Below the pieces are notes generated by a model. That model searched no databases and was not told where the DNA came from. It saw only the letters and a list, made by a program, of their open reading frames with translations. A stretch of 64,000 nucleotides of DNA from an uncultured Lachnospiraceae bacterium (GTDB lineage Bacteria > Bacillota > Clostridia > Lachnospirales > Lachnospiraceae), in NCBI GenBank assembly GCA_947174015.1, contig CAMWHJ010000005.1:5014-69013 (forward strand), read 5' to 3'. This document shows positions 1 to 64,000 of this stretch, piece after piece. The translations under genes and the position numbers were made by a program. Positions within the stretch are counted from its first letter, which is position 1, and each line of letters opens with the position of its first letter.

Positions 1-180
1 AAGCTGCCAGCTTCCAATGTAATGTATTTTGAATTGGACAAAAATGCCTGGTGCTGTGCCAGACCCTCTGGCACAGAGCCAAAGATTAAGTTTTATATGG
101 GTGTTAAGGGAGAAAGTTTAGAAGAAGCAGACCGTCTGTTAATGGAATTGACGGAAGCATTGCTCACCTTGGCAAACTAG
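1..180 (+). CDS. 3-prime end of an alpha-D-phosphohexomutase (phosphoglucomutase/phosphomannomutase family) gene; 5-prime part lies outside the window
   Basis: Frame 1 reads ...CARPSGTEPKIKFYMGVKGESLEEADRLLMELTEALLTLAN then TAG at 178-180. RPSGTEPKIK matches the conserved C-terminal loop of phosphohexomutases. Confidence 0.7.
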   Translation, partial: KLPASNVMYFELDKNAWCCARPSGTEPKIKFYMGVKGESLEEADRLLMELTEALLTLAN

Positions 181-198
181 AAGAAAGGAACAAAGAAC

Positions 199-1653
199 AT
201 GAGTAAGAAAGTACGAACAAGATTTGCACCAAGTCCCACAGGACGTATGCATGTGGGAAATCTGAGGACGGCACTATATGCCTATTTGATTGCAAAGCAT
301 GAAGGAGGAGATTTCCTGCTGCGAATTGAGGATACGGATCAGGAACGCTTTGTGGAGGGTGCTGTTGATATTATTTATAGAACTTTGGAAAAGACAGGAT
401 TAATCCATGATGAAGGACCGGACAAGGATGGCGGTGTGGGACCTTATGTGCAGAGTGAACGCCACAAGGCTGGGATTTATTTAAAATATGCACAGGAATT
501 GGTGGAGAAAGGAGAGGCTTATTACTGTTTCTGTGACAAAGAGCGGTTAGACAGTCTGAGAACTCAGGTGGCAGGTAAGGGGATTGCCTTATATGACAAA
601 CATTGTCTGGGACTTTCCAAGGAAGAGGTGGAAGAGAAGCTGAAACAGGGTGTGCCCTATGTGATTCGCCAGAACAATCCCACAGAGGGAACCACCACCT
701 TTCATGATGAAATTTATGGAGATATTACCGTAGACAATGGGGAATTAGATGATATGATTTTGATAAAGTCTGACGGTTACCCCACTTATAATTTTGCCAA
801 TGTGGTGGATGATCATTTGATGGGCATTACTCATGTGGTTCGAGGAAATGAATATCTGTCCTCTTCGCCAAAGTACAACCGTCTCTATGAGGCCTTTGGC
901 TGGGAGGTGCCGGTATATGTACACTGCCCATTGATTACCAATGAGGAGCATAAGAAATTGAGCAAGCGAAGCGGACATTCTTCCTATGAGGATTTGATAG
1001 AGCAGGGCTTTTTGACGGAAGCAGTGGTAAATTTTGTGGCATTGCTGGGATGGTGCCCGGAGGATAACACAGAAGTGTTTTCCTTGGAAGAATTGGTAGA
1101 AGCCTTTGATTATAAGCATATGAGCAAATCACCTGCAGTTTTTGATATGGTAAAACTAAAGTGGTTAAATGGTGAATACATGAAAGGCATGGATTTTGAC
1201 AAGTTTTATCCGATGGCATTGCCTTATATAAAAGAAGTGATCACCAGAGATTTGGATTTAAAAAAAATTGCAGCGATGGTAAAAACCAGAATTGAGGTAT
1301 TTTCGGATATTAAGGACCATATCGATTTCTTTCAGGAAGTTCCGGAATATGATACATCCATGTACTGCCATAAAAAAATGAAGACAAATCAGGAATCTTC
1401 TTTGCAGGTCTTAAAAGAACTTCTGCCTGTGTTGGAAGCACAGAGTGATTACAACAATGATGCTTTGTATGAAATGCTCACAGGCTTTGGAAAAGAACAT
1501 GAGTATAAGAACGGTTATGTTATGTGGCCGGTGCGTACAGCACTTTCCGGTAAGCAGATGACACCGGGCGGTGCCACAGAGCTGATGGAGGTTCTTGGAA
1601 AAGAAGAATCCATTGCAAGAATCAAAGCTGCCATTGAAAAATTAGAAGGCTAA
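199..1653 (+). CDS. gltX: glutamate--tRNA ligase
   Basis: 484-aa ORF with class I aaRS signatures [12 protein letters not shown] (HIGH-type) and KLSKRS (KMSKS-type). Overall GluRS layout. Confidence 0.95.
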
Positions 1654-1654
1654 A

Positions 1655-3646
1655 ATGAACGTAAATGAATCTCAACAAAGAGCCATTACTCATAAGGAGG
1701 GGCCTATGCTTGTCTTGGCAGGCCCCGGCTCTGGCAAAACTTTCGTAATTACCTCCAGAACAAAATACTTAATTGAAGAATGCGGCATTTTGCCGGAACG
1801 GATTCTTGTCATTACCTTTACCAAGGCAGCGGCACAGGAAATGCGGGAACGTTTTTATAAACTCATGGAGGGAGAGACACCCAAAGTAACCTTTGGAACC
1901 TTTCATGCAGTGTATTTTACCATTTTAAAATATGCTTATGGACTGCGGGCAGACAATATTATCCGGGATGACCAGAGGATAGGCTATCTGAGGGAGCTGA
2001 TTCACAAGTACAATCTTGAGATAGAGGATGAAAATGAATTTATTTCCGATCTCACATCAGAAATCAGCCGGGTAAAATCCGAGAAAATTGATTTGGCAAA
2101 TTACTATTCTGTCAACTGTTCCGCAGAGATATTCCGAAAAATATTTTATGGCTATAAGGAAAAGATGGAGCAGGCAAGGCTGATTGATTTTGATGATATG
2201 CTGCTGATGTGTAATGAACTTTTGAAAGAAAACCAGCAAGTACGGGAATTTTGGCAGTCCCGGTATACTTATATTTTGATTGATGAGTTTCAGGATATCA
2301 ATAAAATCCAGTATGACAGCATTCGGATTCTGGCAGAGCCGGAGAATAATCTGTTTATTGTGGGGGATGATGACCAGAGCATTTACCGCTTTCGTGGTGC
2401 CAAACCGGAGATCATGCTGGGATTTGAGAAAGATTATCAGAATGCAAAACGGCTGGTGCTGGACTATAATTACCGTTCCACGGAAAATATCATCAAAGCG
2501 GCAGGAATGGTGATAAAAAATAACAACAAACGTTTTGAAAAAGATATCAAAACCATTCACGGGGAGGGGGATAAGGTGAGGGTAAGGCACTTTAAAACCC
2601 AAAAAGAAGAGGTGGAGGCAGTGATTCAGGAAATTGTGAAGGAGAGAAAGGAAGGCAGATCCTTAGAGGAAATTGCGGTACTCTTTCGAACCAATACCCA
2701 GCCAAGGCTTCTGGCACAGAAGATGGTGGAATACAATATTCCGTTCAAAATGCGCGATGAGGTACCAAATCTTTACAACCACTGGATTGCCCAGAATATT
2801 TTCACTTATATCCACATGAGTCAGGGAGAAATCCTGCGGAGAGATATGCTTCAGGTGATGAATCGTCCAAAGAGATACATCAGTCGGGATTCTTTGGATT
2901 CAGAAGTGGTGGATTTGTCCGAATTGGCAAATTATTATAAGGATAAGGATTGGATGGTGGAACGTATTGACAAGCTAAAATACGACCTTGCCATGGTGAA
3001 ATCCATGACACCCTATGGGGCAATACGCTACATTCAAAAGGCCATGGGATATGAAGAATATCTGAAGGAATATGCAGAATACCGAAAGATTAAAGTGGAT
3101 GAATTAATGGATGTGATAGACGAGATGGCAGAGGCTTCCAAGGATTACAAAACGTATGAAGAATGGTTTGTGCATATTCAGGAATATACCGAGGAAATGA
3201 AACAGCAGGCTGTCAAGAATAGGAATATAGTAAATGCAGTGACCTTTACCACCATGCACAGTTCCAAGGGCCTGGAATATGAAAGTGTTTATATCATCGA
3301 TGCCAATGAAACCATTGTACCTCACAAGAAGGCGGTCACAGAGGGGGATATCGAAGAAGAACGGAGAATGTTTTATGTGGCAATGACCAGGGCCAAAAAG
3401 AAACTTACCATCTGCTGGGCAGAAGAACGGTATCACAAGGAAATGACAGTATCCCGCTTTGTGAACGAACTGCTGTATGATGTGGATAAATTAAAGGAAG
3501 GTGCAGGGGTGTATCACAAGAAATACAAGCATGGGGTGATACAGAAGTGTGACGGTGATAAACTGACCATTTATTTTGAAGCCAGCAGACGAACCTTTGT
3601 GTTCAGCAAAGAATATTGTATCGGAAACCATATTTTAGAATTTTAA
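1655..3646 (+). CDS. UvrD/Rep/PcrA-family superfamily-1 DNA helicase
   Basis: Walker A GPGSGKT, motif II ILIDEFQDIN, YRS motif, TMHSSKGLEY and VAMTRAKKKL motifs. 663 aa. ATG lies 1 nt after the gltX stop. Confidence 0.85.
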   Translation: MNVNESQQRAITHKEGPMLVLAGPGSGKTFVITSRTKYLIEECGILPERILVITFTKAAAQEMRERFYKLMEGETPKVTFGTFHAVYFTILKYAYGLRADNIIRDDQRIGYLRELIHKYNLEIEDENEFISDLTSEISRVKSEKIDLANYYSVNCSAEIFRKIFYGYKEKMEQARLIDFDDMLLMCNELLKENQQVREFWQSRYTYILIDEFQDINKIQYDSIRILAEPENNLFIVGDDDQSIYRFRGAKPEIMLGFEKDYQNAKRLVLDYNYRSTENIIKAAGMVIKNNNKRFEKDIKTIHGEGDKVRVRHFKTQKEEVEAVIQEIVKERKEGRSLEEIAVLFRTNTQPRLLAQKMVEYNIPFKMRDEVPNLYNHWIAQNIFTYIHMSQGEILRRDMLQVMNRPKRYISRDSLDSEVVDLSELANYYKDKDWMVERIDKLKYDLAMVKSMTPYGAIRYIQKAMGYEEYLKEYAEYRKIKVDELMDVIDEMAEASKDYKTYEEWFVHIQEYTEEMKQQAVKNRNIVNAVTFTTMHSSKGLEYESVYIIDANETIVPHKKAVTEGDIEEERRMFYVAMTRAKKKLTICWAEERYHKEMTVSRFVNELLYDVDKLKEGAGVYHKKYKHGVIQKCDGDKLTIYFEASRRTFVFSKEYCIGNHILEF

Positions 3647-3676
3647 CTTGCAATTTGCGAATCAGTCATATATAAT

Positions 3677-3715
3677 AAACATATCGAATGAAAGTTCGGT
3701 ATGTTTATTTGGTTT
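3677..3715 (+). terminator. Rho-independent terminator after the helicase gene
   Basis: AAACATATCGAA / TTCGGTATGTTT form a 12-bp stem (one G-U pair) with a 6-nt loop, followed by ATTTGGTTT. Confidence 0.55.
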
Positions 3716-3862
3716 GAGTCATTATATTATGGGAGAAATTTATCGTAACAATTCCATGCAAACGGGTAGTTTGCTCCACAGTTACGGTTTGTCCATGTAT
3801 CTTTCGGTATATCGCCGGCAATTCATGTGAAGGGAACAGAATATTTGAGGACAGGAGGAAAT

Positions 3863-5392
3863 TTGTTTCGAACAATATTATCAGGAGCCATCCATGGCAT
3901 TGAGTGTAAAAGTGTCAGTGTGGAGGCAGATGTAAGCAATGGGCTGCCCAGCTTTCTCATGGTGGGCTTTTTGAGCAGTGAGGTAAAGGAGGCATCAGAG
4001 AGAGTGCGCAATGCTTTGCGGAATTCAGGAATCCAACTGCCGGCAAAGCGGTTTACCATAAATCTGTCTCCGGCAGATATGCGTAAATCGGGGACTGCCT
4101 TTGACCTTCCCATTGCTGCTGTTTTGTTGGCAGCATTGGAAGAGATTCCAGAGGAAAGTTTAAAGGATGTTTTTATGGCAGGAGAGCTGAGTCTTAACGG
4201 AAGAGTAAATGGAGTCTGTGGTATTTTAGCCATGGCAGTTTATGCAAGGGAACGGGGAATGAAATATCTGGTGGTGCCCAAGGAGAATGCCAAGGAGGCA
4301 GCCATCGTTTCTGGAATACAAGTTATCGGTGTGGAACATTTAACCCAGATGATAGAATTTATGAAGGACAAAACAAGTATGGTTTCCGAGCATATTAATA
4401 TAGAAGAAATTTTTCAAAACAGTCAGAAAGGCTTGCTGGATTTTGGAGATATCTGCGGTCAGGAACGGGCAAAGAGAGCTGTGGAAATTGCCGCTGCCGG
4501 CAGACATAACATTCTGCTGATAGGTGCACCAGGTACCGGGAAATCAATGCTGGCTAAGCGCATACCGGGAATTTTATCCCCTTTGACCTTGGAAGAGAGT
4601 ATTGCCATTACCAAGGTCCACAGCATTGCCGGAGTGTTGGATAAGGACAATCCTCTTTTAACAGACAGACCTTTTCAGCAGCCCCATCATACCATTTCCC
4701 CTTTTGCACTGGCAGGCGGTGGCAGGAATCCTAAACCGGGAGTGATTAGCCTTGCTCACAGAGGTGTCTTGTTTTTGGATGAACTGCCGGAATTTCACCG
4801 GGAGTCCTTGGAGATTTTGCGACAGCCCTTGGAGGATAAGGAGATTCATATTTCCAGAGTAAATGGCAATTACACTTTTCCGGCGGAAATTATGCTGGTA
4901 GCCGCCATGAATCCATGCAAGTGCGGCTATTACCCAGATAGAAACCGCTGCAAATGTACCCCGGCAGAAATCAATCATTATCAAAGCCGAATTTCCAAGC
5001 CTCTTCTGGACAGAATTGATTTGTATGTGGAGGTGGAAGAAGTTACCTATGAAAAATTAAGTGCCCCACGGATGAAGCAAGGACTGCAAAGTGAAAAGAT
5101 GAGAAAGAATATAATAAGAGCAGGGCAAGTACAGGCACAACGATATGAAAAGAAGCCATATTGTTTTAATTCAGAGTTAGATGAAATGGGGCTGTTAGAG
5201 TTTTGTGCTCTGGAAGAAAAGGAGAAAAAGTTAATGGAGAAAATCTTTCACAAGCTAAAGCTTTCTGCCAGAGGGTATCACAGAATGTTGAAGGTAGCCA
5301 GAACCATAGCTGATTTAGAGGGAGAGGAACGGATACGGGAGCATCATTTGAAGGAAGCGGTATCCTATCGCAAAAATACGATGATGGAATAG
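3863..5392 (+). CDS. comM: YifB/ComM family Mg-chelatase-like ATPase
   Basis: Walker A GAPGTGKS, Walker B VLFLDELPEF, and a C-terminal Mg-chelatase subunit-like region. The ORF opens at GTG 3827, but TTG 3863 after GGAGGA gives the usual MFRTILSGAIHGIE N-terminus. Confidence 0.85.
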   Translation: MFRTILSGAIHGIECKSVSVEADVSNGLPSFLMVGFLSSEVKEASERVRNALRNSGIQLPAKRFTINLSPADMRKSGTAFDLPIAAVLLAALEEIPEESLKDVFMAGELSLNGRVNGVCGILAMAVYARERGMKYLVVPKENAKEAAIVSGIQVIGVEHLTQMIEFMKDKTSMVSEHINIEEIFQNSQKGLLDFGDICGQERAKRAVEIAAAGRHNILLIGAPGTGKSMLAKRIPGILSPLTLEESIAITKVHSIAGVLDKDNPLLTDRPFQQPHHTISPFALAGGGRNPKPGVISLAHRGVLFLDELPEFHRESLEILRQPLEDKEIHISRVNGNYTFPAEIMLVAAMNPCKCGYYPDRNRCKCTPAEINHYQSRISKPLLDRIDLYVEVEEVTYEKLSAPRMKQGLQSEKMRKNIIRAGQVQAQRYEKKPYCFNSELDEMGLLEFCALEEKEKKLMEKIFHKLKLSARGYHRMLKVARTIADLEGEERIREHHLKEAVSYRKNTMME

Positions 5393-5401
5393 GAGGTGCA
5401 G

Positions 5402-6490
5402 ATGGAAGAATTAGAATATAAATACTGGTTTTATACGCTGGACTATTTAAGTCACAGGGAATGTGAACGATTGTTAAAAGAATATCATTGCATAGAAAAT
5501 ATATTTCAACTGTCTCAAGGGACCATAGAGCAGTTGCCTTGGCTTTCCAAACGTGCCAAAAGCAGCCTTATCCATCAGAGAAATCCATGCCGGATAATAG
5601 AAAGAATACAGTATGTGCAGGAAAAAGGAATGGGTTTTGTGTGTATCACAGACAAAGAATATCCCCAGCGATTGCGGTATCTGAAAGATAAGCCCAAAGC
5701 ACTGTTTTATCTGGGGGAACTGCCGAAAGAGGAAAAATATGCAGTGGCTGTCATTGGAGCCAGGGACTGCAGCAACTATGGAAAACGTCTGGCAGAGGAG
5801 ATAGGAGATGCATTGGCAAAGGGGGGAGTCAATGTGATCAGCGGCATGGCACGGGGAATCGACAGCTATGCCCAGAAAAAAGCTTTAGATATGGGCGGAA
5901 GAAGTTATGGGGTGTTGGGGTGTGGAGTGGATGTATGCTATCCCAAAACAAATTGGTGCTTGTATGAACAATTGATAGAAAAGGGTGGGATATTATCAGA
6001 ATTTTTACCGGGCATGCCGGCAAAAGCCATAAACTTTCCGCAGCGAAACAGAATTATCAGTGGTATATCGGATGCTGTGGTGGTGGTGGAGGCAAAAAGA
6101 CAAAGCGGCACCTCCATAACGGTGGGGTATGGTTTGGAACAAGGCAAAGATATCTACGCAGTACCCGGAAGAGTGGATGACAGTCTCAGTGAGGGCTGTA
6201 ATCTCTTGATTTCTCAAGGGGCTTATCCGGTGTTGAGCATAGAAGAGATGATGAGAGATATGGGAATTGTGGAAGAAAAAAATTTAAAATTTCATAAAAA
6301 AATGGAGATTCCTCTTGAAAGTAGATTCAAATTGGTGTATGATTGCTTAGATTTTATACCAAAGTCTGTTGTAAAACTTGTGGAGGAGACAGGTATAGAT
6401 AATTTGGAAGAAATCAATCAAATTCTGTTTGATTTAGAAATAGATGACAGAATCCAACAGGCTGGAACAGGATATTATGTTCGAAGGTAA
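5402..6490 (+). CDS. dprA: DNA-processing protein DprA
   Basis: DprA Rossmann-fold motifs GARDCSNYG, GMARGIDS, GVDVCYP and FPQRNRIISG. AGGAGG lies 5 nt upstream of ATG 5402. Confidence 0.9.
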   Translation: MEELEYKYWFYTLDYLSHRECERLLKEYHCIENIFQLSQGTIEQLPWLSKRAKSSLIHQRNPCRIIERIQYVQEKGMGFVCITDKEYPQRLRYLKDKPKALFYLGELPKEEKYAVAVIGARDCSNYGKRLAEEIGDALAKGGVNVISGMARGIDSYAQKKALDMGGRSYGVLGCGVDVCYPKTNWCLYEQLIEKGGILSEFLPGMPAKAINFPQRNRIISGISDAVVVVEAKRQSGTSITVGYGLEQGKDIYAVPGRVDDSLSEGCNLLISQGAYPVLSIEEMMRDMGIVEEKNLKFHKKMEIPLESRFKLVYDCLDFIPKSVVKLVEETGIDNLEEINQILFDLEIDDRIQQAGTGYYVRR

Positions 6491-6521
6491 TGGTTCGGAA
6501 ATGTCACCAAAGGAGGAGTAT

Positions 6522-8618
6522 ATGGCTAAATATCTGGTAATCGTGGAATCACCTGCCAAGGTGAAGACAATCAAAAAGTTTTTAGGAAGTAATTATGAGG
6601 TGGCTGCCTCAAATGGTCATGTGCGTGATTTGCCCAAAAGCCGCTTAGGTATTGACATAGAGAATGATTATGAACCAAAATATATTACCATTCGCGGCAA
6701 AGGAGATATTTTGGCAAATTTGAGAAAACAGGCGAAAAAAGCAGATAAAATCTATCTGGCAACGGACCCTGACCGTGAAGGAGAGGCAATTTCATGGCAT
6801 TTGGCACAATCCCTGAAAGCAGAACCGGAAAAGCTGTATCGAATCAGCTTTAATGAGATCACCAAGAATGCAGTGAAAGAATCCATTAAGAATGCCAGGG
6901 AAATTGACATGAATCTTGTGGATGCCCAGCAGGCAAGAAGAATGCTGGACAGAATGGTGGGGTACCGTATCAGTCCTTTACTCTGGGCAAAGATTAAGCG
7001 GGGGTTAAGTGCCGGAAGAGTACAATCGGTGGCATTGCGTATTATCTGCGATCGGGAAGAGGAAATTAACTCCTTTATTCCGGAAGAATACTGGACGTTG
7101 GAACAGGAATTTTCCGTTGCCAAAGGTAAGAAGAACATTACAGCAAAGTTTTACGGCAAAGACAGAAAAATGGCAATTCACTCTCAGGAAGAGCTGCAGC
7201 AAATTCAGCAGGAACTGGCGGGAGCAGAATACAAGGTGGAGGAAGTGAAAAAGAGCAAGCGAATCAAAAATTCTCCAAGACCCTTTACCACCAGTACCTT
7301 ACAGCAGGAAGCCGCCAAGACATTGAATTTTTCTACGCAGAAAACCATGCGGCTGGCACAGCAGCTTTATGAAGGGGTGGAGATCAAAGGTGCTGGCACC
7401 GTAGGTATTATCACTTATCTGCGTACGGATTCCACAAGAATTTCTGAGGAAGCGGAACAAAGTGCCAGAGAATATATTGCTTCCCAGTTTGGGGAAAAAT
7501 ATATTTCGGAAACAATTAAAGCTTTAAAAAACAATAAAAAAATTCAGGATGCCCATGAGGCCATTCGACCCACGGACATTACCAGAACACCTGTGATAAT
7601 GAAAGAGTATCTTTCCAGAGATCAGTTCCGGCTTTATCAGCTTATTTGGAAACGCTTTGTGGCAAGTCAGATGGCAGAGGCGGTGTATGATACCGTAAAT
7701 GTAAAAATTGAGGCAGCCGGCTATCGCTTTACCGCCAGCGGTTCCAAACTTGCTTTTGATGGTTTCATGTCTGTGTATGTAGGTGGAGACATGGAAAAAG
7801 AAAACGGTCATATTCCGTTAGAGCTGTTGGAGAAAGGTACGGTGCTGAAATGTGAAAATTGCGAGGCAAAGCAGCATTTTACACAGCCGCCGGCTCATTA
7901 TACGGAAGCAGCACTGGTAAAAACCTTAGAGGAATTGGGCATAGGACGCCCCAGTACTTATGCACCTACCATTTCCACAATCATTGCCAGAAGATATGTG
8001 GCAAAAGAAAACAAGAATCTGTATGTGACAGAGATTGGAGAAGTGGTAAATGCCATGATGAAGGAAGCCTTTCCCAGTATTGTGGATTTAAGCTTTACCG
8101 CCAATGTGGAAATGCTCTTGGATAATGTGGCAGAGGGGACAGTAAACTATAAGACCATTATCCGCAACTTTTATCCTGACTTAGAAGAAGCTGTGGAGAA
8201 GGCTGAACGAGAGTTGGAAAAGGTAAACATTGAGGATGAAGTCACGGATGTGATCTGCGAAGAATGCGGAAAAAATATGGTGATTAAATATGGTCCCCAT
8301 GGAAAGTTTCTTGCCTGTCCGGGATTTCCTGACTGCCGCAACACAAAACCGTACTTGGAAAAAATCGGGGTGGAATGTCCAAACTGTGGAAAAGATGTGG
8401 TGATTCGCAAGACAAAAAAAGGAAGAAAATATTATGGCTGTGAGAACAATCCGGAATGTGAATTTATGACATGGCAGAAGCCAAGCAAAATAAAATGTGA
8501 TAAGTGCGGTAAGTATATGTTGGAAAAAGGAAATAAGATTGTATGCTCTGACGAGACATGCGGTAATATAGTATTAAAGAAAGACTTGGAAGAAACAGAC
8601 CAAAATGAAAAAAAATAG
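6522..8618 (+). CDS. topA: DNA topoisomerase I
   Basis: TOPRIM LVIVESPAKVKTI and DPDREGEAISWH, active-site region YLRTDSTR, and several C-terminal CxxC zinc ribbons. AGGAGG at 6511 precedes ATG 6522 (the ORF opens earlier at 6444). Confidence 0.95.
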   Translation: MAKYLVIVESPAKVKTIKKFLGSNYEVAASNGHVRDLPKSRLGIDIENDYEPKYITIRGKGDILANLRKQAKKADKIYLATDPDREGEAISWHLAQSLKAEPEKLYRISFNEITKNAVKESIKNAREIDMNLVDAQQARRMLDRMVGYRISPLLWAKIKRGLSAGRVQSVALRIICDREEEINSFIPEEYWTLEQEFSVAKGKKNITAKFYGKDRKMAIHSQEELQQIQQELAGAEYKVEEVKKSKRIKNSPRPFTTSTLQQEAAKTLNFSTQKTMRLAQQLYEGVEIKGAGTVGIITYLRTDSTRISEEAEQSAREYIASQFGEKYISETIKALKNNKKIQDAHEAIRPTDITRTPVIMKEYLSRDQFRLYQLIWKRFVASQMAEAVYDTVNVKIEAAGYRFTASGSKLAFDGFMSVYVGGDMEKENGHIPLELLEKGTVLKCENCEAKQHFTQPPAHYTEAALVKTLEELGIGRPSTYAPTISTIIARRYVAKENKNLYVTEIGEVVNAMMKEAFPSIVDLSFTANVEMLLDNVAEGTVNYKTIIRNFYPDLEEAVEKAERELEKVNIEDEVTDVICEECGKNMVIKYGPHGKFLACPGFPDCRNTKPYLEKIGVECPNCGKDVVIRKTKKGRKYYGCENNPECEFMTWQKPSKIKCDKCGKYMLEKGNKIVCSDETCGNIVLKKDLEETDQNEKK

Positions 8619-8811
8619 ATGGAACTACATTATAAATCAGGCATTTATAATTGAATTGTAATATAAATTCTGATAAATAATGGTAATATTGCAATAATGT
8701 ATTAAATTGATTGATTTTAAGAAAAAATTGTGATAGACTTAACGTATGTTTTGGACAGCAGCAAATATAAGAAACAATAGATTTTAGAAATGAAATCAGG
8801 AGGCGCATCAT

Positions 8812-9597
8812 ATGAGTGTACAATTACTAGATAAAACACGAAAGATTAATAAGCTTTTGCACAATAACAGTTCTCATAAAGTGGTATTTAATGATATTTG
8901 CAATGTGCTTACCAGTATTTTGGATTCCAATATTTTAGTTATCAGCAAGAAAGGCAAGGTTCTGGGAGTGGGGACATGTTCCGGTGTGGATGAGATAAAG
9001 GAACTGATACAGGACGAGGTAGGTGGTTTTATTGATGGAATGCTGAATGAGCGTCTTTTGGGAGTGTTGTCCACAAAGGAAAACGTTAATCTGCATACAC
9101 TTGGATTTGAAGCAGAAGATGTGAGAAAGTATCAAGCCATTATTACCCCCATAGATATTGCAGGAGAACGGCTGGGTACCTTATTTATTTACAAATGTGA
9201 TAAACAGTATGAAATTGATGATATTATTTTAAGCGAATATGCCACTACGGTGGTGGGACTGGAAATGATGCGCTCTGTCAATGAAGAGAATGCAGAGGAG
9301 GAGAGAAAAATTCAAATTGTAAGATCGGCTCTCTCGACCTTGTCTTTTTCGGAATGTGAAGCAATTATCCATATTTTTGATGAACTGAAAGGAAATGAAG
9401 GGATTTTAGTTGCGAGCAAAATCGCTGACAGAGTAGGAATTACTCGTTCTGTCATCGTAAATGCACTTCGAAAATTTGAAAGTGCCGGTGTTATCGAGTC
9501 CAGATCATCTGGAATGAAAGGAACCTATATTAAGGTAGTGAATGATGTGGTGTTTGATGAGATCCAACGCATAAAAAAGGGAGAAAAACCTAATTAA
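8812..9597 (+). CDS. codY: GTP/BCAA-sensing pleiotropic transcriptional repressor CodY
   Basis: 261 aa. N-terminus MSVQLLDKTRKINKLL, a GAF-like region, and a C-terminal wHTH ASKIADRVGITRSVIVNALRKFESAGVIESRS. Sits directly upstream of flgB, as in Bacillus subtilis. Confidence 0.95.
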   Translation: MSVQLLDKTRKINKLLHNNSSHKVVFNDICNVLTSILDSNILVISKKGKVLGVGTCSGVDEIKELIQDEVGGFIDGMLNERLLGVLSTKENVNLHTLGFEAEDVRKYQAIITPIDIAGERLGTLFIYKCDKQYEIDDIILSEYATTVVGLEMMRSVNEENAEEERKIQIVRSALSTLSFSECEAIIHIFDELKGNEGILVASKIADRVGITRSVIVNALRKFESAGVIESRSSGMKGTYIKVVNDVVFDEIQRIKKGEKPN

Positions 9598-9622
9598 AAG
9601 AACGGCAGAGGCTGTTCTTTTA
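9596..9622 (+). terminator. Weak intrinsic terminator after codY
   Basis: AAGAACGG / CTGTTCTT stem (one G-U pair), 6-nt loop, short T tract. Confidence 0.45.
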
Positions 9623-9775
9623 TCCATATATAGGGATATTACGGAAATATTACAAAATGGGTTAAAAGGTACATAAAAAGGAAATAAATAATAGGGCAAA
9701 AGTACCGAAGAAGAAAGAAAATAAAAATGTATGAAAAAAAAAAATCAGATTAGAGGGAAAATGCAAAAAAATGTC

Positions 9776-9804
9776 TTGTGCCATTTCTGAAAATCCTATA
9801 TAAT
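9776..9804 (+). promoter_or_regulatory. Candidate sigma-A promoter of the fla/che operon
   Basis: TTGTGC, 17-nt spacer, TATAAT, located 46 nt upstream of the flgB ATG. Confidence 0.45.
9781..9795 (+). promoter_or_regulatory. CodY-box-like motif inside the flgB promoter spacer
   Basis: CCATTTCTGAAAATC matches 11 of 15 positions of the CodY consensus AATTTTCWGAAAATT. Confidence 0.3.
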
Positions 9805-9849
9805 AGGTATAGTTAAGAATGGAAAAGAATGAGGAAGGAGCGATAAAAC

Positions 9850-10251
9850 ATGTTTAGTTCCAATGCATTTAATTACATTAATATATTGGACAAAGCGGCA
9901 GATGCCAGTGCGTTGAGAGGAAAAGCCATTAACAATAATCTTGCCAATGCAGATACTCCGAATTATAAGAGGCAGGATGTGGACTTTGAAAGTGTCCTGC
10001 AAAGAGAATTGGGGTCTTATCGGTCGAAGTACAAATCCAATGCATCAAGAGTGAAACGAGTGAATCAGAATCTGGAGAACCTTGAGGTGGGTACTTATAC
10101 AGATATGGTGAATTATTCTTATCGTCTTGATAGAAATAATGTGGATCCAGATATTGAAAATGTAGAGCTGGCGGCTAATGTCGAAAAATATAATGGTCTT
10201 ATTGACGGTATGACTTCGGAATTTGAACGCTTGAAAATGGTTATGAAATAA
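9850..10251 (+). CDS. flgB: flagellar basal-body rod protein FlgB
   Basis: NNLANADTPNYKRQDV rod-protein N-terminal signature. First gene of the cluster. Confidence 0.9.
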   Translation: MFSSNAFNYINILDKAADASALRGKAINNNLANADTPNYKRQDVDFESVLQRELGSYRSKYKSNASRVKRVNQNLENLEVGTYTDMVNYSYRLDRNNVDPDIENVELAANVEKYNGLIDGMTSEFERLKMVMK

Positions 10252-10271
10252 TTTAGGGGAGGAATGAGAAA

Positions 10272-10712
10272 ATGTCTATTTTTAATTCTTTTGATATATG
10301 TGCCTCTGGTATGTCGGCGCAAAGATTTCGATCCGATATCATCATGCAGAATATTGCCAATGTCACAACCACCAGAACAGAAGATGGGACACCTTACAGA
10401 AGACGTGTTGTAACTTTCGCAGAGAAGACCAATACGCCTTTTAGTCATGTGCTGGCACGTACCAGTGCGGATGTTGTTGGAGCAGGAGTGAAAGTTACCA
10501 GAGTATCGGAGGATTATGAGACAGAGATGGTAATGGCATACGATCCTTCCCATCCGGATGCGGATGAGAATGGGTATGTAACATATCCTAATGTGAATAT
10601 TATCACAGAAATGACGAATCTGATTGATGCAACAAGGTCCTATGAAGCAAATGCCACGGCTTTTGAAGCCAGCAAGTCCATTGTCACAAAGGGCTTAAGT
10701 TTAGGACAATAG
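10272..10712 (+). CDS. flgC: flagellar basal-body rod protein FlgC
   Basis: SGMSAQRFRSDIIMQNIANVTTTRT and C-terminal EMTNLIDATRSYEAN signatures. Confidence 0.9.
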   Translation: MSIFNSFDICASGMSAQRFRSDIIMQNIANVTTTRTEDGTPYRRRVVTFAEKTNTPFSHVLARTSADVVGAGVKVTRVSEDYETEMVMAYDPSHPDADENGYVTYPNVNIITEMTNLIDATRSYEANATAFEASKSIVTKGLSLGQ

Positions 10713-10727
10713 TAGGAGGGAATAAAA

Positions 10728-11045
10728 TTGGATATTTCATCATTGTATAATATTGGTGCTACATATTTACAGGAAGTTACGGGAACTGACAAAGTGATTC
10801 AAACGGAGAAAAAAGAAAATGGTTTTTCTCAGATATATCAGGCGGCTGTGCAGATGCTGAATGAGACGAGTGCTTTGGATAAAAAAGCTCAAGAAGAAGA
10901 AATAAACTGGGCGATGGGGCTGACTGAAAATGCCCATGACCTTACAATTGCAAGAGAGAAAGCAAGCTCTGCGTTATCCTATACCATTGCAGTGCGCGAC
11001 AAAGTGCTGGAAGCTTACAAAGAGATAATGAATCTACAGATGTAA
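10728..11045 (+). CDS. fliE: flagellar hook-basal body complex protein FliE
   Basis: 105 aa with a TTG start after GGAGGG. FliE-like C-terminus SALSYTIAVRDKVLEAYKEIMNLQM. Synteny flgC-fliE-fliF. Confidence 0.85.
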   Translation: MDISSLYNIGATYLQEVTGTDKVIQTEKKENGFSQIYQAAVQMLNETSALDKKAQEEEINWAMGLTENAHDLTIAREKASSALSYTIAVRDKVLEAYKEIMNLQM

Positions 11046-11084
11046 TAGTAATAGGATGAGTAATTGTAGACTAGGAGACAACCA

Positions 11085-12677
11085 ATGGGTGAAAGAGTTA
11101 GAGGGGTCCAAAAACGAGTTGCGGACTTTTGGAATAAATATGATACAAGACAGAAGATGATAATGATAAGTGCAGTGGCAGCGGTGGTGATTACCATTGC
11201 CATTCTTGGTGCTGTATTCACAAGACCAAGTTATGTGGATATACATACCTGTGAAACGGTAAGCCAAACCACAGAGGTTACGGCACTTTTGGAAACGGAG
11301 GGAATCAAATACCAGATTAAACCGGATAATTTGACGATTCAAGTAGAAAAGAAAAATTCCCAACAGGCTGCACTGGTGCTGGGAGCAAATAATATTCCCA
11401 GTAAGGGAATGGGCATTGACGAAGCCTTGAGTGGTGGTTTTAGCACTACGGAAAGTGATAAAGACAAGAGATATAAGATATACAATGAAGAAGATATTGC
11501 AGATGTACTGGAAAGTATGGATGTGGTGAAAACAGCAAGCGTAAAAATGTATGTTCCTGAGGATGATGGAACGATTTTATCCAGAAAGCAGGATACTTCT
11601 GTCAGTGTTATGCTGACAACAAATGGCGAAGTGGACAGTGAGACGGCCGGAATTATGGCGAGATTTTTGCAGACGGCAGTGGGCAATAGTTCCACGGAGA
11701 AAATTACCATTATGGACAGCAAGGGAAAAACAATTTTCTCGGGTGCAGATGCCAGTTCTGCATCAGGAAATGCCAGTACGCAACTTTCTGTAAAAGCACA
11801 GGCAGAGGCTTTGATCAAGTCAGAAGTGCAGCAGGCGATTCTCAGCACCAGCATGTATGATGCAGTGCAGGTATCTCCGAATGTGGTTCTGAATTTCGAT
11901 GAATCCACTGAGACACAGCAGGAGTTTTGGGCACCAGAGGGCAGAACGGAAGGCATGATTACTCATCAGGATTCTTATGAATCAGAGACTAGCAATGGAA
12001 CCTCTGGTATTCCGGGTACGGATTCCAATGATGGTACTACATATGTGATTCAAGACAATGAGGGCAGTTCCTCTACGGTAACGGATACTTCCACAGATTA
12101 TTCTCCGAATCAGAGAGTGACTAATACATCTAAGACACCGGGGGCGATTCAGTATGATGAATCCACCATTTCAGTGGTGCTGACGAAACATGTTATTTAT
12201 AGAGAAGAAGATTTAGAAGAACAAGGTCTGTTGGAAGGCATCAGCTTTGAACAGTATCAGCAGGAGAACGGACAGCCTGCATCTACGGAAGTGAATGAAG
12301 AGTTTTATGAATTGGTGTCCAGAGCAACTGGGATTGCTCAGGGGAATATTTCCATTGTTGCCTATGATGTGCCTATGTTTGTGGAACGAGAGGTAGCCGA
12401 CAGAAGTGTGATGGATTACATCAATATATTGATTGTAATTCTGATTCTTGCACTGTTGGGATTTGTGGTATATAGAAGTACAAGACCAGTGGAAGTTACA
12501 GAACTGGAACCGGAATTATCTGTGGATCAGTTGTTGCAGGATACTAGAGAAAATCTGGAAGAAATTGACTTTGACGATAGAAGTGAGTCCAGAAAGATGA
12601 TTGAAAAATTTGTGGACGAAAAACCAGAAGCAGTTGCACAGCTGTTGCGTAACTGGCTGAATGAAGATTGGGAGTGA
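11085..12677 (+). CDS. fliF: flagellar MS-ring protein FliF
   Basis: 530 aa with N- and C-proximal TM segments flanking a large periplasmic-type region and an acidic C-terminus. Lies upstream of fliG. Confidence 0.9.
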   Translation: MGERVRGVQKRVADFWNKYDTRQKMIMISAVAAVVITIAILGAVFTRPSYVDIHTCETVSQTTEVTALLETEGIKYQIKPDNLTIQVEKKNSQQAALVLGANNIPSKGMGIDEALSGGFSTTESDKDKRYKIYNEEDIADVLESMDVVKTASVKMYVPEDDGTILSRKQDTSVSVMLTTNGEVDSETAGIMARFLQTAVGNSSTEKITIMDSKGKTIFSGADASSASGNASTQLSVKAQAEALIKSEVQQAILSTSMYDAVQVSPNVVLNFDESTETQQEFWAPEGRTEGMITHQDSYESETSNGTSGIPGTDSNDGTTYVIQDNEGSSSTVTDTSTDYSPNQRVTNTSKTPGAIQYDESTISVVLTKHVIYREEDLEEQGLLEGISFEQYQQENGQPASTEVNEEFYELVSRATGIAQGNISIVAYDVPMFVEREVADRSVMDYINILIVILILALLGFVVYRSTRPVEVTELEPELSVDQLLQDTRENLEEIDFDDRSESRKMIEKFVDEKPEAVAQLLRNWLNEDWE

Positions 12678-12683
12678 TAAAGC

Positions 12684-13694
12684 ATGGCAAAGGATACGGG
12701 AATCACTGGTCTGCAAAAAGCAGCAATACTTCTGATTGCTCTTGGACCGGAGAAGTCGGCAACAGTATTTAAACATTTAAAAGAGGATGAAATTGAATCT
12801 CTCACACTGGAGATTGCTAATACCAGAAGTATATCGCCCCAGATGAAGGAAGAAGTGCTGAATGAATTTTACGAAGTTTGTCTGGCACAACAATATATCG
12901 CAGAAGGCGGTATCAGCTATGCGAAGGATTTGTTGGAGAAAGCTCTTGGTTCCGAAAAAGCAGTGGATGTTATCAACAAATTGACAGCCTCTTTACAGGT
13001 GCGGCCTTTCGAGTTTGTGCGTAAAACGGATGCCAGTCAGCTGCTGAACTTTATTCAGGATGAGCATCCCCAGACCATTGCTCTGATATTGGCATACCTG
13101 CCCTCAGGGCAGGCTGCCAGTATTGTGGCATCTCTGCCACCGGAAAAACAGGCGGATGTGGCAAAACGTATTGCGGTTATGGATCGAACCTCACCGGATG
13201 TGATTAAGGAAGTGGAAAGAGTATTGGAAAGAAAGTTATCATCTTTGGTAAATCAGGATTACACGATTATTGGTGGTGTAGATGCTATTGTGGATATCTT
13301 GAATACGGTGGACAGAGGAACCGAGAAACATATTATGGAAACTTTGGAAATCGATGAACCAGAATTGGCAGATGAAATCAGACGAAAAATGTTTGTGTTC
13401 GAGGATATTATGTCTCTGGACGACAGAGCCATTCAGCGTGTGTTGCGTGATGTGGATAACAATGACTTGGCGACAGCACTTAAGGGTGCCAATGAGGAAG
13501 TGCAAGGAGTTATCTTCCGCAATATGTCCAAACGTTTGGCTGCCATGATTCAGGAAGACATGGAATATATGGGTCCGGTACGTTTGAAGGATGTTGAGGA
13601 AGCACAGCAGAAGATTGTTAATATTATCAGAAAACTTGAAGATTCCGCTGAAATTGTAATCTCCAGAGGTGGAGGTGACGAGATCATTGTCTAA
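12684..13694 (+). CDS. fliG: flagellar motor switch protein FliG
   Basis: EHPQTIALILAYL, MFVFEDI and a typical C-terminal torque-helix region. Confidence 0.95.
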   Translation: MAKDTGITGLQKAAILLIALGPEKSATVFKHLKEDEIESLTLEIANTRSISPQMKEEVLNEFYEVCLAQQYIAEGGISYAKDLLEKALGSEKAVDVINKLTASLQVRPFEFVRKTDASQLLNFIQDEHPQTIALILAYLPSGQAASIVASLPPEKQADVAKRIAVMDRTSPDVIKEVERVLERKLSSLVNQDYTIIGGVDAIVDILNTVDRGTEKHIMETLEIDEPELADEIRRKMFVFEDIMSLDDRAIQRVLRDVDNNDLATALKGANEEVQGVIFRNMSKRLAAMIQEDMEYMGPVRLKDVEEAQQKIVNIIRKLEDSAEIVISRGGGDEIIV

Positions 13695-14508
13695 TTTATT
13701 TAAAGGCGGTTACATTGTTCAAAAGGAAGAAACCAGAATAATAGATTATAATGATTTGGTGGCATCGAAGATAAAAAAGTTGTCAGAAGAAAGCAATTTT
13801 GTTCCGGCAAAGGGGTTCGCCGCATCGGAACAACAGGGAGAAGCGGGCTTTGTACAGGGGCTTCATGCAGAAGAACTGGAAGTGGTATTGGAGGAGGAAC
13901 AAGAGGCAGAAATATCTCCTGAACTGTCGCCGGAACAGCTTTTGGAAGAAGCACGAAAAGAAGCAGAGAAGCTTTTGGAAGATGCCAGAACTGAAGGGGA
14001 AATGATAAGAAACGAAGCCTATGAAACGGCAAAGAAAAAGGGATATGATGATGGATATCGTCAGGGCATGGCTGAAACAGACCAAATGAAAGAACAGCTT
14101 AAGGAGCATCAGCAGGCATTGGAATTAGACTATAACACGAAACTGGAGGAAATGGAACCGGTTGTGGTGGAGAAAGTGGCAGATTTAATGGAATATGTGT
14201 TCCGGATACAGTTTTCCACTTCCAGGGCTATGATAATGCATATATTGGCAGGTGCCCTTGGAAAGATAAATATCAGTAAGGAATTTGCTATACATATCTC
14301 CAGGGAGGATGTGGCAGTGGTAAAGGCCAACCATGACAAAATTCTTGCCATGGTTCCCAATGCAGTGTCTGTGGAAATTATTGAGGATCCTGCATTGGTC
14401 AAGAACCAATGTCAGATAGAAACGGACGGTGGCATTTTTGACTGCAGTCTTGATACACAGATGGAGAAATTGATAAAATCTATCAAAACGTTATCTTATG
14501 CACCGTAG
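13669..14508 (+). CDS. fliH: flagellar assembly protein FliH
   Basis: Glu-rich coiled N-terminal half plus a FliH-like C-terminal half, between fliG and fliI. The start is uncertain: GTG 13669 overlaps the fliG end. Confidence 0.75.
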   Translation: MEVTRSLSNLFKGGYIVQKEETRIIDYNDLVASKIKKLSEESNFVPAKGFAASEQQGEAGFVQGLHAEELEVVLEEEQEAEISPELSPEQLLEEARKEAEKLLEDARTEGEMIRNEAYETAKKKGYDDGYRQGMAETDQMKEQLKEHQQALELDYNTKLEEMEPVVVEKVADLMEYVFRIQFSTSRAMIMHILAGALGKINISKEFAIHISREDVAVVKANHDKILAMVPNAVSVEIIEDPALVKNQCQIETDGGIFDCSLDTQMEKLIKSIKTLSYAP

Positions 14509-14526
14509 GAAAGTGGGGGACAAAGA

Positions 14527-15840
14527 GTGGCTGTGTTCAATATACAAAAATACGATACTTTAAAAGAAAAAACGTATTTTAAGAAGCTTGGAAAAGTGGT
14601 GAAAATTGTTGGACTAACCATTGAATCTGTTGGTCCGGATGCAAATTTGAATGATTTGTGCGTACTGACCTCGGGAGATAAGGATGAACATAGTGTTATG
14701 GCAGAAGTGGTAGGTTTTCGTGACAACAGAGTATTGCTGATGCCCTTTGATAATGTGGAGGGCATTGGCATAGGATGTGTAGTAGAAAACTTAGCACAGC
14801 CTTTGATGGTTTCTGTGGGAAATGAACTTTTGGGAAAGACTTTAGACGGTCTCGGAAGAGATCTGCATGGTGAACAGATTGTAACCGGAGTGCAGTATCC
14901 TGTGGAGGCAATGCCTCCGGATCCCATGGAGCGAGAAATTATAAAGGATGTGCTTTCCTTGGGAGTGAAAGCGGTAGATGGCTTGATAACCGTAGGAAAG
15001 GGACAGAGAATAGGCATCTTTGCCGGTAGTGGTGTGGGTAAGAGTACCCTTTTGGGCATGTTTGCCAGAAACACCAAGGCAGATATTAATGTGATTGCAC
15101 TGATTGGCGAGCGAGGCAGGGAAGTAAGAGAGTTTATCGAACGGGACTTGGGAGAGGAAGGCATGAGGCGTTCCGTGGTGGTGGTTGCCACCTCTGATAA
15201 GCCGGCTTTGATTCGTAATAAGGCAGCCAAAACTGCCACAGCCATTGCGGAATATTTCAGGGCACAGGGAAAGGATGTATTACTTATGATGGATTCCCTG
15301 ACGCGTTTTTCCATGGCACAGCGGGAAATTGGTCTTGCATCCGGAGAACCACCGGTAACGAGAGGCTATCCGCCCAGTGTTTATTCGGAAATGCCAAAGC
15401 TCTTAGAGAGGGCGGGAACTGCGGAAAAGGGTTCCATTACAGGACTTTATACGGTGTTGGTAGACGGTGATGATTTTAATGAGCCGATTACAGATACCGC
15501 CAGAAGTATTTTGGACGGACATATTGTCTTATCCAGAAAGCTGGCACACCAAAACCATTATCCTGCCATTGATGTTCTTCAAAGCATCTCTCGGTGTATG
15601 AGTCAGATTGCAGATAAAGAACATAAAAGAACAGCCGGACAGTTGCGAAATACTTTGTCTACATATAATGAGGCGGAAGACTTAATTAATATTGGTGCCT
15701 ATAAAAGTGGTTCCAATAAACATATTGACTATGCAGTCAGCAAAATTGACAGTGTCAATGAATTTTTGTGTCAGGATGTGGACGAAAAAATTGGCTTTGA
15801 AGATGTATTGACACAACTTGAGGCAATTTTTGCAGAGTAG
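14527..15840 (+). CDS. fliI: flagellum-specific ATP synthase FliI
   Basis: Walker A GSGVGKST, Walker B DVLLMMDSLTR, F1/T3SS ATPase fold. Confidence 0.95.
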   Translation: MAVFNIQKYDTLKEKTYFKKLGKVVKIVGLTIESVGPDANLNDLCVLTSGDKDEHSVMAEVVGFRDNRVLLMPFDNVEGIGIGCVVENLAQPLMVSVGNELLGKTLDGLGRDLHGEQIVTGVQYPVEAMPPDPMEREIIKDVLSLGVKAVDGLITVGKGQRIGIFAGSGVGKSTLLGMFARNTKADINVIALIGERGREVREFIERDLGEEGMRRSVVVVATSDKPALIRNKAAKTATAIAEYFRAQGKDVLLMMDSLTRFSMAQREIGLASGEPPVTRGYPPSVYSEMPKLLERAGTAEKGSITGLYTVLVDGDDFNEPITDTARSILDGHIVLSRKLAHQNHYPAIDVLQSISRCMSQIADKEHKRTAGQLRNTLSTYNEAEDLINIGAYKSGSNKHIDYAVSKIDSVNEFLCQDVDEKIGFEDVLTQLEAIFAE

Positions 15841-16299
15841 GTGAGTAAAATGGAAAAGTTTTCCTATAAAATGCAAAATATATTGGATATTAAATTTAAA
15901 TTGGAAAATCAGGCAAAAACCAGCTTTGCCAATGCCGTGGCGAAATTAGAGGAAGAGAAACAGAAACTACGAATGCTGCGGCAGAAACAGGCAGAATATG
16001 AAGAAGCCTATCGGCAAAGCTTACAGAATGCTTTAAATATAAAAGAGTTAAATTTGTGCCTGCAGGGAATCGACCAAACTAAGGCGAAGATAAAAGCCCA
16101 GATTCTGGCAATTCATGTGGCAGAAAAGAATGTGGAAGCTGCCAGACAACGGCTTCAGGAAGTGATGCAGGAACGAAAAACTCATGAAAAATTGAAAGAA
16201 TATGCCTTTGATGAATATATCAAAGAATTTAATGCGGCAGAAAGTAAGGAAATTGACGAATTAGTAAGTTATACTTACGGCAAGGTAGCAGGTGAATAA
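15841..16299 (+). CDS. fliJ: flagellar export chaperone-like protein FliJ
   Basis: 152-aa all-coiled-coil protein immediately after fliI. Confidence 0.7.
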   Translation: MSKMEKFSYKMQNILDIKFKLENQAKTSFANAVAKLEEEKQKLRMLRQKQAEYEEAYRQSLQNALNIKELNLCLQGIDQTKAKIKAQILAIHVAEKNVEAARQRLQEVMQERKTHEKLKEYAFDEYIKEFNAAESKEIDELVSYTYGKVAGE

Positions 16300-16300
16300 A

Positions 16301-17104
16301 ATGGCAGAAGAATTAGAAATCGCAGAAGAGTTTGCAAAGGGCAAAAAAGGAAAAAAGAATAAAAAAGAAAAAATTGAGAGCGAATATGAAATGGACAGCA
16401 GAAGTGGCGGCGGCTTATCCACTGCCATTGTAACCCTTGCCATTATTGTCATATGGCTGGCAGTATTTGCTATTTTGATAAAGTGGGATGTGGGTCATTT
16501 TGGTTCCTCTGTACTGTACCCAATTTTTAAGGATGTACCAGTGGTAAAACATGTACTTCCGGAGGTAAAGGAAAAAACGGAGGAAGACGGTGCTCAGTAT
16601 GGCTATGCCACATTAGCAGAAGCTGTTGCAGAAATCAAACGGTTAGAAAAGGAACTGGCAGACAGCAAAACTGCCAATTCAGCAGATGATGAGGTAGTGA
16701 AGGAATTGAGTGCCGAAATCGAACGCTTGAAGAAATTTGAACAGAATCAGGTACAGTTTGAGAGAACAAAGCAGCAATTTTATGAAGATGTGATCTTTGC
16801 TGATAATGCCCCAGATATTTCCAATTATCAGCAGTATTATGAATCCATAGAGCCGGAACAGGCGGCAGAATTGTATAAGCAGGTGATACAACAGGAATAT
16901 CAGGATGAACAGGTAGAGGAATATGCTAAGGCATATGGGGAAATGAAACCTGCTCAGGCGGCAAAAATATTTGAAGCAATGACAGATAACCTGCAATTGG
17001 CAGCATCAATTTTGGAAAATATTGATGCCACACAGCGAGGTAAGATTCTGGGAGCCATGGATCCAGAGGTAGCGGCAATGATTACCAAAATCATGGAGCC
17101 TTAG
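16301..17104 (+). CDS. Membrane-anchored flagellar operon protein with an MgtE-N-like C-terminal domain (YlxF-type position)
   Basis: Lys-rich N-terminus, one TM segment, a coiled coil, then PAQAAKIFEAM...ATQRGKILGAMDPEVAAMITKIM. Sits between fliJ and fliK, as B. subtilis ylxF does. Confidence 0.55.
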   Translation: MAEELEIAEEFAKGKKGKKNKKEKIESEYEMDSRSGGGLSTAIVTLAIIVIWLAVFAILIKWDVGHFGSSVLYPIFKDVPVVKHVLPEVKEKTEEDGAQYGYATLAEAVAEIKRLEKELADSKTANSADDEVVKELSAEIERLKKFEQNQVQFERTKQQFYEDVIFADNAPDISNYQQYYESIEPEQAAELYKQVIQQEYQDEQVEEYAKAYGEMKPAQAAKIFEAMTDNLQLAASILENIDATQRGKILGAMDPEVAAMITKIMEP

Positions 17105-17141
17105 AATTTTACATAAATAATTCTAAGAAAGGAGGAAACCC

Positions 17142-19202
17142 ATGAAAGGAGCAAGCATGAATCAGATGCTTCATCTGATGCAGGAAAGCATCCAGACACA
17201 AAAGGGAAATGCAGTGAAGGCACTGGCAAAGGAAGCAGCAAAAGCCGGAGATTTCAGTGAGTATATGAAGATGAATACCATAAAATCCACTGAGATTAAG
17301 CCGGTGGCATCAGCGAGTAGCACAAAGGTGCAGACATCTATGGAACAGACACAGGCATTCAATAGAGAGTCTTCTCAAAATACTGTTAGTTGTGGAAAGG
17401 AACAGAATATCCAAAAGGATACTCCAATTTCAGAGAATACCCAGACAGAGAAAGTAAAGACGGCTGAGGATGTTTCCAAGGCAGAAAATACGCAGACTCA
17501 CAGCACAACGACAGAAGAGACGAATCAGACACAAACTGAGGAGAGCACCGAGACGGCAGACGTAATTCAGGAACAGGGGGACAAAGAAACCAAGACTGCT
17601 TTGCAGGAACATGAGATTCAAGAAAAAGGTACAGAGTTTGGTGAACAGCAGGAAGAACCCTTAGAAGTGAAAACCATAACCTTTGGTGATATTTTAGTCT
17701 CGCTGGAATACACCACAAAAACAGTGGAAAGTGCAGATGATGAAACCGCAGACAATCTTCAGAACAAAGGGCAGCTACTTCATATTTGCATAGAAGTGCC
17801 AGAAGAAATGAAAGCGGTTTTTGACAAGGTTGAAACTCAACTGGTGGACAAAATTGCAGAAGTTTTTCAGGTAAGTGAAGAAGAGGTAGTGGAAGCCATG
17901 GAAACTCTGGCGGTCAACCTATGGAATTTATTACAGCCTGACAATTTAAAGGAACTTGCAGTTGCCATCAGTCAGGAAGAGTCAGTGGTATCCCTTGTGA
18001 CTAATGAAGAATTCTTAGAGAGTTATCAGCAAATGGAAACGGGGATTCGGGAGATTTTAGCAGGGCTGTCAGAAGAAGAGACAGCAGTTTTGGAAGAACT
18101 GGACTCGGTATTCCAACAGACAGAGCAGATGGCAGCAGAGTTGACTGGAAAGCAGGAAATTTCAAAAACACATCAAGAGGAACAATTGTTGATGAATGTG
18201 AAAACAGAGATCACAGTTCAACAGCCAATGACAGAACAGTCTGTTAGAAATCTGGCAGATGGGCAGCCAAATAGTGAAGATATACCAATGGTGGTTGTTG
18301 CCAAAGAGACAATACTTGAATCTGTCACAACAGAACAGTATCCAAGTGATGTGGATACGCCACAGTATCCAAGTGATGTGGATACGCCACAGCAGCAAAA
18401 TAATGTGGATATAGCACAACAGCAGGACAATGTGAATGTACCACAGCAGCAGGAAGTGTCTGTGGAAAATCCATTACGACAGGAAAAATCTGTGGATAAC
18501 AGCATGCGTAATCCGGAGTCGGCAGACAATGGTTTACAGGTAAATGAAACACAGAATCTTCAGTTAGAAGAAAACAGTAAGACTGACAGAAACAGACAAA
18601 ATACAGACTCTGAGCAACAAAAGAATTCAGAAAGTCAGCCGGAGAAAAAAGAGCAGAGTACACCCATAGTTCAGAGTACCACCAGTTTTACTACGGTAAC
18701 TGCAGATAATCAGATGCAGACCATAGTGAGAACGGAGCATGTGGATTATGAGGGTATTGTAAGACAAATTGTGGAACAGGTTAAGGTGGAAATTAAGCCA
18801 GATACCGTGTCCATGGAGCTGCAGTTGAATCCGGAAAGTCTGGGCAAGGTAAATCTTCATATCTCTTCCAGGGAAGGTGCCGTGACAGCGGAACTGTTTG
18901 TACAGAATGAAGCAGTGAAAAACGCCATCGAGGGACAACTGATGGTTCTGAGAGAGACTATGCAGCAGCAGGGAATTAAAGTAGAAGCTGTGGAAGTTAC
19001 CGTAGAAACAGGGCAGTCTGACAGAAATTTGGAGCAGCACTCAGAAGAACAGAAGAGACAGGCAGAAGACCAGTCCAGGGGATATCGGAGAAAGGCAATT
19101 AACCTTTTGCAGGGCTTGGACGAAGAGTTTATGGATGAAGATGACTTGATAAGGGCACACATTATGCAGGAAAGTGGCAATAGTGTGGATATGAATGCGT
19201 AA
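17142..19202 (+). CDS. fliK: flagellar hook-length control protein FliK
   Basis: 686 aa. Long low-complexity Q/E/T-rich N-terminal part and a FliK C-terminal domain (VSMELQLNPESLGKVNLHISSREGAVTAELFVQN). Lies upstream of flgD. Confidence 0.75.
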   Translation: MKGASMNQMLHLMQESIQTQKGNAVKALAKEAAKAGDFSEYMKMNTIKSTEIKPVASASSTKVQTSMEQTQAFNRESSQNTVSCGKEQNIQKDTPISENTQTEKVKTAEDVSKAENTQTHSTTTEETNQTQTEESTETADVIQEQGDKETKTALQEHEIQEKGTEFGEQQEEPLEVKTITFGDILVSLEYTTKTVESADDETADNLQNKGQLLHICIEVPEEMKAVFDKVETQLVDKIAEVFQVSEEEVVEAMETLAVNLWNLLQPDNLKELAVAISQEESVVSLVTNEEFLESYQQMETGIREILAGLSEEETAVLEELDSVFQQTEQMAAELTGKQEISKTHQEEQLLMNVKTEITVQQPMTEQSVRNLADGQPNSEDIPMVVVAKETILESVTTEQYPSDVDTPQYPSDVDTPQQQNNVDIAQQQDNVNVPQQQEVSVENPLRQEKSVDNSMRNPESADNGLQVNETQNLQLEENSKTDRNRQNTDSEQQKNSESQPEKKEQSTPIVQSTTSFTTVTADNQMQTIVRTEHVDYEGIVRQIVEQVKVEIKPDTVSMELQLNPESLGKVNLHISSREGAVTAELFVQNEAVKNAIEGQLMVLRETMQQQGIKVEAVEVTVETGQSDRNLEQHSEEQKRQAEDQSRGYRRKAINLLQGLDEEFMDEDDLIRAHIMQESGNSVDMNA
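18336..18389 (+). repeat. Perfect 27-bp tandem duplication inside fliK
   Basis: CAGTATCCAAGTGATGTGGATACGCCA occurs twice back to back, encoding QYPSDVDTP twice. It is followed by degenerate QQQ-N-V-D/N units. Confidence 0.95.
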
Positions 19203-19215
19203 AGGAGATGGGAAT

Positions 19216-19794
19216 ATGGCAATTTCAGTAGCCGTTGTAGATGGCAAAATACAGGAAACAGCATCCTCAGGAAGCAATATCTCAGATACTAAGGATTCCG
19301 GAAGTAAACTGGGAAAAGATGCGTTTTTGCAGTTGCTGGTAACACAGATGAAATATCAGGATCCCTTGGATCCCCAGGATAATTCAGAGTATGTAGCACA
19401 ACTTGCGACTTTCTCACAGTTAGAAGAACTGCAGAATATGTCAAATACACTGCAGGTATCACAGGCTTCCTCTTTGGTGGGAGAGACAGTTATTATGAAA
19501 ACTAAATCCAATGTGACAGGAGAGACTACTTATGTGGCAGGAACCGTAGATTTTGTATCCATCGAAAACGGTAAGGCATATTTAAGTATTAATGGTGATA
19601 AATATTCCATTGATGATTTGGATAAGGTTGTGGATGGTGCATATTGGGATTCTTACTTAAAGTATTTACAGCAGGAAGGCACTGATGTGGAGGTAAACAA
19701 CCAAACGAATAACTCCGACAATACCAATACAGAAAGTGGAAGTACAGGAGACACAACTACAACAGAAGATGAAAATACTGGTTCTACCGTATAG
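19216..19794 (+). CDS. flgD: flagellar hook capping/assembly protein FlgD
   Basis: GKDAFLQLLVTQMKYQDPLDP signature. AAAGGAG precedes ATG 19216 (the ORF opens at 19195). Confidence 0.85.
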   Translation: MAISVAVVDGKIQETASSGSNISDTKDSGSKLGKDAFLQLLVTQMKYQDPLDPQDNSEYVAQLATFSQLEELQNMSNTLQVSQASSLVGETVIMKTKSNVTGETTYVAGTVDFVSIENGKAYLSINGDKYSIDDLDKVVDGAYWDSYLKYLQQEGTDVEVNNQTNNSDNTNTESGSTGDTTTTEDENTGSTV

Positions 19795-19864
19795 GTATTA
19801 AGAGTGAAAAGTTAGAATAGAATGTGCAGGGAAGCGAAGTGTTCCATGGAGAGGAAGATGCAGA

Positions 19865-20254
19865 ATGAAACTAAACAACCAGTTTTCATCCATTGAACAA
19901 GTAACAGGTCAGTATTTAAACAACAAGAAATCAGTTCCGGCTCAAGAGGCTGCATTGTCCTTTCAGGAGGTATTGAAGAATAAGCAGACAGTGGAAGATT
20001 CCGGGCTGAAATTTTCCAAACATGCGGCAAATCGTTTGACGGATCGCCAGATAGATTTAAGTGCCGAACAGATGGAACGTTTGGAAAATGGTACCAAGAA
20101 AGCGATGGAAAAGGGAATCAACGAATCACTGGTACTGATTGACCAGCTTGCATTTATTGTAAGTGTGAAAAACAATACGGTAATTACAGCAATGGATTCA
20201 AAAGAAGCAAACAACAACATATTTACAAATATTGATGGCGCCGTAATAATGTAA
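19865..20254 (+). CDS. Small conserved flagellar operon protein (the family found between flgD and flgE in Firmicutes)
   Basis: LKFSKHAANRLTDRQIDLSAEQMERL...LAFIVSVKNNTVITAMD pattern, plus its position. Confidence 0.7.
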   Translation: MKLNNQFSSIEQVTGQYLNNKKSVPAQEAALSFQEVLKNKQTVEDSGLKFSKHAANRLTDRQIDLSAEQMERLENGTKKAMEKGINESLVLIDQLAFIVSVKNNTVITAMDSKEANNNIFTNIDGAVIM

Positions 20255-20331
20255 CCGGACCGAATGGAGGTTACTGTTTTTGAATGACAGAAAAAACAGT
20301 TGGCGCAATGAGGATTAGGAGGAAATTCATT

Positions 20332-21963
20332 ATGATGAGATCATTATTTTCTGGTGTATCGGGTTTAAAAACACATCAGACCAGAATGGACGTTATTGGT
20401 AACAATATTGCAAATGTTAATACAGTAGGTTATAAATCTGCCAGTATGAGTTTTCAGGAACTTATGTATCAAAACACATCCTATGCGGCATCTGCGGACA
20501 ATGACACTGGTCGGGGCGGTATCAATGCCAATCAGATTGGTCTTGGTGTTAGAGCAGGTGCCATTTCCAACAGTATTACCACACAGGGTGCGGCACAGAC
20601 CACAAATGACCCCTTTGATTTGCGAATTGAGGGAGACAGCTTCTTTATCGTAAATAACGGTTCCGGTAACTACTACACAAGAGCAGGTGCCTTCTATGTG
20701 GATGGAGCAGGTAATTTGGCAATGAAAACTACCGGTTACAATGTAATGGGCTGGCAGGCAGATGAAGACGGCAATTTGGCAAGTGATCTTTCTGCATTGA
20801 AGGTTATGGCACCGGAAAACATGACATCGAATCCAGAAGCAACCACATACGCAAGAGTCTTGGGTATTCTGGACAAAGACGGTGCAAAATTGAATGCAGA
20901 AAACGGAGGTCAGGCTGTGGATATTCAGGTGTATGATGATTTGGGATATTCCTATACCTGTAAGTTTAAGATTACACCACAGAAAGACCCAGTTACCGGG
21001 AACAATATTGATGGAAAGTATACCATTGTATTAGAAGATATTATAGATTCCAAAGGTGATACTTTGGGTGCATCGAACTTTTTACATGATGTGGAAAATA
21101 CCAATGGTGCTTATGACCCGGACAGTGATGCATTTGATAAGTCCCAGATTGTTTTTGGCGACAGTGTTGTAGGAACCCAGCAATTCAGTATTGAAAAGCG
21201 GGTAAAGGATGCCACCACCACTTATGTGGTAACGAATAAGAATGGTACTACCGAGACATTTACGGAAGCTTCCGAGGCTACTGCGTACTTTAATAAACTG
21301 ACAGGTGAGAAATTTACCATTGCAGATGTGGAAGCTTTGGCAGATAACACTCCAAGCGTCAAGGAATATCGTGTCTATGGCTACACAGGTGATACCGGTC
21401 TGCTCTATAATACCACAGACGGTTCCTTAAAGAGCATTGGCGGTATGCTCAAAGAGGTTAATATGAACCTGAGCCAGATAGGCGGCAAAGATGCCTTTAA
21501 GGATGTCACCGTAGATTTCTCCCCATCCAGCAATAAGAGCAACGGCGGGGTACCGACCATTGAAGGAAAGGCAGGAGATGCGAAAGGCCATCATGCAGGA
21601 AAAAAGGTTGGTAAAATGATTTCCCTTTCGGTAGATTCCAGAGGACAGATTAATGCCACCTATGACAATGGTAATTCCAGAGTATTGGGTATGATTGCAA
21701 CGGCCACCTTTGCCAATGCATCCGGTTTGGAAAAACAGGGTGAGAATTTGTATGCAGCCTCCTTAAACTCAGGAGAAGCTTCTGTGCAGGAGATTGCGGC
21801 CAATGGTGAGAAGATGAGCAACGGTACTTTGGAAATGTCCAATGTGGACTTATCCACAGAGTTTACCGAAATGATTACCACACAGAGAGGTTTTCAGGCT
21901 AACAGCCGTATCATTACAACCTCTGATACCTTATTGGAAGAATTAGTAAATCTTAAGAGATAA
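20332..21963 (+). CDS. flgE: flagellar hook protein FlgE
   Basis: MMRSLFSGVSGLKTHQTRMDVIGNNIANVNTVGYK N-terminus and EMITTQRGFQANSRIITTSDTLLEELVNLKR C-terminus. AGGAGG lies upstream of ATG 20332. Confidence 0.9.
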   Translation: MMRSLFSGVSGLKTHQTRMDVIGNNIANVNTVGYKSASMSFQELMYQNTSYAASADNDTGRGGINANQIGLGVRAGAISNSITTQGAAQTTNDPFDLRIEGDSFFIVNNGSGNYYTRAGAFYVDGAGNLAMKTTGYNVMGWQADEDGNLASDLSALKVMAPENMTSNPEATTYARVLGILDKDGAKLNAENGGQAVDIQVYDDLGYSYTCKFKITPQKDPVTGNNIDGKYTIVLEDIIDSKGDTLGASNFLHDVENTNGAYDPDSDAFDKSQIVFGDSVVGTQQFSIEKRVKDATTTYVVTNKNGTTETFTEASEATAYFNKLTGEKFTIADVEALADNTPSVKEYRVYGYTGDTGLLYNTTDGSLKSIGGMLKEVNMNLSQIGGKDAFKDVTVDFSPSSNKSNGGVPTIEGKAGDAKGHHAGKKVGKMISLSVDSRGQINATYDNGNSRVLGMIATATFANASGLEKQGENLYAASLNSGEASVQEIAANGEKMSNGTLEMSNVDLSTEFTEMITTQRGFQANSRIITTSDTLLEELVNLKR

Positions 21964-21968
21964 GATAA

Positions 21969-21994
21969 CGGCAGGCAGTTTCGGCTGCCTGCCG
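21969..21994 (+). other. GC-rich hairpin without a U tract immediately after flgE
   Basis: CGGCAGGCAG and CTGCCTGCCG form a 10-bp perfect stem with a 6-nt loop. It starts 6 nt after the flgE stop and has no T run. Confidence 0.4.
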
Positions 21995-22010
21995 GATATA
22001 GAGGAAGATT

Positions 22011-22208
22011 ATGATTGAGCTTACAAAGTTAAATGGAAAAAAGATTATTGTCAATGCAGAATTGATTGAAACGGTGGAAGAAACACCGGATACCGTGGTA
22101 TCTTTTTTAACCGGAAAAAAAATAATTGTAAAAGAAAGTAGACAAGAAGTGAAAAATTTAGTAATATCATATAAAAAGGAAATTTTCATAACTAGGGAAA
22201 ATCAGTAA
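22011..22208 (+). CDS. flbD: flagellar protein FlbD
   Basis: 65 aa, MIELTKLNGKKIIVNAELIETVEETPDTVV. Lies upstream of motA. Confidence 0.85.
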   Translation: MIELTKLNGKKIIVNAELIETVEETPDTVVSFLTGKKIIVKESRQEVKNLVISYKKEIFITRENQ

Positions 22209-22282
22209 TTATTACTATTATATAGAGAAAGCCAAAATTTATAGAAATTTGTAACAAGAAAAATACGATTAGGAGTGGGTGA

Positions 22283-23086
22283 GTGATGGATTTAGCTACA
22301 ATAATAGGTTTGATAGCATGTATTGCATTAATGATTTTCGGAATTATCAATGGTGCTGGCGCCTCAGCATTAGGAAGTTTCTGGGATGTGCCTTCAATTA
22401 TGATTACTTTTGGCGGTGCCTTTATGGCAGTACTGGCAAGTTCAAACTTAAAAGATTACATAGGAGGACTGAAGAGTATTGTAATTACCTTTAAACCTCC
22501 ACAGTTGGATGAGACAGGAACAATTAAAAGTGTTATGGATTTATCTAACATTGCTCGAAAAGAAGGTTTGCTGGCCTTAGAAGAGGCTGCCAACAATTTG
22601 GAAGACGAATTCTTGAAAAAGGGTGTTCTTTTGGTTGTAGACGGTACAGACCCGGAACTGGTTCGTGCTATTTTGGAAACAGAGTTAGATTGTATGGAAA
22701 ACAGACATAAGAAGAATATGGCATTCTGGGATAATGTTGCTTCCATGGGACCTGCTTGGGGTATGATTGGTACTTTGATTGGCTTGATTAACATGTTAAA
22801 AGACTTGGATGACCCATCGGCTATCGGACCGGCTATGGCAACTGCATTGGTTACTACTTTTTATGGTTCTGTATTGGCAAACTGGGTTGCAACACCCACA
22901 TCCAATAAGCTGAAAGTAAATCATGAAGCCGAATACAAAGTGAAAGTGGTCATTATTGAAGGGCTTTTATCAATTCAGGCAGGAGAGAATCCACGAGTAA
23001 TTGGCGAAAAGCTGAAATCCTTCTTATCACCGGCACAGAGAGCAACCTTCGAAGACGAGGAAGGCGGAGGTGAAGCGAATGGCTAA
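22283..23086 (+). CDS. motA: flagellar stator protein MotA
   Basis: Four-TM MotA/TolQ/ExbB-type protein with PAWGMIGTLIGLI and ALVTTFYGSVLAN. Confidence 0.9.
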   Translation: MMDLATIIGLIACIALMIFGIINGAGASALGSFWDVPSIMITFGGAFMAVLASSNLKDYIGGLKSIVITFKPPQLDETGTIKSVMDLSNIARKEGLLALEEAANNLEDEFLKKGVLLVVDGTDPELVRAILETELDCMENRHKKNMAFWDNVASMGPAWGMIGTLIGLINMLKDLDDPSAIGPAMATALVTTFYGSVLANWVATPTSNKLKVNHEAEYKVKVVIIEGLLSIQAGENPRVIGEKLKSFLSPAQRATFEDEEGGGEANG

Positions 23087-23873
23087 GAAGAGGCAGGAGG
23101 ACCCGCCAAAGGGGCTGGCACCATGGATGGCGACCTTTAGTGATTTGATGAACCTGCTGCTTTGTTTCTTTGTGCTTTTGTTCTCTATGTCTACTGTGGA
23201 TGCAGAGAAATTTGCAGAATTAGCGGCCTCCCTATCCAGCAGTTTTAGTGTTCTTCCCAATGGTGCTTCTGCCATTGGAGATGGTATGCTGGTGTCCAAT
23301 GGTGTAAGCCAGTTAAATGAATTGGCAGAATATGTGAATAATATGGGATATGAAGCAGAAGAACAGATTCAGGATGATGCCATAGAAGAGGTAAAACAGC
23401 AGCAGTTAGAGGAAACAGAACAGATTGCAGAAGTCATAGAAGCTCTTGCGGGTAAAAATAATATCGACAAGCAGCTGGATGTAGATTTTAATGGTCAATA
23501 TGTATCGCTGACATTGAACGGTGCCCTATTGTTTGACTCTGGTAGTGCGGAGATTAAAGAAGAGGCGAAACCTATTATGGATAAAGTGGCCATGATACTT
23601 ACTAAGTATCGTGATCATACCATTGAGATAGAGGGGCATACGGATAATGTTCCTATCCATACGGCACGTTTTCAGGACAACAATGAACTGTCAAGTTTTC
23701 GAGCCTTGTCGGTATTCAATTACCTTTTGGAGGTATCAGAATTGGATCCGGCTATTTTAAAACATTCCGGACGGGGCGAATACGTTCCGGTGGCAGATAA
23801 CTCCACTCCGGAGGGCAGAATGCGCAATAGACGCGTGGAGATAAAAATATATAGTAACTTATTGGATAATTAA
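23079..23873 (+). CDS. motB: flagellar stator protein MotB (OmpA-like C-terminal domain)
   Basis: N-terminal WMATFSDLMNLLLCFFVLLF plug/TM region with the conserved Asp. C-terminal OmpA-like region GHTDNVP...NRRVEI. Confidence 0.9.
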   Translation: MAKKRQEDPPKGLAPWMATFSDLMNLLLCFFVLLFSMSTVDAEKFAELAASLSSSFSVLPNGASAIGDGMLVSNGVSQLNELAEYVNNMGYEAEEQIQDDAIEEVKQQQLEETEQIAEVIEALAGKNNIDKQLDVDFNGQYVSLTLNGALLFDSGSAEIKEEAKPIMDKVAMILTKYRDHTIEIEGHTDNVPIHTARFQDNNELSSFRALSVFNYLLEVSELDPAILKHSGRGEYVPVADNSTPEGRMRNRRVEIKIYSNLLDN

Positions 23874-23888
23874 AGGGGAGTGTGACCT

Positions 23889-24410
23889 ATGAAAAAGAAT
23901 TTACTTAGTGTTTTGATTTTAGCTTTGGTATTGGTAAATCTGGTGTTAAATATTGTAATGATATTCAGCGTATTACCGGCGGCCAGAAAGACCAATAAAC
24001 TGGTAACTCAGATTTGCAGTATTCTTGACATTGAACTTGCTTCAGATGAGGAAGCAGGTAAGAAAGTTTCTATGGATAAGTTGGTGGTATATGAACTTTC
24101 CCAAGGTGAGACGATGACCCTCAGCTTTAAAAGCGGCGAGGACGGAAAAGCTCACTATCTGGTAACGGGAGTCAGTATTTCCATGAATAGTGAGAGCAAG
24201 GGATATAAGACTTACGGTGAAGGTGAAAAAATTTCCGAGAAGGAAAGTATTATCAGGGGAGAAATCAGTAATGTGCTGTCAAAATATACAATGGAAGAGT
24301 ATATAGTGGATCCGGCGGTCATTCGTGAGGAAATTGTGAAGAACCTTCAGGATATGTTTGAGTCAGATTTTATCGTCGATATCACATTTAGTGAACCAAT
24401 TACTCAATAG
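23889..24410 (+). CDS. fliL: flagellar basal body-associated protein FliL
   Basis: 173 aa, a single N-terminal TM segment, positioned between motB and fliM. Confidence 0.75.
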   Translation: MKKNLLSVLILALVLVNLVLNIVMIFSVLPAARKTNKLVTQICSILDIELASDEEAGKKVSMDKLVVYELSQGETMTLSFKSGEDGKAHYLVTGVSISMNSESKGYKTYGEGEKISEKESIIRGEISNVLSKYTMEEYIVDPAVIREEIVKNLQDMFESDFIVDITFSEPITQ

Positions 24411-24449
24411 TTTTCAGAGAAGAAAGGAGTTTACGGAGGTGGTAATGAC

Positions 24450-25430
24450 ATGAGTGACATTCTGTCTCAGGAAGAAATAGATAATCTAATGAAAGCCCTT
24501 AGCAGTGGTGAATTAGATGCAGATGAAATGAAGGATACCAAGGAAAAGTCCGTGAAGGATTATGATTTTGCAAGACCTGCAAAATTTTCAAAGGAACATT
24601 TGAGAACCTTGGAGATTATTTTTGAACATTATGGAAGACTGTTGGCAACAAATCTTCCGGTATATTTAAGAAAAAATGTTCAGGTAGAAGTAATCAACTC
24701 TGAAGCCTTAACGTATTCGGAATTTTCTAATTCCCTATCCAATCCGGTGGTGCTGGGTATTACAAACTTTTCACCGTTGCCGGGAAATATTGTTTTGGAA
24801 CTGGCACCGAATCTGGCATTTGCCATGATAGATCGAATGTTGGGCGGATACGGAGCACCCTTGGAAAAAGCAAGAGATTTTTCCGAGATAGAGTTGGCAA
24901 TTATGGAACGCATCTTCAATACCTGTGTGGAGTTATTGCGTGTTCCGTGGGAGACGGTGGTGGATATTTCTCCCCGCTTGGAGCGTATCGAAACCAATTC
25001 CCAGTTTGCGCAGATTATTTCTCCCAGTGAAATGATTGCGTTGATTACTTTAAACATTACCATAGGTAATGTGGATGGATTGATGAATATTTGTCTTCCG
25101 TTCTTATGTTTGGAAGAAGTTATGGATAAGTTGAATACGAAATACTGGTTTTCAACTATGCAGGAAAGTGAAGAGGGGGCTTATAAAGCAGCCGTGGAAA
25201 TTCTCATATCCAGAGCAGATATTCCGGTAAAAGCACTGCTGGGAAAGAGTTCTATCTCAGTCTGTGATTTTGCAAATATACAAATTGGCGATGTGATTCG
25301 TTTGGATACCAAGGTGGAAGACGAATTGAGCATATATGTAGGAAATATACGAAAATTTACTGCATTACCTGGTTCGGCAGGCGATAAATATGCTGTGAGA
25401 ATTACATCAGTAATAAGAGAGGAGCAGTGA
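24450..25430 (+). CDS. fliM: flagellar motor switch protein FliM
   Basis: N-terminal LSQEEIDNLM CheY-P binding motif, a FliM middle domain and a SpoA-like C-terminus. Confidence 0.9.
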   Translation: MSDILSQEEIDNLMKALSSGELDADEMKDTKEKSVKDYDFARPAKFSKEHLRTLEIIFEHYGRLLATNLPVYLRKNVQVEVINSEALTYSEFSNSLSNPVVLGITNFSPLPGNIVLELAPNLAFAMIDRMLGGYGAPLEKARDFSEIELAIMERIFNTCVELLRVPWETVVDISPRLERIETNSQFAQIISPSEMIALITLNITIGNVDGLMNICLPFLCLEEVMDKLNTKYWFSTMQESEEGAYKAAVEILISRADIPVKALLGKSSISVCDFANIQIGDVIRLDTKVEDELSIYVGNIRKFTALPGSAGDKYAVRITSVIREEQ

Positions 25431-25434
25431 GTTC

Positions 25435-26607
25435 ATGGAAGGAATGTTATCACAGGAAGAGATAAACGCCTTACTTAACGGTGGTACGGATAATGCAGAT
25501 TCTGGAAACGCTGGTGTAGTAGAGGAAGCGTTGACAGAGGAAGAAAAGGATGCTGTTGGTGAAATAGCCAACATCAGCATGGGTACAGCAGCCACAACCT
25601 TGTATTCTCTGGTGAATCAGAGAGTAACGATTACCACGCCCACCGTATCCTGTACTGATTGGGATACTGTGGCGAAAGAGTATGACAGACCATGTGTGTT
25701 TATTCAATTATCTTATACAGTAGGGCTGGATGGAAAAAATATTTTAGTGTTAAAGGAACAGGATGTGAAAATAATTGCAGACCTGATGATGGGTGGAGAT
25801 GGCACCAACACAAGTGGGGAACTTGGAGAACTTCATTTAAGTGCTATCAGTGAAGCTATGAACCAAATGATGGGTTCATCTGCCACATCGCTTTCTAATA
25901 TGCTGAATATGATGATTGATATCAGTCCGCCAGAGGCCAGTCTGGTAGATTTAAATGATAATTTTGATGAAGAAGCTGTGGCAGGTTTTATGTCAAAAAC
26001 CTTTGTTAAAGTTTCTTTTCGAATGGAAATCGGAGACTTGGTTGACAGTACCATTATGCAGTTATATCCTATTGACTTTGCAAGAAAACTATATGATACT
26101 TTTATATCAGGGGCTCTTGAAGTAGCGGGTTCTGCAGAACCTACACCGGAGCCTGCCCCAGAACCGGCTCCGGTGTCTCAGGAACAGATGATGCAGCAGG
26201 CACCGGCCATGGATATGGGAATGCCAATGCAGGGAATGCCGATGCAGGGAATGCCAATGCAAGGAATGCCGATGCAGGGAATGCCCATGGGATATGGAAT
26301 GCCGATGCAGAATGTTAATGTACAGCCGGCACAATTTCAGCCCTTTGCAAACAATTTGGGCATGCTGAGCCAGCAGGAAAATATTGATTTAATTATGGAT
26401 GTTCCACTGGAGGTAACAGTGGAACTGGGAAGAACTTCAAAATCTATTCATGATATACTTGAATTTGCACCAGGTACTATTTTAGAATTAAATAAAATAG
26501 CTGGGGAACCTATTGATGTACTGGTAAATGGAAAGTATGTTGCGAAAGGTGAAGTTGTTGTCATTGAAGAAAGTTTTGGTATTAGAATAACAGAAATCAT
26601 ACACTAA
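25435..26607 (+). CDS. fliY: flagellar motor switch phosphatase FliY (CheC-like domain fused to a FliN domain)
   Basis: LSQEEINALL N-terminus, CheC-type EIANISMGTAATTLS and LSAISEAMNQMMGSSATSLS motifs, and a FliN C-terminus LEVTVELGRTSKSIHDILEF. Confidence 0.85.
   Translation: MEGMLSQEEINALLNGGTDNADSGNAGVVEEALTEEEKDAVGEIANISMGTAATTLYSLVNQRVTITTPTVSCTDWDTVAKEYDRPCVFIQLSYTVGLDGKNILVLKEQDVKIIADLMMGGDGTNTSGELGELHLSAISEAMNQMMGSSATSLSNMLNMMIDISPPEASLVDLNDNFDEEAVAGFMSKTFVKVSFRMEIGDLVDSTIMQLYPIDFARKLYDTFISGALEVAGSAEPTPEPAPEPAPVSQEQMMQQAPAMDMGMPMQGMPMQGMPMQGMPMQGMPMGYGMPMQNVNVQPAQFQPFANNLGMLSQQENIDLIMDVPLEVTVELGRTSKSIHDILEFAPGTILELNKIAGEPIDVLVNGKYVAKGEVVVIEESFGIRITEIIH
26221..26280 (+). repeat. 15-bp tandem repeat (4 units plus degenerate flanks) inside fliY
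   Basis: ATGCCRATGCARGGA x4 encodes MPMQG x4 in the linker between the CheC-like and FliN domains. Confidence 0.9.
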
Positions 26608-26636
26608 GAATAAGAAAATAATAGGAGTGAAGAGAT

Positions 26637-26999
26637 ATGGCAAAAAATATTTTAATTTGTGACGATGCAGCATTTATGCGAATGATGATCAAAGATATCC
26701 TGACAAAAAACGGATATAATGTGGCAGGTGAGGCTGAGAATGGTGCCAAAGCTGTGGAGAAATACAATGAATTGAAGCCGGATTTAGTATTAATGGATAT
26801 TACCATGCCAGAGATGGATGGTATTCAGGCATTGAAGAAAATCAAAGAGTCTGATGCAGGTGCTATGGTAATTATGTGTTCTGCTATGGGACAGCAGGCT
26901 ATGGTTATTGAGTCCATTCAGTCTGGTGCAAAAGATTTTATTGTAAAGCCATTTCAGGCAGATCGCGTACTGGAAGCAGTAAAAAAGGTTATTGGATAA
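26637..26999 (+). CDS. cheY: chemotaxis response regulator CheY
   Basis: 120-aa single receiver domain with the DD pair, phospho-acceptor Asp in LVLMDITMP, and conserved Lys in KPF. Confidence 0.9.
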   Translation: MAKNILICDDAAFMRMMIKDILTKNGYNVAGEAENGAKAVEKYNELKPDLVLMDITMPEMDGIQALKKIKESDAGAMVIMCSAMGQQAMVIESIQSGAKDFIVKPFQADRVLEAVKKVIG

Positions 27000-27371
27000 A
27001 TGTATGTGTTGATGACAAGCTACTCAAAATTGAGTAGCTTTGCACAATTAATAACGCTGATTATTGTATTTATTTTTGTACTGGGACTTACTGTGGTAGC
27101 CACCAGATGGATGGGAAAGCTGCAGAAACAGCAATATAAGTGTACCAATATTGAAGTTATTGAGACTTGTCGTATCAGTAACACGAAGTACATTCAGATT
27201 GTGAGAACCGGACAGAAATATGTTGTGATTGCTGTTTGCAAGGATACGGTTACCATGCTTACAGAGTTGCAGCAGGAGGAACTGGAACTGATTACCTCTC
27301 CTGAGACATCAGATTTTCTAGGGTTTCAGGAGATATTAATGAAAGTAAAAGAAAGAAATAAAAAGAAGTAA
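27000..27371 (+). CDS. fliO: flagellar biosynthesis protein FliO/FliZ
   Basis: 123 aa, one TM segment, immediately upstream of fliP. Confidence 0.6.
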   Translation: MYVLMTSYSKLSSFAQLITLIIVFIFVLGLTVVATRWMGKLQKQQYKCTNIEVIETCRISNTKYIQIVRTGQKYVVIAVCKDTVTMLTELQQEELELITSPETSDFLGFQEILMKVKERNKKK

Positions 27372-27383
27372 GCGGGTAGGAAA

Positions 27384-28256
27384 ATGAGAAAAAATCAATC
27401 AGTGAAAAAAGCAGTAATCCGTTTACTGGTTTTTCTATGTATTATAGTGGGAAGCTTTCTGCAAATAGGAAGTATTGGAGTTCAAGCTGCCAGTCAAACC
27501 AATGAAACTGCCGCAGCAGATGGTGAACGCACACGAACTACCAGAGGAACGGAGGATTCTAATTCTGACAACAATATGGGATTTACCCTCACCTATAATA
27601 ATGGAGAAGGGAATTTTTCCAGTAACGTTCAGATTTTACTGGTGTTGACTTTGATTTCTTTGGCACCATCCATACTGATTATGCTGACCTCTTTTACCAG
27701 AATTATTATTGTTCTGCATTTTACCAGAGCGGCATTAAATACCAATACGGCACCTCCAAATCAAGTTTTAGTGGGACTAGCATTATTTTTGACTATATTT
27801 ATTATGAGTCCGATTTTCATGGAAATCAATGAAAATGCAATTCAACCATTTAACAATGAGCAGATAACTCAGGAGGAGGCAATCGAAGCAGGCATGAAGC
27901 CTCTTCGTGAGTTTATGTATGGACAGACAAAGCGAAAAGATGTGCAGCTTTTTATGGACATTTCCGGTGAAATTGATAAGGTGGAGAATCCAAATGAGTT
28001 TACACAAGAGGATATTCCCACCTATGTGCTGGTGCCCAGCTTTATCATCAGTGAGCTTAGAACTGCGTTTATTATTGGATTTGTAATATACATTCCATTT
28101 ATTGTAATTGATATGGTTGTGGCATCTGTCCTGATGTCTATGGGTATGATGATGCTGCCGCCTACCACCATTTCCATGCCTTTTAAGATTTTACTTTTTC
28201 TTTTGGCAGATGGCTGGAATCTGGTGATTGGAAACCTTGTAAAAACGTTTTATTGA
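27384..28256 (+). CDS. fliP: flagellar export apparatus protein FliP
   Basis: Signal-like N-terminus, then the conserved FTRIIIVL...ELRTAFIIGFVIYIPFIVIDMVVASVLMSMGMMMLPP. Confidence 0.92.
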   Translation: MRKNQSVKKAVIRLLVFLCIIVGSFLQIGSIGVQAASQTNETAAADGERTRTTRGTEDSNSDNNMGFTLTYNNGEGNFSSNVQILLVLTLISLAPSILIMLTSFTRIIIVLHFTRAALNTNTAPPNQVLVGLALFLTIFIMSPIFMEINENAIQPFNNEQITQEEAIEAGMKPLREFMYGQTKRKDVQLFMDISGEIDKVENPNEFTQEDIPTYVLVPSFIISELRTAFIIGFVIYIPFIVIDMVVASVLMSMGMMMLPPTTISMPFKILLFLLADGWNLVIGNLVKTFY

Positions 28257-28311
28257 TAGAAAGTAACTGTGAAGATATGAAACAGTTGCGATAGAAAAAG
28301 GAGTCAGAACA

Positions 28312-28581
28312 GTGACAGTTGATGTAGTTGTTGATATTGCGAAAGCAACTCTTTGGAACATTATTATAACATCAGCACCAGTACTCCTTGTTTCCTTGGT
28401 GGTTGGTCTGCTTATCAGTATTTTTCAGACCGCAACCTCCATACAGGAGCAAACTTTGACTTTTGTGCCTAAAATATTGGCGATTTTCTTATCGCTGATG
28501 CTGTTGGGTGAGTGGATGCTGAATAATATGTCAGATTTCATGGTGGAGCTTTGGAACAATTTTAGTGTTTATATAGGTTAG
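28312..28581 (+). CDS. fliQ: flagellar export apparatus protein FliQ
   Basis: 89 aa, two TM segments, SIFQTATSIQEQTLTFVPKI. Confidence 0.9.
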   Translation: MTVDVVVDIAKATLWNIIITSAPVLLVSLVVGLLISIFQTATSIQEQTLTFVPKILAIFLSLMLLGEWMLNNMSDFMVELWNNFSVYIG

Positions 28582-28585
28582 AACT

Positions 28586-29365
28586 ATGGTAACTTTTCAT
28601 TTGACATTACAAGATTTTGAACATTTTTTTCTGATTCTTATAAGAGTATCTGCTTTTGTAGCAGTGGCACCTTACTTTTCCATGAATCAGGTACCAAGGA
28701 GAGTGAAAACAGGGCTGGCACTGGCGATTGCTTTGCTGCTCTGGTTTGCAGTTCCAAAACAGGTTTTGGAATATGAGACAGTGATTGATTATGCTGTCAT
28801 TGTAGTCAAAGAGGCAATTGTTGGAATCGTGATTGGATTTTCAGCAAGTATCTGTAATTATATTATTTTGTTTGCCGGAAGAATGATAGATATGGATATG
28901 GGATTTGCCATGGTAAATATATTTGACCCGGTCACAAAGGATCAGGTGAGTATTTCAGGTACCTTTTACAACTACGCAGTGATGCTTTGCTTATTGTGTT
29001 CCGGGATGCATACATATGTCTTGCGGGCTTTTATTGATTCCTATGAATTGATTCCTGTCAACGGAGCAGTGTTTGATATCAACGGAATGTACCATGGCAT
29101 ACTGCAGTTTTTAAGTGATTATATTGTGATTGGATTTCGTATCTACCTGCCCATATTTATGTCCATTATGATATTAAATGTGGTGCTGGGAGTTTTAGCT
29201 AAGGTGGCACCGCAGATGAATATGTTTGTTGTGGGTATGCAGTTAAAGATTCTGACAGGTTTGATTGTTATGTTTCTTATTGTGTACCTGTTGCCGGATA
29301 TATCAAATTTTATTTTTATTGAGACAAAGAAAATGATGGTGACATTTATTGGGAACTTATATTGA
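28586..29365 (+). CDS. fliR: flagellar export apparatus protein FliR
   Basis: 259-aa polytopic membrane protein between fliQ and flhB. Confidence 0.9.
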   Translation: MVTFHLTLQDFEHFFLILIRVSAFVAVAPYFSMNQVPRRVKTGLALAIALLLWFAVPKQVLEYETVIDYAVIVVKEAIVGIVIGFSASICNYIILFAGRMIDMDMGFAMVNIFDPVTKDQVSISGTFYNYAVMLCLLCSGMHTYVLRAFIDSYELIPVNGAVFDINGMYHGILQFLSDYIVIGFRIYLPIFMSIMILNVVLGVLAKVAPQMNMFVVGMQLKILTGLIVMFLIVYLLPDISNFIFIETKKMMVTFIGNLY

Positions 29366-30497
29366 GAAGAGAAGGCATAGGAAAGTAAAACAGAGGAAAC
29401 TCTATTTTGAAATTGACCTGCAGTTCTTCGCAGAAGGCGGAGATAAAACCGAAGAGGCTACTCCGAAGAAATTAGAGGATGCCAGAAAAGAAGGTCAGGT
29501 AGCAAAAAGCCGTGAAATCAGCATGGGGCTTACCCTGCTGGGACTTTTTGCATTGATCAAGGTATATGTGGGAACTTTGGGTACCAAATTTTTGGAAACC
29601 TTCTATAAGCTATATGAGAAAATTCCTGAGTATGTGGGAAAAGAGGGAGAATACAGCAGTCATGCCTTTATGGCATTAATGCAGGATGGAATTTTGAATA
29701 TGCTGATCATGATGCTGCCCTTTTTTGCAGTAGGCTGTTTTGTCTGTTTTGTGGCAGATGTGGTGCAGGTAAAGTGGAAAGTAACCATGAAGCCCATGAA
29801 GCCCAAATTCAGCAAGATGAATCCTGTCAAAGGGATGAAAAAGATTGTTTCCCCTCAGGCTTTGTTTGAATTGGTAAAAGCCATTGCCAAGATAGTATTT
29901 ATATGTGTGTTGGCAATTAATACCATAAAGGACAAGCTGTTGGTGATTTATTCGCTGTATGACATCTCCTTAAATACAGCATTGTCACTGATTGGTGATA
30001 CGGTCGCAGATTTGGGAATTAAAATCAGTGCAGCTTACATGATTATTGCAGCAGTGGATTTTATGTACCAGAAGCTGAAATTCAAAAAGGACATGAGAAT
30101 GTCCAAACAGGAAGTGAAGGATGAGTACAAAAATGCAGAAGGTGATCCCAAGATTAAGTCACAGCAAAGACAGCGAATGCGTCAGGCATCTCAGCGTCGT
30201 ATGATGCAGGATGTACCTTCGGCAGATGTGGTTATTACAAATCCCACTCACTATGCTGTGGCGTTGTCCTATGATGAGAAGTCAGGGAGAGCACCTATTG
30301 TGGTGGCAAAGGGAGAGGATTTTCTGGCAAAGAAAATCAAAGAGATTGCCAAAGAAAGCAAAGTAGAAATTGTGGAAAATAAACCTTTAGCAAGAATGCT
30401 GTATGCCAATGTGGAGGTGGGAGAGGAAATCCCGCCGGAATTGTATCAGGCAGTGGCAGAGGTGCTTGCTTTTGTATTTGGTCTTAAGAATAGATAG
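29349..30497 (+). CDS. flhB: flagellar export apparatus protein FlhB
   Basis: DKTEEATPKKLEDARKEGQVAKSRE N-terminus and the NPTH autocleavage motif (VVITNPTHYAVAL). The TTG start overlaps the fliR end by 17 nt. Confidence 0.9.
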   Translation: MGTYIEKRRHRKVKQRKLYFEIDLQFFAEGGDKTEEATPKKLEDARKEGQVAKSREISMGLTLLGLFALIKVYVGTLGTKFLETFYKLYEKIPEYVGKEGEYSSHAFMALMQDGILNMLIMMLPFFAVGCFVCFVADVVQVKWKVTMKPMKPKFSKMNPVKGMKKIVSPQALFELVKAIAKIVFICVLAINTIKDKLLVIYSLYDISLNTALSLIGDTVADLGIKISAAYMIIAAVDFMYQKLKFKKDMRMSKQEVKDEYKNAEGDPKIKSQQRQRMRQASQRRMMQDVPSADVVITNPTHYAVALSYDEKSGRAPIVVAKGEDFLAKKIKEIAKESKVEIVENKPLARMLYANVEVGEEIPPELYQAVAEVLAFVFGLKNR

Positions 30498-30535
30498 AAC
30501 GGTTACAAATGTGTAGGAAAAGGAGGTAGAGAAAG

Positions 30536-32575
30536 GTGAATATAAAAAAGGCAGATATTGGAATTGGTTTATATTTGATGGCGGCTGTTATATTCTTTAT
30601 TGTTTCCATACCTTCGGGGGTTTTGGATGTGCTGCTGGCATTTAATATTTCCATTGCCTTGGTGGTAGTGTTTCAGTGCTTGTATGTGAGAGAAGTATTG
30701 GATATGTCTTTTTTCCCTACCTTGCTGCTGTTTACCACAATCTTTCGAATTTCGTTGAATGTATCTTCCACCAAGCTGATTTTGGCTACCGGTGATCCGG
30801 GTGTGGTAGTGGAGACCTTCGGAAAATTTGTAGGCGGTAACAATTTAGTGATTGGTGTGATTATATTCTTTATTTTAATATTGATTCAGTTCATGGTAAT
30901 TAATAAAGGTTCTGAGCGTGTGGCTGAAGTAACAGCACGTTTTACCCTGGATGCCATGCCCGGTAAACAGATGGCTATTGATGCGGATCTGAATACCGGT
31001 GCCATCAGTGATGAGGAAGCGAAGTTGCGAAGAGAGAAAATTCAGAAAGAAGCCAATTTCTTTGGTTCCATGGATGGTGCGGTGAAATACGTTAAGGGTG
31101 ATGCCATTGCCGGTTTGATTATCACTGCTGTCAATGTAGTAGGTGGTATCGTTATGGGAGTGATGTACCAGAATATGGAAGCCATGGATGCCATGAATAA
31201 ATATGTGATTTTAACCATTGGTGATGGTTTGGTATCACAGATTCCTTCTTTGTTGATTTCCCTTTCCACAGGTCTTTTGATTACCAAGGGTTCTGAGGAT
31301 AAGGATATTGGAGACACCATGCTGAAGCAGCTTTTTGGTTCTTCCAAGGTTATGCTTATGGTTGGTGTGGTTCTCTGCCTTCTGGGTATCACAACTCCTC
31401 TTCCCACCATTGTATTTTTGGGATTTGGTTTAGGTTTCATCATTATTGGTTACATAAATCAAAACAGACAGGCAGTGGCAGAAATCGAGCAGGAAGTGGA
31501 GGCAGCAGATTCCGATGCAGAGGAAGTGAGACGGCCGGAAAATGTGGTATCATTACTTCAGGTAGATCCAATCGAGCTGGAGTTCGGCTATGGCATTATC
31601 CCCTTGGCAGATGTGAATCAAGGCGGTGACCTGCTGGATCGAGTTGTCATGATTCGACGCCAGATTGCCTTGGAGTTAGGTATGGTTGTGCCCATTATCC
31701 GTCTTCGTGACAACATTCAGCTGAATCCAAATCAATACATTATTAAGATTAAAGGAATTCAGCTGAGTGAAGGGGAGATTTTGTTTGACCATTATATGGC
31801 AATGAATCCGGGTTATGTGGAGGAAGAAATTACAGGTATTCCTACCTTTGAACCGTCTTTCCATCTGCCGGCTATCTGGATTACAGAAAATCAGAGAGAG
31901 CGTGCAGAAAGCTTAGGCTACACGGTAGTGGATCCGCCATCCATCATTGCTACACATTTAACAGAAATTATCAGAAAGCATATTGATGAGCTGCTTACCA
32001 GACAAGATGTACAGCAGTTGGTGGACAATCTGCGGGAAAACAATCCATCGCTGGTGGAGGAACTGGTACCAAAGCTTATGGGTATCGGAGAAATACAGAA
32101 GGTGCTACAGAATCTGTTGCGAGAGGGCATTTCTATTCGAGATTTGCTGACCATCTGCGAGACTTTGGCAGATCATGCAACTACCACAAGAGATACGGAT
32201 GTATTGACTGAATATGCACGGCAGAGTTTAAAGAGAGCGATCTCTTCCAAATATTTCTCAGCCAATGAGACCACCAGTGTGGTAACCTTAGATCCTAAGG
32301 TAGAGCAGGAGATTATGAATTCGGTGAAACAGACAGAGCAGGGTGCATATCTTACTCTGGAACCAGAAAAAACAAAGAATATCATCAATTCCGTACAGGA
32401 AGAGGTTAATAAATTAGAGAATTTGGGCAAAAATCCAATTGTGATTACTTCTCCAATTGTGAGAATGTATTTTAAAAAGCTTACAGAGGACTATTTCAGT
32501 GACCTTGTGGTGGTATCATACAATGAAATTGAATCAAATGTAGAATTACAATCAGTTGGGATGGTGACCGGTTAA
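30536..32575 (+). CDS. flhA: flagellar export apparatus protein FlhA
   Basis: 679 aa with ERVAEVTARFTLDAMPGKQMAIDADL and FFGSMDGAVKYVKGDAIAG signatures. Confidence 0.95.
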   Translation: MNIKKADIGIGLYLMAAVIFFIVSIPSGVLDVLLAFNISIALVVVFQCLYVREVLDMSFFPTLLLFTTIFRISLNVSSTKLILATGDPGVVVETFGKFVGGNNLVIGVIIFFILILIQFMVINKGSERVAEVTARFTLDAMPGKQMAIDADLNTGAISDEEAKLRREKIQKEANFFGSMDGAVKYVKGDAIAGLIITAVNVVGGIVMGVMYQNMEAMDAMNKYVILTIGDGLVSQIPSLLISLSTGLLITKGSEDKDIGDTMLKQLFGSSKVMLMVGVVLCLLGITTPLPTIVFLGFGLGFIIIGYINQNRQAVAEIEQEVEAADSDAEEVRRPENVVSLLQVDPIELEFGYGIIPLADVNQGGDLLDRVVMIRRQIALELGMVVPIIRLRDNIQLNPNQYIIKIKGIQLSEGEILFDHYMAMNPGYVEEEITGIPTFEPSFHLPAIWITENQRERAESLGYTVVDPPSIIATHLTEIIRKHIDELLTRQDVQQLVDNLRENNPSLVEELVPKLMGIGEIQKVLQNLLREGISIRDLLTICETLADHATTTRDTDVLTEYARQSLKRAISSKYFSANETTSVVTLDPKVEQEIMNSVKQTEQGAYLTLEPEKTKNIINSVQEEVNKLENLGKNPIVITSPIVRMYFKKLTEDYFSDLVVVSYNEIESNVELQSVGMVTG

Positions 32576-33793
32576 ATGATTATCAAAAAATTTCAGGCAG
32601 CGTCTGAAAATGAGGCAATGCTCCAAGTGAAGGAAGAAATGGGAAGCGATGCCGTAATTATGAATATTAAAAAGACAAAACATAAAGGTGTAATGAAGAT
32701 TTTTAAGCCTACTATGGTGGAGGTGACGGCAGCTTTGGAGGAACAGCTTCCGGAGACTGCTAATACATCCACTGAGAGTGAGGGAATTTCCCTGACCATA
32801 GGCGAAAATACAGTTCCTGTATTTGAAATCACAAAGGAACTTCCCAAGGATGTCTTTGTGGATGAGCCCATAGCAGAGGAAAAACAGGATACTCCCAAGG
32901 AAACTGCCATCGAAGAAAAGCTGAATAATCTGCAGTCTTTGCTGGAAAAGCAGATGAAGCAGGAAGAGGAGGCAGAGGAGGAAGAGGGAGAAGCAGATGA
33001 GGTGATGCAGTTTCTGCAGCTTATATATAGCACTCTGTTAGACAATGAGGTAAACGAAAAGTATGCCAATCAAATCATTGATGAAATGTCCGGTGCCAGG
33101 AAGGAGAATACAAGCGTAGATATACTTCTAAGCAACATATATCAGAAGATGATATTGAAATTTGGTGAAATCGTGCCGGTGTCAGAGGCGAAAAACGGTA
33201 CGAAACTGGTGTTTTTCGTTGGTCCTACCGGTGTAGGAAAAACCACCACAGTGGCAAAGATTGCATCCAAACTGAAGCTGGAGGCAAAGAAGAATGTTGC
33301 ACTGATCACAACAGATACTTACCGTATTGCTGCCACAGAGCAGCTTAGAACTTATGCAGAAATACTGGATGTGCCTTTTCGTGTCATTTATACACCCCAG
33401 GAGTTAATAGAGACAGCAGAAGAATTGAAAGACACGGATCTGATCCTTGTGGATACAGCAGGACATTCTCCCACCAATCAGGAGCAGCATGCTGATTTAA
33501 AACATTTTGTGGACTCTGTGCCGGATCATGTGGCAAAGGATGTTTATTTGGTGCTCAGTGCCACCACAAAATATAGAGATTTATTAAAAATTCTGGATGC
33601 ATATGAGAAGTTTGATGATATCAAGGCGATCTTTACCAAGTTAGACGAAACTACTGCATTGGGAAATATCCTAAATGTAAAGATGTATGGAAATTTGAAG
33701 CTGTCCTATGTAACTTGCGGGCAGAATGTACCAGATGATATCAATGTATTTGATGCACAGGTTATTGTGAGAAAACTTCTGGGAGGACATTGA
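32576..33793 (+). CDS. flhF: flagellar biosynthesis GTPase FlhF (SRP-type)
   Basis: SRP-like G domain with GPTGVGKTTT, DTAG and TKLDET motifs. Confidence 0.9.
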   Translation: MIIKKFQAASENEAMLQVKEEMGSDAVIMNIKKTKHKGVMKIFKPTMVEVTAALEEQLPETANTSTESEGISLTIGENTVPVFEITKELPKDVFVDEPIAEEKQDTPKETAIEEKLNNLQSLLEKQMKQEEEAEEEEGEADEVMQFLQLIYSTLLDNEVNEKYANQIIDEMSGARKENTSVDILLSNIYQKMILKFGEIVPVSEAKNGTKLVFFVGPTGVGKTTTVAKIASKLKLEAKKNVALITTDTYRIAATEQLRTYAEILDVPFRVIYTPQELIETAEELKDTDLILVDTAGHSPTNQEQHADLKHFVDSVPDHVAKDVYLVLSATTKYRDLLKILDAYEKFDDIKAIFTKLDETTALGNILNVKMYGNLKLSYVTCGQNVPDDINVFDAQVIVRKLLGGH

Positions 33794-34671
33794 TGGACCA
33801 GGCAGAGCAGTTACGAAATATTATCAAGATGAAGCAGATTAAACCCAAAACCATGGCACGAGTGATTACTGTTACCAGTGGAAAGGGTGGAGTTGGAAAA
33901 TCCAATGTTTCCATCAATCTGGGAATCCAGTTGAAAAAGTTGGGACTTCGGGTGATTATATTAGATGCAGATTTCGGATTGGCAAATGTTGAAGTCTTAT
34001 TTGGTACCATTCCAAAATTTAATCTGAAAGATACCATTGAGGGCAGAATGTCCTTGAAAGAGATTATCACACAAGGACCTTTGGGAGTACAATTTATCTC
34101 AGGGGGAGCAGGTGTAGAAGGGTTGACCAATTTAAGCAAGGTTCAGTTGGGGAATCTGCTGCGGGGATTGGCAGAATTAGATACCATGGCAGATGTGATT
34201 TTGGTGGACACTGGGGCAGGAATTTCAGACAGTGTGTTGGAATTTGTGGCAGCAGGCAGTGAGGTGCTTTTGATTACCACACCAGAGCCGGCATCCATTA
34301 CAGATTCCTATTCTTTATTGAAAGCACTCCATCATTATCGGGGATTTAGGAAGGAAAATACACAGATAAAGATGGTGGCGAATAAGGTTTCAAATTCTTT
34401 GGAGGGCAGGAATCTGTATTCCAAGCTGAATTTGGTAACGGAGAAATTCATGGGACTTAGTTTGGAGTATTTAGGTTATGTGCCACTGGATGAACAGCTC
34501 ATACGTTCCGTTATGAAACAGTCACCGGTATCCATCACCTATCCCAATGCAAAGTCGGTGAAGGCATTTGAACAGCTGGCCATGGAATTGACGGGGACTC
34601 AAAGGAGCAGCCACAGAAGGAGCCTGGCAGAAATTTTTACACACTATATTAAAGGAAGCAGAGATAAGTGA
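33793..34671 (+). CDS. flhG: MinD/ParA-type flagellar number regulator FlhG (YlxH)
   Basis: Deviant Walker A SGKGGVGKS. Lies directly after flhF. The ATG overlaps the flhF stop. Confidence 0.85.
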   Translation: MDQAEQLRNIIKMKQIKPKTMARVITVTSGKGGVGKSNVSINLGIQLKKLGLRVIILDADFGLANVEVLFGTIPKFNLKDTIEGRMSLKEIITQGPLGVQFISGGAGVEGLTNLSKVQLGNLLRGLAELDTMADVILVDTGAGISDSVLEFVAAGSEVLLITTPEPASITDSYSLLKALHHYRGFRKENTQIKMVANKVSNSLEGRNLYSKLNLVTEKFMGLSLEYLGYVPLDEQLIRSVMKQSPVSITYPNAKSVKAFEQLAMELTGTQRSSHRRSLAEIFTHYIKGSRDK

Positions 34672-35405
34672 GAGTGATGACTATGGTAACAAATGTAATT
34701 CGAGTTGGGGATAAAATTGATTTAGTAAGCACTAATGTTTCGGAAGGGGAGGAAGATAGGAAGGTATACAAAAGCCAGGTGTATGATGTGGCAGGGGAGG
34801 AACAGTTAAAAATTACCATGCCACAGGAGAAGGGAAGGCTTTTACTGCTTCATCTGGACACAGTGTATCGGCTGCAGTTCTATGCAGAAACCGGACTTTA
34901 TGAATGTAAAGGTAAGGTGGTAGACAGGTATAAAACGGACAATGTGTATGTGGTAGTGGTGGACATTATATCAGCACTGAAAAAAATTCAACGGAGAGAA
35001 TTTTACCGTTTGAATTGTCTGCTGGAGACCGGAGTACATATATTGAAGGAAGAAGAACTGATAGCAGGGGATTTGCATCACATTTTGAAAATGCAGGAGC
35101 TGAGTCGTCCGGTTTATGAAGAAGGAATTATTGTGGATATCAGTGGCGGTGGTGCAAGAATAGTAGCGGACTGTGAAGTGGAGGAGGGCATTTATGTGAT
35201 ACTGAAGTTTCAGACAGAAATGCGCACAGGAAGTCAAGAATATGAGCTGCTTGCCAGAGTGGTTACCAGACGAAGTCTGGAAAACCGTAAGAAGAAATAT
35301 GAACTCAGGGTGGAATTTGAACAAATTAGTAACAAAGTGAGGGAATCCTTAATAAAATATATATTTGAAGAGGAGCGCAAAAACAGAAAAAACGAAAAGG
35401 GTTGA
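34668..35405 (+). CDS. PilZ-domain c-di-GMP receptor (YcgR/MotI-like flagellar brake candidate)
   Basis: RREFYR (RRxxxR) and DISGGG (DxSxxG) PilZ motifs, about 45 aa apart. Confidence 0.75.
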   Translation: MRVMTMVTNVIRVGDKIDLVSTNVSEGEEDRKVYKSQVYDVAGEEQLKITMPQEKGRLLLLHLDTVYRLQFYAETGLYECKGKVVDRYKTDNVYVVVVDIISALKKIQRREFYRLNCLLETGVHILKEEELIAGDLHHILKMQELSRPVYEEGIIVDISGGGARIVADCEVEEGIYVILKFQTEMRTGSQEYELLARVVTRRSLENRKKKYELRVEFEQISNKVRESLIKYIFEEERKNRKNEKG

Positions 35406-35410
35406 TTAGT

Positions 35411-36547
35411 ATGGGTATCAAGAAAAAAGTGCTTGTTGTTGATGATTCTGCACTTATGAGAAGAGTGATATGTGATATAATTACTTCGGATGGAAATTTG
35501 GCAGTGGAGGACATTGCAAAGGATGGGGTAGAAGCCTTTTCTCTGCTCACTGATAAGCAGTATGATGTGGTGGTATTAGATATCAATATGCCAAGAATGT
35601 CTGGCTTGGAACTGTTGGAAAAAATCCGGAAAATGAAGTTGAAGCTGAAAGCCAATATTATCATGAACAGCACATTGACGAAAGAGGGTGCCTCAGAGAC
35701 CATCCGTGCATTGGAATTAGGAGCCATGGACTTTGTTACAAAGCCGGAAAGCTTTATTGCTGCAAAAGGGAATGATTTTAAGGAGAGACTTCTTCAGAGA
35801 GTTTATATAGCGGCTGGAATCAGAATTTTCCCAAGCAGAAGCACAAAACAGAAAAGCCAGGAGGACCAGGAAAGAAAAGTCGTTTCTGCAGCCGCAATTA
35901 CCAGGCTTGAGAGAAAGGAACCGTCCCGCAGTGTGACACTTCGGACAGGAAACAGCGTTGCTGTCAATAAGAAAAATAAAATTATTGCGTTGGCATGTTC
36001 CACCGGAGGACCAAAATCTCTGCAGAGTGTAGTGCCGCTTTTGCCGGCGAATCTGCCTTTTCCCATGTTGATTGTACAGCATATGCCGGCAGGGTTTACC
36101 AAATCCCTTGCAGACCGTTTGAATGATGTGAGCAAGATACAGGTAAAGGAAGCGGAAGAGGGAGATATACCAAAACCGGGCTGCGTATACATTGCTCCCG
36201 GCGGCAAACATATGCAGATAAAAACCCAAGGCAGTCAGCCAAAGATAATTTTTACGGATGAGCCGCCCAGAGAAGGGGTAAAACCTTGTGCGAATTATAT
36301 GTATGAATCTTTAGCAGACAGTCCTTATGATGAGATTATTTGCGTTGTGCTGACGGGTATGGGGGCAGATGGAACAAAAGGGATACAAAATTTAGACAAG
36401 AAGAAGAAAACTTATGTAATCTCACAGGATGAAGCTTCCTGTGTGGTTTATGGAATGCCAAAATCAATCGCCGAAACCGGTCTGGTGGATCAGGTGGTGC
36501 CTTTGAGTAGGATTACAGAGACAATTTTAAAGAATTTGGGGGTATGA
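35411..36547 (+). CDS. cheB: chemotaxis protein-glutamate methylesterase CheB
   Basis: N-terminal receiver domain (VLVVDDS...VLDINMP), a long linker, and a C-terminal CheB esterase domain (ACSTGGP, GADG). Confidence 0.9.
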   Translation: MGIKKKVLVVDDSALMRRVICDIITSDGNLAVEDIAKDGVEAFSLLTDKQYDVVVLDINMPRMSGLELLEKIRKMKLKLKANIIMNSTLTKEGASETIRALELGAMDFVTKPESFIAAKGNDFKERLLQRVYIAAGIRIFPSRSTKQKSQEDQERKVVSAAAITRLERKEPSRSVTLRTGNSVAVNKKNKIIALACSTGGPKSLQSVVPLLPANLPFPMLIVQHMPAGFTKSLADRLNDVSKIQVKEAEEGDIPKPGCVYIAPGGKHMQIKTQGSQPKIIFTDEPPREGVKPCANYMYESLADSPYDEIICVVLTGMGADGTKGIQNLDKKKKTYVISQDEASCVVYGMPKSIAETGLVDQVVPLSRITETILKNLGV

Positions 36548-36551
36548 CGAC

Positions 36552-38669
36552 ATGGATACAAGTCAATATTTAGAGATTTTTATCGACGAGACAAAAGAGC
36601 ATTTACAGAGTTTGAATGAACAACTTTTAATTTTGGAAAAGGAACCGGATAATGCAGATACCATCAATGAAATTTTCCGGGCAGCCCATTCTTTAAAGGG
36701 TATGGCAGGTACTATGGGATATAAGCGTATGCAGCGTTTAACCCATGATACAGAAAATGTATTTTCTGAAATCAGAAATGGTAAAATGCGGGTGTCTGCA
36801 AATTTGATTGATACACTATTCCAGAGCTTAGATGCTCTGGAGGAATATCTGGAAAACATTCAACAAACAGCAGATGAAGGAACAGATGACCATGAACCGA
36901 TTATCAAACAGTTAAATGATATTTTGGCGAGTGGTACCGGTGAAGCACCTAAGGCAGAGCCTGCATCCAAAGAAGAGAAAAAAGAGGCAAAGGCAGCCGA
37001 ATCCGGTGGGGACGGAGCATTGGCATCAAAGTTTAAGAATATTAAGCTTCAGGAGTATGAAATCAATGCCATGCAGGAAGCCGAAAAAAAGAATATGGGT
37101 GTCTATGGTGTGACTGTATATGTACAGGAATCCTGTATTTTAAAAGCTGCAAGAGCATTTCTTGTATTCAAGGCATTGGAAGAAATCGGTGAGATTATTG
37201 TATCAGATCCCACAGTACAGGATATTGAAGATGAAAAGTTTGAACTGGATTTCAGTTTATATCTGATCTCTCAAGAGGATGCAGACAAGGTAAAAACAGT
37301 AGTTAAAGATGTATCGGAAATAGAAGATGCCGTAGTAGAAAAGATTGAAAGCTTTGGTTCTCAGAAGGCGGAAAGTGAAGAAAAAGAAGAAAAGCCTGAG
37401 GAAAAAGAAGAAAAACCCAAGACAGCAGCACCATCGGCACCAGCACCAGCCGCTGCTCAGGCGGTACCGGCAAAGCAGCCAACACCAGCCAAGCAGACAG
37501 CAAAACCAGTAGTAAACAGAACCGTTCGTGTGGATTTAGAGAAGCTGGATGCTTTGATGAATCAGGTCAGCGAGTTGATTATCGCAAAGAATGGTCTGGT
37601 ATCCATCAGTTCCAACGAAAGTTCCGATGTCTCGGTGCAAGGCTTACATGATCAGATTGAATACTTGGAGAGAATTACCACCAATCTCCATGAGTCTGTA
37701 ATGAAAGTTCGAATGGTGCCCATTGAAAGTGTGGTAAGCCGTTTCCCTAGAATGATTCGTGATCTTTCTAAGAAGCTTGACAAGAAGATGGAGCTTTATA
37801 TGACTGGTGAAGACACAGAGTTGGACAGAACCGTTGTAGATGAAATTGGCGATCCGTTAATGCACTTGCTTCGAAATTCTGCAGATCACGGTCTGGAATC
37901 CAACGAGGTGCGTAGGCAGAGAGGAAAGGAAGCAGTAGGTACCATCTTCTTAAATGCATATCAGGAAGGCAACAATGTAGTTATTGAGGTGGGAGATGAC
38001 GGTAACGGTATTGATGTGGAAAGTGTAAAGGCGAAAGGTATCGAGCGGGGAATTATCACACAGGAACAGGCAGAGACCATAAGCGATAAGGATGCAGTGG
38101 GCTTATTGTTTATGCCTAGTTTTTCCATGGCAAAGAAGATTTCTGATATCTCCGGAAGAGGTGTAGGTCTTGATGTGGTGAAATCTAAGATTGAAGCCTT
38201 GGGAGGTGATGTGGAAGTTAAGACAAAGTTAGGTGAAGGAACTACCTTTATCGTAAGACTTCCATTGACGCTGGCAATTATTCAGGCATTAATGGTAGAA
38301 TTGGGAGGTGAGAAATATGCCATTTCTCTGGGTTCCATTCAAACCATCGAAGATATTTCTGTAGCTGATATCAAGTATGTTCAGGCAAAGGAAGTGATTC
38401 ATATTCGTGGAACTGTAATTCCCATTATTCGCCTGGACAAAATTCTCGATATCGAACCAAGAGAAAAGCAGTCTGATAATCTGACGGTTGTTATTGTAAA
38501 GAAGGGTGATCAGTTAGCAGGTCTGGTAGTAGATAATTTGATTGGACAGCAGGAAATCGTTATCAAATCTTTGGGCAAATATATTGATAACTCAAAGATT
38601 ATCAGCGGTGCAACCATTCTTGGTGATGGTGAAGTGGCATTGATTCTTGATGCGAATGTATTATTTTAG
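36552..38669 (+). CDS. cheA: chemotaxis histidine kinase CheA
   Basis: Hpt motif FRAAHSLKGMAGTMG, HATPase motifs HLLRNSADHG and GRGVGLDVV, and a CheW-like C-terminal domain. Confidence 0.95.
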   Translation: MDTSQYLEIFIDETKEHLQSLNEQLLILEKEPDNADTINEIFRAAHSLKGMAGTMGYKRMQRLTHDTENVFSEIRNGKMRVSANLIDTLFQSLDALEEYLENIQQTADEGTDDHEPIIKQLNDILASGTGEAPKAEPASKEEKKEAKAAESGGDGALASKFKNIKLQEYEINAMQEAEKKNMGVYGVTVYVQESCILKAARAFLVFKALEEIGEIIVSDPTVQDIEDEKFELDFSLYLISQEDADKVKTVVKDVSEIEDAVVEKIESFGSQKAESEEKEEKPEEKEEKPKTAAPSAPAPAAAQAVPAKQPTPAKQTAKPVVNRTVRVDLEKLDALMNQVSELIIAKNGLVSISSNESSDVSVQGLHDQIEYLERITTNLHESVMKVRMVPIESVVSRFPRMIRDLSKKLDKKMELYMTGEDTELDRTVVDEIGDPLMHLLRNSADHGLESNEVRRQRGKEAVGTIFLNAYQEGNNVVIEVGDDGNGIDVESVKAKGIERGIITQEQAETISDKDAVGLLFMPSFSMAKKISDISGRGVGLDVVKSKIEALGGDVEVKTKLGEGTTFIVRLPLTLAIIQALMVELGGEKYAISLGSIQTIEDISVADIKYVQAKEVIHIRGTVIPIIRLDKILDIEPREKQSDNLTVVIVKKGDQLAGLVVDNLIGQQEIVIKSLGKYIDNSKIISGATILGDGEVALILDANVLF

Positions 38670-38683
38670 GGGGTGTCTGGAAT

Positions 38684-39142
38684 ATGGAAGAAAATAGAAC
38701 AGCATTAGACGGAGTGCAGTACATAGTGGTAAAAATCGGAAGTGAGCAGTATGGAATTGATATTCAGTTTGTAGATAATATCGTTCGTATGCAGCCCATT
38801 ACCAGAGTGCCGAAGATTCAGCCGTATTTTAAGGGGGTAATTAACCTGCGGGGAGAGATTGTGCCGGTTATGAGTTTAAGACTGAAAATGAATCAGGCAC
38901 CGGATGAATTTAACAATGCCACAAGAATAATTATCTTAAAATTAGAACCCCAGGCTGCCATTGGAATCATTGTGGATGAGGTCAAGGAAGTAGTTACCTT
39001 GGAAGAGCAGGAAATCGAAAAGGTACACTATGATGCAAAGGATGAAAATCCAGGTTTCATTCACGGAATTGGAAAGCATGAAGGAGAACTTATCTCTTTG
39101 TTGGATTTACATGTGGTAATTGGTGATAAAGAAAATGCATAA
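38684..39142 (+). CDS. cheW: chemotaxis coupling protein CheW
   Basis: 152-aa single CheW domain (GVINLRGEIVPV). Confidence 0.9.
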   Translation: MEENRTALDGVQYIVVKIGSEQYGIDIQFVDNIVRMQPITRVPKIQPYFKGVINLRGEIVPVMSLRLKMNQAPDEFNNATRIIILKLEPQAAIGIIVDEVKEVVTLEEQEIEKVHYDAKDENPGFIHGIGKHEGELISLLDLHVVIGDKENA

Positions 39143-39153
39143 GGTGGTGTCCC

Positions 39154-39768
39154 ATGGCAAAAGTGAATTTAGATGAAATAGATAATACGTATTATGATGT
39201 ACTGCGTGAGATAGGAAATATAGGTGCAGGAAATGCAACCACAGCGCTTGCCCAGCTTCTGAATATGAAGCTGGACATGCGTGTTCCCAAGGTAGCACTG
39301 GTGGAATTTAATAAGCTGGCAGAGTCTATCTGCGGTGAGGAAGATATTGTGGTTGGAATTTATCTTTTTCTTGAGGGTGATATTAACGGCAGCATGATGT
39401 TTATGATGGAGGAAACTTCTGCTCATGTGTTGGTAAATCATCTTATGGGGAGAGAGGCAGAGAATCAGGATCCCTTTAATGAAATGGATTATTCTGCACT
39501 GCAGGAGATAGGGAATATTATTACAGGTGCGTACCTGTCCTCTCTTTCCGGTTTGACAAATTTGTATATTAATGCTTCCATACCCTATCTTACGGTGGAT
39601 ATGGCAGCAGCAATTCTCAGTGTGCCGGCGATTGAGTTTGGTAAACTGGGCGATAAAGCATTGCTGATTCAAACGGAATTTGGGGATGATATTGCTATCA
39701 ATGGGTATTTTATTTTGATACCAGATATGCAGTCATATGATGTTATTTTAACATCCTTAGGTTTATAA
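39154..39768 (+). CDS. cheC: CheY-P phosphatase CheC
   Basis: Two CheC repeats, EIGNIGAGNATTALAQLL and EIGNIITGAYLSSLS. Confidence 0.8.
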   Translation: MAKVNLDEIDNTYYDVLREIGNIGAGNATTALAQLLNMKLDMRVPKVALVEFNKLAESICGEEDIVVGIYLFLEGDINGSMMFMMEETSAHVLVNHLMGREAENQDPFNEMDYSALQEIGNIITGAYLSSLSGLTNLYINASIPYLTVDMAAAILSVPAIEFGKLGDKALLIQTEFGDDIAINGYFILIPDMQSYDVILTSLGL

Positions 39769-39783
39769 AAGGAGTGGGATAAA

Positions 39784-40275
39784 ATGCCAGAGATGATAAA
39801 AGTAGGAATGGCAGATTTGAAAGTGTGCCCGCCTCCAAATGCGATTACAACCCTTGGTCTTGGCTCTTGTGTGGGGATAGCCTTATATGATCCCATAACC
39901 AAAATTGCAGGGTTGGCACATATTATGCTGCCAGACAGTACGCAGATTCGAAACAATACCAATAATGCCAAATTTGCAGATACGGGTATCAAAGAACTGG
40001 TGGATCAGATGGCAAGAATTGGTGCGAGTCGTTTCCGACTGGTGGCGAAGATTGCCGGAGGGGCACAGATGTTTGCCTTCCAGAGCAGTGGTAATTCTGA
40101 TACGTTAAGAGTAGGTGAGCGAAATGTGCAGGCAACAAAGAAAGCTTTAAACGACTTGGGAATCCGAATTCTTGCAGAAGATACGGGGCTAAATTATGGA
40201 CGAACGGTTGAATTTTATTCAGAAACCGGAGAGTTTATCATAAAATCAGTTGGTAAGCCGATTAAAAAAATATAA
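39784..40275 (+). CDS. cheD: chemoreceptor glutamine deamidase CheD
   Basis: LGSCVGIALYD with the catalytic Cys and AHIMLP. 163 aa. Confidence 0.9.
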   Translation: MPEMIKVGMADLKVCPPPNAITTLGLGSCVGIALYDPITKIAGLAHIMLPDSTQIRNNTNNAKFADTGIKELVDQMARIGASRFRLVAKIAGGAQMFAFQSSGNSDTLRVGERNVQATKKALNDLGIRILAEDTGLNYGRTVEFYSETGEFIIKSVGKPIKKI

Positions 40276-40288
40276 ACAAAAAACAGAG

Positions 40289-40312
40289 GCTATAAGCATA
40301 TTTGCTTATAGC
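40289..40312 (+). other. Hairpin between cheD and the next small gene
   Basis: GCTATAAGC and GCTTATAGC form a 9-bp stem with a 6-nt loop. No clear T tract. Confidence 0.3.
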
Positions 40313-40361
40313 ATATCGTGTTTATGGACATTCTGTGTATTGGAAAACGGAGGGACTTTGT

Positions 40362-40679
40362 ATGAAGACAAAATATATATCAGCACTAATTACCTTAAGT
40401 GCAGGGGCAGTTGCAGCACTGGTGGGAACCATTTGCGGTATGCCTTCCAATGTATTTATTCGAAGTATATTAATTACCTTGTTTGCATTTTTTTTGATGG
40501 GTCTGTTGGTGGAGAAGGTGATCTTTGTTACCATTGCACCGGATGCTTCCAGAGATGAATCAGAGCATTTTGAGAATATTGAAGAGGTGATTCGCAAGGA
40601 AGAGGAGTATGATGAAAAATATAATAATGGAAAAAAGGCAAAAAATAAGTCAGAGGTAAAACGAATTCCCTTGAGTTAG
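40362..40679 (+). CDS. Small two-TM membrane protein with a Lys/Glu-rich tail, unknown function
   Basis: ATG 40362 gives MKTKYISALITLSAGAVAALVG... Two hydrophobic segments, then a charged tail. Positioned just upstream of sigD. Confidence 0.55.
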   Translation: MKTKYISALITLSAGAVAALVGTICGMPSNVFIRSILITLFAFFLMGLLVEKVIFVTIAPDASRDESEHFENIEEVIRKEEEYDEKYNNGKKAKNKSEVKRIPLS

Positions 40680-40718
40680 TTTTCAATGACAAAAATGCAT
40701 TTAGGAGCGGAGGCTAGT

Positions 40719-41495
40719 ATGAATGAAGCAGGAAAAAAAGAATTGTGGGATTTATATACTTCGAATAGAAGTCCGGAATTAAGAGAACAAATTATAATAG
40801 AATATGCTCCATTGGTAAAGTTGGTAGCCGGCAGACTGAGTATGTATTTAGGGTACGTGGTGGAATATGATGATTTGGTGGGCTATGGGATTTTCGGCTT
40901 AATAGATGCAATAGATAAATTTGACAATGATAAATCAGTAAAGTTTGAGACTTATGCTTCTCTGAGAATCAGAGGGGCAATCTTGGATCATATTAGAAAA
41001 ATGGACTGGATTCCAAGAACCTTGCGACAGAAGCAGAAGAGAATGGAGACGGCAATCAAGGAATTGGAGACAGAACTGGGCAGAAATGCCACAGATGCAG
41101 AGGTGGCAAAGCGTATCGGCATCACAGAGTCGGAATTGGTAGGTTGGCAGTCCCAGATGAAGATTACCAATATTATTTCTTTAAATGAATATATGGATGC
41201 AGAGACAGAAGCCGGTTACGGAGCAGACATTCCCGATCGCAAGCATTTTACCCAGCCGGAAAAAGCAGCAGAGGATAAGGAGATAAAGGGCAGGCTTTTG
41301 GATGCACTGGAACTATTGACAGACAAAGAGAAGAAGGTTATTCTGCTGTACTATTATGAGGAACTGACATTGAAAGAAATTAGTGAGATTTTGGGTGTAT
41401 CAGAATCCAGAGTATCACAATTACATACAAGAGCACTGCAGAAGATGAAAAAGAAATTGGGAAACTATACGGGGATTTTCAGTGAAGTTTGGTGA
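40719..41495 (+). CDS. sigD: flagellar sigma-28 factor (SigD/FliA)
   Basis: Sigma-70 family regions 2, 3 and 4 (YASLRIRGAILDHIRK; LTLKEISEILGVSESRVSQLHTRAL). AGGAGCGGAGG lies upstream of ATG 40719. Confidence 0.9.
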   Translation: MNEAGKKELWDLYTSNRSPELREQIIIEYAPLVKLVAGRLSMYLGYVVEYDDLVGYGIFGLIDAIDKFDNDKSVKFETYASLRIRGAILDHIRKMDWIPRTLRQKQKRMETAIKELETELGRNATDAEVAKRIGITESELVGWQSQMKITNIISLNEYMDAETEAGYGADIPDRKHFTQPEKAAEDKEIKGRLLDALELLTDKEKKVILLYYYEELTLKEISEILGVSESRVSQLHTRALQKMKKKLGNYTGIFSEVW

Positions 41496-41518
41496 CAGAA
41501 AGCGAAAGAGGTGGTTTT

Positions 41519-43120
41519 ATGGGGAAGAGGAATGGATACTTCCAGCTAATTATTAAAGAACAGGGAACATTTTTACGAATATACCCTCCTGTGGAGGGTG
41601 GAGAAAAGGTTACTACATCAGAGGCGGCGGCATATCTTACAAGAGAGAAGCTGACAGCTTTTGATGTAAGGGCACTGAACGAAGTCATTGTGAAACAGCA
41701 GGATGCACCAGTGGAACTTTTGGTTTCTTCGGAGGCGATCATACCGGCAACAGAAATTCTTGCAGTAACCATATCTGAGGATAAGATGACAGTAAAGGGA
41801 AGATTCTATCCCCCTTCCACAGAGGGAAGAATGTTAGATAAACGGGAAATTATCTCCGATATGGCAATGGCAGGAATCAAAGCAGGTGTGGATGAGGCTG
41901 TTATAGAGGAGTTCTTAGCCAACAGGAAATATTGTACAGATTATATACTGGCAAAGGGATTCCAGCCGGTACAGGGCAAGGATGCGGTAATTACCTATCA
42001 TTTCAATACAGAAATCAATTTAAGACCCACCGTCCATGAGGATGGTACTGTGGATTACCATGAGTTGAATAATATTGCCAGAGTGAATGAGGGGCAGGTA
42101 ATCGCAACTCTTACCAAGGCAGATCCGGGGCATGCCGGCTTAAATGTGTGTGGTGAGGTGATTCGCCCAAGAGAAGTAAAGAAGCTTCATCTTTCACCGG
42201 GAAAAAATATGGTGTTGTCTGAGGACAGATTACAGTTGATTTCTCAAGTGAATGGACATGCTTCTCTTGTGGGAGATATGGTATTTGTATCTAATATATA
42301 TGAAGTACAGGATGTGGATGCCTCTACCGGTGATATCACTTATGACGGAAACGTGCTGGTAAAAGGAAATGTGAGAAGCGGTTATGCTGTCAATGCCAAA
42401 GGGAACATCGAAGTTAATGGTGTGGTTGAGGGTGCAGTATTAAAAGCAGAAGGAGATGTACTGTTGAAGCGGGGAATTCAAGGCATGGGCAAGGCAAAGA
42501 TAGAATGTGCAGGTAATCTGATTGCAAAATTTATCGAAAATGCCCAAATAAGTGCAGGAGGCTTTATCCAGACAGAATCTATAATGCACAGCCATGTAAT
42601 GGCAAAGGAAGAAATTCAGGTTAGTGGTAAGAAGGGCTTTATCACCGGCGGAACAGTGCGCTCCTCTAAAATGATCGCCGCAAAAAATCTTGGTTCGCCT
42701 ATGGGAACAGATACTATTTTAGAAGTAGGGGTGGATCCCATACTCAAGGAGAAATACCAGACCATGCAGATGGAAATTAAGGAGTCAGAGAAAGTTCTTG
42801 CCACAACGAAGCCAGTGTTTACTGCTTTTATCAAAAAATTGTCTTCCGGAGAAAAATTTTCCAAGGAACAGGCGGCAAAGGTGCAAGAGCTGCAAAAGAC
42901 AATAACCGCCAATGAACAGCGTATCAGCAACAATGTGAAAGAAATGGAAGGAATTGAAGATATACTGCAGGCAGAGACAAATGCATGTATCAAAGCACAG
43001 GGAAATGTCTATACAGGCGTAAAGATTGTGATTTCGGACTGTACCTTATTCGTACGGGAAAATTTAACATTTTGCCGTTTCGTTCGGGAGAAAGGTGAGA
43101 TTAAGGGATATACGTTGTAG
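41519..43120 (+). CDS. FapA (DUF342) family flagellar-assembly-associated protein
   Basis: About 530 aa with a beta-helix-like repetitive core (GNVxxGxxV repeats, GDITYDGNVLVKGNVRSGYAVNAKGNIEVNGVVEG) and a C-terminal coiled coil. Confidence 0.8.
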   Translation: MGKRNGYFQLIIKEQGTFLRIYPPVEGGEKVTTSEAAAYLTREKLTAFDVRALNEVIVKQQDAPVELLVSSEAIIPATEILAVTISEDKMTVKGRFYPPSTEGRMLDKREIISDMAMAGIKAGVDEAVIEEFLANRKYCTDYILAKGFQPVQGKDAVITYHFNTEINLRPTVHEDGTVDYHELNNIARVNEGQVIATLTKADPGHAGLNVCGEVIRPREVKKLHLSPGKNMVLSEDRLQLISQVNGHASLVGDMVFVSNIYEVQDVDASTGDITYDGNVLVKGNVRSGYAVNAKGNIEVNGVVEGAVLKAEGDVLLKRGIQGMGKAKIECAGNLIAKFIENAQISAGGFIQTESIMHSHVMAKEEIQVSGKKGFITGGTVRSSKMIAAKNLGSPMGTDTILEVGVDPILKEKYQTMQMEIKESEKVLATTKPVFTAFIKKLSSGEKFSKEQAAKVQELQKTITANEQRISNNVKEMEGIEDILQAETNACIKAQGNVYTGVKIVISDCTLFVRENLTFCRFVREKGEIKGYTL

Positions 43121-43161
43121 AAGCTTGTGGGAGTGAAAGAGAGAAGAAAGAAGGAAAAAAC

Positions 43162-43488
43162 ATGTCATCACTAATCAGACCTATTGATATGAGCGGAGTT
43201 GTGCAGCGCTCTCAGGATGTTTCTCAAGTGAAGCATCAGGAGGACAATAAGTCCTTGGTAGACCATCAGAATTTCAGTCAACACTTTGACAAAGAAGTGA
43301 AACATCAGTTGGATAGTGTCAAAAATTCTCAGAAGGGTGAGAAAAAGAAAGAGGATTATGATGCAAAGAATAAGGGAAATGGGAGAGAATATGAAGAGCA
43401 GAAGAAGGGAAAGCAGAAAAAGAAAAAAGATGCAGATTCAGATAAAGTAACCCAAAAAAGTCAAAGCAGTTTTGACATTCGCATTTAA
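43162..43488 (+). CDS. Small Lys/Gln-rich hypothetical protein
   Basis: 108-aa ORF with an RBS (GAAGGAAAAAAC) and no TM segment. The C-terminal half is extremely basic. No recognisable domain. Confidence 0.6.
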   Translation: MSSLIRPIDMSGVVQRSQDVSQVKHQEDNKSLVDHQNFSQHFDKEVKHQLDSVKNSQKGEKKKEDYDAKNKGNGREYEEQKKGKQKKKKDADSDKVTQKSQSSFDIRI

Positions 43489-43499
43489 GGAGATTTGGA

Positions 43500-44462
43500 A
43501 TGAAGACATTAGAGGTAATTCTTTTGATTTTAGGAGTTGGTGCTTATGTTGCCAGTTTCGTTGTGCCGGAGAAAGCCGGAAAGAAAGAAGCAAAGGACAT
43601 CAGTGAGGAAGAGATCAAGAAGATTATTCAGGAACAGATACCTACGGCTGCAAAGCAGATTGAGGAAGAGACAAGAACACAGGCTGAGGCTGCAGTAAAT
43701 CAGGCGGTGTCTGAGGCAGGCGAAAAGACGGAACGGGAGCTGGAAAAACTTACCAACGAAAAGATCATGGCAGTGAATGAATACTCAGATACCGTTTTAG
43801 AGGAAATTCAAAAAAACCATTCAGAGGTGATGTTCCTTTACAGTATGCTGAATGATAAGGAACAGGAAGTGAAAGATACTTTAAAAGTAATCAATCAGGC
43901 AAAGGCAGAGTCTCAGGGTTTTTTTGAGAAAACCGTAGCTATTGTGGATAAGGTGGATCAGGAATTTGACCGTGTGACCAATGAATTAAAGGTTTACGAA
44001 GATAAGGCAAATTCCTGTATGGAACAAGTACAGGCACAGATTGATGAAGTGATGAAGAAACCTATCATGGCTCCGGAAACGACAGCAGTGCAGACACCTG
44101 AGACAGCAGCAGAGCCTTCCATGGCGGCAGAACCTGTCAAGGAAGAGGAAAGTCTGGACGATACAAGGGATGAAGAGTTTGAACAAAAGCTTATAAGTAC
44201 CCTTCATTCGATTATTCCTGAATTTGATTTTGAAGATGCCAATGCGGTGGAATTGGGGTCAGAGGATGGAGAGGGATTTGAGGTGACGGAGGAACCACCT
44301 GAGAAAAAGTCTCATTTTTCTTTCTTAAAAGGGCAGGAAAAGAGCAAAAATGAACAGGTCAAAGAGCTTTATATGCAAGGTCTTTCTGAAGTGGAAATTG
44401 CCCAAAAGCTATCCATTGGACGAGGCGAAGTGCGTCTGATTATTGGCTTAATGGAACGATAA
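43500..44462 (+). CDS. Membrane-anchored coiled-coil protein with a C-terminal HTH-like segment, unknown function
   Basis: N-terminal TM segment, a long acidic coiled coil, and the C-terminus ELYMQGLSEVEIAQKLSIGRGEVRLIIGL, which resembles a sigma-70 region-4 / LuxR-type HTH. Confidence 0.65.
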   Translation: MKTLEVILLILGVGAYVASFVVPEKAGKKEAKDISEEEIKKIIQEQIPTAAKQIEEETRTQAEAAVNQAVSEAGEKTERELEKLTNEKIMAVNEYSDTVLEEIQKNHSEVMFLYSMLNDKEQEVKDTLKVINQAKAESQGFFEKTVAIVDKVDQEFDRVTNELKVYEDKANSCMEQVQAQIDEVMKKPIMAPETTAVQTPETAAEPSMAAEPVKEEESLDDTRDEEFEQKLISTLHSIIPEFDFEDANAVELGSEDGEGFEVTEEPPEKKSHFSFLKGQEKSKNEQVKELYMQGLSEVEIAQKLSIGRGEVRLIIGLMER

Positions 44463-44494
44463 AAAAATATACAGAAAGGCTTGGGGTAAAAAAG

Positions 44495-45163
44495 ATGAAT
44501 TTGAAATATTTTTTACGAGGATTAGGTAGCGGTGCGGTAATCACTGCATTGATATTATCCATTGCTCACAGCAGCGATGGAAATGCCCTGTCGGATGAGG
44601 AGATTATCCGGCGGGCAGAGCAACTGGGAATGGTGCAGCAGGAGGAGTTGTTGTCGGAGAACACAAAGAATCCTTCCGTGACAGAGGCAGCGGATGTAAC
44701 TGCTGCTGGCGAAGAACCAGAGGAAACAGCATCCGATTTGGAGAATTCTGAGAATCAAGATACTCAGGAGAGTGGTAAAACAACAGGGGGGCCAGACAAG
44801 AATTTTTCAGATGATATTCTTGCCATGGCAACGGAGGCAGCAAAGCCAAGCAAGGAGACAGAGCCCACTAAGGCAGAGAACACAAATGCCCCATCACCTA
44901 CAAAGGAACCCACAGATACACCGCAGCCCACCGAGACACCTGCTCCGGAATCAGCGGAGAAGAAGGTTATTACGATTGTGTCTGGTATGTGGTCGGATCA
45001 GGTGGCAAGAGAACTTCAAAATATGGGTGTGGTTGAGGATGCCAAAGATTTTGACCAGTTCTTAGTGAAAAACGGATATGCCAACCATATTGTGGTAGGT
45101 ACTTTTGAGATACCTGCAAATGCTTCTTATGAGGATATTGCACATATAATCACCAATCGGTAA
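44495..45163 (+). CDS. Membrane-anchored protein with a Pro/Thr/Glu-rich linker and a small globular C-terminal domain, unknown function
   Basis: TM segment at the N-terminus, a low-complexity linker, and a C-terminal domain of about 70 aa (VITIVSGMWSDQVARELQNMGVV...). Confidence 0.65.
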   Translation: MNLKYFLRGLGSGAVITALILSIAHSSDGNALSDEEIIRRAEQLGMVQQEELLSENTKNPSVTEAADVTAAGEEPEETASDLENSENQDTQESGKTTGGPDKNFSDDILAMATEAAKPSKETEPTKAENTNAPSPTKEPTDTPQPTETPAPESAEKKVITIVSGMWSDQVARELQNMGVVEDAKDFDQFLVKNGYANHIVVGTFEIPANASYEDIAHIITNR

Positions 45164-45177
45164 AGATAGGAATCGAT

Positions 45178-45804
45178 ATGATATATATTCAAAAAGTGGA
45201 CGAGATCACAGCACAAAGCAGAAAGAGAAACGAAATTCTTCATCAGTGTGCCCATGATCTGCTATGGAGTGCAGTGAAAGAAGAATATCCGGAAATGGCA
45301 GATAAGCTTACCATGCGAAGACAAGAACATGGTAAGCCTTATTTTGTGGAAAAATCTCAGCAGGGAGAGGAATATTCTTCCGAAATTCAATTTAATCTGT
45401 CTCACAGCGGCAGCTATGTTGTCTGTATTGTGGGCGATTCTCCCATGGGAATCGATTTGGAAAAGCTCCGTCCTTATAATGAGAAGGTGGCAAAAAAGAT
45501 TCTTCACCAACGGGAATGGGCAGTGTTAGAGACTTCCAGACAAAAAGAAAGGGATTTTATTCGATTTTGGACCTTGAAAGAGGCTTATGGGAAATATACT
45601 GGCAAAGGGCTGGGAGAGGATATGAAGAGTATATTTTTTGCTTGGGATATCGAGGGAAAAATATGCTGTAGCGATAAGGAGGTTTTTGCTTTTCAGTGGT
45701 TTGTTGAGGGAGAATATTATCTGTCTGTCTGTGTGTCTAAGACAGCAGGAGATATGAAAACATTGACGAATTTCAGGAGAAGTGATAAAATCTATACTTG
45801 TTAA
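45178..45804 (+). CDS. Sfp-type 4-prime-phosphopantetheinyl transferase
   Basis: GKPYF, FNLSHSGSYVVC, GIDLE and FWTLKEAYGKYTGKG motifs. Confidence 0.8.
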   Translation: MIYIQKVDEITAQSRKRNEILHQCAHDLLWSAVKEEYPEMADKLTMRRQEHGKPYFVEKSQQGEEYSSEIQFNLSHSGSYVVCIVGDSPMGIDLEKLRPYNEKVAKKILHQREWAVLETSRQKERDFIRFWTLKEAYGKYTGKGLGEDMKSIFFAWDIEGKICCSDKEVFAFQWFVEGEYYLSVCVSKTAGDMKTLTNFRRSDKIYTC

Positions 45805-45819
45805 GAAAGGAAGAGCTGT

Positions 45820-46314
45820 ATGCGTTATCATAATATTACCAAAGATGATATGCTCAACGGCGATGGATTGCGTGTTGTCCTTTGGGTATCAGGATGTAAC
45901 CATTGCTGTAAGGGCTGTCAGAATCCGGTTACATGGGATGGTGAGGGAGGCATTCTTTTTGATGAAAAGGCAAAGCAGGAGATATTTCAGGAACTGGAAA
46001 AGCCTTACATATCGGGACTCACCCTCAGCGGCGGCGATCCATTATATACCAGCAATGCCTATGAGATCACAGAACTGGCAAAGGAAGTGAAAAGCAGGTT
46101 TCCGTCAAAGACCATCTGGTTGTATACAGGATATGAATGGGAAGTTATCATGGATTATCCGGTGATGCAGTATGTAGATGTGGTGGTGGATGGAAAATTC
46201 ATCCAAGCAAAACAAGATAATCAGCTTCGTTGGAAAGGAAGTTCCAATCAGAGAGTGATTCGTGTGGCAGAGACTCAAAAGCAGGGAAAGGTTATTCTTC
46301 ACTGTGAGGATTGA
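45820..46314 (+). CDS. nrdG: anaerobic ribonucleoside-triphosphate reductase activating protein
   Basis: Radical-SAM cluster motif in VVLWVSGCNHCCKGCQNP. 164 aa. Confidence 0.85.
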   Translation: MRYHNITKDDMLNGDGLRVVLWVSGCNHCCKGCQNPVTWDGEGGILFDEKAKQEIFQELEKPYISGLTLSGGDPLYTSNAYEITELAKEVKSRFPSKTIWLYTGYEWEVIMDYPVMQYVDVVVDGKFIQAKQDNQLRWKGSSNQRVIRVAETQKQGKVILHCED

Positions 46315-46336
46315 GTCATAAGTTTAGGAGGAGCAT

Positions 46337-46858
46337 ATGAAAAGAATAGCAAAGTTTCATAAAGTTAGTTTGGAGAGATATATAGAAGACTGGGAAAGCT
46401 TATTTGGAGATGAACCAAAGAGTGTAACAGAAGAAAAATACAATAATATTAAGTTGCCAAAACGTGCTACCAAGGGATCCGCAGGCTATGATTTTTTTGC
46501 ACCACAGCATTTTTCCTTAGAGCCGGGGAAAACCATCACCATTCCCACCGGAATCCGGGTGGAAATGGAAGAGGGATGGGTGCTGAAATGTTATCCCAGA
46601 AGTGGTTTGGGATTTAAATTTCGTCTGCAGTTAAACAATACAGTGGGAATTATTGACAGTGATTATTTCTATTCAGACAATGAAGGTCATATTTTTGTAA
46701 AGCTTACCAACGATAGCAATGAGGGAAAAATTTTGAATATCTCCAAAGGTTCTGCTTTTATGCAGGGGATTTTTGTGGAATATGGCATTACCTATGATGA
46801 TGAAGCAGATACCATTCGAAATGGTGGTTTGGGAAGCACCAGCACGGAAAATAATTAA
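46337..46858 (+). CDS. dut: dUTP diphosphatase-like protein
   Basis: dUTPase motifs GSAGYDF, PRSGLG and GIIDSDY, plus a C-terminal GGLGST. Confidence 0.8.
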   Translation: MKRIAKFHKVSLERYIEDWESLFGDEPKSVTEEKYNNIKLPKRATKGSAGYDFFAPQHFSLEPGKTITIPTGIRVEMEEGWVLKCYPRSGLGFKFRLQLNNTVGIIDSDYFYSDNEGHIFVKLTNDSNEGKILNISKGSAFMQGIFVEYGITYDDEADTIRNGGLGSTSTENN

Positions 46859-46871
46859 TAATGAAAAAATG

Positions 46872-46902
46872 GGCGAAACCTCATGGGAGGTTTCGCCATT
46901 TT
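46872..46902 (+). terminator. Rho-independent terminator after dut
   Basis: GGCGAAACCTC and GAGGTTTCGCC form an 11-bp perfect stem with a 4-nt loop, followed by ATTTTC. Confidence 0.8.
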
Positions 46903-46917
46903 CAATCAATTCTCCTA

Positions 46918-46946
46918 TTGACAAACCTATGGGAAACCCTTATACT
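46918..46946 (+). promoter_or_regulatory. sigma-A promoter of fabH
   Basis: TTGACA, 17-nt spacer, TATACT. Confidence 0.6.
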
Positions 46947-46959
46947 TTGATTAGGAAAT

Positions 46960-46976
46960 AGTTTGATAATCAAAAT
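46960..46976 (+). promoter_or_regulatory. FabT-type (MarR-family fatty-acid regulator) operator-like palindrome
   Basis: AGTTTGATAATCAAAAT contains the perfect palindrome TTTGAT-A-ATCAAA, 14 nt downstream of the -10 box. It resembles the streptococcal FabT site ANTTTGATTATCAAATT as I recall it. Confidence 0.45.
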
Positions 46977-46990
46977 ATTAGGAGAAAGCA

Positions 46991-47953
46991 ATGACAACAA
47001 GAGTAATAGGGACGGGAAGCTCAATTCCCGATAGAAATGTGACCAATGATGAGTTAGCGAAGGTAATGGATACTTCAGATGAATGGATTTGCAGCAGAAC
47101 CGGAATTCGCAGCAGAAATATTGCAGTAGAAGAGACCACCACTTCCATGGCTGCGAAGGCAGCAAGAAAGGCTGTGGAAAAATCTGGCATTACACCGGAA
47201 GAAATTGATTTGATTATTGTAGGTACGGTGTCTTCCGATATGTATTATCCCAGTACAGCTTGTCTGGTGCAGGCGGAGTTGGGAGCTGTCAATGCAGTGG
47301 CATTTGATTTGGCTGCCGGCTGTTCCGGTTTTTTGTTTGCCTTGAATACTGCCCATAGCTATTTAAGTTCCGGTATGGCAAAGTGTGCCTTGGTAATTGG
47401 GGCGGAAACTCTGTCTAAGATGATGGACTGGTCAGACAGAAGCACTTGTGTGCTGTTTGGAGACGGAGCAGGTGCAGCGGTGGTAAAGGCAGATACCGTC
47501 GGAATAAGATCGGTGGTTGCCCATTCCGATGGCAGCGGCGGTGATGTACTTACTTGTGAAAACAGAGTCACCAGAAATTTATTAGTACAAAGGGAGCAGC
47601 AGTTTAGCTATACCCAGATGGCAGGGCAGGAAGTTTTCAAGTTTGCGGTAAAGATGGTGCCAAAGTGTATTCAGGAGGTATTAGACAAAGGGGGACTTAC
47701 TGTTGAGGATGTGGATTATTTCCTGTTACATCAGGCAAATAAAAGAATTATTGAATCGGTGGCAAAGCGTCTGAAAGTATCACTGGATAAATTTCCAATG
47801 AATATTGAATGCCATGGCAATACATCTGCCGCCAGTATTCCTATTTTGCTGGATGAACTGGTGGAACAGGGTCGGTTTAAAAAAGGGGACATTATTGTAA
47901 TGTCCGGTTTCGGTGCAGGTCTCACTTGGGGAGCCACACTTTTGGAATGGTAA
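46991..47953 (+). CDS. fabH: 3-oxoacyl-ACP synthase III
   Basis: Active-site AAGCSGF, plus HQAN and GNTSAASI motifs. 320 aa. Confidence 0.92.
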   Translation: MTTRVIGTGSSIPDRNVTNDELAKVMDTSDEWICSRTGIRSRNIAVEETTTSMAAKAARKAVEKSGITPEEIDLIIVGTVSSDMYYPSTACLVQAELGAVNAVAFDLAAGCSGFLFALNTAHSYLSSGMAKCALVIGAETLSKMMDWSDRSTCVLFGDGAGAAVVKADTVGIRSVVAHSDGSGGDVLTCENRVTRNLLVQREQQFSYTQMAGQEVFKFAVKMVPKCIQEVLDKGGLTVEDVDYFLLHQANKRIIESVAKRLKVSLDKFPMNIECHGNTSAASIPILLDELVEQGRFKKGDIIVMSGFGAGLTWGATLLEW

Positions 47954-48025
47954 GGTAAGTATAAAAAACTTTCTTTTTGGCAAACTACTACAAAGAATAG
48001 TAGTATACGGAAAGGAAGTTTTTTT

Positions 48026-49456
48026 ATGAAGATTTTAGAAGAAAAAATCAGAACTGACCTAAAATCCAATATCACATATTTTAATAATATATTAAATGTT
48101 AATCAGAATTTTGATATTGTGTATCGAGTGGTGGAGTTCGGTGGAAAACAGGTATGTTTTTATTTTGTAGACGGTTTTTTGAAAGATGATATGCTGCAGA
48201 AGCTACTGCAATATTTTGCTTCTATTAAGGAGGAAGATATGCCGGAAGATGCCCACAGCATGTCAAAACTTTGTATTCCCTATGGAGAAGTGAACATTTT
48301 AGATGATTGGCAGGCAATTTTGAAAAATCTTCTCTCAGGTATTGCCATTTTATTTATTGACGGCTACAAGGAATGTCTTTCCCTTGACTGCAGAACTTAT
48401 CCTATGCGAAGTGTGCAGGAGCCGGATAAGGATAAGGTGCTGAGAGGATCTAAGGATGGATTTGTGGAGACTTTGGTTTCCAATACGGCACTGATACGAA
48501 GACGTATCCGCACACCGGAGCTTACCATGGAAATTAAGACTGTTGGGGAAAGCTCTAAGACGGATCTTGTGCTTTGTTATATGGAGAATCGAGTTAATAA
48601 GGAATTTTTGAAACAGGTGAAGGAGCGTCTGGATTCCATTAAGGTGGATGCCCTGACTATGAATCAGGAAAGTCTGGTGGAGTGTCTTTATCCCTATAAA
48701 TGGTACAACCCTTTTCCGAAGTTTAAGTTTTCGGAACGTCCTGATACAGCAGCGGCACAGATTTTGGAGGGAAATATTATTATTCTGGTGGATAATTCCC
48801 CCTCCTGCATTATTCTGCCCACTTCTGTTTTTGACATTATCGAGGAGGCGGATGACTACTATTTCCCCCCCATTACGGGAACCTATCTGCGCTGGTGCCG
48901 TTATATTATTACAATGATCACGGTGCTGCTGACACCTTTGTGGCTGCTGTTTGTAAATCATCCCCAGTGGGTACCGGAATGGCTTGCTTTTACAGTGATT
49001 ACCGATGAGATTTATGTGCCGGTGGTGGTGCAGTTATTTATGCTGGAATTTGCCATTGACGGTTTAAAGCTGGCAGCAGTGAATACACCAAATATGCTGA
49101 GTACTCCGTTAAGTGTTATTACAGCATTGGTGTTGGGAGAATTTTCGGTAAAGTCAGGATGGTTTAATACAGAGGCTATGCTGTATATGGCTTTTGTGGC
49201 AGTGGCAAATTATACTCAGCAGAGCTTTGAACTGGGCTATGCACTGAAGTTTTTGCGGATGATCCTGCTGTTGCTGACACAGTTTTTTGGTTTGTATGGC
49301 TTTGCGGGCGGAATTGTACTGATATTGGTGCTGCTGGCAACCAACAAGACCATGTCAGGGGAAAAGTATTTCTATCCGCTGATTCCTTTAAATGTGAAAG
49401 AATTAGGAAAGCGTATACTGCGCAGAAGACTAAAATATGAGGAAATACAGCAGTAG
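48026..49456 (+). CDS. GerA-family spore germination protein (SpoVAF-like, stand-alone A subunit)
   Basis: 476 aa. Soluble N-terminal GerA-type domain (PDKDKVLRGSKDGFVE, LIRRRIR) plus a C-terminal polytopic membrane domain. No adjacent B or C subunit genes. Confidence 0.75.
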   Translation: MKILEEKIRTDLKSNITYFNNILNVNQNFDIVYRVVEFGGKQVCFYFVDGFLKDDMLQKLLQYFASIKEEDMPEDAHSMSKLCIPYGEVNILDDWQAILKNLLSGIAILFIDGYKECLSLDCRTYPMRSVQEPDKDKVLRGSKDGFVETLVSNTALIRRRIRTPELTMEIKTVGESSKTDLVLCYMENRVNKEFLKQVKERLDSIKVDALTMNQESLVECLYPYKWYNPFPKFKFSERPDTAAAQILEGNIIILVDNSPSCIILPTSVFDIIEEADDYYFPPITGTYLRWCRYIITMITVLLTPLWLLFVNHPQWVPEWLAFTVITDEIYVPVVVQLFMLEFAIDGLKLAAVNTPNMLSTPLSVITALVLGEFSVKSGWFNTEAMLYMAFVAVANYTQQSFELGYALKFLRMILLLLTQFFGLYGFAGGIVLILVLLATNKTMSGEKYFYPLIPLNVKELGKRILRRRLKYEEIQQ

Positions 49457-49512
49457 ACAAAAGAAAAGGAACATGATAAACTAAATGGAAATGAAAATGG
49501 GAGGAAAAATCA

Positions 49513-50364
49513 ATGGTTAAAGCAGGAATGGTACTGGAGGGAGGAGCTACCAGAGGTGTGTTTACTGCTGGAGTACTGGATTTCCTAATGGAAAAGGATT
49601 TGTATTTTAAATATGTCATTGGTGTTTCAGCAGGTGCCTGCAATGCAGTGGATTATGTGGCAAAGCAGATTGGCAGAACCAGGCAGTGTATGATTATAGA
49701 AGACAAAGAAAACGCATATGTGGATTTTCGCAGAACCATGAAAACCGGCAGTGTGTTTGATATGGATATGATTTTTGATAAGTTTCCCAATGAGATATTT
49801 CCTTTTGATTATGATACATGCCTTTCTTCGAAAATAAAGTGGGAGGTAGTGGCAACGAACTGTGAAACAGGAAAAGCAGAGTATTTCACAGAGCAGGAGG
49901 ACAAGGCACGGTTGATGCAGGTTTGCCGTGCCTCCAGCAGCCTGCCATTGTTGGCACCTATGGTGATGGTGGATGGTGTACCTTATCTGGACGGGGGTTT
50001 GGCGGATTCGGTTCCCGTCAGCCATGCACTGCGCAAAGGCTACAAGAAATGCGTGGTGGTGTTGACTAGAAGAAAGGGCTATCGAAAGGTTCATTCTAAA
50101 AATTTAGACAAGCTTTATATTGCCGCACTGCGAAAATATCCCAATTTAATTAACTCCATTGTACACAGACCGGAGGTTTATAATAAACAGATGGATTTGA
50201 TCGATCGACTGGAGCAGGAGGGCAGAATCTTTGTAATTCGTCCCCGGATGCAGGAGGTGTCCAGAACCGAGCAGAATGTACAGGTACTGACAGAATTTTA
50301 CCAGCATGGGTATGATACTATGGAAGAGCAGTATGTAAATATGCTGGAATATTTGGTGCGATAA
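49513..50364 (+). CDS. patatin-like phospholipase
   Basis: GGATRG oxyanion motif, GVSAGA (GxSxG) and DGG Asp motif. Confidence 0.85.
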   Translation: MVKAGMVLEGGATRGVFTAGVLDFLMEKDLYFKYVIGVSAGACNAVDYVAKQIGRTRQCMIIEDKENAYVDFRRTMKTGSVFDMDMIFDKFPNEIFPFDYDTCLSSKIKWEVVATNCETGKAEYFTEQEDKARLMQVCRASSSLPLLAPMVMVDGVPYLDGGLADSVPVSHALRKGYKKCVVVLTRRKGYRKVHSKNLDKLYIAALRKYPNLINSIVHRPEVYNKQMDLIDRLEQEGRIFVIRPRMQEVSRTEQNVQVLTEFYQHGYDTMEEQYVNMLEYLVR

Positions 50365-50380
50365 GAGAGAGGTGCAGACT

Positions 50381-51079
50381 ATGAAAGAATATCAAGGTTT
50401 TACTGCCAATGCTTTGAAAATAATTGCTATTGTTACCATGTTGATTGACCATATTGGTGCTGCACTGGTATGGCAGATGGTGGGGCAGCAGGGAGATACC
50501 TTTTACATAATATACCGGGGGATGCGTCTGATTGGCAGAATTGCTTTTCCCATTTACTGTTTCTTTATTGTGGAGGGTTTCAGGCATACCAGAAGTGTGA
50601 AAAAGTACATGGCAAGGCTTGCGGTTTTTGCAATCATCTCAGAGATTCCTTTCGACTATGCATTTATGGGCGGGCTCACTCTGAGTTATCAAAATGTGTT
50701 CTTTACCTTAACTTTGGGTCTGGCATGTATCTGGGGATTTCAGGAATTGGAAGTCAGAATGAAAGCCGGATTGGCACAGACAGTATTAAAAATAGTTGTG
50801 ATGCTGGTAATGGCAGAAGCAGCGGAACTTTTACATACGGATTACGGTGACTTTGGAGTCATAATCATTGCAGTTCTTTATCTGTTTCAGAAGAAAAGGG
50901 GAATACAGTGTATTGTGGGAGCCTTGGGTTTTGCATGGGAAGTGACGGCACCTTTGTCCTTTGTGCTGCTTTATTTTTACAATGGAGAAAAGGGTAAGCA
51001 GGTAAACAAATATTTATTCTATGGTTTTTATCCGGTACATTTGGCGGTGATTGGTGCAGTGAGAATGCTGTGTTTTTAA
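50381..51079 (+). CDS. TraX-family membrane protein
   Basis: LKIIAIVTMLIDHIG N-terminal signature. Polytopic. Confidence 0.8.
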   Translation: MKEYQGFTANALKIIAIVTMLIDHIGAALVWQMVGQQGDTFYIIYRGMRLIGRIAFPIYCFFIVEGFRHTRSVKKYMARLAVFAIISEIPFDYAFMGGLTLSYQNVFFTLTLGLACIWGFQELEVRMKAGLAQTVLKIVVMLVMAEAAELLHTDYGDFGVIIIAVLYLFQKKRGIQCIVGALGFAWEVTAPLSFVLLYFYNGEKGKQVNKYLFYGFYPVHLAVIGAVRMLCF

Positions 51080-51121
51080 GTTTGGTATATCGGAAGATAC
51101 GGTAATAGTGATTACAAATAA

Positions 51122-51172
51122 AGCAGTTGTCACTTTACGGTTTTTGAATCGTGAAGTGACAACTGCTGTTTT
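51122..51172. terminator. Bidirectional terminator between convergent traX and cotJC
   Basis: AGCAGTTGTCACTT and AAGTGACAACTGCT form a 14-bp perfect stem. GTTTT lies on the + side and TTATTT on the - side. A second 10-bp hairpin lies at 51182-51214. Confidence 0.6.
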
Positions 51173-51221
51173 AATTCATGGCAATAGAAAGTTTGCAGAG
51201 CGTGCTTTCTATTGTTTCACA

Positions 51222-51834
51222 TTAATTACAACCACAGTTACAATCGTTACGATTTGGTTTTGGCATCACATTTGCAGTGTTAGTTTCATTGCTATTGCAG
51301 TTGCAGTTAGAAGTTTTCTGGGGGCAGTCAAAAGCAGGGTTAAAGGCATAGAAGTTTTTCGCATCCAGATGCTCCTGTACAATCCGCAGGGCTTCACCGA
51401 AACGCTGGAAGTGTACAATTTCACGCTGACGCAGAAAACGAATGGGATCTGCTACATCATGGTCATGTACCAGACGCAGTATGTTGTCATAGGTGGAGCG
51501 GGCTTTCTGTTCCGCAGCCAAATCTTCCACCAGATCGGTGATGGGATCTCCCTTAGACTGAAATTCGCATGCATTAAAAGGAATACCGCCAGCAGCTTGG
51601 GGCCATAAGCCGGTGGTGTGGTCAACATAATATTTGTCAAAGCCGGAAGCTACAATTTCGTCGGGGGTGAGATTTCTGGTAAGCTGGAATACAATGGTGC
51701 CTACCATTTCGAGATGTGCTAATTCTTCCGTTCCGATATCCGTCAATGTTCCCATAACCTCCCGATAAGGCATTGCATACCGTTGGGACAGATAACGCAT
51801 GGAGGCAGCCAGCTCTCCATCAGGACCACCAAAT
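51222..51834 (-). CDS. cotJC: cotJC 3-prime segment (Mn-catalase-family spore coat protein, residues 29-231 of the reconstituted protein); not translatable on its own from the native start
   Basis: Reads FGGPDGELAASMRYLSQRYAMPYREVMGTLTDIGTEELAHLEMVG... (di-metal ligand motifs of the CotJC/Mn-catalase family). The frame is closed by TGA 36 nt upstream of the junction core. Confidence 0.9.
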
Positions 51835-51849
51835 AACGTTAAGATATAG
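51824..51849. repeat. Element/chromosome junction 1 (att half-sites): core GACCACCAAAT plus inner arm ACGTTAAGATATAG
   Basis: The core is identical to 57561-57571. The arm 51836-51849 is the exact reverse complement of 57541-57554. Confidence 0.85.
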
Positions 51850-51907
51850 CACTGTTTTTCCTTGCAAAATCAAGGTTTTCAGACAAACCAAGACTACAAT
51901 ACGACTT

Positions 51908-53344
51908 TTATGATTTGTAAAATATGATTTCAAGAGATTTGCTCTCACGCTGGTATTTGATTTCTTTTACAATCTGCCGGAGAGAGGAGGCCTTTTCTTC
52001 GGAATCAGCATCAGACCGGAGAAGTTGAGCCACAGTTTTGCAATCCTCCATCAGTTGCCTGCGCAGCAGTGGAGAATCCTCCGGCATTTTTGTTTCAAAT
52101 ATTTTCTGCTCTATTTCATGCCGTTCCTTTTGTATGGCTTCTTTATTTTCTTTATATTCTTCCAAAGTATCAATTTCTGCCAGATAAGCCTCTTTACAGC
52201 GTTTTTCCTTTTTATCCAAATATGCAAGCTGTTTCTTGAAGTTGGCAAGGTCAATCTTCATATTCGCCTTTGGCAGAATGTCAAAATGGATGGTATCATA
52301 GTCCACATTATCCAAAATTTCAAGCAGCATTTTCTCCATATTATTCTGTGAAATATAACAGGAGCCGGGATGCATTCCCTTAGTATATTTGTAACACTGG
52401 AATCCTCCCTGTTTATTTTCCGGGTGATAATAAGTCATGGTAGCACCGCATACACCGCATTTTAAAAGACCACAGATGTAATGCTTTGAATATCCTACCC
52501 CTTTACGTCTTGCAGGGGTATATGAGCTTTCTATGCGTTTCTGAACATCATTAAAATCCCCTTCGGATATAAGAGGTTCATGTTTTCCGTCAGCAATAAT
52601 GATGTCATCCGGGTCATGATTCTGGTGCGAAGAATGGGAGGCACGATTCCAGCGAACTTTGCCAATGTAAAAAGGATTTTGCAAAATATAGCGAACGGTT
52701 CTGAGTTCAAAAGGATATCCACGCTTGGTCTTATGCCCCTGTTCATTTAATTTTCTTGCAATACTGGAAAAATCAATGCCTTCTAAATAAGATGTGTAGA
52801 TATACTTTACAATGGCAGCCTCTTTCTCATTGACCATTGGAATTTTGCCGGGAACAGAATCGTATCCGAGAGGAGCAGCGGACTGGTAGCCTCCCCGCAA
52901 TGCTTTTTCTGTCATGCCCCGCCGTACTTCACTGGCCAGATTAATGGAGTAAAATTCATCAAACCATTCGATAATGCGTTCAATCAGTGAACCAAAAGGC
53001 CCCTCTATAATCGGTTCACTGATCGATATCACATTTACACCGTTTTTTTCAAGTAAGGATTTGTAGACAATGCTTTCTTCCTGGTTTCTGGCAAAACGTG
53101 AGAATTTCCATACAAGGATAGCATCAAATTCTCTGTTTCTGGCAGCAACGATCATTTTCTGAAATTCTGGCCGCTTATCTGCCTTTTTCCCCGAAATTCC
53201 GTTTTCCATATAGATATGATCCGCAAGGACCTCATATCCGTTTTTCTTGGCATATTCAATCAGAAGTCGTTTCTGGGCATCCGGGGAGAGCTCCTCCTGT
53301 TTGGAGGTGCTCACCCGGATATAGAGAGCAGCGGTATTCTGCAT
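51908..53344 (-). CDS. large serine recombinase (SpoIVCA/phage-integrase type)
   Basis: N-terminal resolvase catalytic domain (AALYIRVSTSKQ with the nucleophile Ser; VWKFSRFARN), a recombinase domain, a zinc ribbon (CGLLKCGVCGATMTY...FQCYKY) and a C-terminal coiled coil. 478 aa. Confidence 0.95.
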   Translation of the reverse strand: MQNTAALYIRVSTSKQEELSPDAQKRLLIEYAKKNGYEVLADHIYMENGISGKKADKRPEFQKMIVAARNREFDAILVWKFSRFARNQEESIVYKSLLEKNGVNVISISEPIIEGPFGSLIERIIEWFDEFYSINLASEVRRGMTEKALRGGYQSAAPLGYDSVPGKIPMVNEKEAAIVKYIYTSYLEGIDFSSIARKLNEQGHKTKRGYPFELRTVRYILQNPFYIGKVRWNRASHSSHQNHDPDDIIIADGKHEPLISEGDFNDVQKRIESSYTPARRKGVGYSKHYICGLLKCGVCGATMTYYHPENKQGGFQCYKYTKGMHPGSCYISQNNMEKMLLEILDNVDYDTIHFDILPKANMKIDLANFKKQLAYLDKKEKRCKEAYLAEIDTLEEYKENKEAIQKERHEIEQKIFETKMPEDSPLLRRQLMEDCKTVAQLLRSDADSEEKASSLRQIVKEIKYQRESKSLEIIFYKS

Positions 53345-53365
53345 ATTTATCTCATCCTTTCAAAG

Positions 53366-53379
53366 TTGCACCGGTGCAA
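53366..53379. promoter_or_regulatory. Perfect 14-bp palindrome TTGCACCGGTGCAA between the hicB stop and the recombinase RBS
   Basis: It abuts the hicB TAA stop and lies 21 nt upstream of the recombinase ATG. An identical copy sits at 54315-54328. Confidence 0.4.
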
Positions 53380-53775
53380 TTATCGCACGCCGATTTTCTG
53401 AATTAAAGCTTCTTGAAGTACCTGAGAAAAGTTTACACCATAGGCAGTAGCTTCCTCGTTGAGCCATTCCGGAATAGTAAGGGTTTTCTTAACCGCCTTA
53501 TTGTTATACATTTTTCGATATTTCATCGTATCTGCTTTTATATAGTTTACAAATTCGTTTTCCATAAGATGAATATCTGAGGGATTGCTTGGTTCTGGGA
53601 TTGTCTTGCCGTCTACTTCGTAACCATATAGCACAAGTGCAAGGACATCCTCTGCCATTTCAATTCCCTCTTCTAAAGTGTCAGCACATGTATAACAGCT
53701 TTCCAAATCCCTGAAAGTAATAGAGTAATTTCCCTCCGGCTCCTTTGTAAAAATGGCTGGATATACATACTTCAT
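53380..53775 (-). CDS. hicB: HicB-family antitoxin with a C-terminal ribbon-helix-helix-like DNA-binding tail
   Basis: MKYVYPAIFTKEPEGNYSITFRDLESCYTCADTLEEGIEMAEDVL (HicB/UPF0150 fold) and C-terminal TLTIPEWLNEEATAYGVNFSQVLQEAL. Confidence 0.85.
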   Translation of the reverse strand: MKYVYPAIFTKEPEGNYSITFRDLESCYTCADTLEEGIEMAEDVLALVLYGYEVDGKTIPEPSNPSDIHLMENEFVNYIKADTMKYRKMYNNKAVKKTLTIPEWLNEEATAYGVNFSQVLQEALIQKIGVR

Positions 53776-54005
53776 AAGATAACCTCCTTAAGATATATAA
53801 ATAGTATGAGGTATTGCATGGGTGATATCCCTGCATCCTCTCTAATGCGGTTGCAAGTTCCGGTTGGAACATCCTGAGATGGATGCCTTGGCACAGGAAA
53901 ACTCTTTCCAGTGTGGGGGCTGAATCAGATATCATGCCTCTTGCCATGCCTTTGCAGGTAACAGCCGTTTTTCTTTAGTAATTTGATAAGTTCAGATACT
54001 TTCAA
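53772..54005 (-). pseudogene. hicA: hicA toxin gene inactivated by an in-frame TGA at codon 27
   Basis: TTG start after AAGGAGGG. Reads LKVSELIKLLKKNGCYLQRHGKRHDI, then TGA (53927-53925), then FSPHTGKSFPVPRHPSQDVPTGTCNRIREDAGIS. HicA homologues have Trp (TGG) at the TGA position. The terminal TGA overlaps the hicB ATG. Confidence 0.75.
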
Positions 54006-54030
54006 TCCACGCCCTCCTTTCACTATAATT

Positions 54031-54059
54031 AATATAGCACGTATATACACGTGTGTCAA
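54031..54059 (-). promoter_or_regulatory. sigma-A promoter of the hicA(pseudo)-hicB(-recombinase) transcription unit
   Basis: TTGACA, 17-nt spacer, TATATT. The spacer CACGTGTATATACGTGC is itself near-palindromic and is a likely HicB operator. Confidence 0.6.
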
Positions 54060-54107
54060 TGACATGTATAGGTAGAGTGTAAGGTGACAATTTCTAATAT
54101 CCAATGC

Positions 54108-54305
54108 CATAAAAAGACAAAATATGAGTTTACAAAATAAAAATAATATGATATACTTGAGAAGTAGTCAGATGTATCTTAAATTCTCCCCTAAAGATAT
54201 TAGATGCATCAAAGATTACTCCCTCTTCATATTAGTAATTTTTGCAAACCGCAGCATAGATGATATGCTGCGGTTTTCTCTTTCGTAAAAGTAAAGTCTT
54301 GACAA
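54108..54305. repeat. Copy 1 of a roughly 200-bp direct repeat (about 95 percent identical to 55067-55266)
   Basis: Base-by-base comparison shows only a handful of substitutions and one 2-nt indel. Confidence 0.95.
54164..54283 (+). ncRNA. Candidate small RNA, copy 1 (about 120 nt), divergent from the hicA promoter
   Basis: TTTACA (54129), 17-nt spacer, TGATATACT extended -10 (ends 54157). Terminator is a 12-bp perfect stem AACCGCAGCATA/TATGCTGCGGTT (54247-54275) plus TTCTCTTT. C-rich motifs CTCCCCT and CTCCCTC. Confidence 0.4.
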
Positions 54306-54314
54306 GCATCAAAG

Positions 54315-54328
54315 TTGCACCGGTGCAA
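54315..54328. promoter_or_regulatory. Second copy of the palindrome TTGCACCGGTGCAA, abutting the stop of the second hicB
   Basis: Identical 14-mer with the same flanks (CAAAG...TATCG). Immediately follows the hicB TAG. Confidence 0.4.
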
Positions 54329-54736
54329 CTATCGTACACTGGTTTTTTTGGACATATCCAGAAGGGCATCCTGCAATATTTTTGAGAAATTTACATTGTT
54401 TTTTTCTCCAAAAGTATTAAGCCATGCAGGTAAAGTGATGTTTTTGCGTACTGTCTTTTCCCCATATTTTTCTGAATAAGTGTCCATGTCAAGGACCAGC
54501 AGATTAACAAAACTTCCAGTGGGAACTTCCAGTTCAGTGAACTCAGAAGCAGCAGGAATGGAGTTTCCTTCTTCCAATTCCAAAAGAATCCAACCGGATG
54601 CTGCATCCGTTCCCATCTCAATGGCATCAATTAGGTTATCGCCTTCACTAACGCAGCCGGGCAAGTCAGGAAAGGTGACTGTATAACCGTCTTTTTCGAT
54701 ACATGGCATAAAAATTGCCGGGTAAATGAGTTTCAT
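54329..54736 (-). CDS. hicB: HicB-family antitoxin (second, diverged copy)
   Basis: MKLIYPAIFMPCIEKDGYTVTFPDLPGCVSEGDNLIDAIEMGTDA... and C-terminal ITLPAWLNTFGEKNNVNFSKILQDAL. AGGAG lies 9 nt upstream of ATG 54736. Confidence 0.85.
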   Translation of the reverse strand: MKLIYPAIFMPCIEKDGYTVTFPDLPGCVSEGDNLIDAIEMGTDAASGWILLELEEGNSIPAASEFTELEVPTGSFVNLLVLDMDTYSEKYGEKTVRKNITLPAWLNTFGEKNNVNFSKILQDALLDMSKKTSVR

Positions 54737-54765
54737 ATTCATACACTCCTTTTTCGGAAGCAAGA

Positions 54766-54948
54766 CTATTTTAGTCCTGCTTGTTTTAATATTGAATTAG
54801 CGGTACCTTTATCGACATCTCCGGCATGAAAAGGTATTGTCACCTTTCCGGGTTTGGAATCATGCTTGTAATGTCTATGGGAGCCGACTTGTCGTATCAG
54901 GTGCCAGCCATCCTCTAATAATATCTTTTCAAGTTCCCTAGCTCTCAT
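54766..54948 (-). CDS. hicA: HicA-family mRNA interferase toxin (intact)
   Basis: 60 aa, MRARELEKILLEDGWHLIRQVGSHRHYKHDSKPGKVTIPFHAGDVDKGTANSILKQAGLK. AAGGAGG RBS. Confidence 0.9.
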   Translation of the reverse strand: MRARELEKILLEDGWHLIRQVGSHRHYKHDSKPGKVTIPFHAGDVDKGTANSILKQAGLK

Positions 54949-54974
54949 CTTTAATGTGCCTCCTTATAGTTATA

Positions 54975-55002
54975 ATTATACACATTATACACACAAAGTC
55001 AA
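54975..55002 (-). promoter_or_regulatory. sigma-A promoter of hicA-hicB module 2, with palindromic operator candidates
   Basis: TTGACT, 16-nt spacer, TATAAT. A 17-bp palindrome ATGTGTATTATACACAT lies just upstream. Confidence 0.5.
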
Positions 55003-55066
55003 TAGAAGATGTGTATAATACACATAAATAGTATGAGGTATTGCAGGGTTTATATCCCTGCGATGT

Positions 55067-55266
55067 CATAAAAAGACAAAATATGAGTTTACAAAATGAA
55101 AATAATGTGATATAGTAGAAAAGTAGTCAGATGTATCTTAAATTCTCCCCTAAAGATAGTAGGTGCATCAAAGATTACTCCCTATCTTCATATTAGTAAT
55201 TTTTGCAAACCGCAGCATAGATGATATGTTGCGGTTTTCTCTTTCGTAAAAGTAAAGTCTTGACAA
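55067..55266. repeat. Copy 2 of the roughly 200-bp direct repeat
   Basis: See 54108-54305. Confidence 0.95.
55123..55244 (+). ncRNA. Candidate small RNA, copy 2
   Basis: TTTACA (55088), 17-nt spacer, TGATATAGT. The terminator stem 55208-55236 carries one C-to-T change that converts a G-C pair to G-U, so the stem is preserved. Confidence 0.4.
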
Positions 55267-55369
55267 AATTCTGGTCAAGAATAACTTTTTTTAAGTGAAA
55301 AAATGTCAAGAATAACAGATAAAAGAAAAGCCCATGTAAAATGCAGGGGCTTTAGAAAATGGCTGGAAA

Positions 55370-56188
55370 TTAGCTTACTCTTAGACTAAGTGTTTCATAA
55401 TACTCTCGTGCTCCGGGGATTTTGGTAAATACAGCAGTATTATTAAACTGTTTCTTCACTACATCCTCAATCTCATCAATGCTAACATGAAAGAACTCCT
55501 TTCGAAGATTAACCAGATTGACACGCTGATTTTGGAAATGTTTATGCAATGCATGTTCTAGTGCCGGAGCATCATCTGAGAATATCATGGCATGAACATC
55601 AAACTCAAATGGAACAGAAGCACTGCTGAGTTCTTTTACACGATCCATAGGTTCCAAGCGGCGTGTCATACCAATTTTATAAATGTCCTCTCCAAAAGAA
55701 CCAATATTCGAGATAATATAGACATAACCTGCTTTTGCATTCGCTTCTCGTTCGAGAACGGTATTTTTTTCAGATTCCAGTTGTCTCAAGCGTTCCTCTA
55801 GTTCTCTGATTTTATCAATATATAATTGTTTTTCAGCAGAATCATTAGAGTTTTGCATATATTGCATCAGACGTTTCATTTCATTGTTGTGCTGAGCTTG
55901 GTCTTTTTCAATTTTGGCTTTTTGACGTTCGATTTCTTTTCTGACTTTTTCTTCTTCTGCCATTTGCTCACGGATAGAGCGTTGTATCTCTGCCTCCTGT
56001 TCTTTTTTCAACTCAAAGGTATAAACAAGATTCCACTTATCTAATTTCAGTTTTAAAATTTCAAGGTTTAGTTGGACACCGTCTACCACAAATATCTTAC
56101 TTAAGAGTTTCAAAAGATTTTGAAATCTTTTCACGAAAGGAGAGATATAACATGGTAAGTACTGCAGTAGAAAACAAAAATTACACAC
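55370..56188 (-). pseudogene. N-terminally truncated DUF4041 / T5orf172 (GIY-YIG-like) domain protein
   Basis: C-terminal GYVYIISNIGSFGEDIYKIGMTRRLEPMDRVKELSSASVPFEFDVHAMIFSDDAPALEHALHKHF...KEFF is a T5orf172 domain, preceded by the coiled-coil part of DUF4041. Homology is lost upstream of about 56130, and the first 20 or so codons of the ORF look like junk. Confidence 0.65.
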
Positions 56189-56319
56189 CAGAAGAATTAG
56201 CAGGTCTTTGCAGATTCTTAGAAGTTTATAGAAAGCCTTGGAAAATAGAAAGGAGAGTGAAAAACTGGATTGGCGATATCACACTAAGGGTCAAGGTAGA
56301 TAAAGAAAGCATGAATTAG
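56152..56319 (+). CDS. 55-aa hypothetical ORF at the truncation point of the DUF4041 gene
   Basis: AAAGGAGAG RBS 7 nt upstream of the ATG. No recognisable domain. May be a gene fragment. Confidence 0.25.
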   Translation: MVSTAVENKNYTPEELAGLCRFLEVYRKPWKIERRVKNWIGDITLRVKVDKESMN

Positions 56320-56486
56320 AGAAACAGCATGAAATGCTAGGGAGAACAATTACAGAACTAAAGAAAATGGTAGAAGTAGAAAAAAGAACCCACCAGAGGG
56401 CAGGTTTCTAAAAACGGACAGGTGTGAATAACCGCATAGCGTACAAACCATAGAACATAAATTAAAAAAAGAAAGGAGGGGTAGTT

Positions 56487-56666
56487 ATGGCAGCAAAACC
56501 ATTACCACTTTCAAATGGATTCTCTGCAATTATTCACGTAGAGCAGACGGATGGAACTGTAAAAGACATTCAATCATGGGAAGAACTATCAGAGGAGTTT
56601 AAGGTACTGAACCCACAGGCATTGCGTGCAGTAGGACTTGTGCCGCATAAAGACAATGCCGGATGA
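56487..56666 (+). CDS. 59-aa hypothetical protein (below the ORF-track cutoff)
   Basis: Strong RBS AAAGGAGGGG 6 nt upstream of the ATG. Reads MAAKPLPLSNGFSAIIHVEQTDGTVKDIQSWEELSEEFKVLNPQALRAVGLVPHKDNAG. Confidence 0.4.
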   Translation: MAAKPLPLSNGFSAIIHVEQTDGTVKDIQSWEELSEEFKVLNPQALRAVGLVPHKDNAG

Positions 56667-56719
56667 TGAGAACAAAAAATAGAATGCGTTTATTGAACTG
56701 ATGGACTGAAAATTGAATA

Positions 56720-56838
56720 TTGGCTGTGCACCAGAAGCCGCACTGGGATCCTCATTGATACGATATATTTCAAATACTCCACCTCAATAATAATAGATTT
56801 GCTGCAACCTTCCGGTGCGGTGTCTAGTGCACAGCCAA
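56720..56838. repeat. Imperfect 29-bp inverted repeats flanking a 61-bp spacer
   Basis: TTGGCTGTGCACCAGAAGCCGCACTGGGA (56720-56748) versus the reverse complement of 56810-56838. The outer 12 bp are perfect, with 24 of 29 matching overall. Confidence 0.7.
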
Positions 56839-57069
56839 AGCAAAAAAGAAGAAACAAACAACAAATGGCAAGATTAACTTATAAAAACAAAAATGGAACA
56901 TGGGGACTTAACAACGGTTACGATATGCACAAAGTTCCGAAAGAGTTGTATGGAGTTCTGTGGAAATTAAAGGATTATTATAAAAGAGTGGCAGCAGGTC
57001 CTGAAAAAACGCCTCATCAAAGAAGACAGGGAACTATCAAGAATCAGTGCCGTAAAACGAACAGAAAAC

Positions 57070-57203
57070 ATAAAAGAACTGCAGGAAAACCCATAGAGCA
57101 GGTTCAGGCAATGCTAGGGCATGAGAGCATAGACACAACCCTAATCTATGCAAGAACCAACGATTCTACTGTAAAAGAAAGCCACAAACGATATTTAACA
57201 TAA
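57070..57203 (+). pseudogene. C-terminal fragment of a tyrosine recombinase/integrase
   Basis: AGKPIEQVQAMLGHESIDTTLIYARTNDSTVKESHKRY carries the LGH...TT..Y catalytic-Tyr motif. The upstream part of the same ORF (MARLTYKNKNGTWGLNNGYD...WKLKDYY) is an unrelated phage-type fragment. Confidence 0.6.
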
Positions 57204-57540
57204 GGAGGCAACAGGTGGAATTGCGTATCGACAGCAGGTAAGCTGGTTATACAACAGTTGAGGTAAAACAACATTCCAGTGTTTTACATGCACCCACAAA
57301 GCTTTTGCAGGAAAGTATATTGGAAAAGAAATTTTCCTATGAAGGATCAAAACTTTATGAAATCAATTTCCAAAACGCAAGGTGTGTGGAGGATAACAAT
57401 TTGAACAAATATGTGAATAAGAAAATGGAAAATTCGGAGCCAAGACTAAGCAGGCTTGTCGGACAGTTTCAGAAAAAAGTAGTGCGAAAACCAGAGGAGC
57501 CCAGATTGTGCAGGCAAATAATTTTTACAAAATATAAATA

Positions 57541-57571
57541 CTATATCTTAACGTAATTCAGACCACCAAAT
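57541..57571. repeat. Element/chromosome junction 2 (att half-sites): inner arm CTATATCTTAACGT, 6-nt spacer, core GACCACCAAAT
   Basis: See junction 1. Arm and core are exact matches. Confidence 0.85.
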
Positions 57572-57654
57572 TGAGATATAATAACCTGTGCCAGCTTAGG
57601 ATTGGAAGTTTTAATATTTACCGGATACTGCAATTTTTTTTCATAACTCCACAT
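57561..57654 (-). CDS. cotJC: cotJC 5-prime segment (codons 1-31 of the reconstituted gene)
   Basis: The ATG directly follows the cotJB TAA. MWSYEKKLQYPVNIKTSNPKLAQVIISQFGG is a typical CotJC N-terminus. In the integrated state it runs into the element and stops after LNYVKI. Confidence 0.9.
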
Positions 57655-57930
57655 TTAGCAATTTCCTCCTTCCCAAGGCCATGGGGATAGCACCCAATCC
57701 CATTTCGTTTGACTGTTGCCAGTAAGAGCCAGAGTCAAAGGAGTGAAACGGGTAGAATATTCTTTCATGGCTGTATTTTTCATTTCCACACATTCCTGAT
57801 AGAATTTCAAAGCCTCCATATCATCAGGATGGGTATCCAAATAGAGGGCAGTTTCCACCACCGCAAAGCTAATCATGTGAATCCAGTCAAAAAGTTGTTC
57901 ACGATTCATACGACTGCAGCTGGAATTCAT
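57655..57930 (-). CDS. cotJB: spore coat protein CotJB
   Basis: FAVVETALYLDTHPDDMEALKFYQE...WDWVLSPWPWE matches the CotJB signature. Confidence 0.9.
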   Translation of the reverse strand: MNSSCSRMNREQLFDWIHMISFAVVETALYLDTHPDDMEALKFYQECVEMKNTAMKEYSTRFTPLTLALTGNSQTKWDWVLSPWPWEGGNC

Positions 57931-58139
57931 GGGCAGGCCCTCCTTCCGATAAATGGTTTATCTAATTCGGGAAATAGAGTACCCTGCTGCAGTGCTTTGT
58001 CAAAATCGTAAATCTGATTCCATGTCTGCCAAGGTACATAAGTCATGCCAACAGGAAAATGATCGGGAAATCCTTCTCTTTTTTGATAGGGCATGCAACG
58101 TTGCTGGGGCATGGAACGGTTACATCTACAATCTGCCAT
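57927..58139 (-). CDS. cotJA: spore coat-associated protein CotJA
   Basis: GMTYVPWQTWNQIYDFDKALQQGTLFPELDKPF matches the CotJA signature. ATG 58139 lies after AAAGGA (the ORF opens at TTG 58157). Confidence 0.8.
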   Translation of the reverse strand: MADCRCNRSMPQQRCMPYQKREGFPDHFPVGMTYVPWQTWNQIYDFDKALQQGTLFPELDKPFIGRRACP

Positions 58140-58171
58140 CCAAGCAAATCCTTTCAAAGAATGTTCATAAT

Positions 58172-58198
58172 TATAGTATGCGGCTGATAAGGATATGT
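58172..58198 (-). promoter_or_regulatory. Candidate mother-cell (sigma-E/sigma-K type) promoter of cotJABC
   Basis: On the minus strand: AC, 16-nt spacer, CATACTATA. This fits sigma-K AC-N16/17-CATANNNTA, and the -10 also resembles sigma-E CATACA-T. It ends 33 nt upstream of the cotJA ATG. Confidence 0.4.
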
Positions 58199-58513
58199 GA
58201 ATGGCAAATAGCTACTTGTACAAAATTCACAAAGATAAATAAAAAGTAAAAAAAATGGAATAATGACAGTTAAGTAACTCAAAAAATAAAAACTGGTTTT
58301 TAAAAGGAAAAATTGTCCATAAAGAAACTGTCAGGAAAAAAAATAAATTTATTTACAAATGAGTGACACATGATATTTCGGTAAAAATGACGAAAAGTTT
58401 ACAAAACATTGAAAAATGAAAAAAAATATGTGCAAAATGTGAACAAAAGTGTTATACTGAGATGGAAACATATAGACGGATTTAACAAAAAATGTGAAAG
58501 GAAGGAAAAAGAT

Positions 58514-61500
58514 ATGCATAAAAGGCGCATTTTTAAGTTCTTTCGAGCTACTCTTTGTGCGACATTGGCATTGTCAATGATTTGTGGTGATTTAGGAGCC
58601 ACACTTGGCATTGCCTATGCGAAGGAATCCACCGAGATTCAGACAGTGGAAAACACAGAGGTAGAGGAAGAAGTGCGGGAGGCAGATGTGGATTCAGCAG
58701 CATCCAACTATGGTCTTGCTGAGAATACAAAGGATGGTGTGATTCTTCATGCATTTTGCTGGTCTTTCAATGTAATCAAACAAAACATGAAAGACATTGC
58801 AGAGGCAGGTTATACCACTGTGCAGACATCTCCAGCCAATGCTTGTAACGACAGTTGTCCGGGAATGAAACTATATACAGATGATAATGGAACCGGTGGC
58901 TGTTGGTGGTGGCATTATCAGCCTACAGACTGGACCATTGGAAACTATCAGTTAGGTACAAAAGAAGATTACAAAGCAATGTGTGACGAAGCGGATAAAT
59001 ATGGAATTAAGATTATTACCGACGTTATTCCAAACCATACCACACCAGATCTTCAAAGAGTTGCCTCGTCGTTAGTGGCAACCGGTGGCGGAACAGGGGC
59101 AGGACAGTTGTATCATTCCAATGGTTTCAGAGGAATTGAGAACGGTGGCGAATGGTCCTGGGGCAATCGTCTTGCATGTACCACAGGCATGATGGGCGGT
59201 CTTCCGGATGTGAATACGGAAAACCAAGCTTTTCAGGCATATTACCTAAAGTATTGTAATGATTTAATTGAAATTGGCTGTGACGGTTTTCGTTACGATA
59301 CTGCAAAGCATATCGGTGTGCCAAGTGACCCGTGTGATCCCTCAAACTCCCGTGGTGTTAATGATTTCTGGGATGTGGCTACTGGTAAAAAAGCAGTTAA
59401 TGGTGTCACTTTAAAGAATGCAGACCAGGTGTTTATCTATGGTGAGGTGCTGCAGGGTGACAATGTACCCACAGCGGAGTATGCAACCTATATGTATCAG
59501 ACTGCCAGCCATTACGGCGGAACATTGAGAGATGCCATCAAAAACAAAGACTTTAGTACAGGCAAGATATCCGATTGGTCACATACCAATCCGGGCAGAG
59601 TTGTCAGTTGGGTGGAATCTCATGATACATATTGTAATGACCATGAATCCGGCTGGATGTCAGACTGGGATATTCGGATGGCATGGGCAATTATTGCAGC
59701 ACGTAAAGACGGTGTGCCTTTATGGATGAGCCGTCCGGAGGGTTCCAACGGTAGTTCGGGAAATTACTGGGGCAACAATGTACTTGGTGCAAAAGGAAAT
59801 GACCAGTTTAAGGATCCGGAAGTAGTTGCAGTGAATTTCTTCCGCAATGCTATGGCAGGAGAGGGAGAATATTTAAGAAATCCAAACGGCAACAATCAAA
59901 TTCTTCAGATTGACAGAGGAAGCAAGGGTACTTGTATCATTAATTTAGGTGGAGAAGTGGGTAGTTTCAGCAATGAGACCACTATGGCAGACGGAACCTA
60001 TACCGATCAGGTGTCCAAAAGAGAGTTCACCGTATCCGGCGGAAGGATCAGTGGTAAGTTAGATGGCGGAAAAATTGCAGTTATCTACAATGCCGGTCCC
60101 ATAAGACAAGGGGTGAATGTAACTGCTTCCGTGGCAGACGGCAAGAGTTTTACAGAGGACAGCATGGATGTTACCTTTACTGTAACCAATGCGGTCAGTG
60201 CTACTTATTCTGTCAATGGAGGCACAGCAGAAGCCTTTACAGATAAAGTAAAGCTTACCTTAGGTGCCGGAGAAGGTTATGGAAATATTAAGGTAACCAT
60301 AACAGCTAAGAGTGAAGATGGTGAGACTACCACCAAGACATTTACTTATACCAAAAAAGAGGCAGGAAAACTGTCCAAGAATACAGTATACTTCACTAAA
60401 CCAAGCGGTTGGGGTTCACCAAAGATTTATGCGTATGTGGACGGCGCAACAGCTACAAAGCTGACTGGTGAATGGCCGGGAACAGCTATGACAGATGAAG
60501 GTGATGGTGTATATTCCTATACATTTGCAGATAGTGTAAGTGCTGCCAAGGTGATCTTTAATGATGGAACGAATCAGGATCCACAAGATACCCCGGGACA
60601 GAGTTGCGGTTTTGATTATGCTTCCGGTAAGGCATATACATATGAAGGTGGTACTTGGACGCCGGTGAATGTGCAAACAGCTACCAATACACCAAAACCA
60701 ACCAACACCACTAAGCCAACGAACACACCTACGGCACAGCCGCAGCCTACGAGGGATAATTCCAATATTTCTGTGGATTTTCCAAATGGTTCTTCCTTTC
60801 ATACGGAAACCAAGACGATTAAGATTACGGCAGCAAACAATGCAAAAGGAACCTATACAGTGGACAATGGTCCGGTGAAAGAATTTGCCGGAACAGCCAG
60901 TGTAGTAATCGGTAAAGGCAAGATTGCAGATTCTGATGTGACGGTAAAGATAACCGTAGGAAGTGAAACAGAAACCTATACATATAAAAAAGTGTTTGAT
61001 GCAGATGCAGCAGAGGCACAAATCAATGCAGCAGCAGAAGAAGAGGCAGTTGTGGCGGCTGAAAAGATAAATGCAGCAGCAGAAACAGGCGGTGTGTATG
61101 CAACCAATCCAAATGGTGGTGTAGGGAAAGAAAAAACCATTAAATCCATGGCAGATTTTGATGCAGGTTGTCTGGTAGCTCAGTCCGGTGCATGGGATGT
61201 ACCTAACACATGGAATGGAGCTCATGAAAATAGTGTGGCAGACTGCTATGGTTTATATGCCGCATGGGATGATACGAATTTGTATGTGGGTGTAGAATAT
61301 GTGAATACCACAGATACATGGCAGAGAGAAGGAGAGGCTTCTCTGATGGATAATGGAAAGATGTCTAATGTACCAGTGGCTTTGGCAATTAACGCAGGTA
61401 CAAAAACAGCTATGACAGGAAAGATGGAAGCAGCCGCTGATGATGATTATATCTGGGGACTAAAGTGTGAATTTGAAACCAGAGTGGATCATTTACTGAT

Positions 61501-63643
61501 TGGAAGTGCACAAGTTGGTTCTGGAACACCGGGCTTATTTGTGGCGAAATCAGATGGAACAGCAAGCTATGATCCGGAATATTGCTTATCCTTTAAAGAG
61601 AATGGTATCACCTATCAGGCAGAAGATGGAAGCATCTCATCTTCAATTATGCATTTAAAAGGTTCTCAGTCTGTGGATGATGCATATGACAGTTCAAAGT
61701 ATGTGGATGCCTTGACTGATGGTAACGGACATAATAGAAAGTATGATACTTTCTTTACATATACCATACCACTTAGTGTATTGGGAATTGATAAAGCAAC
61801 TTTAACGAGTAACGGAATTGGAATTATGGGACTGGCAACCAGAGGAGAGTCCTGCATGGATTCGGTACCTCATGACCCGTCTATGTTGGATAATACAATG
61901 GAAGCATATCGTGCAGGAGATAATACATCCTATGAAAAGGAAGATTTGGATGTTATCACAGTGCCATTGGCAAGTGTAGGTAAGCTGAACAGTGGAGGAG
62001 GCGGCGATATCACACCTATTGTGCGCCCCACATCTACCACGGCACCAACTACAGCACCAACCGCAGCACCTGATGGATTAGCAGTAAATTTTGGAGCAGA
62101 CCGTTCTGCACCCCAGTACAATTCCACAGCATTAACACTGGAAGCCATTGCCAATGGCGGAGCAGGAAGCTATAATTATGAATTTTTTGTAGATGATGTT
62201 TCTGTCCAAAAGGGTACAACAAGCAAATACAAATGGCAAAATAGTGCAGCAGGTGCACATACCATTAAGGTGAGTGTAACAGACAGCAAGGGCTTGTCAA
62301 AGACCATTACAAAATCCTATGATTTAGAGAATGATGGTACAGTAGTTGCCACAAACACACCAATACCGATTGTAACTGATATACCAGACAACACACCTGT
62401 TCCTACAGCTACAAACACACCGATACCTGTTGTGACACAGCCAGTGAGTCAGTTGAGGATTACAGGATTTGTGGTAAGCAGCAGTTCAGGCGGTACCCAG
62501 TGTAAGATTGGAGAACGTTTAACTTTCCGGGCATCAACCTCTGGTGCGGAGGGTACAGCACTTTATATGTTTACTTATATCCTGAACGGAGAAGAGGTGA
62601 TTGTAAAAAATTATGGAACGGAAGATACCATAAGCTTTATTGCAGAAGAAGCCGGTTCGTACAAATTTAAGGTTTATGCGGTAGATCACAACAATTTCTC
62701 CAGTTCAGAGTATGAAACCGGTCAGATTCAAGTGATGGATGATCCGAATATTACAGTGGGACCGGATGTAACAGACACTCCGATTATCACAGGTAATCCG
62801 GTAGGAACCATAACACCTACACAGGGAGGGGTGACACCGACTAAGAAGGCGACTCCAACACCAACCAAGAAGGTGACACCGACTAAGAAGGCGACTCCAA
62901 CACCAACCAAGAAGGCGACTCCGACACCAACCAAGAAGGCAACACCGAAACCAACCAAGAAACCTACGGCAGTACCTACTGGAACTGTACCAAAACCGGG
63001 TACCATTATTGTAGTGGAGAATGAAGATGCAGATTTTAAAGTACTATCTTCCAGCGGAAGCAATAAATCAGTGGAGTATACCAAATATCAGGGAGATGAG
63101 CAAGAGGTAATTATTCCATCTACCGTAACCGTTAATAATGTTAAGTACAAAGTAACTTCCGTTGCAGCTTCAGCGTTTAAAAATAATAAGAACATAAAGA
63201 CAGTGATTATCAGCAGCAATGTGAACAGTATTGGAAAATCTGCTTTCTACGGATGTACTTCCTTAAAGAAGATTACAGGTGCTTCTAATATAAAGACCAT
63301 TGATGATAAAGCATTCTATGGATGCAAATCATTGACTAGTGTGACAATGAGCTCTAAGCTTACGTCGATTGGTAAGTATGCATTTTATAAATGTACTTCC
63401 TTAAAGAAGATTACCATTCCGGCGAAAGTAAGCAAAATTGGAACAAAGGCATTCTACGGATGTAAGAATCTAAAGACCATTACAATTAAAACCACAAAGC
63501 TAACCAGCAGCAAGGTGGGAAGCAGTGCATTTAAGAACATCTATAATAAGGCAACCGTGAAGGTGCCCAAAAAGAAAGTAAGCAGCTACAAGAAACTTTT
63601 AAAGAAAAAGGGATTGAGCAGTAAAGCAAAAATAAAGAAATAG
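58514..63643 (+). CDS. Secreted multidomain GH13 alpha-amylase with starch-binding-like modules and C-terminal BspA-type leucine-rich repeats
   Basis: Signal peptide MHKRRIFKFFRATLCATLALSMICG...AYA. GH13 regions DVIPNHT, GFRYDTAKH, YGEVLQ and WVESHD. CBM25/26-like segment VYFTKPSGWGSPKIYAY...WPGTAMT. Pro/Thr/Lys linkers. LRR units IGKSAFYGCTSLKKI repeated. Lys-rich tail and no LPXTG motif. Confidence 0.9.
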   Translation: MHKRRIFKFFRATLCATLALSMICGDLGATLGIAYAKESTEIQTVENTEVEEEVREADVDSAASNYGLAENTKDGVILHAFCWSFNVIKQNMKDIAEAGYTTVQTSPANACNDSCPGMKLYTDDNGTGGCWWWHYQPTDWTIGNYQLGTKEDYKAMCDEADKYGIKIITDVIPNHTTPDLQRVASSLVATGGGTGAGQLYHSNGFRGIENGGEWSWGNRLACTTGMMGGLPDVNTENQAFQAYYLKYCNDLIEIGCDGFRYDTAKHIGVPSDPCDPSNSRGVNDFWDVATGKKAVNGVTLKNADQVFIYGEVLQGDNVPTAEYATYMYQTASHYGGTLRDAIKNKDFSTGKISDWSHTNPGRVVSWVESHDTYCNDHESGWMSDWDIRMAWAIIAARKDGVPLWMSRPEGSNGSSGNYWGNNVLGAKGNDQFKDPEVVAVNFFRNAMAGEGEYLRNPNGNNQILQIDRGSKGTCIINLGGEVGSFSNETTMADGTYTDQVSKREFTVSGGRISGKLDGGKIAVIYNAGPIRQGVNVTASVADGKSFTEDSMDVTFTVTNAVSATYSVNGGTAEAFTDKVKLTLGAGEGYGNIKVTITAKSEDGETTTKTFTYTKKEAGKLSKNTVYFTKPSGWGSPKIYAYVDGATATKLTGEWPGTAMTDEGDGVYSYTFADSVSAAKVIFNDGTNQDPQDTPGQSCGFDYASGKAYTYEGGTWTPVNVQTATNTPKPTNTTKPTNTPTAQPQPTRDNSNISVDFPNGSSFHTETKTIKITAANNAKGTYTVDNGPVKEFAGTASVVIGKGKIADSDVTVKITVGSETETYTYKKVFDADAAEAQINAAAEEEAVVAAEKINAAAETGGVYATNPNGGVGKEKTIKSMADFDAGCLVAQSGAWDVPNTWNGAHENSVADCYGLYAAWDDTNLYVGVEYVNTTDTWQREGEASLMDNGKMSNVPVALAINAGTKTAMTGKMEAAADDDYIWGLKCEFETRVDHLLIGSAQVGSGTPGLFVAKSDGTASYDPEYCLSFKENGITYQAEDGSISSSIMHLKGSQSVDDAYDSSKYVDALTDGNGHNRKYDTFFTYTIPLSVLGIDKATLTSNGIGIMGLATRGESCMDSVPHDPSMLDNTMEAYRAGDNTSYEKEDLDVITVPLASVGKLNSGGGGDITPIVRPTSTTAPTTAPTAAPDGLAVNFGADRSAPQYNSTALTLEAIANGGAGSYNYEFFVDDVSVQKGTTSKYKWQNSAAGAHTIKVSVTDSKGLSKTITKSYDLENDGTVVATNTPIPIVTDIPDNTPVPTATNTPIPVVTQPVSQLRITGFVVSSSSGGTQCKIGERLTFRASTSGAEGTALYMFTYILNGEEVIVKNYGTEDTISFIAEEAGSYKFKVYAVDHNNFSSSEYETGQIQVMDDPNITVGPDVTDTPIITGNPVGTITPTQGGVTPTKKATPTPTKKVTPTKKATPTPTKKATPTPTKKATPKPTKKPTAVPTGTVPKPGTIIVVENEDADFKVLSSSGSNKSVEYTKYQGDEQEVIIPSTVTVNNVKYKVTSVAASAFKNNKNIKTVIISSNVNSIGKSAFYGCTSLKKITGASNIKTIDDKAFYGCKSLTSVTMSSKLTSIGKYAFYKCTSLKKITIPAKVSKIGTKAFYGCKNLKTITIKTTKLTSSKVGSSAFKNIYNKATVKVPKKKVSSYKKLLKKKGLSSKAKIKK
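62831..62962 (+). repeat. In-frame tandem repeats (2 x 42 bp, then 2 x 24 bp) encoding the (TPTKKA) linker
   Basis: GTGACACCGACTAAGAAGGCGACTCCAACACCAACCAAGAAG is duplicated exactly (62831-62872 and 62873-62914), followed by shorter related units. Confidence 0.9.
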
Positions 63644-63653
63644 GATTGTTAAA

Positions 63654-63690
63654 ATTGCCGATGTTTAAAAGCATCGGCAATTTCTATTTG
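63654..63690 (+). terminator. Rho-independent terminator after the amylase gene
   Basis: ATTGCCGATG and CATCGGCAAT form a 10-bp stem with an 8-nt loop, followed by TTCTATTT. Confidence 0.7.
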
Positions 63691-63825
63691 GATTATTATT
63701 GTGCATTTTTTACAAAAATCGAAAAAAAAAATCGCAAAATACAGAAAGTAGGTGCAAAATACGAAGAAGTGTTGTATAATATATTTGTAACAAACTCTTA
63801 ATTATTTCCAAAGGAGGGAAAAGAA

Positions 63826-64000
63826 ATGCACAAAAAACGCATTTATATGTTTTTCCGTAATACAGTTTCGATCGTTTTGGCATTGTCTTTGATGTTTGGA
63901 GATACAGCGGCAGGTTTCACCACTGTATTTGCCAGTGAGACAGCAACCGTTCAGGAAACCGAAGAGATAGTAACGGAAGAAGAAATCAATGCCGGAAATT
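63826..64000 (+). CDS. 5-prime end of a second secreted protein (signal peptide similar to the amylase); continues beyond the window
   Basis: AAGGAGGG RBS. MHKKRIYMFFRNTVSIVLALSLMFGDTAAGFTTVFASETATVQETEE parallels the amylase N-terminus (MHKRRIFKFF...ESTEIQTVENTE). Confidence 0.6.
   Translation, partial: MHKKRIYMFFRNTVSIVLALSLMFGDTAAGFTTVFASETATVQETEEIVTEEEINAGN

Follow-up and report, generated by a model that had tools for sequence, protein, structure and literature searches.

A spore-coat gene divided by a compact intervening element

The window described here (the whole 64-kb stretch of DNA that was analysed) contains a spore-coat gene, cotJC, that is split by a small element with a large serine recombinase gene near one of its ends; the coordinates of this element, and of the other features discussed below, are collected in Table 1. 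The two TTTGGTGGTC cores that bound the element are each flanked, on the element side, by a 14-nt inverted repeat (CTATATCTTAACGT), and joining of the sequence at the core was computed to give an intact CotJC of 230 aa. In addition to its recombinase, the element carries two hicAB cassettes, a T5orf172 gene and a pair of small ORFs, together with a short remnant of a tyrosine integrase, of whose domain only a 32-residue C-terminal stretch is left. At a second locus (L121) that encodes an identical CotJB, and whose source is therefore taken to be a different strain of this species or of a near relative, this site in cotJC is uninterrupted, and a P2-like prophage is found 35 codons further into the gene.

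Elements that interrupt sporulation genes are known from skin in sigK, SPbeta in spsM and gin in gerE (PMC5595907, PMC4191935). Sequence features typical of such elements were found at cotJC (a split gene, a serine recombinase, an att core with inverted repeats, a restored reading frame and an empty site), and the host element is, by sequence, a skin- or gin-like gene-intervening element. As in skin, SPbeta and gin, the large serine recombinase lies at one end, the attL and attR sites consist of a short direct core plus inverted repeats, and joining restores the frame; unlike those elements, this one is predicted from sequence, is only 5.7 kb long and has cotJC as its target. No report of cotJC as the target of an intervening element was found in the literature searched, and no recombination directionality factor was recognised in the element.

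Table 1. Features of the cotJC-intervening element and of the duplicated unit R (positions are those of the window)
Feature	Position	Strand	Description
cotJC-intervening element	51824-57570		5,737 bp; bounded by TTTGGTGGTC core copies at 51824-51833 and 57561-57570
Large serine recombinase gene	51908-53344	-	478 aa; near one end of the element
cotJC halves	57541-57654 (first 31 codons) and 51222-51800		Spore-coat gene
hicB1	53380-53775	-	131 aa; Pfam PF15919
hicA1	53772-54005	-	Pseudogene; in-frame TGA at codon 27 (53925-53927)
hicA1 promoter	54031-54059	-	TTGACA, 17 nt, TGCTATATT; back-to-back with R1 promoter
Repeat unit R1	54104-54305	+	202 bp; direct-repeat families D1 and D2, alignment with R2
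R1 promoter-like site	54129-54157	+	TTTACA, 17-nt spacer, TGATATACT (extended -10); A-rich tract upstream; 10/12 with TG
Predicted R1 RNA	54164-54283	+	About 120 nt; +1 predicted from the -10 box
R1 5' stem-loop domain	54164-54219	+	Helices of 6 and 9 bp, stacked, with a weak inner helix of 3 bp
R1 linker	54219-54245	+	Predicted unpaired; opens with CUCCCUC (54219-54225)
R1 intrinsic terminator	54246-54283	+	13-bp stem, 5-nt loop, U-rich tail TCTCTTTCGT
hicB2	54329-54736	-	135 aa from ATG; Pfam PF15919
hicA2	54766-54948	-	60 aa, intact; Pfam PF07927, E = 2.6e-22
hicA2 promoter	54975-55002	-	TTGACT, 16 nt, TATAAT; back-to-back with R2 promoter
Repeat unit R2	55063-55266	+	204 bp; direct-repeat families D1 and D2, alignment with R1
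R2 promoter-like site	55088-55116	+	TTTACA, 17-nt spacer, TGATATAGT; 10/12 with TG extension
Predicted R2 RNA	55123-55244	+	About 122 nt; CUCCCCU at 55145-55151, CUCCCU at 55178-55183
R2 intrinsic terminator	55207-55244	+	13-bp stem, 5-nt loop, U-rich tail

Two hicAB cassettes and a duplicated unit

Each of the two minus-strand cassettes is a hicA-hicB operon that pairs a HicA_toxin domain with a HicB_lk_antitox domain, as expected of HicAB type II toxin-antitoxin systems. A repeat unit, here called R, is present twice (R1 and R2), with one copy adjoining each cassette 5' of its hicA promoter; R1 lies in the gene-poor stretch between the cassettes. Alignment of the two copies gives 93-99% identity in two blocks (approximately 95% overall), with a single 2-nt indel.

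The tandem units in which the cassettes reside (53360-54308, 949 bp, and 54309-55266, 958 bp) are alike only at their ends, which consist of a 38-bp block (D5, 87% identical) containing the palindrome GTTGCACCGGTGCAAC and, at the other end, of R itself (95%); their central hicAB parts are, by comparison, unrelated, with HicB1 and HicB2 sharing 37% identity. A 46-nt remnant (D3') that abuts R2 on its left derives from a type-1 hicA, of which it retains the 3' end together with the spacer that follows, and R2 therefore formerly lay upstream of a type-1 hicAB cassette, as R1 does now. This arrangement points to recombinational reshuffling accompanied by gene conversion, rather than to a simple and recent tandem duplication, and the copies of R probably arose when a decayed, prophage-like element recombined internally, with conversion keeping them alike. 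The greater conservation of R relative to its co-duplicated flanks D3 and D5 (95% versus 87%, or 10 differences in 204 nt versus 11 in 84 nt) is mild evidence either of constraint on R or of later conversion.

Promoter and terminator signals

The existence of a plus-strand promoter in both copies of R, consisting of TTTACA, a 17-nt spacer and an extended -10 box, had been proposed in an earlier note on this DNA, and the motifs are found at the coordinates given there. When promoters of this grade were counted by consensus match alone (five of six positions in the -35 box, a 17-nt spacer, TGn and five of six positions in the -10 box), seven were located on the two strands of the 64-kb window (128 kb in total), against approximately one expected from local shuffles; the promoters of R1, R2 and hicA1 make up three of the seven. 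The promoters of R stand back-to-back with those of hicA1 and hicA2 on opposite strands (the respective -35 boxes being 70 and 86 bp apart), so that the divergent orientation described previously is borne out. A third promoter-like copy at 57524-57544 was set aside, as it has no -10 box, overlaps an att arm and is probably a product of chance.

The terminator proposed for each copy was likewise recovered as a stem, a 5-nt loop and a T-rich tail, with the correction that the stem comprises 13 pairs (counting its A/U ends) rather than 12. The U-tract is present on the plus strand only; on the minus strand, UUUGCAAAAA comes after the stem and makes a poor tail. A promoter and an intrinsic terminator on one strand, separated by 50-300 nt, are the generic mark of a small-RNA gene, and both are found in R as consensus matches. 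Going by these sequence features, R is slightly more likely than not to give rise to a discrete plus-strand transcript.

Predicted fold and C-rich motifs

The RNAs predicted for R1 and R2 fold, according to RNAfold, with free energies of -37.8 and -34.8 kcal/mol (z = -7.0 and -5.4), as compared with z-scores of -3.5 and -3.0 for the corresponding reverse strands. The asymmetry is more pronounced for the 56-nt 5' domain considered with the terminator left out, for which z-scores of -5.2 (R1) and -4.3 (R2) on the plus strand fall to -0.6 and -0.8 on the minus strand, because its helices make use of G-U pairs. The first helix of this domain opens at the very base predicted as +1, and the domain ranks within the top 1.1% or so of AT-rich (low-GC) segments of 56 nt across the 64 kb. 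Many other top-ranked segments of that length sit at gene ends and are terminator-like.

The two C-rich motifs reported earlier are present at the positions given for them (CTCCCCT at 54186-54192 and CTCCCTC at 54219-54225). In the predicted fold of R1, the former is displayed in the apical loop of the 5' domain and the latter begins the linker, and both have unpaired probabilities of approximately 0.9-1.0. The linker, which is 26-28 nt long in the two copies, is predicted to be unpaired with a probability of approximately 0.7-1.0 across its C-rich half and of 0.3-0.7 nearer the terminator.

Differences between the two copies

R1 and R2 are separated by nine differences (counting the indel as one), of which five lie upstream of +1: two in the spacer of the promoter, one that alters position 5 of the -10 box, and two in the discriminator that follows this box. 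Within the RNA, one substitution falls in an internal loop (54203), the 2-nt indel falls in the linker and the remaining two substitutions fall in stems. The only copy difference in the terminator stem (C at 54259, T at 55220) converts a G-C pair to G-U, and a change from A to G at 54207, in the 5' hairpin, converts a U-A pair to U-G; both remain paired on the plus strand, and on the minus strand they would give A-C mismatches. Such a pattern would be that expected from a working promoter and RNA; by a rough estimate, random placement would yield an equally benign set of differences about one time in ten.

In a second strain (L001), the internal-loop site 54203 of R1 has the base otherwise seen in R2, and the terminator-stem site of R2 has the one otherwise seen in R1. 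The copies of R therefore swap alleles, and these sites are young polymorphisms. The earlier statement that pairing is kept holds for the G-C to G-U change in the terminator stem, as a matter of single substitutions only, one of which is polymorphic between strains; indeed, every argument from substitutions made here is based on four near-identical sequences with two G-U-compatible changes. Neither the change at 54207 nor the start of the 5' hairpin at the predicted +1 (54164) had been recorded in the earlier note.

Coding potential

On the plus strand, R1 contains an ORF of 38 codons (54172-54288) that encodes a short hydrophobic stretch and is preceded by no ribosome-binding site, and whose counterpart in R2 ends after 21 codons as a result of the 2-nt indel. 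These lengths agree with those noted before; the ATG lies at 54172-54174, and not at 54170. A six-frame query of both copies against 5.8 billion proteins, using all stop-free stretches of at least 18 residues in concatenated form, returned no match at E <= 10. The previous judgement that coding is unlikely is therefore upheld, given that no ORF is common to both copies and that the frames of R match no protein, and for the same reasons (an ORF without a ribosome-binding site, truncated in R2, and the lack of a protein match) R is neither a recognisable gene nor a fragment of one.

A second, much smaller ORF of 13 codons is located on the minus strand (54212-54171), where GGGAG and a 9-nt spacer precede an ATG; it was too short to be included in the protein query. 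Within it, the changes at 54203 and 54207 are synonymous (CAT/CAC) or a conservative exchange of Ile and Leu (ATA/CTA), and the promoter-like sites in its vicinity on that strand are all weak (9/12, with no TG extension).

Search for relatives of R

A search for relatives of R was conducted at the level of RNA families, of sequence and of genomic context. A cmscan of positions 53300-55500 against all 4227 Rfam families returned nothing meaningful on R at E <= 10, and blastn of R gave a single chance match of 40 nt among phage records and none among plasmid records. In IMG/VR, exact words of 22-28 nt and a gapped pattern of two C-rich motifs revealed no relative of R; in the JGI metagenomes, an exact 22-mer was not found, and the five matches to the gapped pattern were all rejected by a covariance model. 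A 19-mer of R had two matches among 185,579 GTDB genomes, both in Bacteroidota and both attributable to chance. The covariance model, constructed from the two R RNAs and run over relatives of hicAB1, hicAB2, the T5orf172 gene and the recombinase gene (about 115 loci in all, with ENA and Logan assemblies reached by way of proteins or exact words), recovered the copies in the window and nothing else. The covariance and structure analysis that had been suggested for homologues of the 200-bp repeat thus found none to work with in these collections, within which R is seen in one species only.

The proteins encoded next to R have many relatives (70-81% identity) in phage-like contexts, and R is missing beside the nearest relatives of the T5orf172 gene and of either hicAB cassette. 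The most informative relative, the siphovirus-like prophage L104, shares the skeleton of the element (a type-2 hicAB cassette, opposite-strand cargo, a type-1 hicAB cassette and a large serine recombinase), and the slot equivalent to that of R1 is filled by a dCTP-deaminase gene and a gene for a 149-aa protein on the opposite strand. Since no relative of R was found, and the slot in L104 contains protein genes, R is an orphan.

Several other identities were considered for R and rejected. A match of 29 nt connects the tail of R with a small ORF at another locus (L017), at the 3' end of that ORF, and descent of R from that ORF by decay was discarded because the full alignment is no better than those of shuffled sequences (14 of 300 and 106 of 300 shuffles reach it). 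Terminal inverted repeats and target duplications are both absent, which argues against a MITE; the recombinase has its true att sites where the element meets cotJC, and these bear no relation to R; and no tRNA or tmRNA was found.

Candidate targets

A scan of the full-length RNAs for targets gave long duplexes that could not be interpreted, and the two unpaired segments were therefore used instead, being compared with the start regions (-30 to +15) of the 61 genes in the window, which are mostly flagellar and amount to about 2% of a genome. The targets named in the earlier note did not stand out among these 61 regions, in which hicA1 ranked 5-12, hicA2 7-33, hicB1 9-34, hicB2 40-49, the recombinase gene 43-47 and the 59-aa ORF 19-31. 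Duplexes of the linker with the hicA start regions were unexceptional, with energies of -14 to -16 kcal/mol and ranks of 5-12 among the 61.

The top match of the linker was to the start of fliG, where 14 of 15 nt of the R2 linker are paired across a GGGAG ribosome-binding site (-24.9 kcal/mol; -21.7 kcal/mol for the R1 linker), and the top match of the loop was to flgC (-21.3 kcal/mol), in which CUCCCCUAAA pairs to UUUAGGGGAG. When the flanks of each segment were shuffled and its C-rich core was kept, the best score among the 61 regions was equalled or bettered in 0.3% of cases for the R2 linker, 5% for the R1 linker and 15% for the loop. As candidate targets of R, fliG and flgC are thus only a lead.

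Comparison with known RNA systems

The closest parallel in mode of action would be with RsaE/RoxS, C-rich small RNAs that pair with G-rich ribosome-binding sites (PMC8216469, PMC6158497). The predicted RNA resembles them in its length (approximately 100-120 nt), in its intrinsic terminator and in having several UCCC or CCCC motifs in loops or unpaired stretches; at least two unpaired UCCC motifs, the number characteristic of that group, are found in its predicted fold. However, the RsaE/RoxS covariance model (RF01820) gave no match to R even at E <= 10, which rules out membership of the family that the earlier note had invoked. Unlike the RsaE/RoxS RNAs of Bacillales, R is built as a single long stem-loop at the 5' end, to which a linker and the terminator are joined, and it was found on a mobile element in one species, whereas RsaE/RoxS is a conserved chromosomal gene across Bacillales that responds to redox state and NO.

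SprX (RsaOR) of Staphylococcus is a prophage-borne RNA that can be present in two copies, and its C-rich loop has been proposed to mask the ribosome-binding sites of host genes. R is similar in its location on a prophage-derived element, in its two copies and in a C-rich loop for which the same function is proposed; it differs in having no similarity to SprX in sequence or model, and in being found in a clostridial gut bacterium (Lachnospiraceae-like, going by the relatives of HicB) rather than in Staphylococcus. R also resembles the RNA antitoxins of prophage-borne type I systems, in that a candidate small RNA equipped with a promoter and a terminator lies beside a toxin gene on a mobile element. 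Yet R overlaps no gene, and neither antisense overlap with nor extended complementarity to hicA or any other toxin ORF was found; the neighbouring toxin is furnished with a protein antitoxin, HicB, and there is no conserved ORF for a small hydrophobic toxin. It is proposed, by analogy, that R would act in the mode of RsaE/RoxS or SprX while standing outside both families.

A candidate small RNA and its rivals

The reading tentatively preferred here, which draws on intrinsic signals in the DNA alone, is that R encodes a trans-acting anti-Shine-Dalgarno RNA. An extended -10 promoter of the housekeeping sigma factor would fire divergently from the adjoining hicA promoter, with transcription starting at approximately 54164 in copy 1 or 55123 in copy 2. 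The first 56 nt would fold immediately, protecting the 5' end and presenting CUCCCCU in an apical loop; the linker, opening with CUCCCU(C) and predicted to be unpaired over its C-rich half, would follow; and the strong intrinsic terminator would end the transcript. The most likely action in trans would be pairing of the unpaired C-rich segments with G-rich Shine-Dalgarno regions, by which ribosome loading would be blocked. Transcription, its exact ends, action in trans and the targets are all points that we infer. The small-RNA reading is plausible because a promoter, a strand-specific fold and a terminator coincide with the lack of any ORF shared by the two copies; against it stands the fact that C-rich motifs on the plus strand are Shine-Dalgarno-like on the minus strand, where most genes in the element are encoded. 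Other points against it are that evidence of selection stops at two near-identical copies, no relative having turned up in the collections searched, that the pairing-compatible changes are few and those in the 5' domain are also benign in the minus-strand mini-ORF, that the relatives of the cassettes lack R, and that none of the element's own genes emerged as a specific target. Of the riboregulator first suggested for this locus, the anatomy of a non-coding RNA unit and the unpaired C-rich motifs have been retained, and the proposed targets and the RsaE/RoxS affiliation have not.

The main rival, considered somewhat less probable, is that R is a non-functional relic: a patchwork of promoter, terminator and ribosome-binding-site leftovers from decayed prophage cargo, copied by recombination while the two hicAB cassettes were being reshuffled, and too recently to have diverged. 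Its C-rich motifs would then be the reverse complement of old minus-strand Shine-Dalgarno sequences, of which the GGGAG, 9-nt spacer, ATG and 13 codons within R could be a trace. The element is certainly decayed (a nonsense codon in hicA1, the integrase remnant and the 46-nt hicA remnant against R2), all relatives are without R, opposite-strand protein genes fill the slot in L104, and the 29-nt match to the small ORF in L017 would fit as well. However, the full alignment to L017 is no better than shuffles, the frames of R match no protein, R is conserved above its duplicated flanks, and a top-tier promoter, a plus-strand-specific hairpin placed at +1 and a strong terminator, all within 155 nt, would be unlikely leftovers. 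Coding by R itself, whether of the 38-aa or of the 13-aa product, is hardly credible. The hydrophobic stretch of the former, and the well-placed GGGAG and benign codon changes of the latter, speak for it; the longer ORF has no ribosome-binding site and shrinks to 21 codons in R2, none of the 5.8 billion proteins resembles any frame that was queried (a set outside which the 13-aa ORF falls), and the minus-strand promoter-like sites near the mini-ORF are weak.

A role in cis (insulation of each hicA promoter by the divergent promoter and the hairpin, terminator read-through giving RNA antisense to the convergent hicB2-hicA2 genes from R1 and to T5orf172 from R2, or the ending of minus-strand transcripts) is distinctly unlikely, even though the promoters of R are back-to-back with those of hicA, R1 faces hicB2 at its 3' end with its hairpin approximately 50 nt past the hicB2 stop codon on the minus strand, and R2 likewise faces the 3' end of the T5orf172 gene. 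The plus-strand terminator is strong, and read-through should therefore be low; the UUUGCAAAAA tail makes a poor terminator of minus-strand transcripts; the T5orf172 gene already has a terminator hairpin of its own (approximately 55322-55347, as read off the sequence); and the structured 5' domain and exposed C-rich motifs would be left unexplained. It also seems improbable that R and the adjoining 38-bp D5 serve chiefly as a homology block for duplication and exchange of hicAB cassettes, with the RNA-like features being incidental. Conservation of the ends of the tandem units around unrelated centres, polymorphic sites common to copies and strains (which suggest gene conversion) and the breaking of assemblies within R would all be expected of such a block. 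It would account for the copy number of R but not for its combination of promoter, hairpin and terminator, it would leave room for R to be a gene as well, and none of the related loci searched showed a further cassette array that includes R.

Implications

That the R RNAs are working riboregulators of the intervening element, reaching host physiology or toxin-antitoxin modules, is very improbable. In a version directed at the host, flagellar genes would be silenced through pairing of the R2 linker with fliG and of the loop CUCCCCUAAA with flgC; in a version directed at toxin-antitoxin function, R would be a third, RNA component of HicAB, which would either mask the hicA ribosome-binding site or act as a decoy for the HicA RNase. 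If true, such regulation would tie an element that splits a sporulation gene to the control of motility or of toxins.

At present, R is an ordinary candidate: one more small-RNA prediction without relatives, and a new orphan of a known kind. If it is expressed, it would represent a lineage-restricted small RNA, present in two copies on the mobile element that interrupts cotJC. Prophage-derived C-rich riboregulators have few examples beyond Staphylococcus and Bacillus, and R would then be a further one, giving access to the ways in which such elements communicate with their hosts. The cotJC context is perhaps a more useful observation than R itself, in that two different elements interrupt cotJC, each at a position of its own, in strains that belong to one species or are close relatives, as judged from their identical CotJB.

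Predicted pairings and an opposite-strand mini-ORF

Within the window, the best predicted pairings of the candidate RNA encoded by the 200-bp repeat R are with the start regions of two flagellar genes, fliG and flgC. The fliG ribosome-binding site is spanned by the linker of the second repeat copy (R2), the segment between 5' stem-loop and terminator, with 14 of 15 nt paired at a predicted -24.9 kcal/mol (p about 0.003 by shuffling with the core kept), and the flgC site is predicted to pair with the apical loop CUCCCCUAAA. Antisense to the proposed RNA, each copy also holds a 13-codon mini-ORF, MHL(I/L)SLGENLRYI, whose ATG follows a GGGAG at a distance of 9 nt; the two copies of the ORF differ at two positions, one synonymous and one an Ile/Leu exchange.

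Coordinates of the features discussed (window positions unless another locus is named)
Feature	Position	Strand	Remarks
Mini-ORF	54171-54212; 55130-55173	-	
GTTGCACCGGTGCAAC palindromes	53365-53380; 54314-54329		
Type-1 hicA remnant	55016-55061		compare 53789-53834; prophage locus L104, 2937-2970
GTCAAGAATAAC copies	55275-55286; 55306-55317		region 55257-55317
Inverted TCTTGAC	55257-55263		
fliG start region	12655-12690		
flgC start region	10245-10275		
hicA1 in-frame TGA	53925-53927	-	within hicA1, 53772-54005
134-aa ORF	56799-57203	+	
Element	51824-57570		cores 51824-51833 and 57561-57570
cotJC locus in L121	8277-8486		
cotJABC and hicAB1 relative in L111	494-2290		

Repeats and decay around the hicAB cassettes

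At each hicB stop codon lies a perfect 16-nt palindrome, GTTGCACCGGTGCAAC, which is contained in a 38-bp repeat (D5, 87% identical) and might bind a protein, act as a weak terminator or serve as a hotspot for recombination. Directly past R2, GTCAAGAATAAC occurs in two direct copies beside an inverted TCTTGAC, an arrangement that looks operator-like and that is absent after R1. The 46 nt that separate R2 from the hicA2 promoter region include what is left of a type-1 hicA 3' end and its downstream spacer, with the hairpin GCAGGG...CCCTGC; this 46-nt remnant shows that the cassettes were reshuffled. Three short-read Logan contigs of the same element (L125, L129 and L130) stop exactly 30 nt into the R2 tail, as expected of a repeat that breaks assembly graphs, and the second-strain locus (L001) terminates in a garbled duplication within hicA1.

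In hicA1, codon 27, where HicA proteins usually have Trp, is an in-frame TGA, and the normal stop is lost; the partner gene hicB1 remains intact. hicA1 looks like a dead toxin gene, and hicB1 like an orphaned antitoxin. The 134-aa ORF is a remnant gene within the element, its PF00589 tyrosine-integrase domain being reduced to a 32-residue C-terminal stretch (residues 91-122).

cotJC as an apparent target of intervening elements

The 5,737-bp element, with its large serine recombinase, interrupts cotJC, and joining at the TTTGGTGGTC core regains a 230-aa CotJC. A contig encoding an identical CotJB (L121) has the element's cotJC site empty, and carries a P2-like prophage in cotJC 35 codons further in. 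cotJC therefore appears to be hit repeatedly by intervening elements, a pattern of which a literature search found no report. In another organism (L111), the cotJABC operon is intact and a relative of hicAB1 (71% nucleotide identity), without a recombinase, comes immediately after it. This arrangement suggests either that what remains of a comparable element became fixed there or that there is a common preference for the cotJ neighbourhood.
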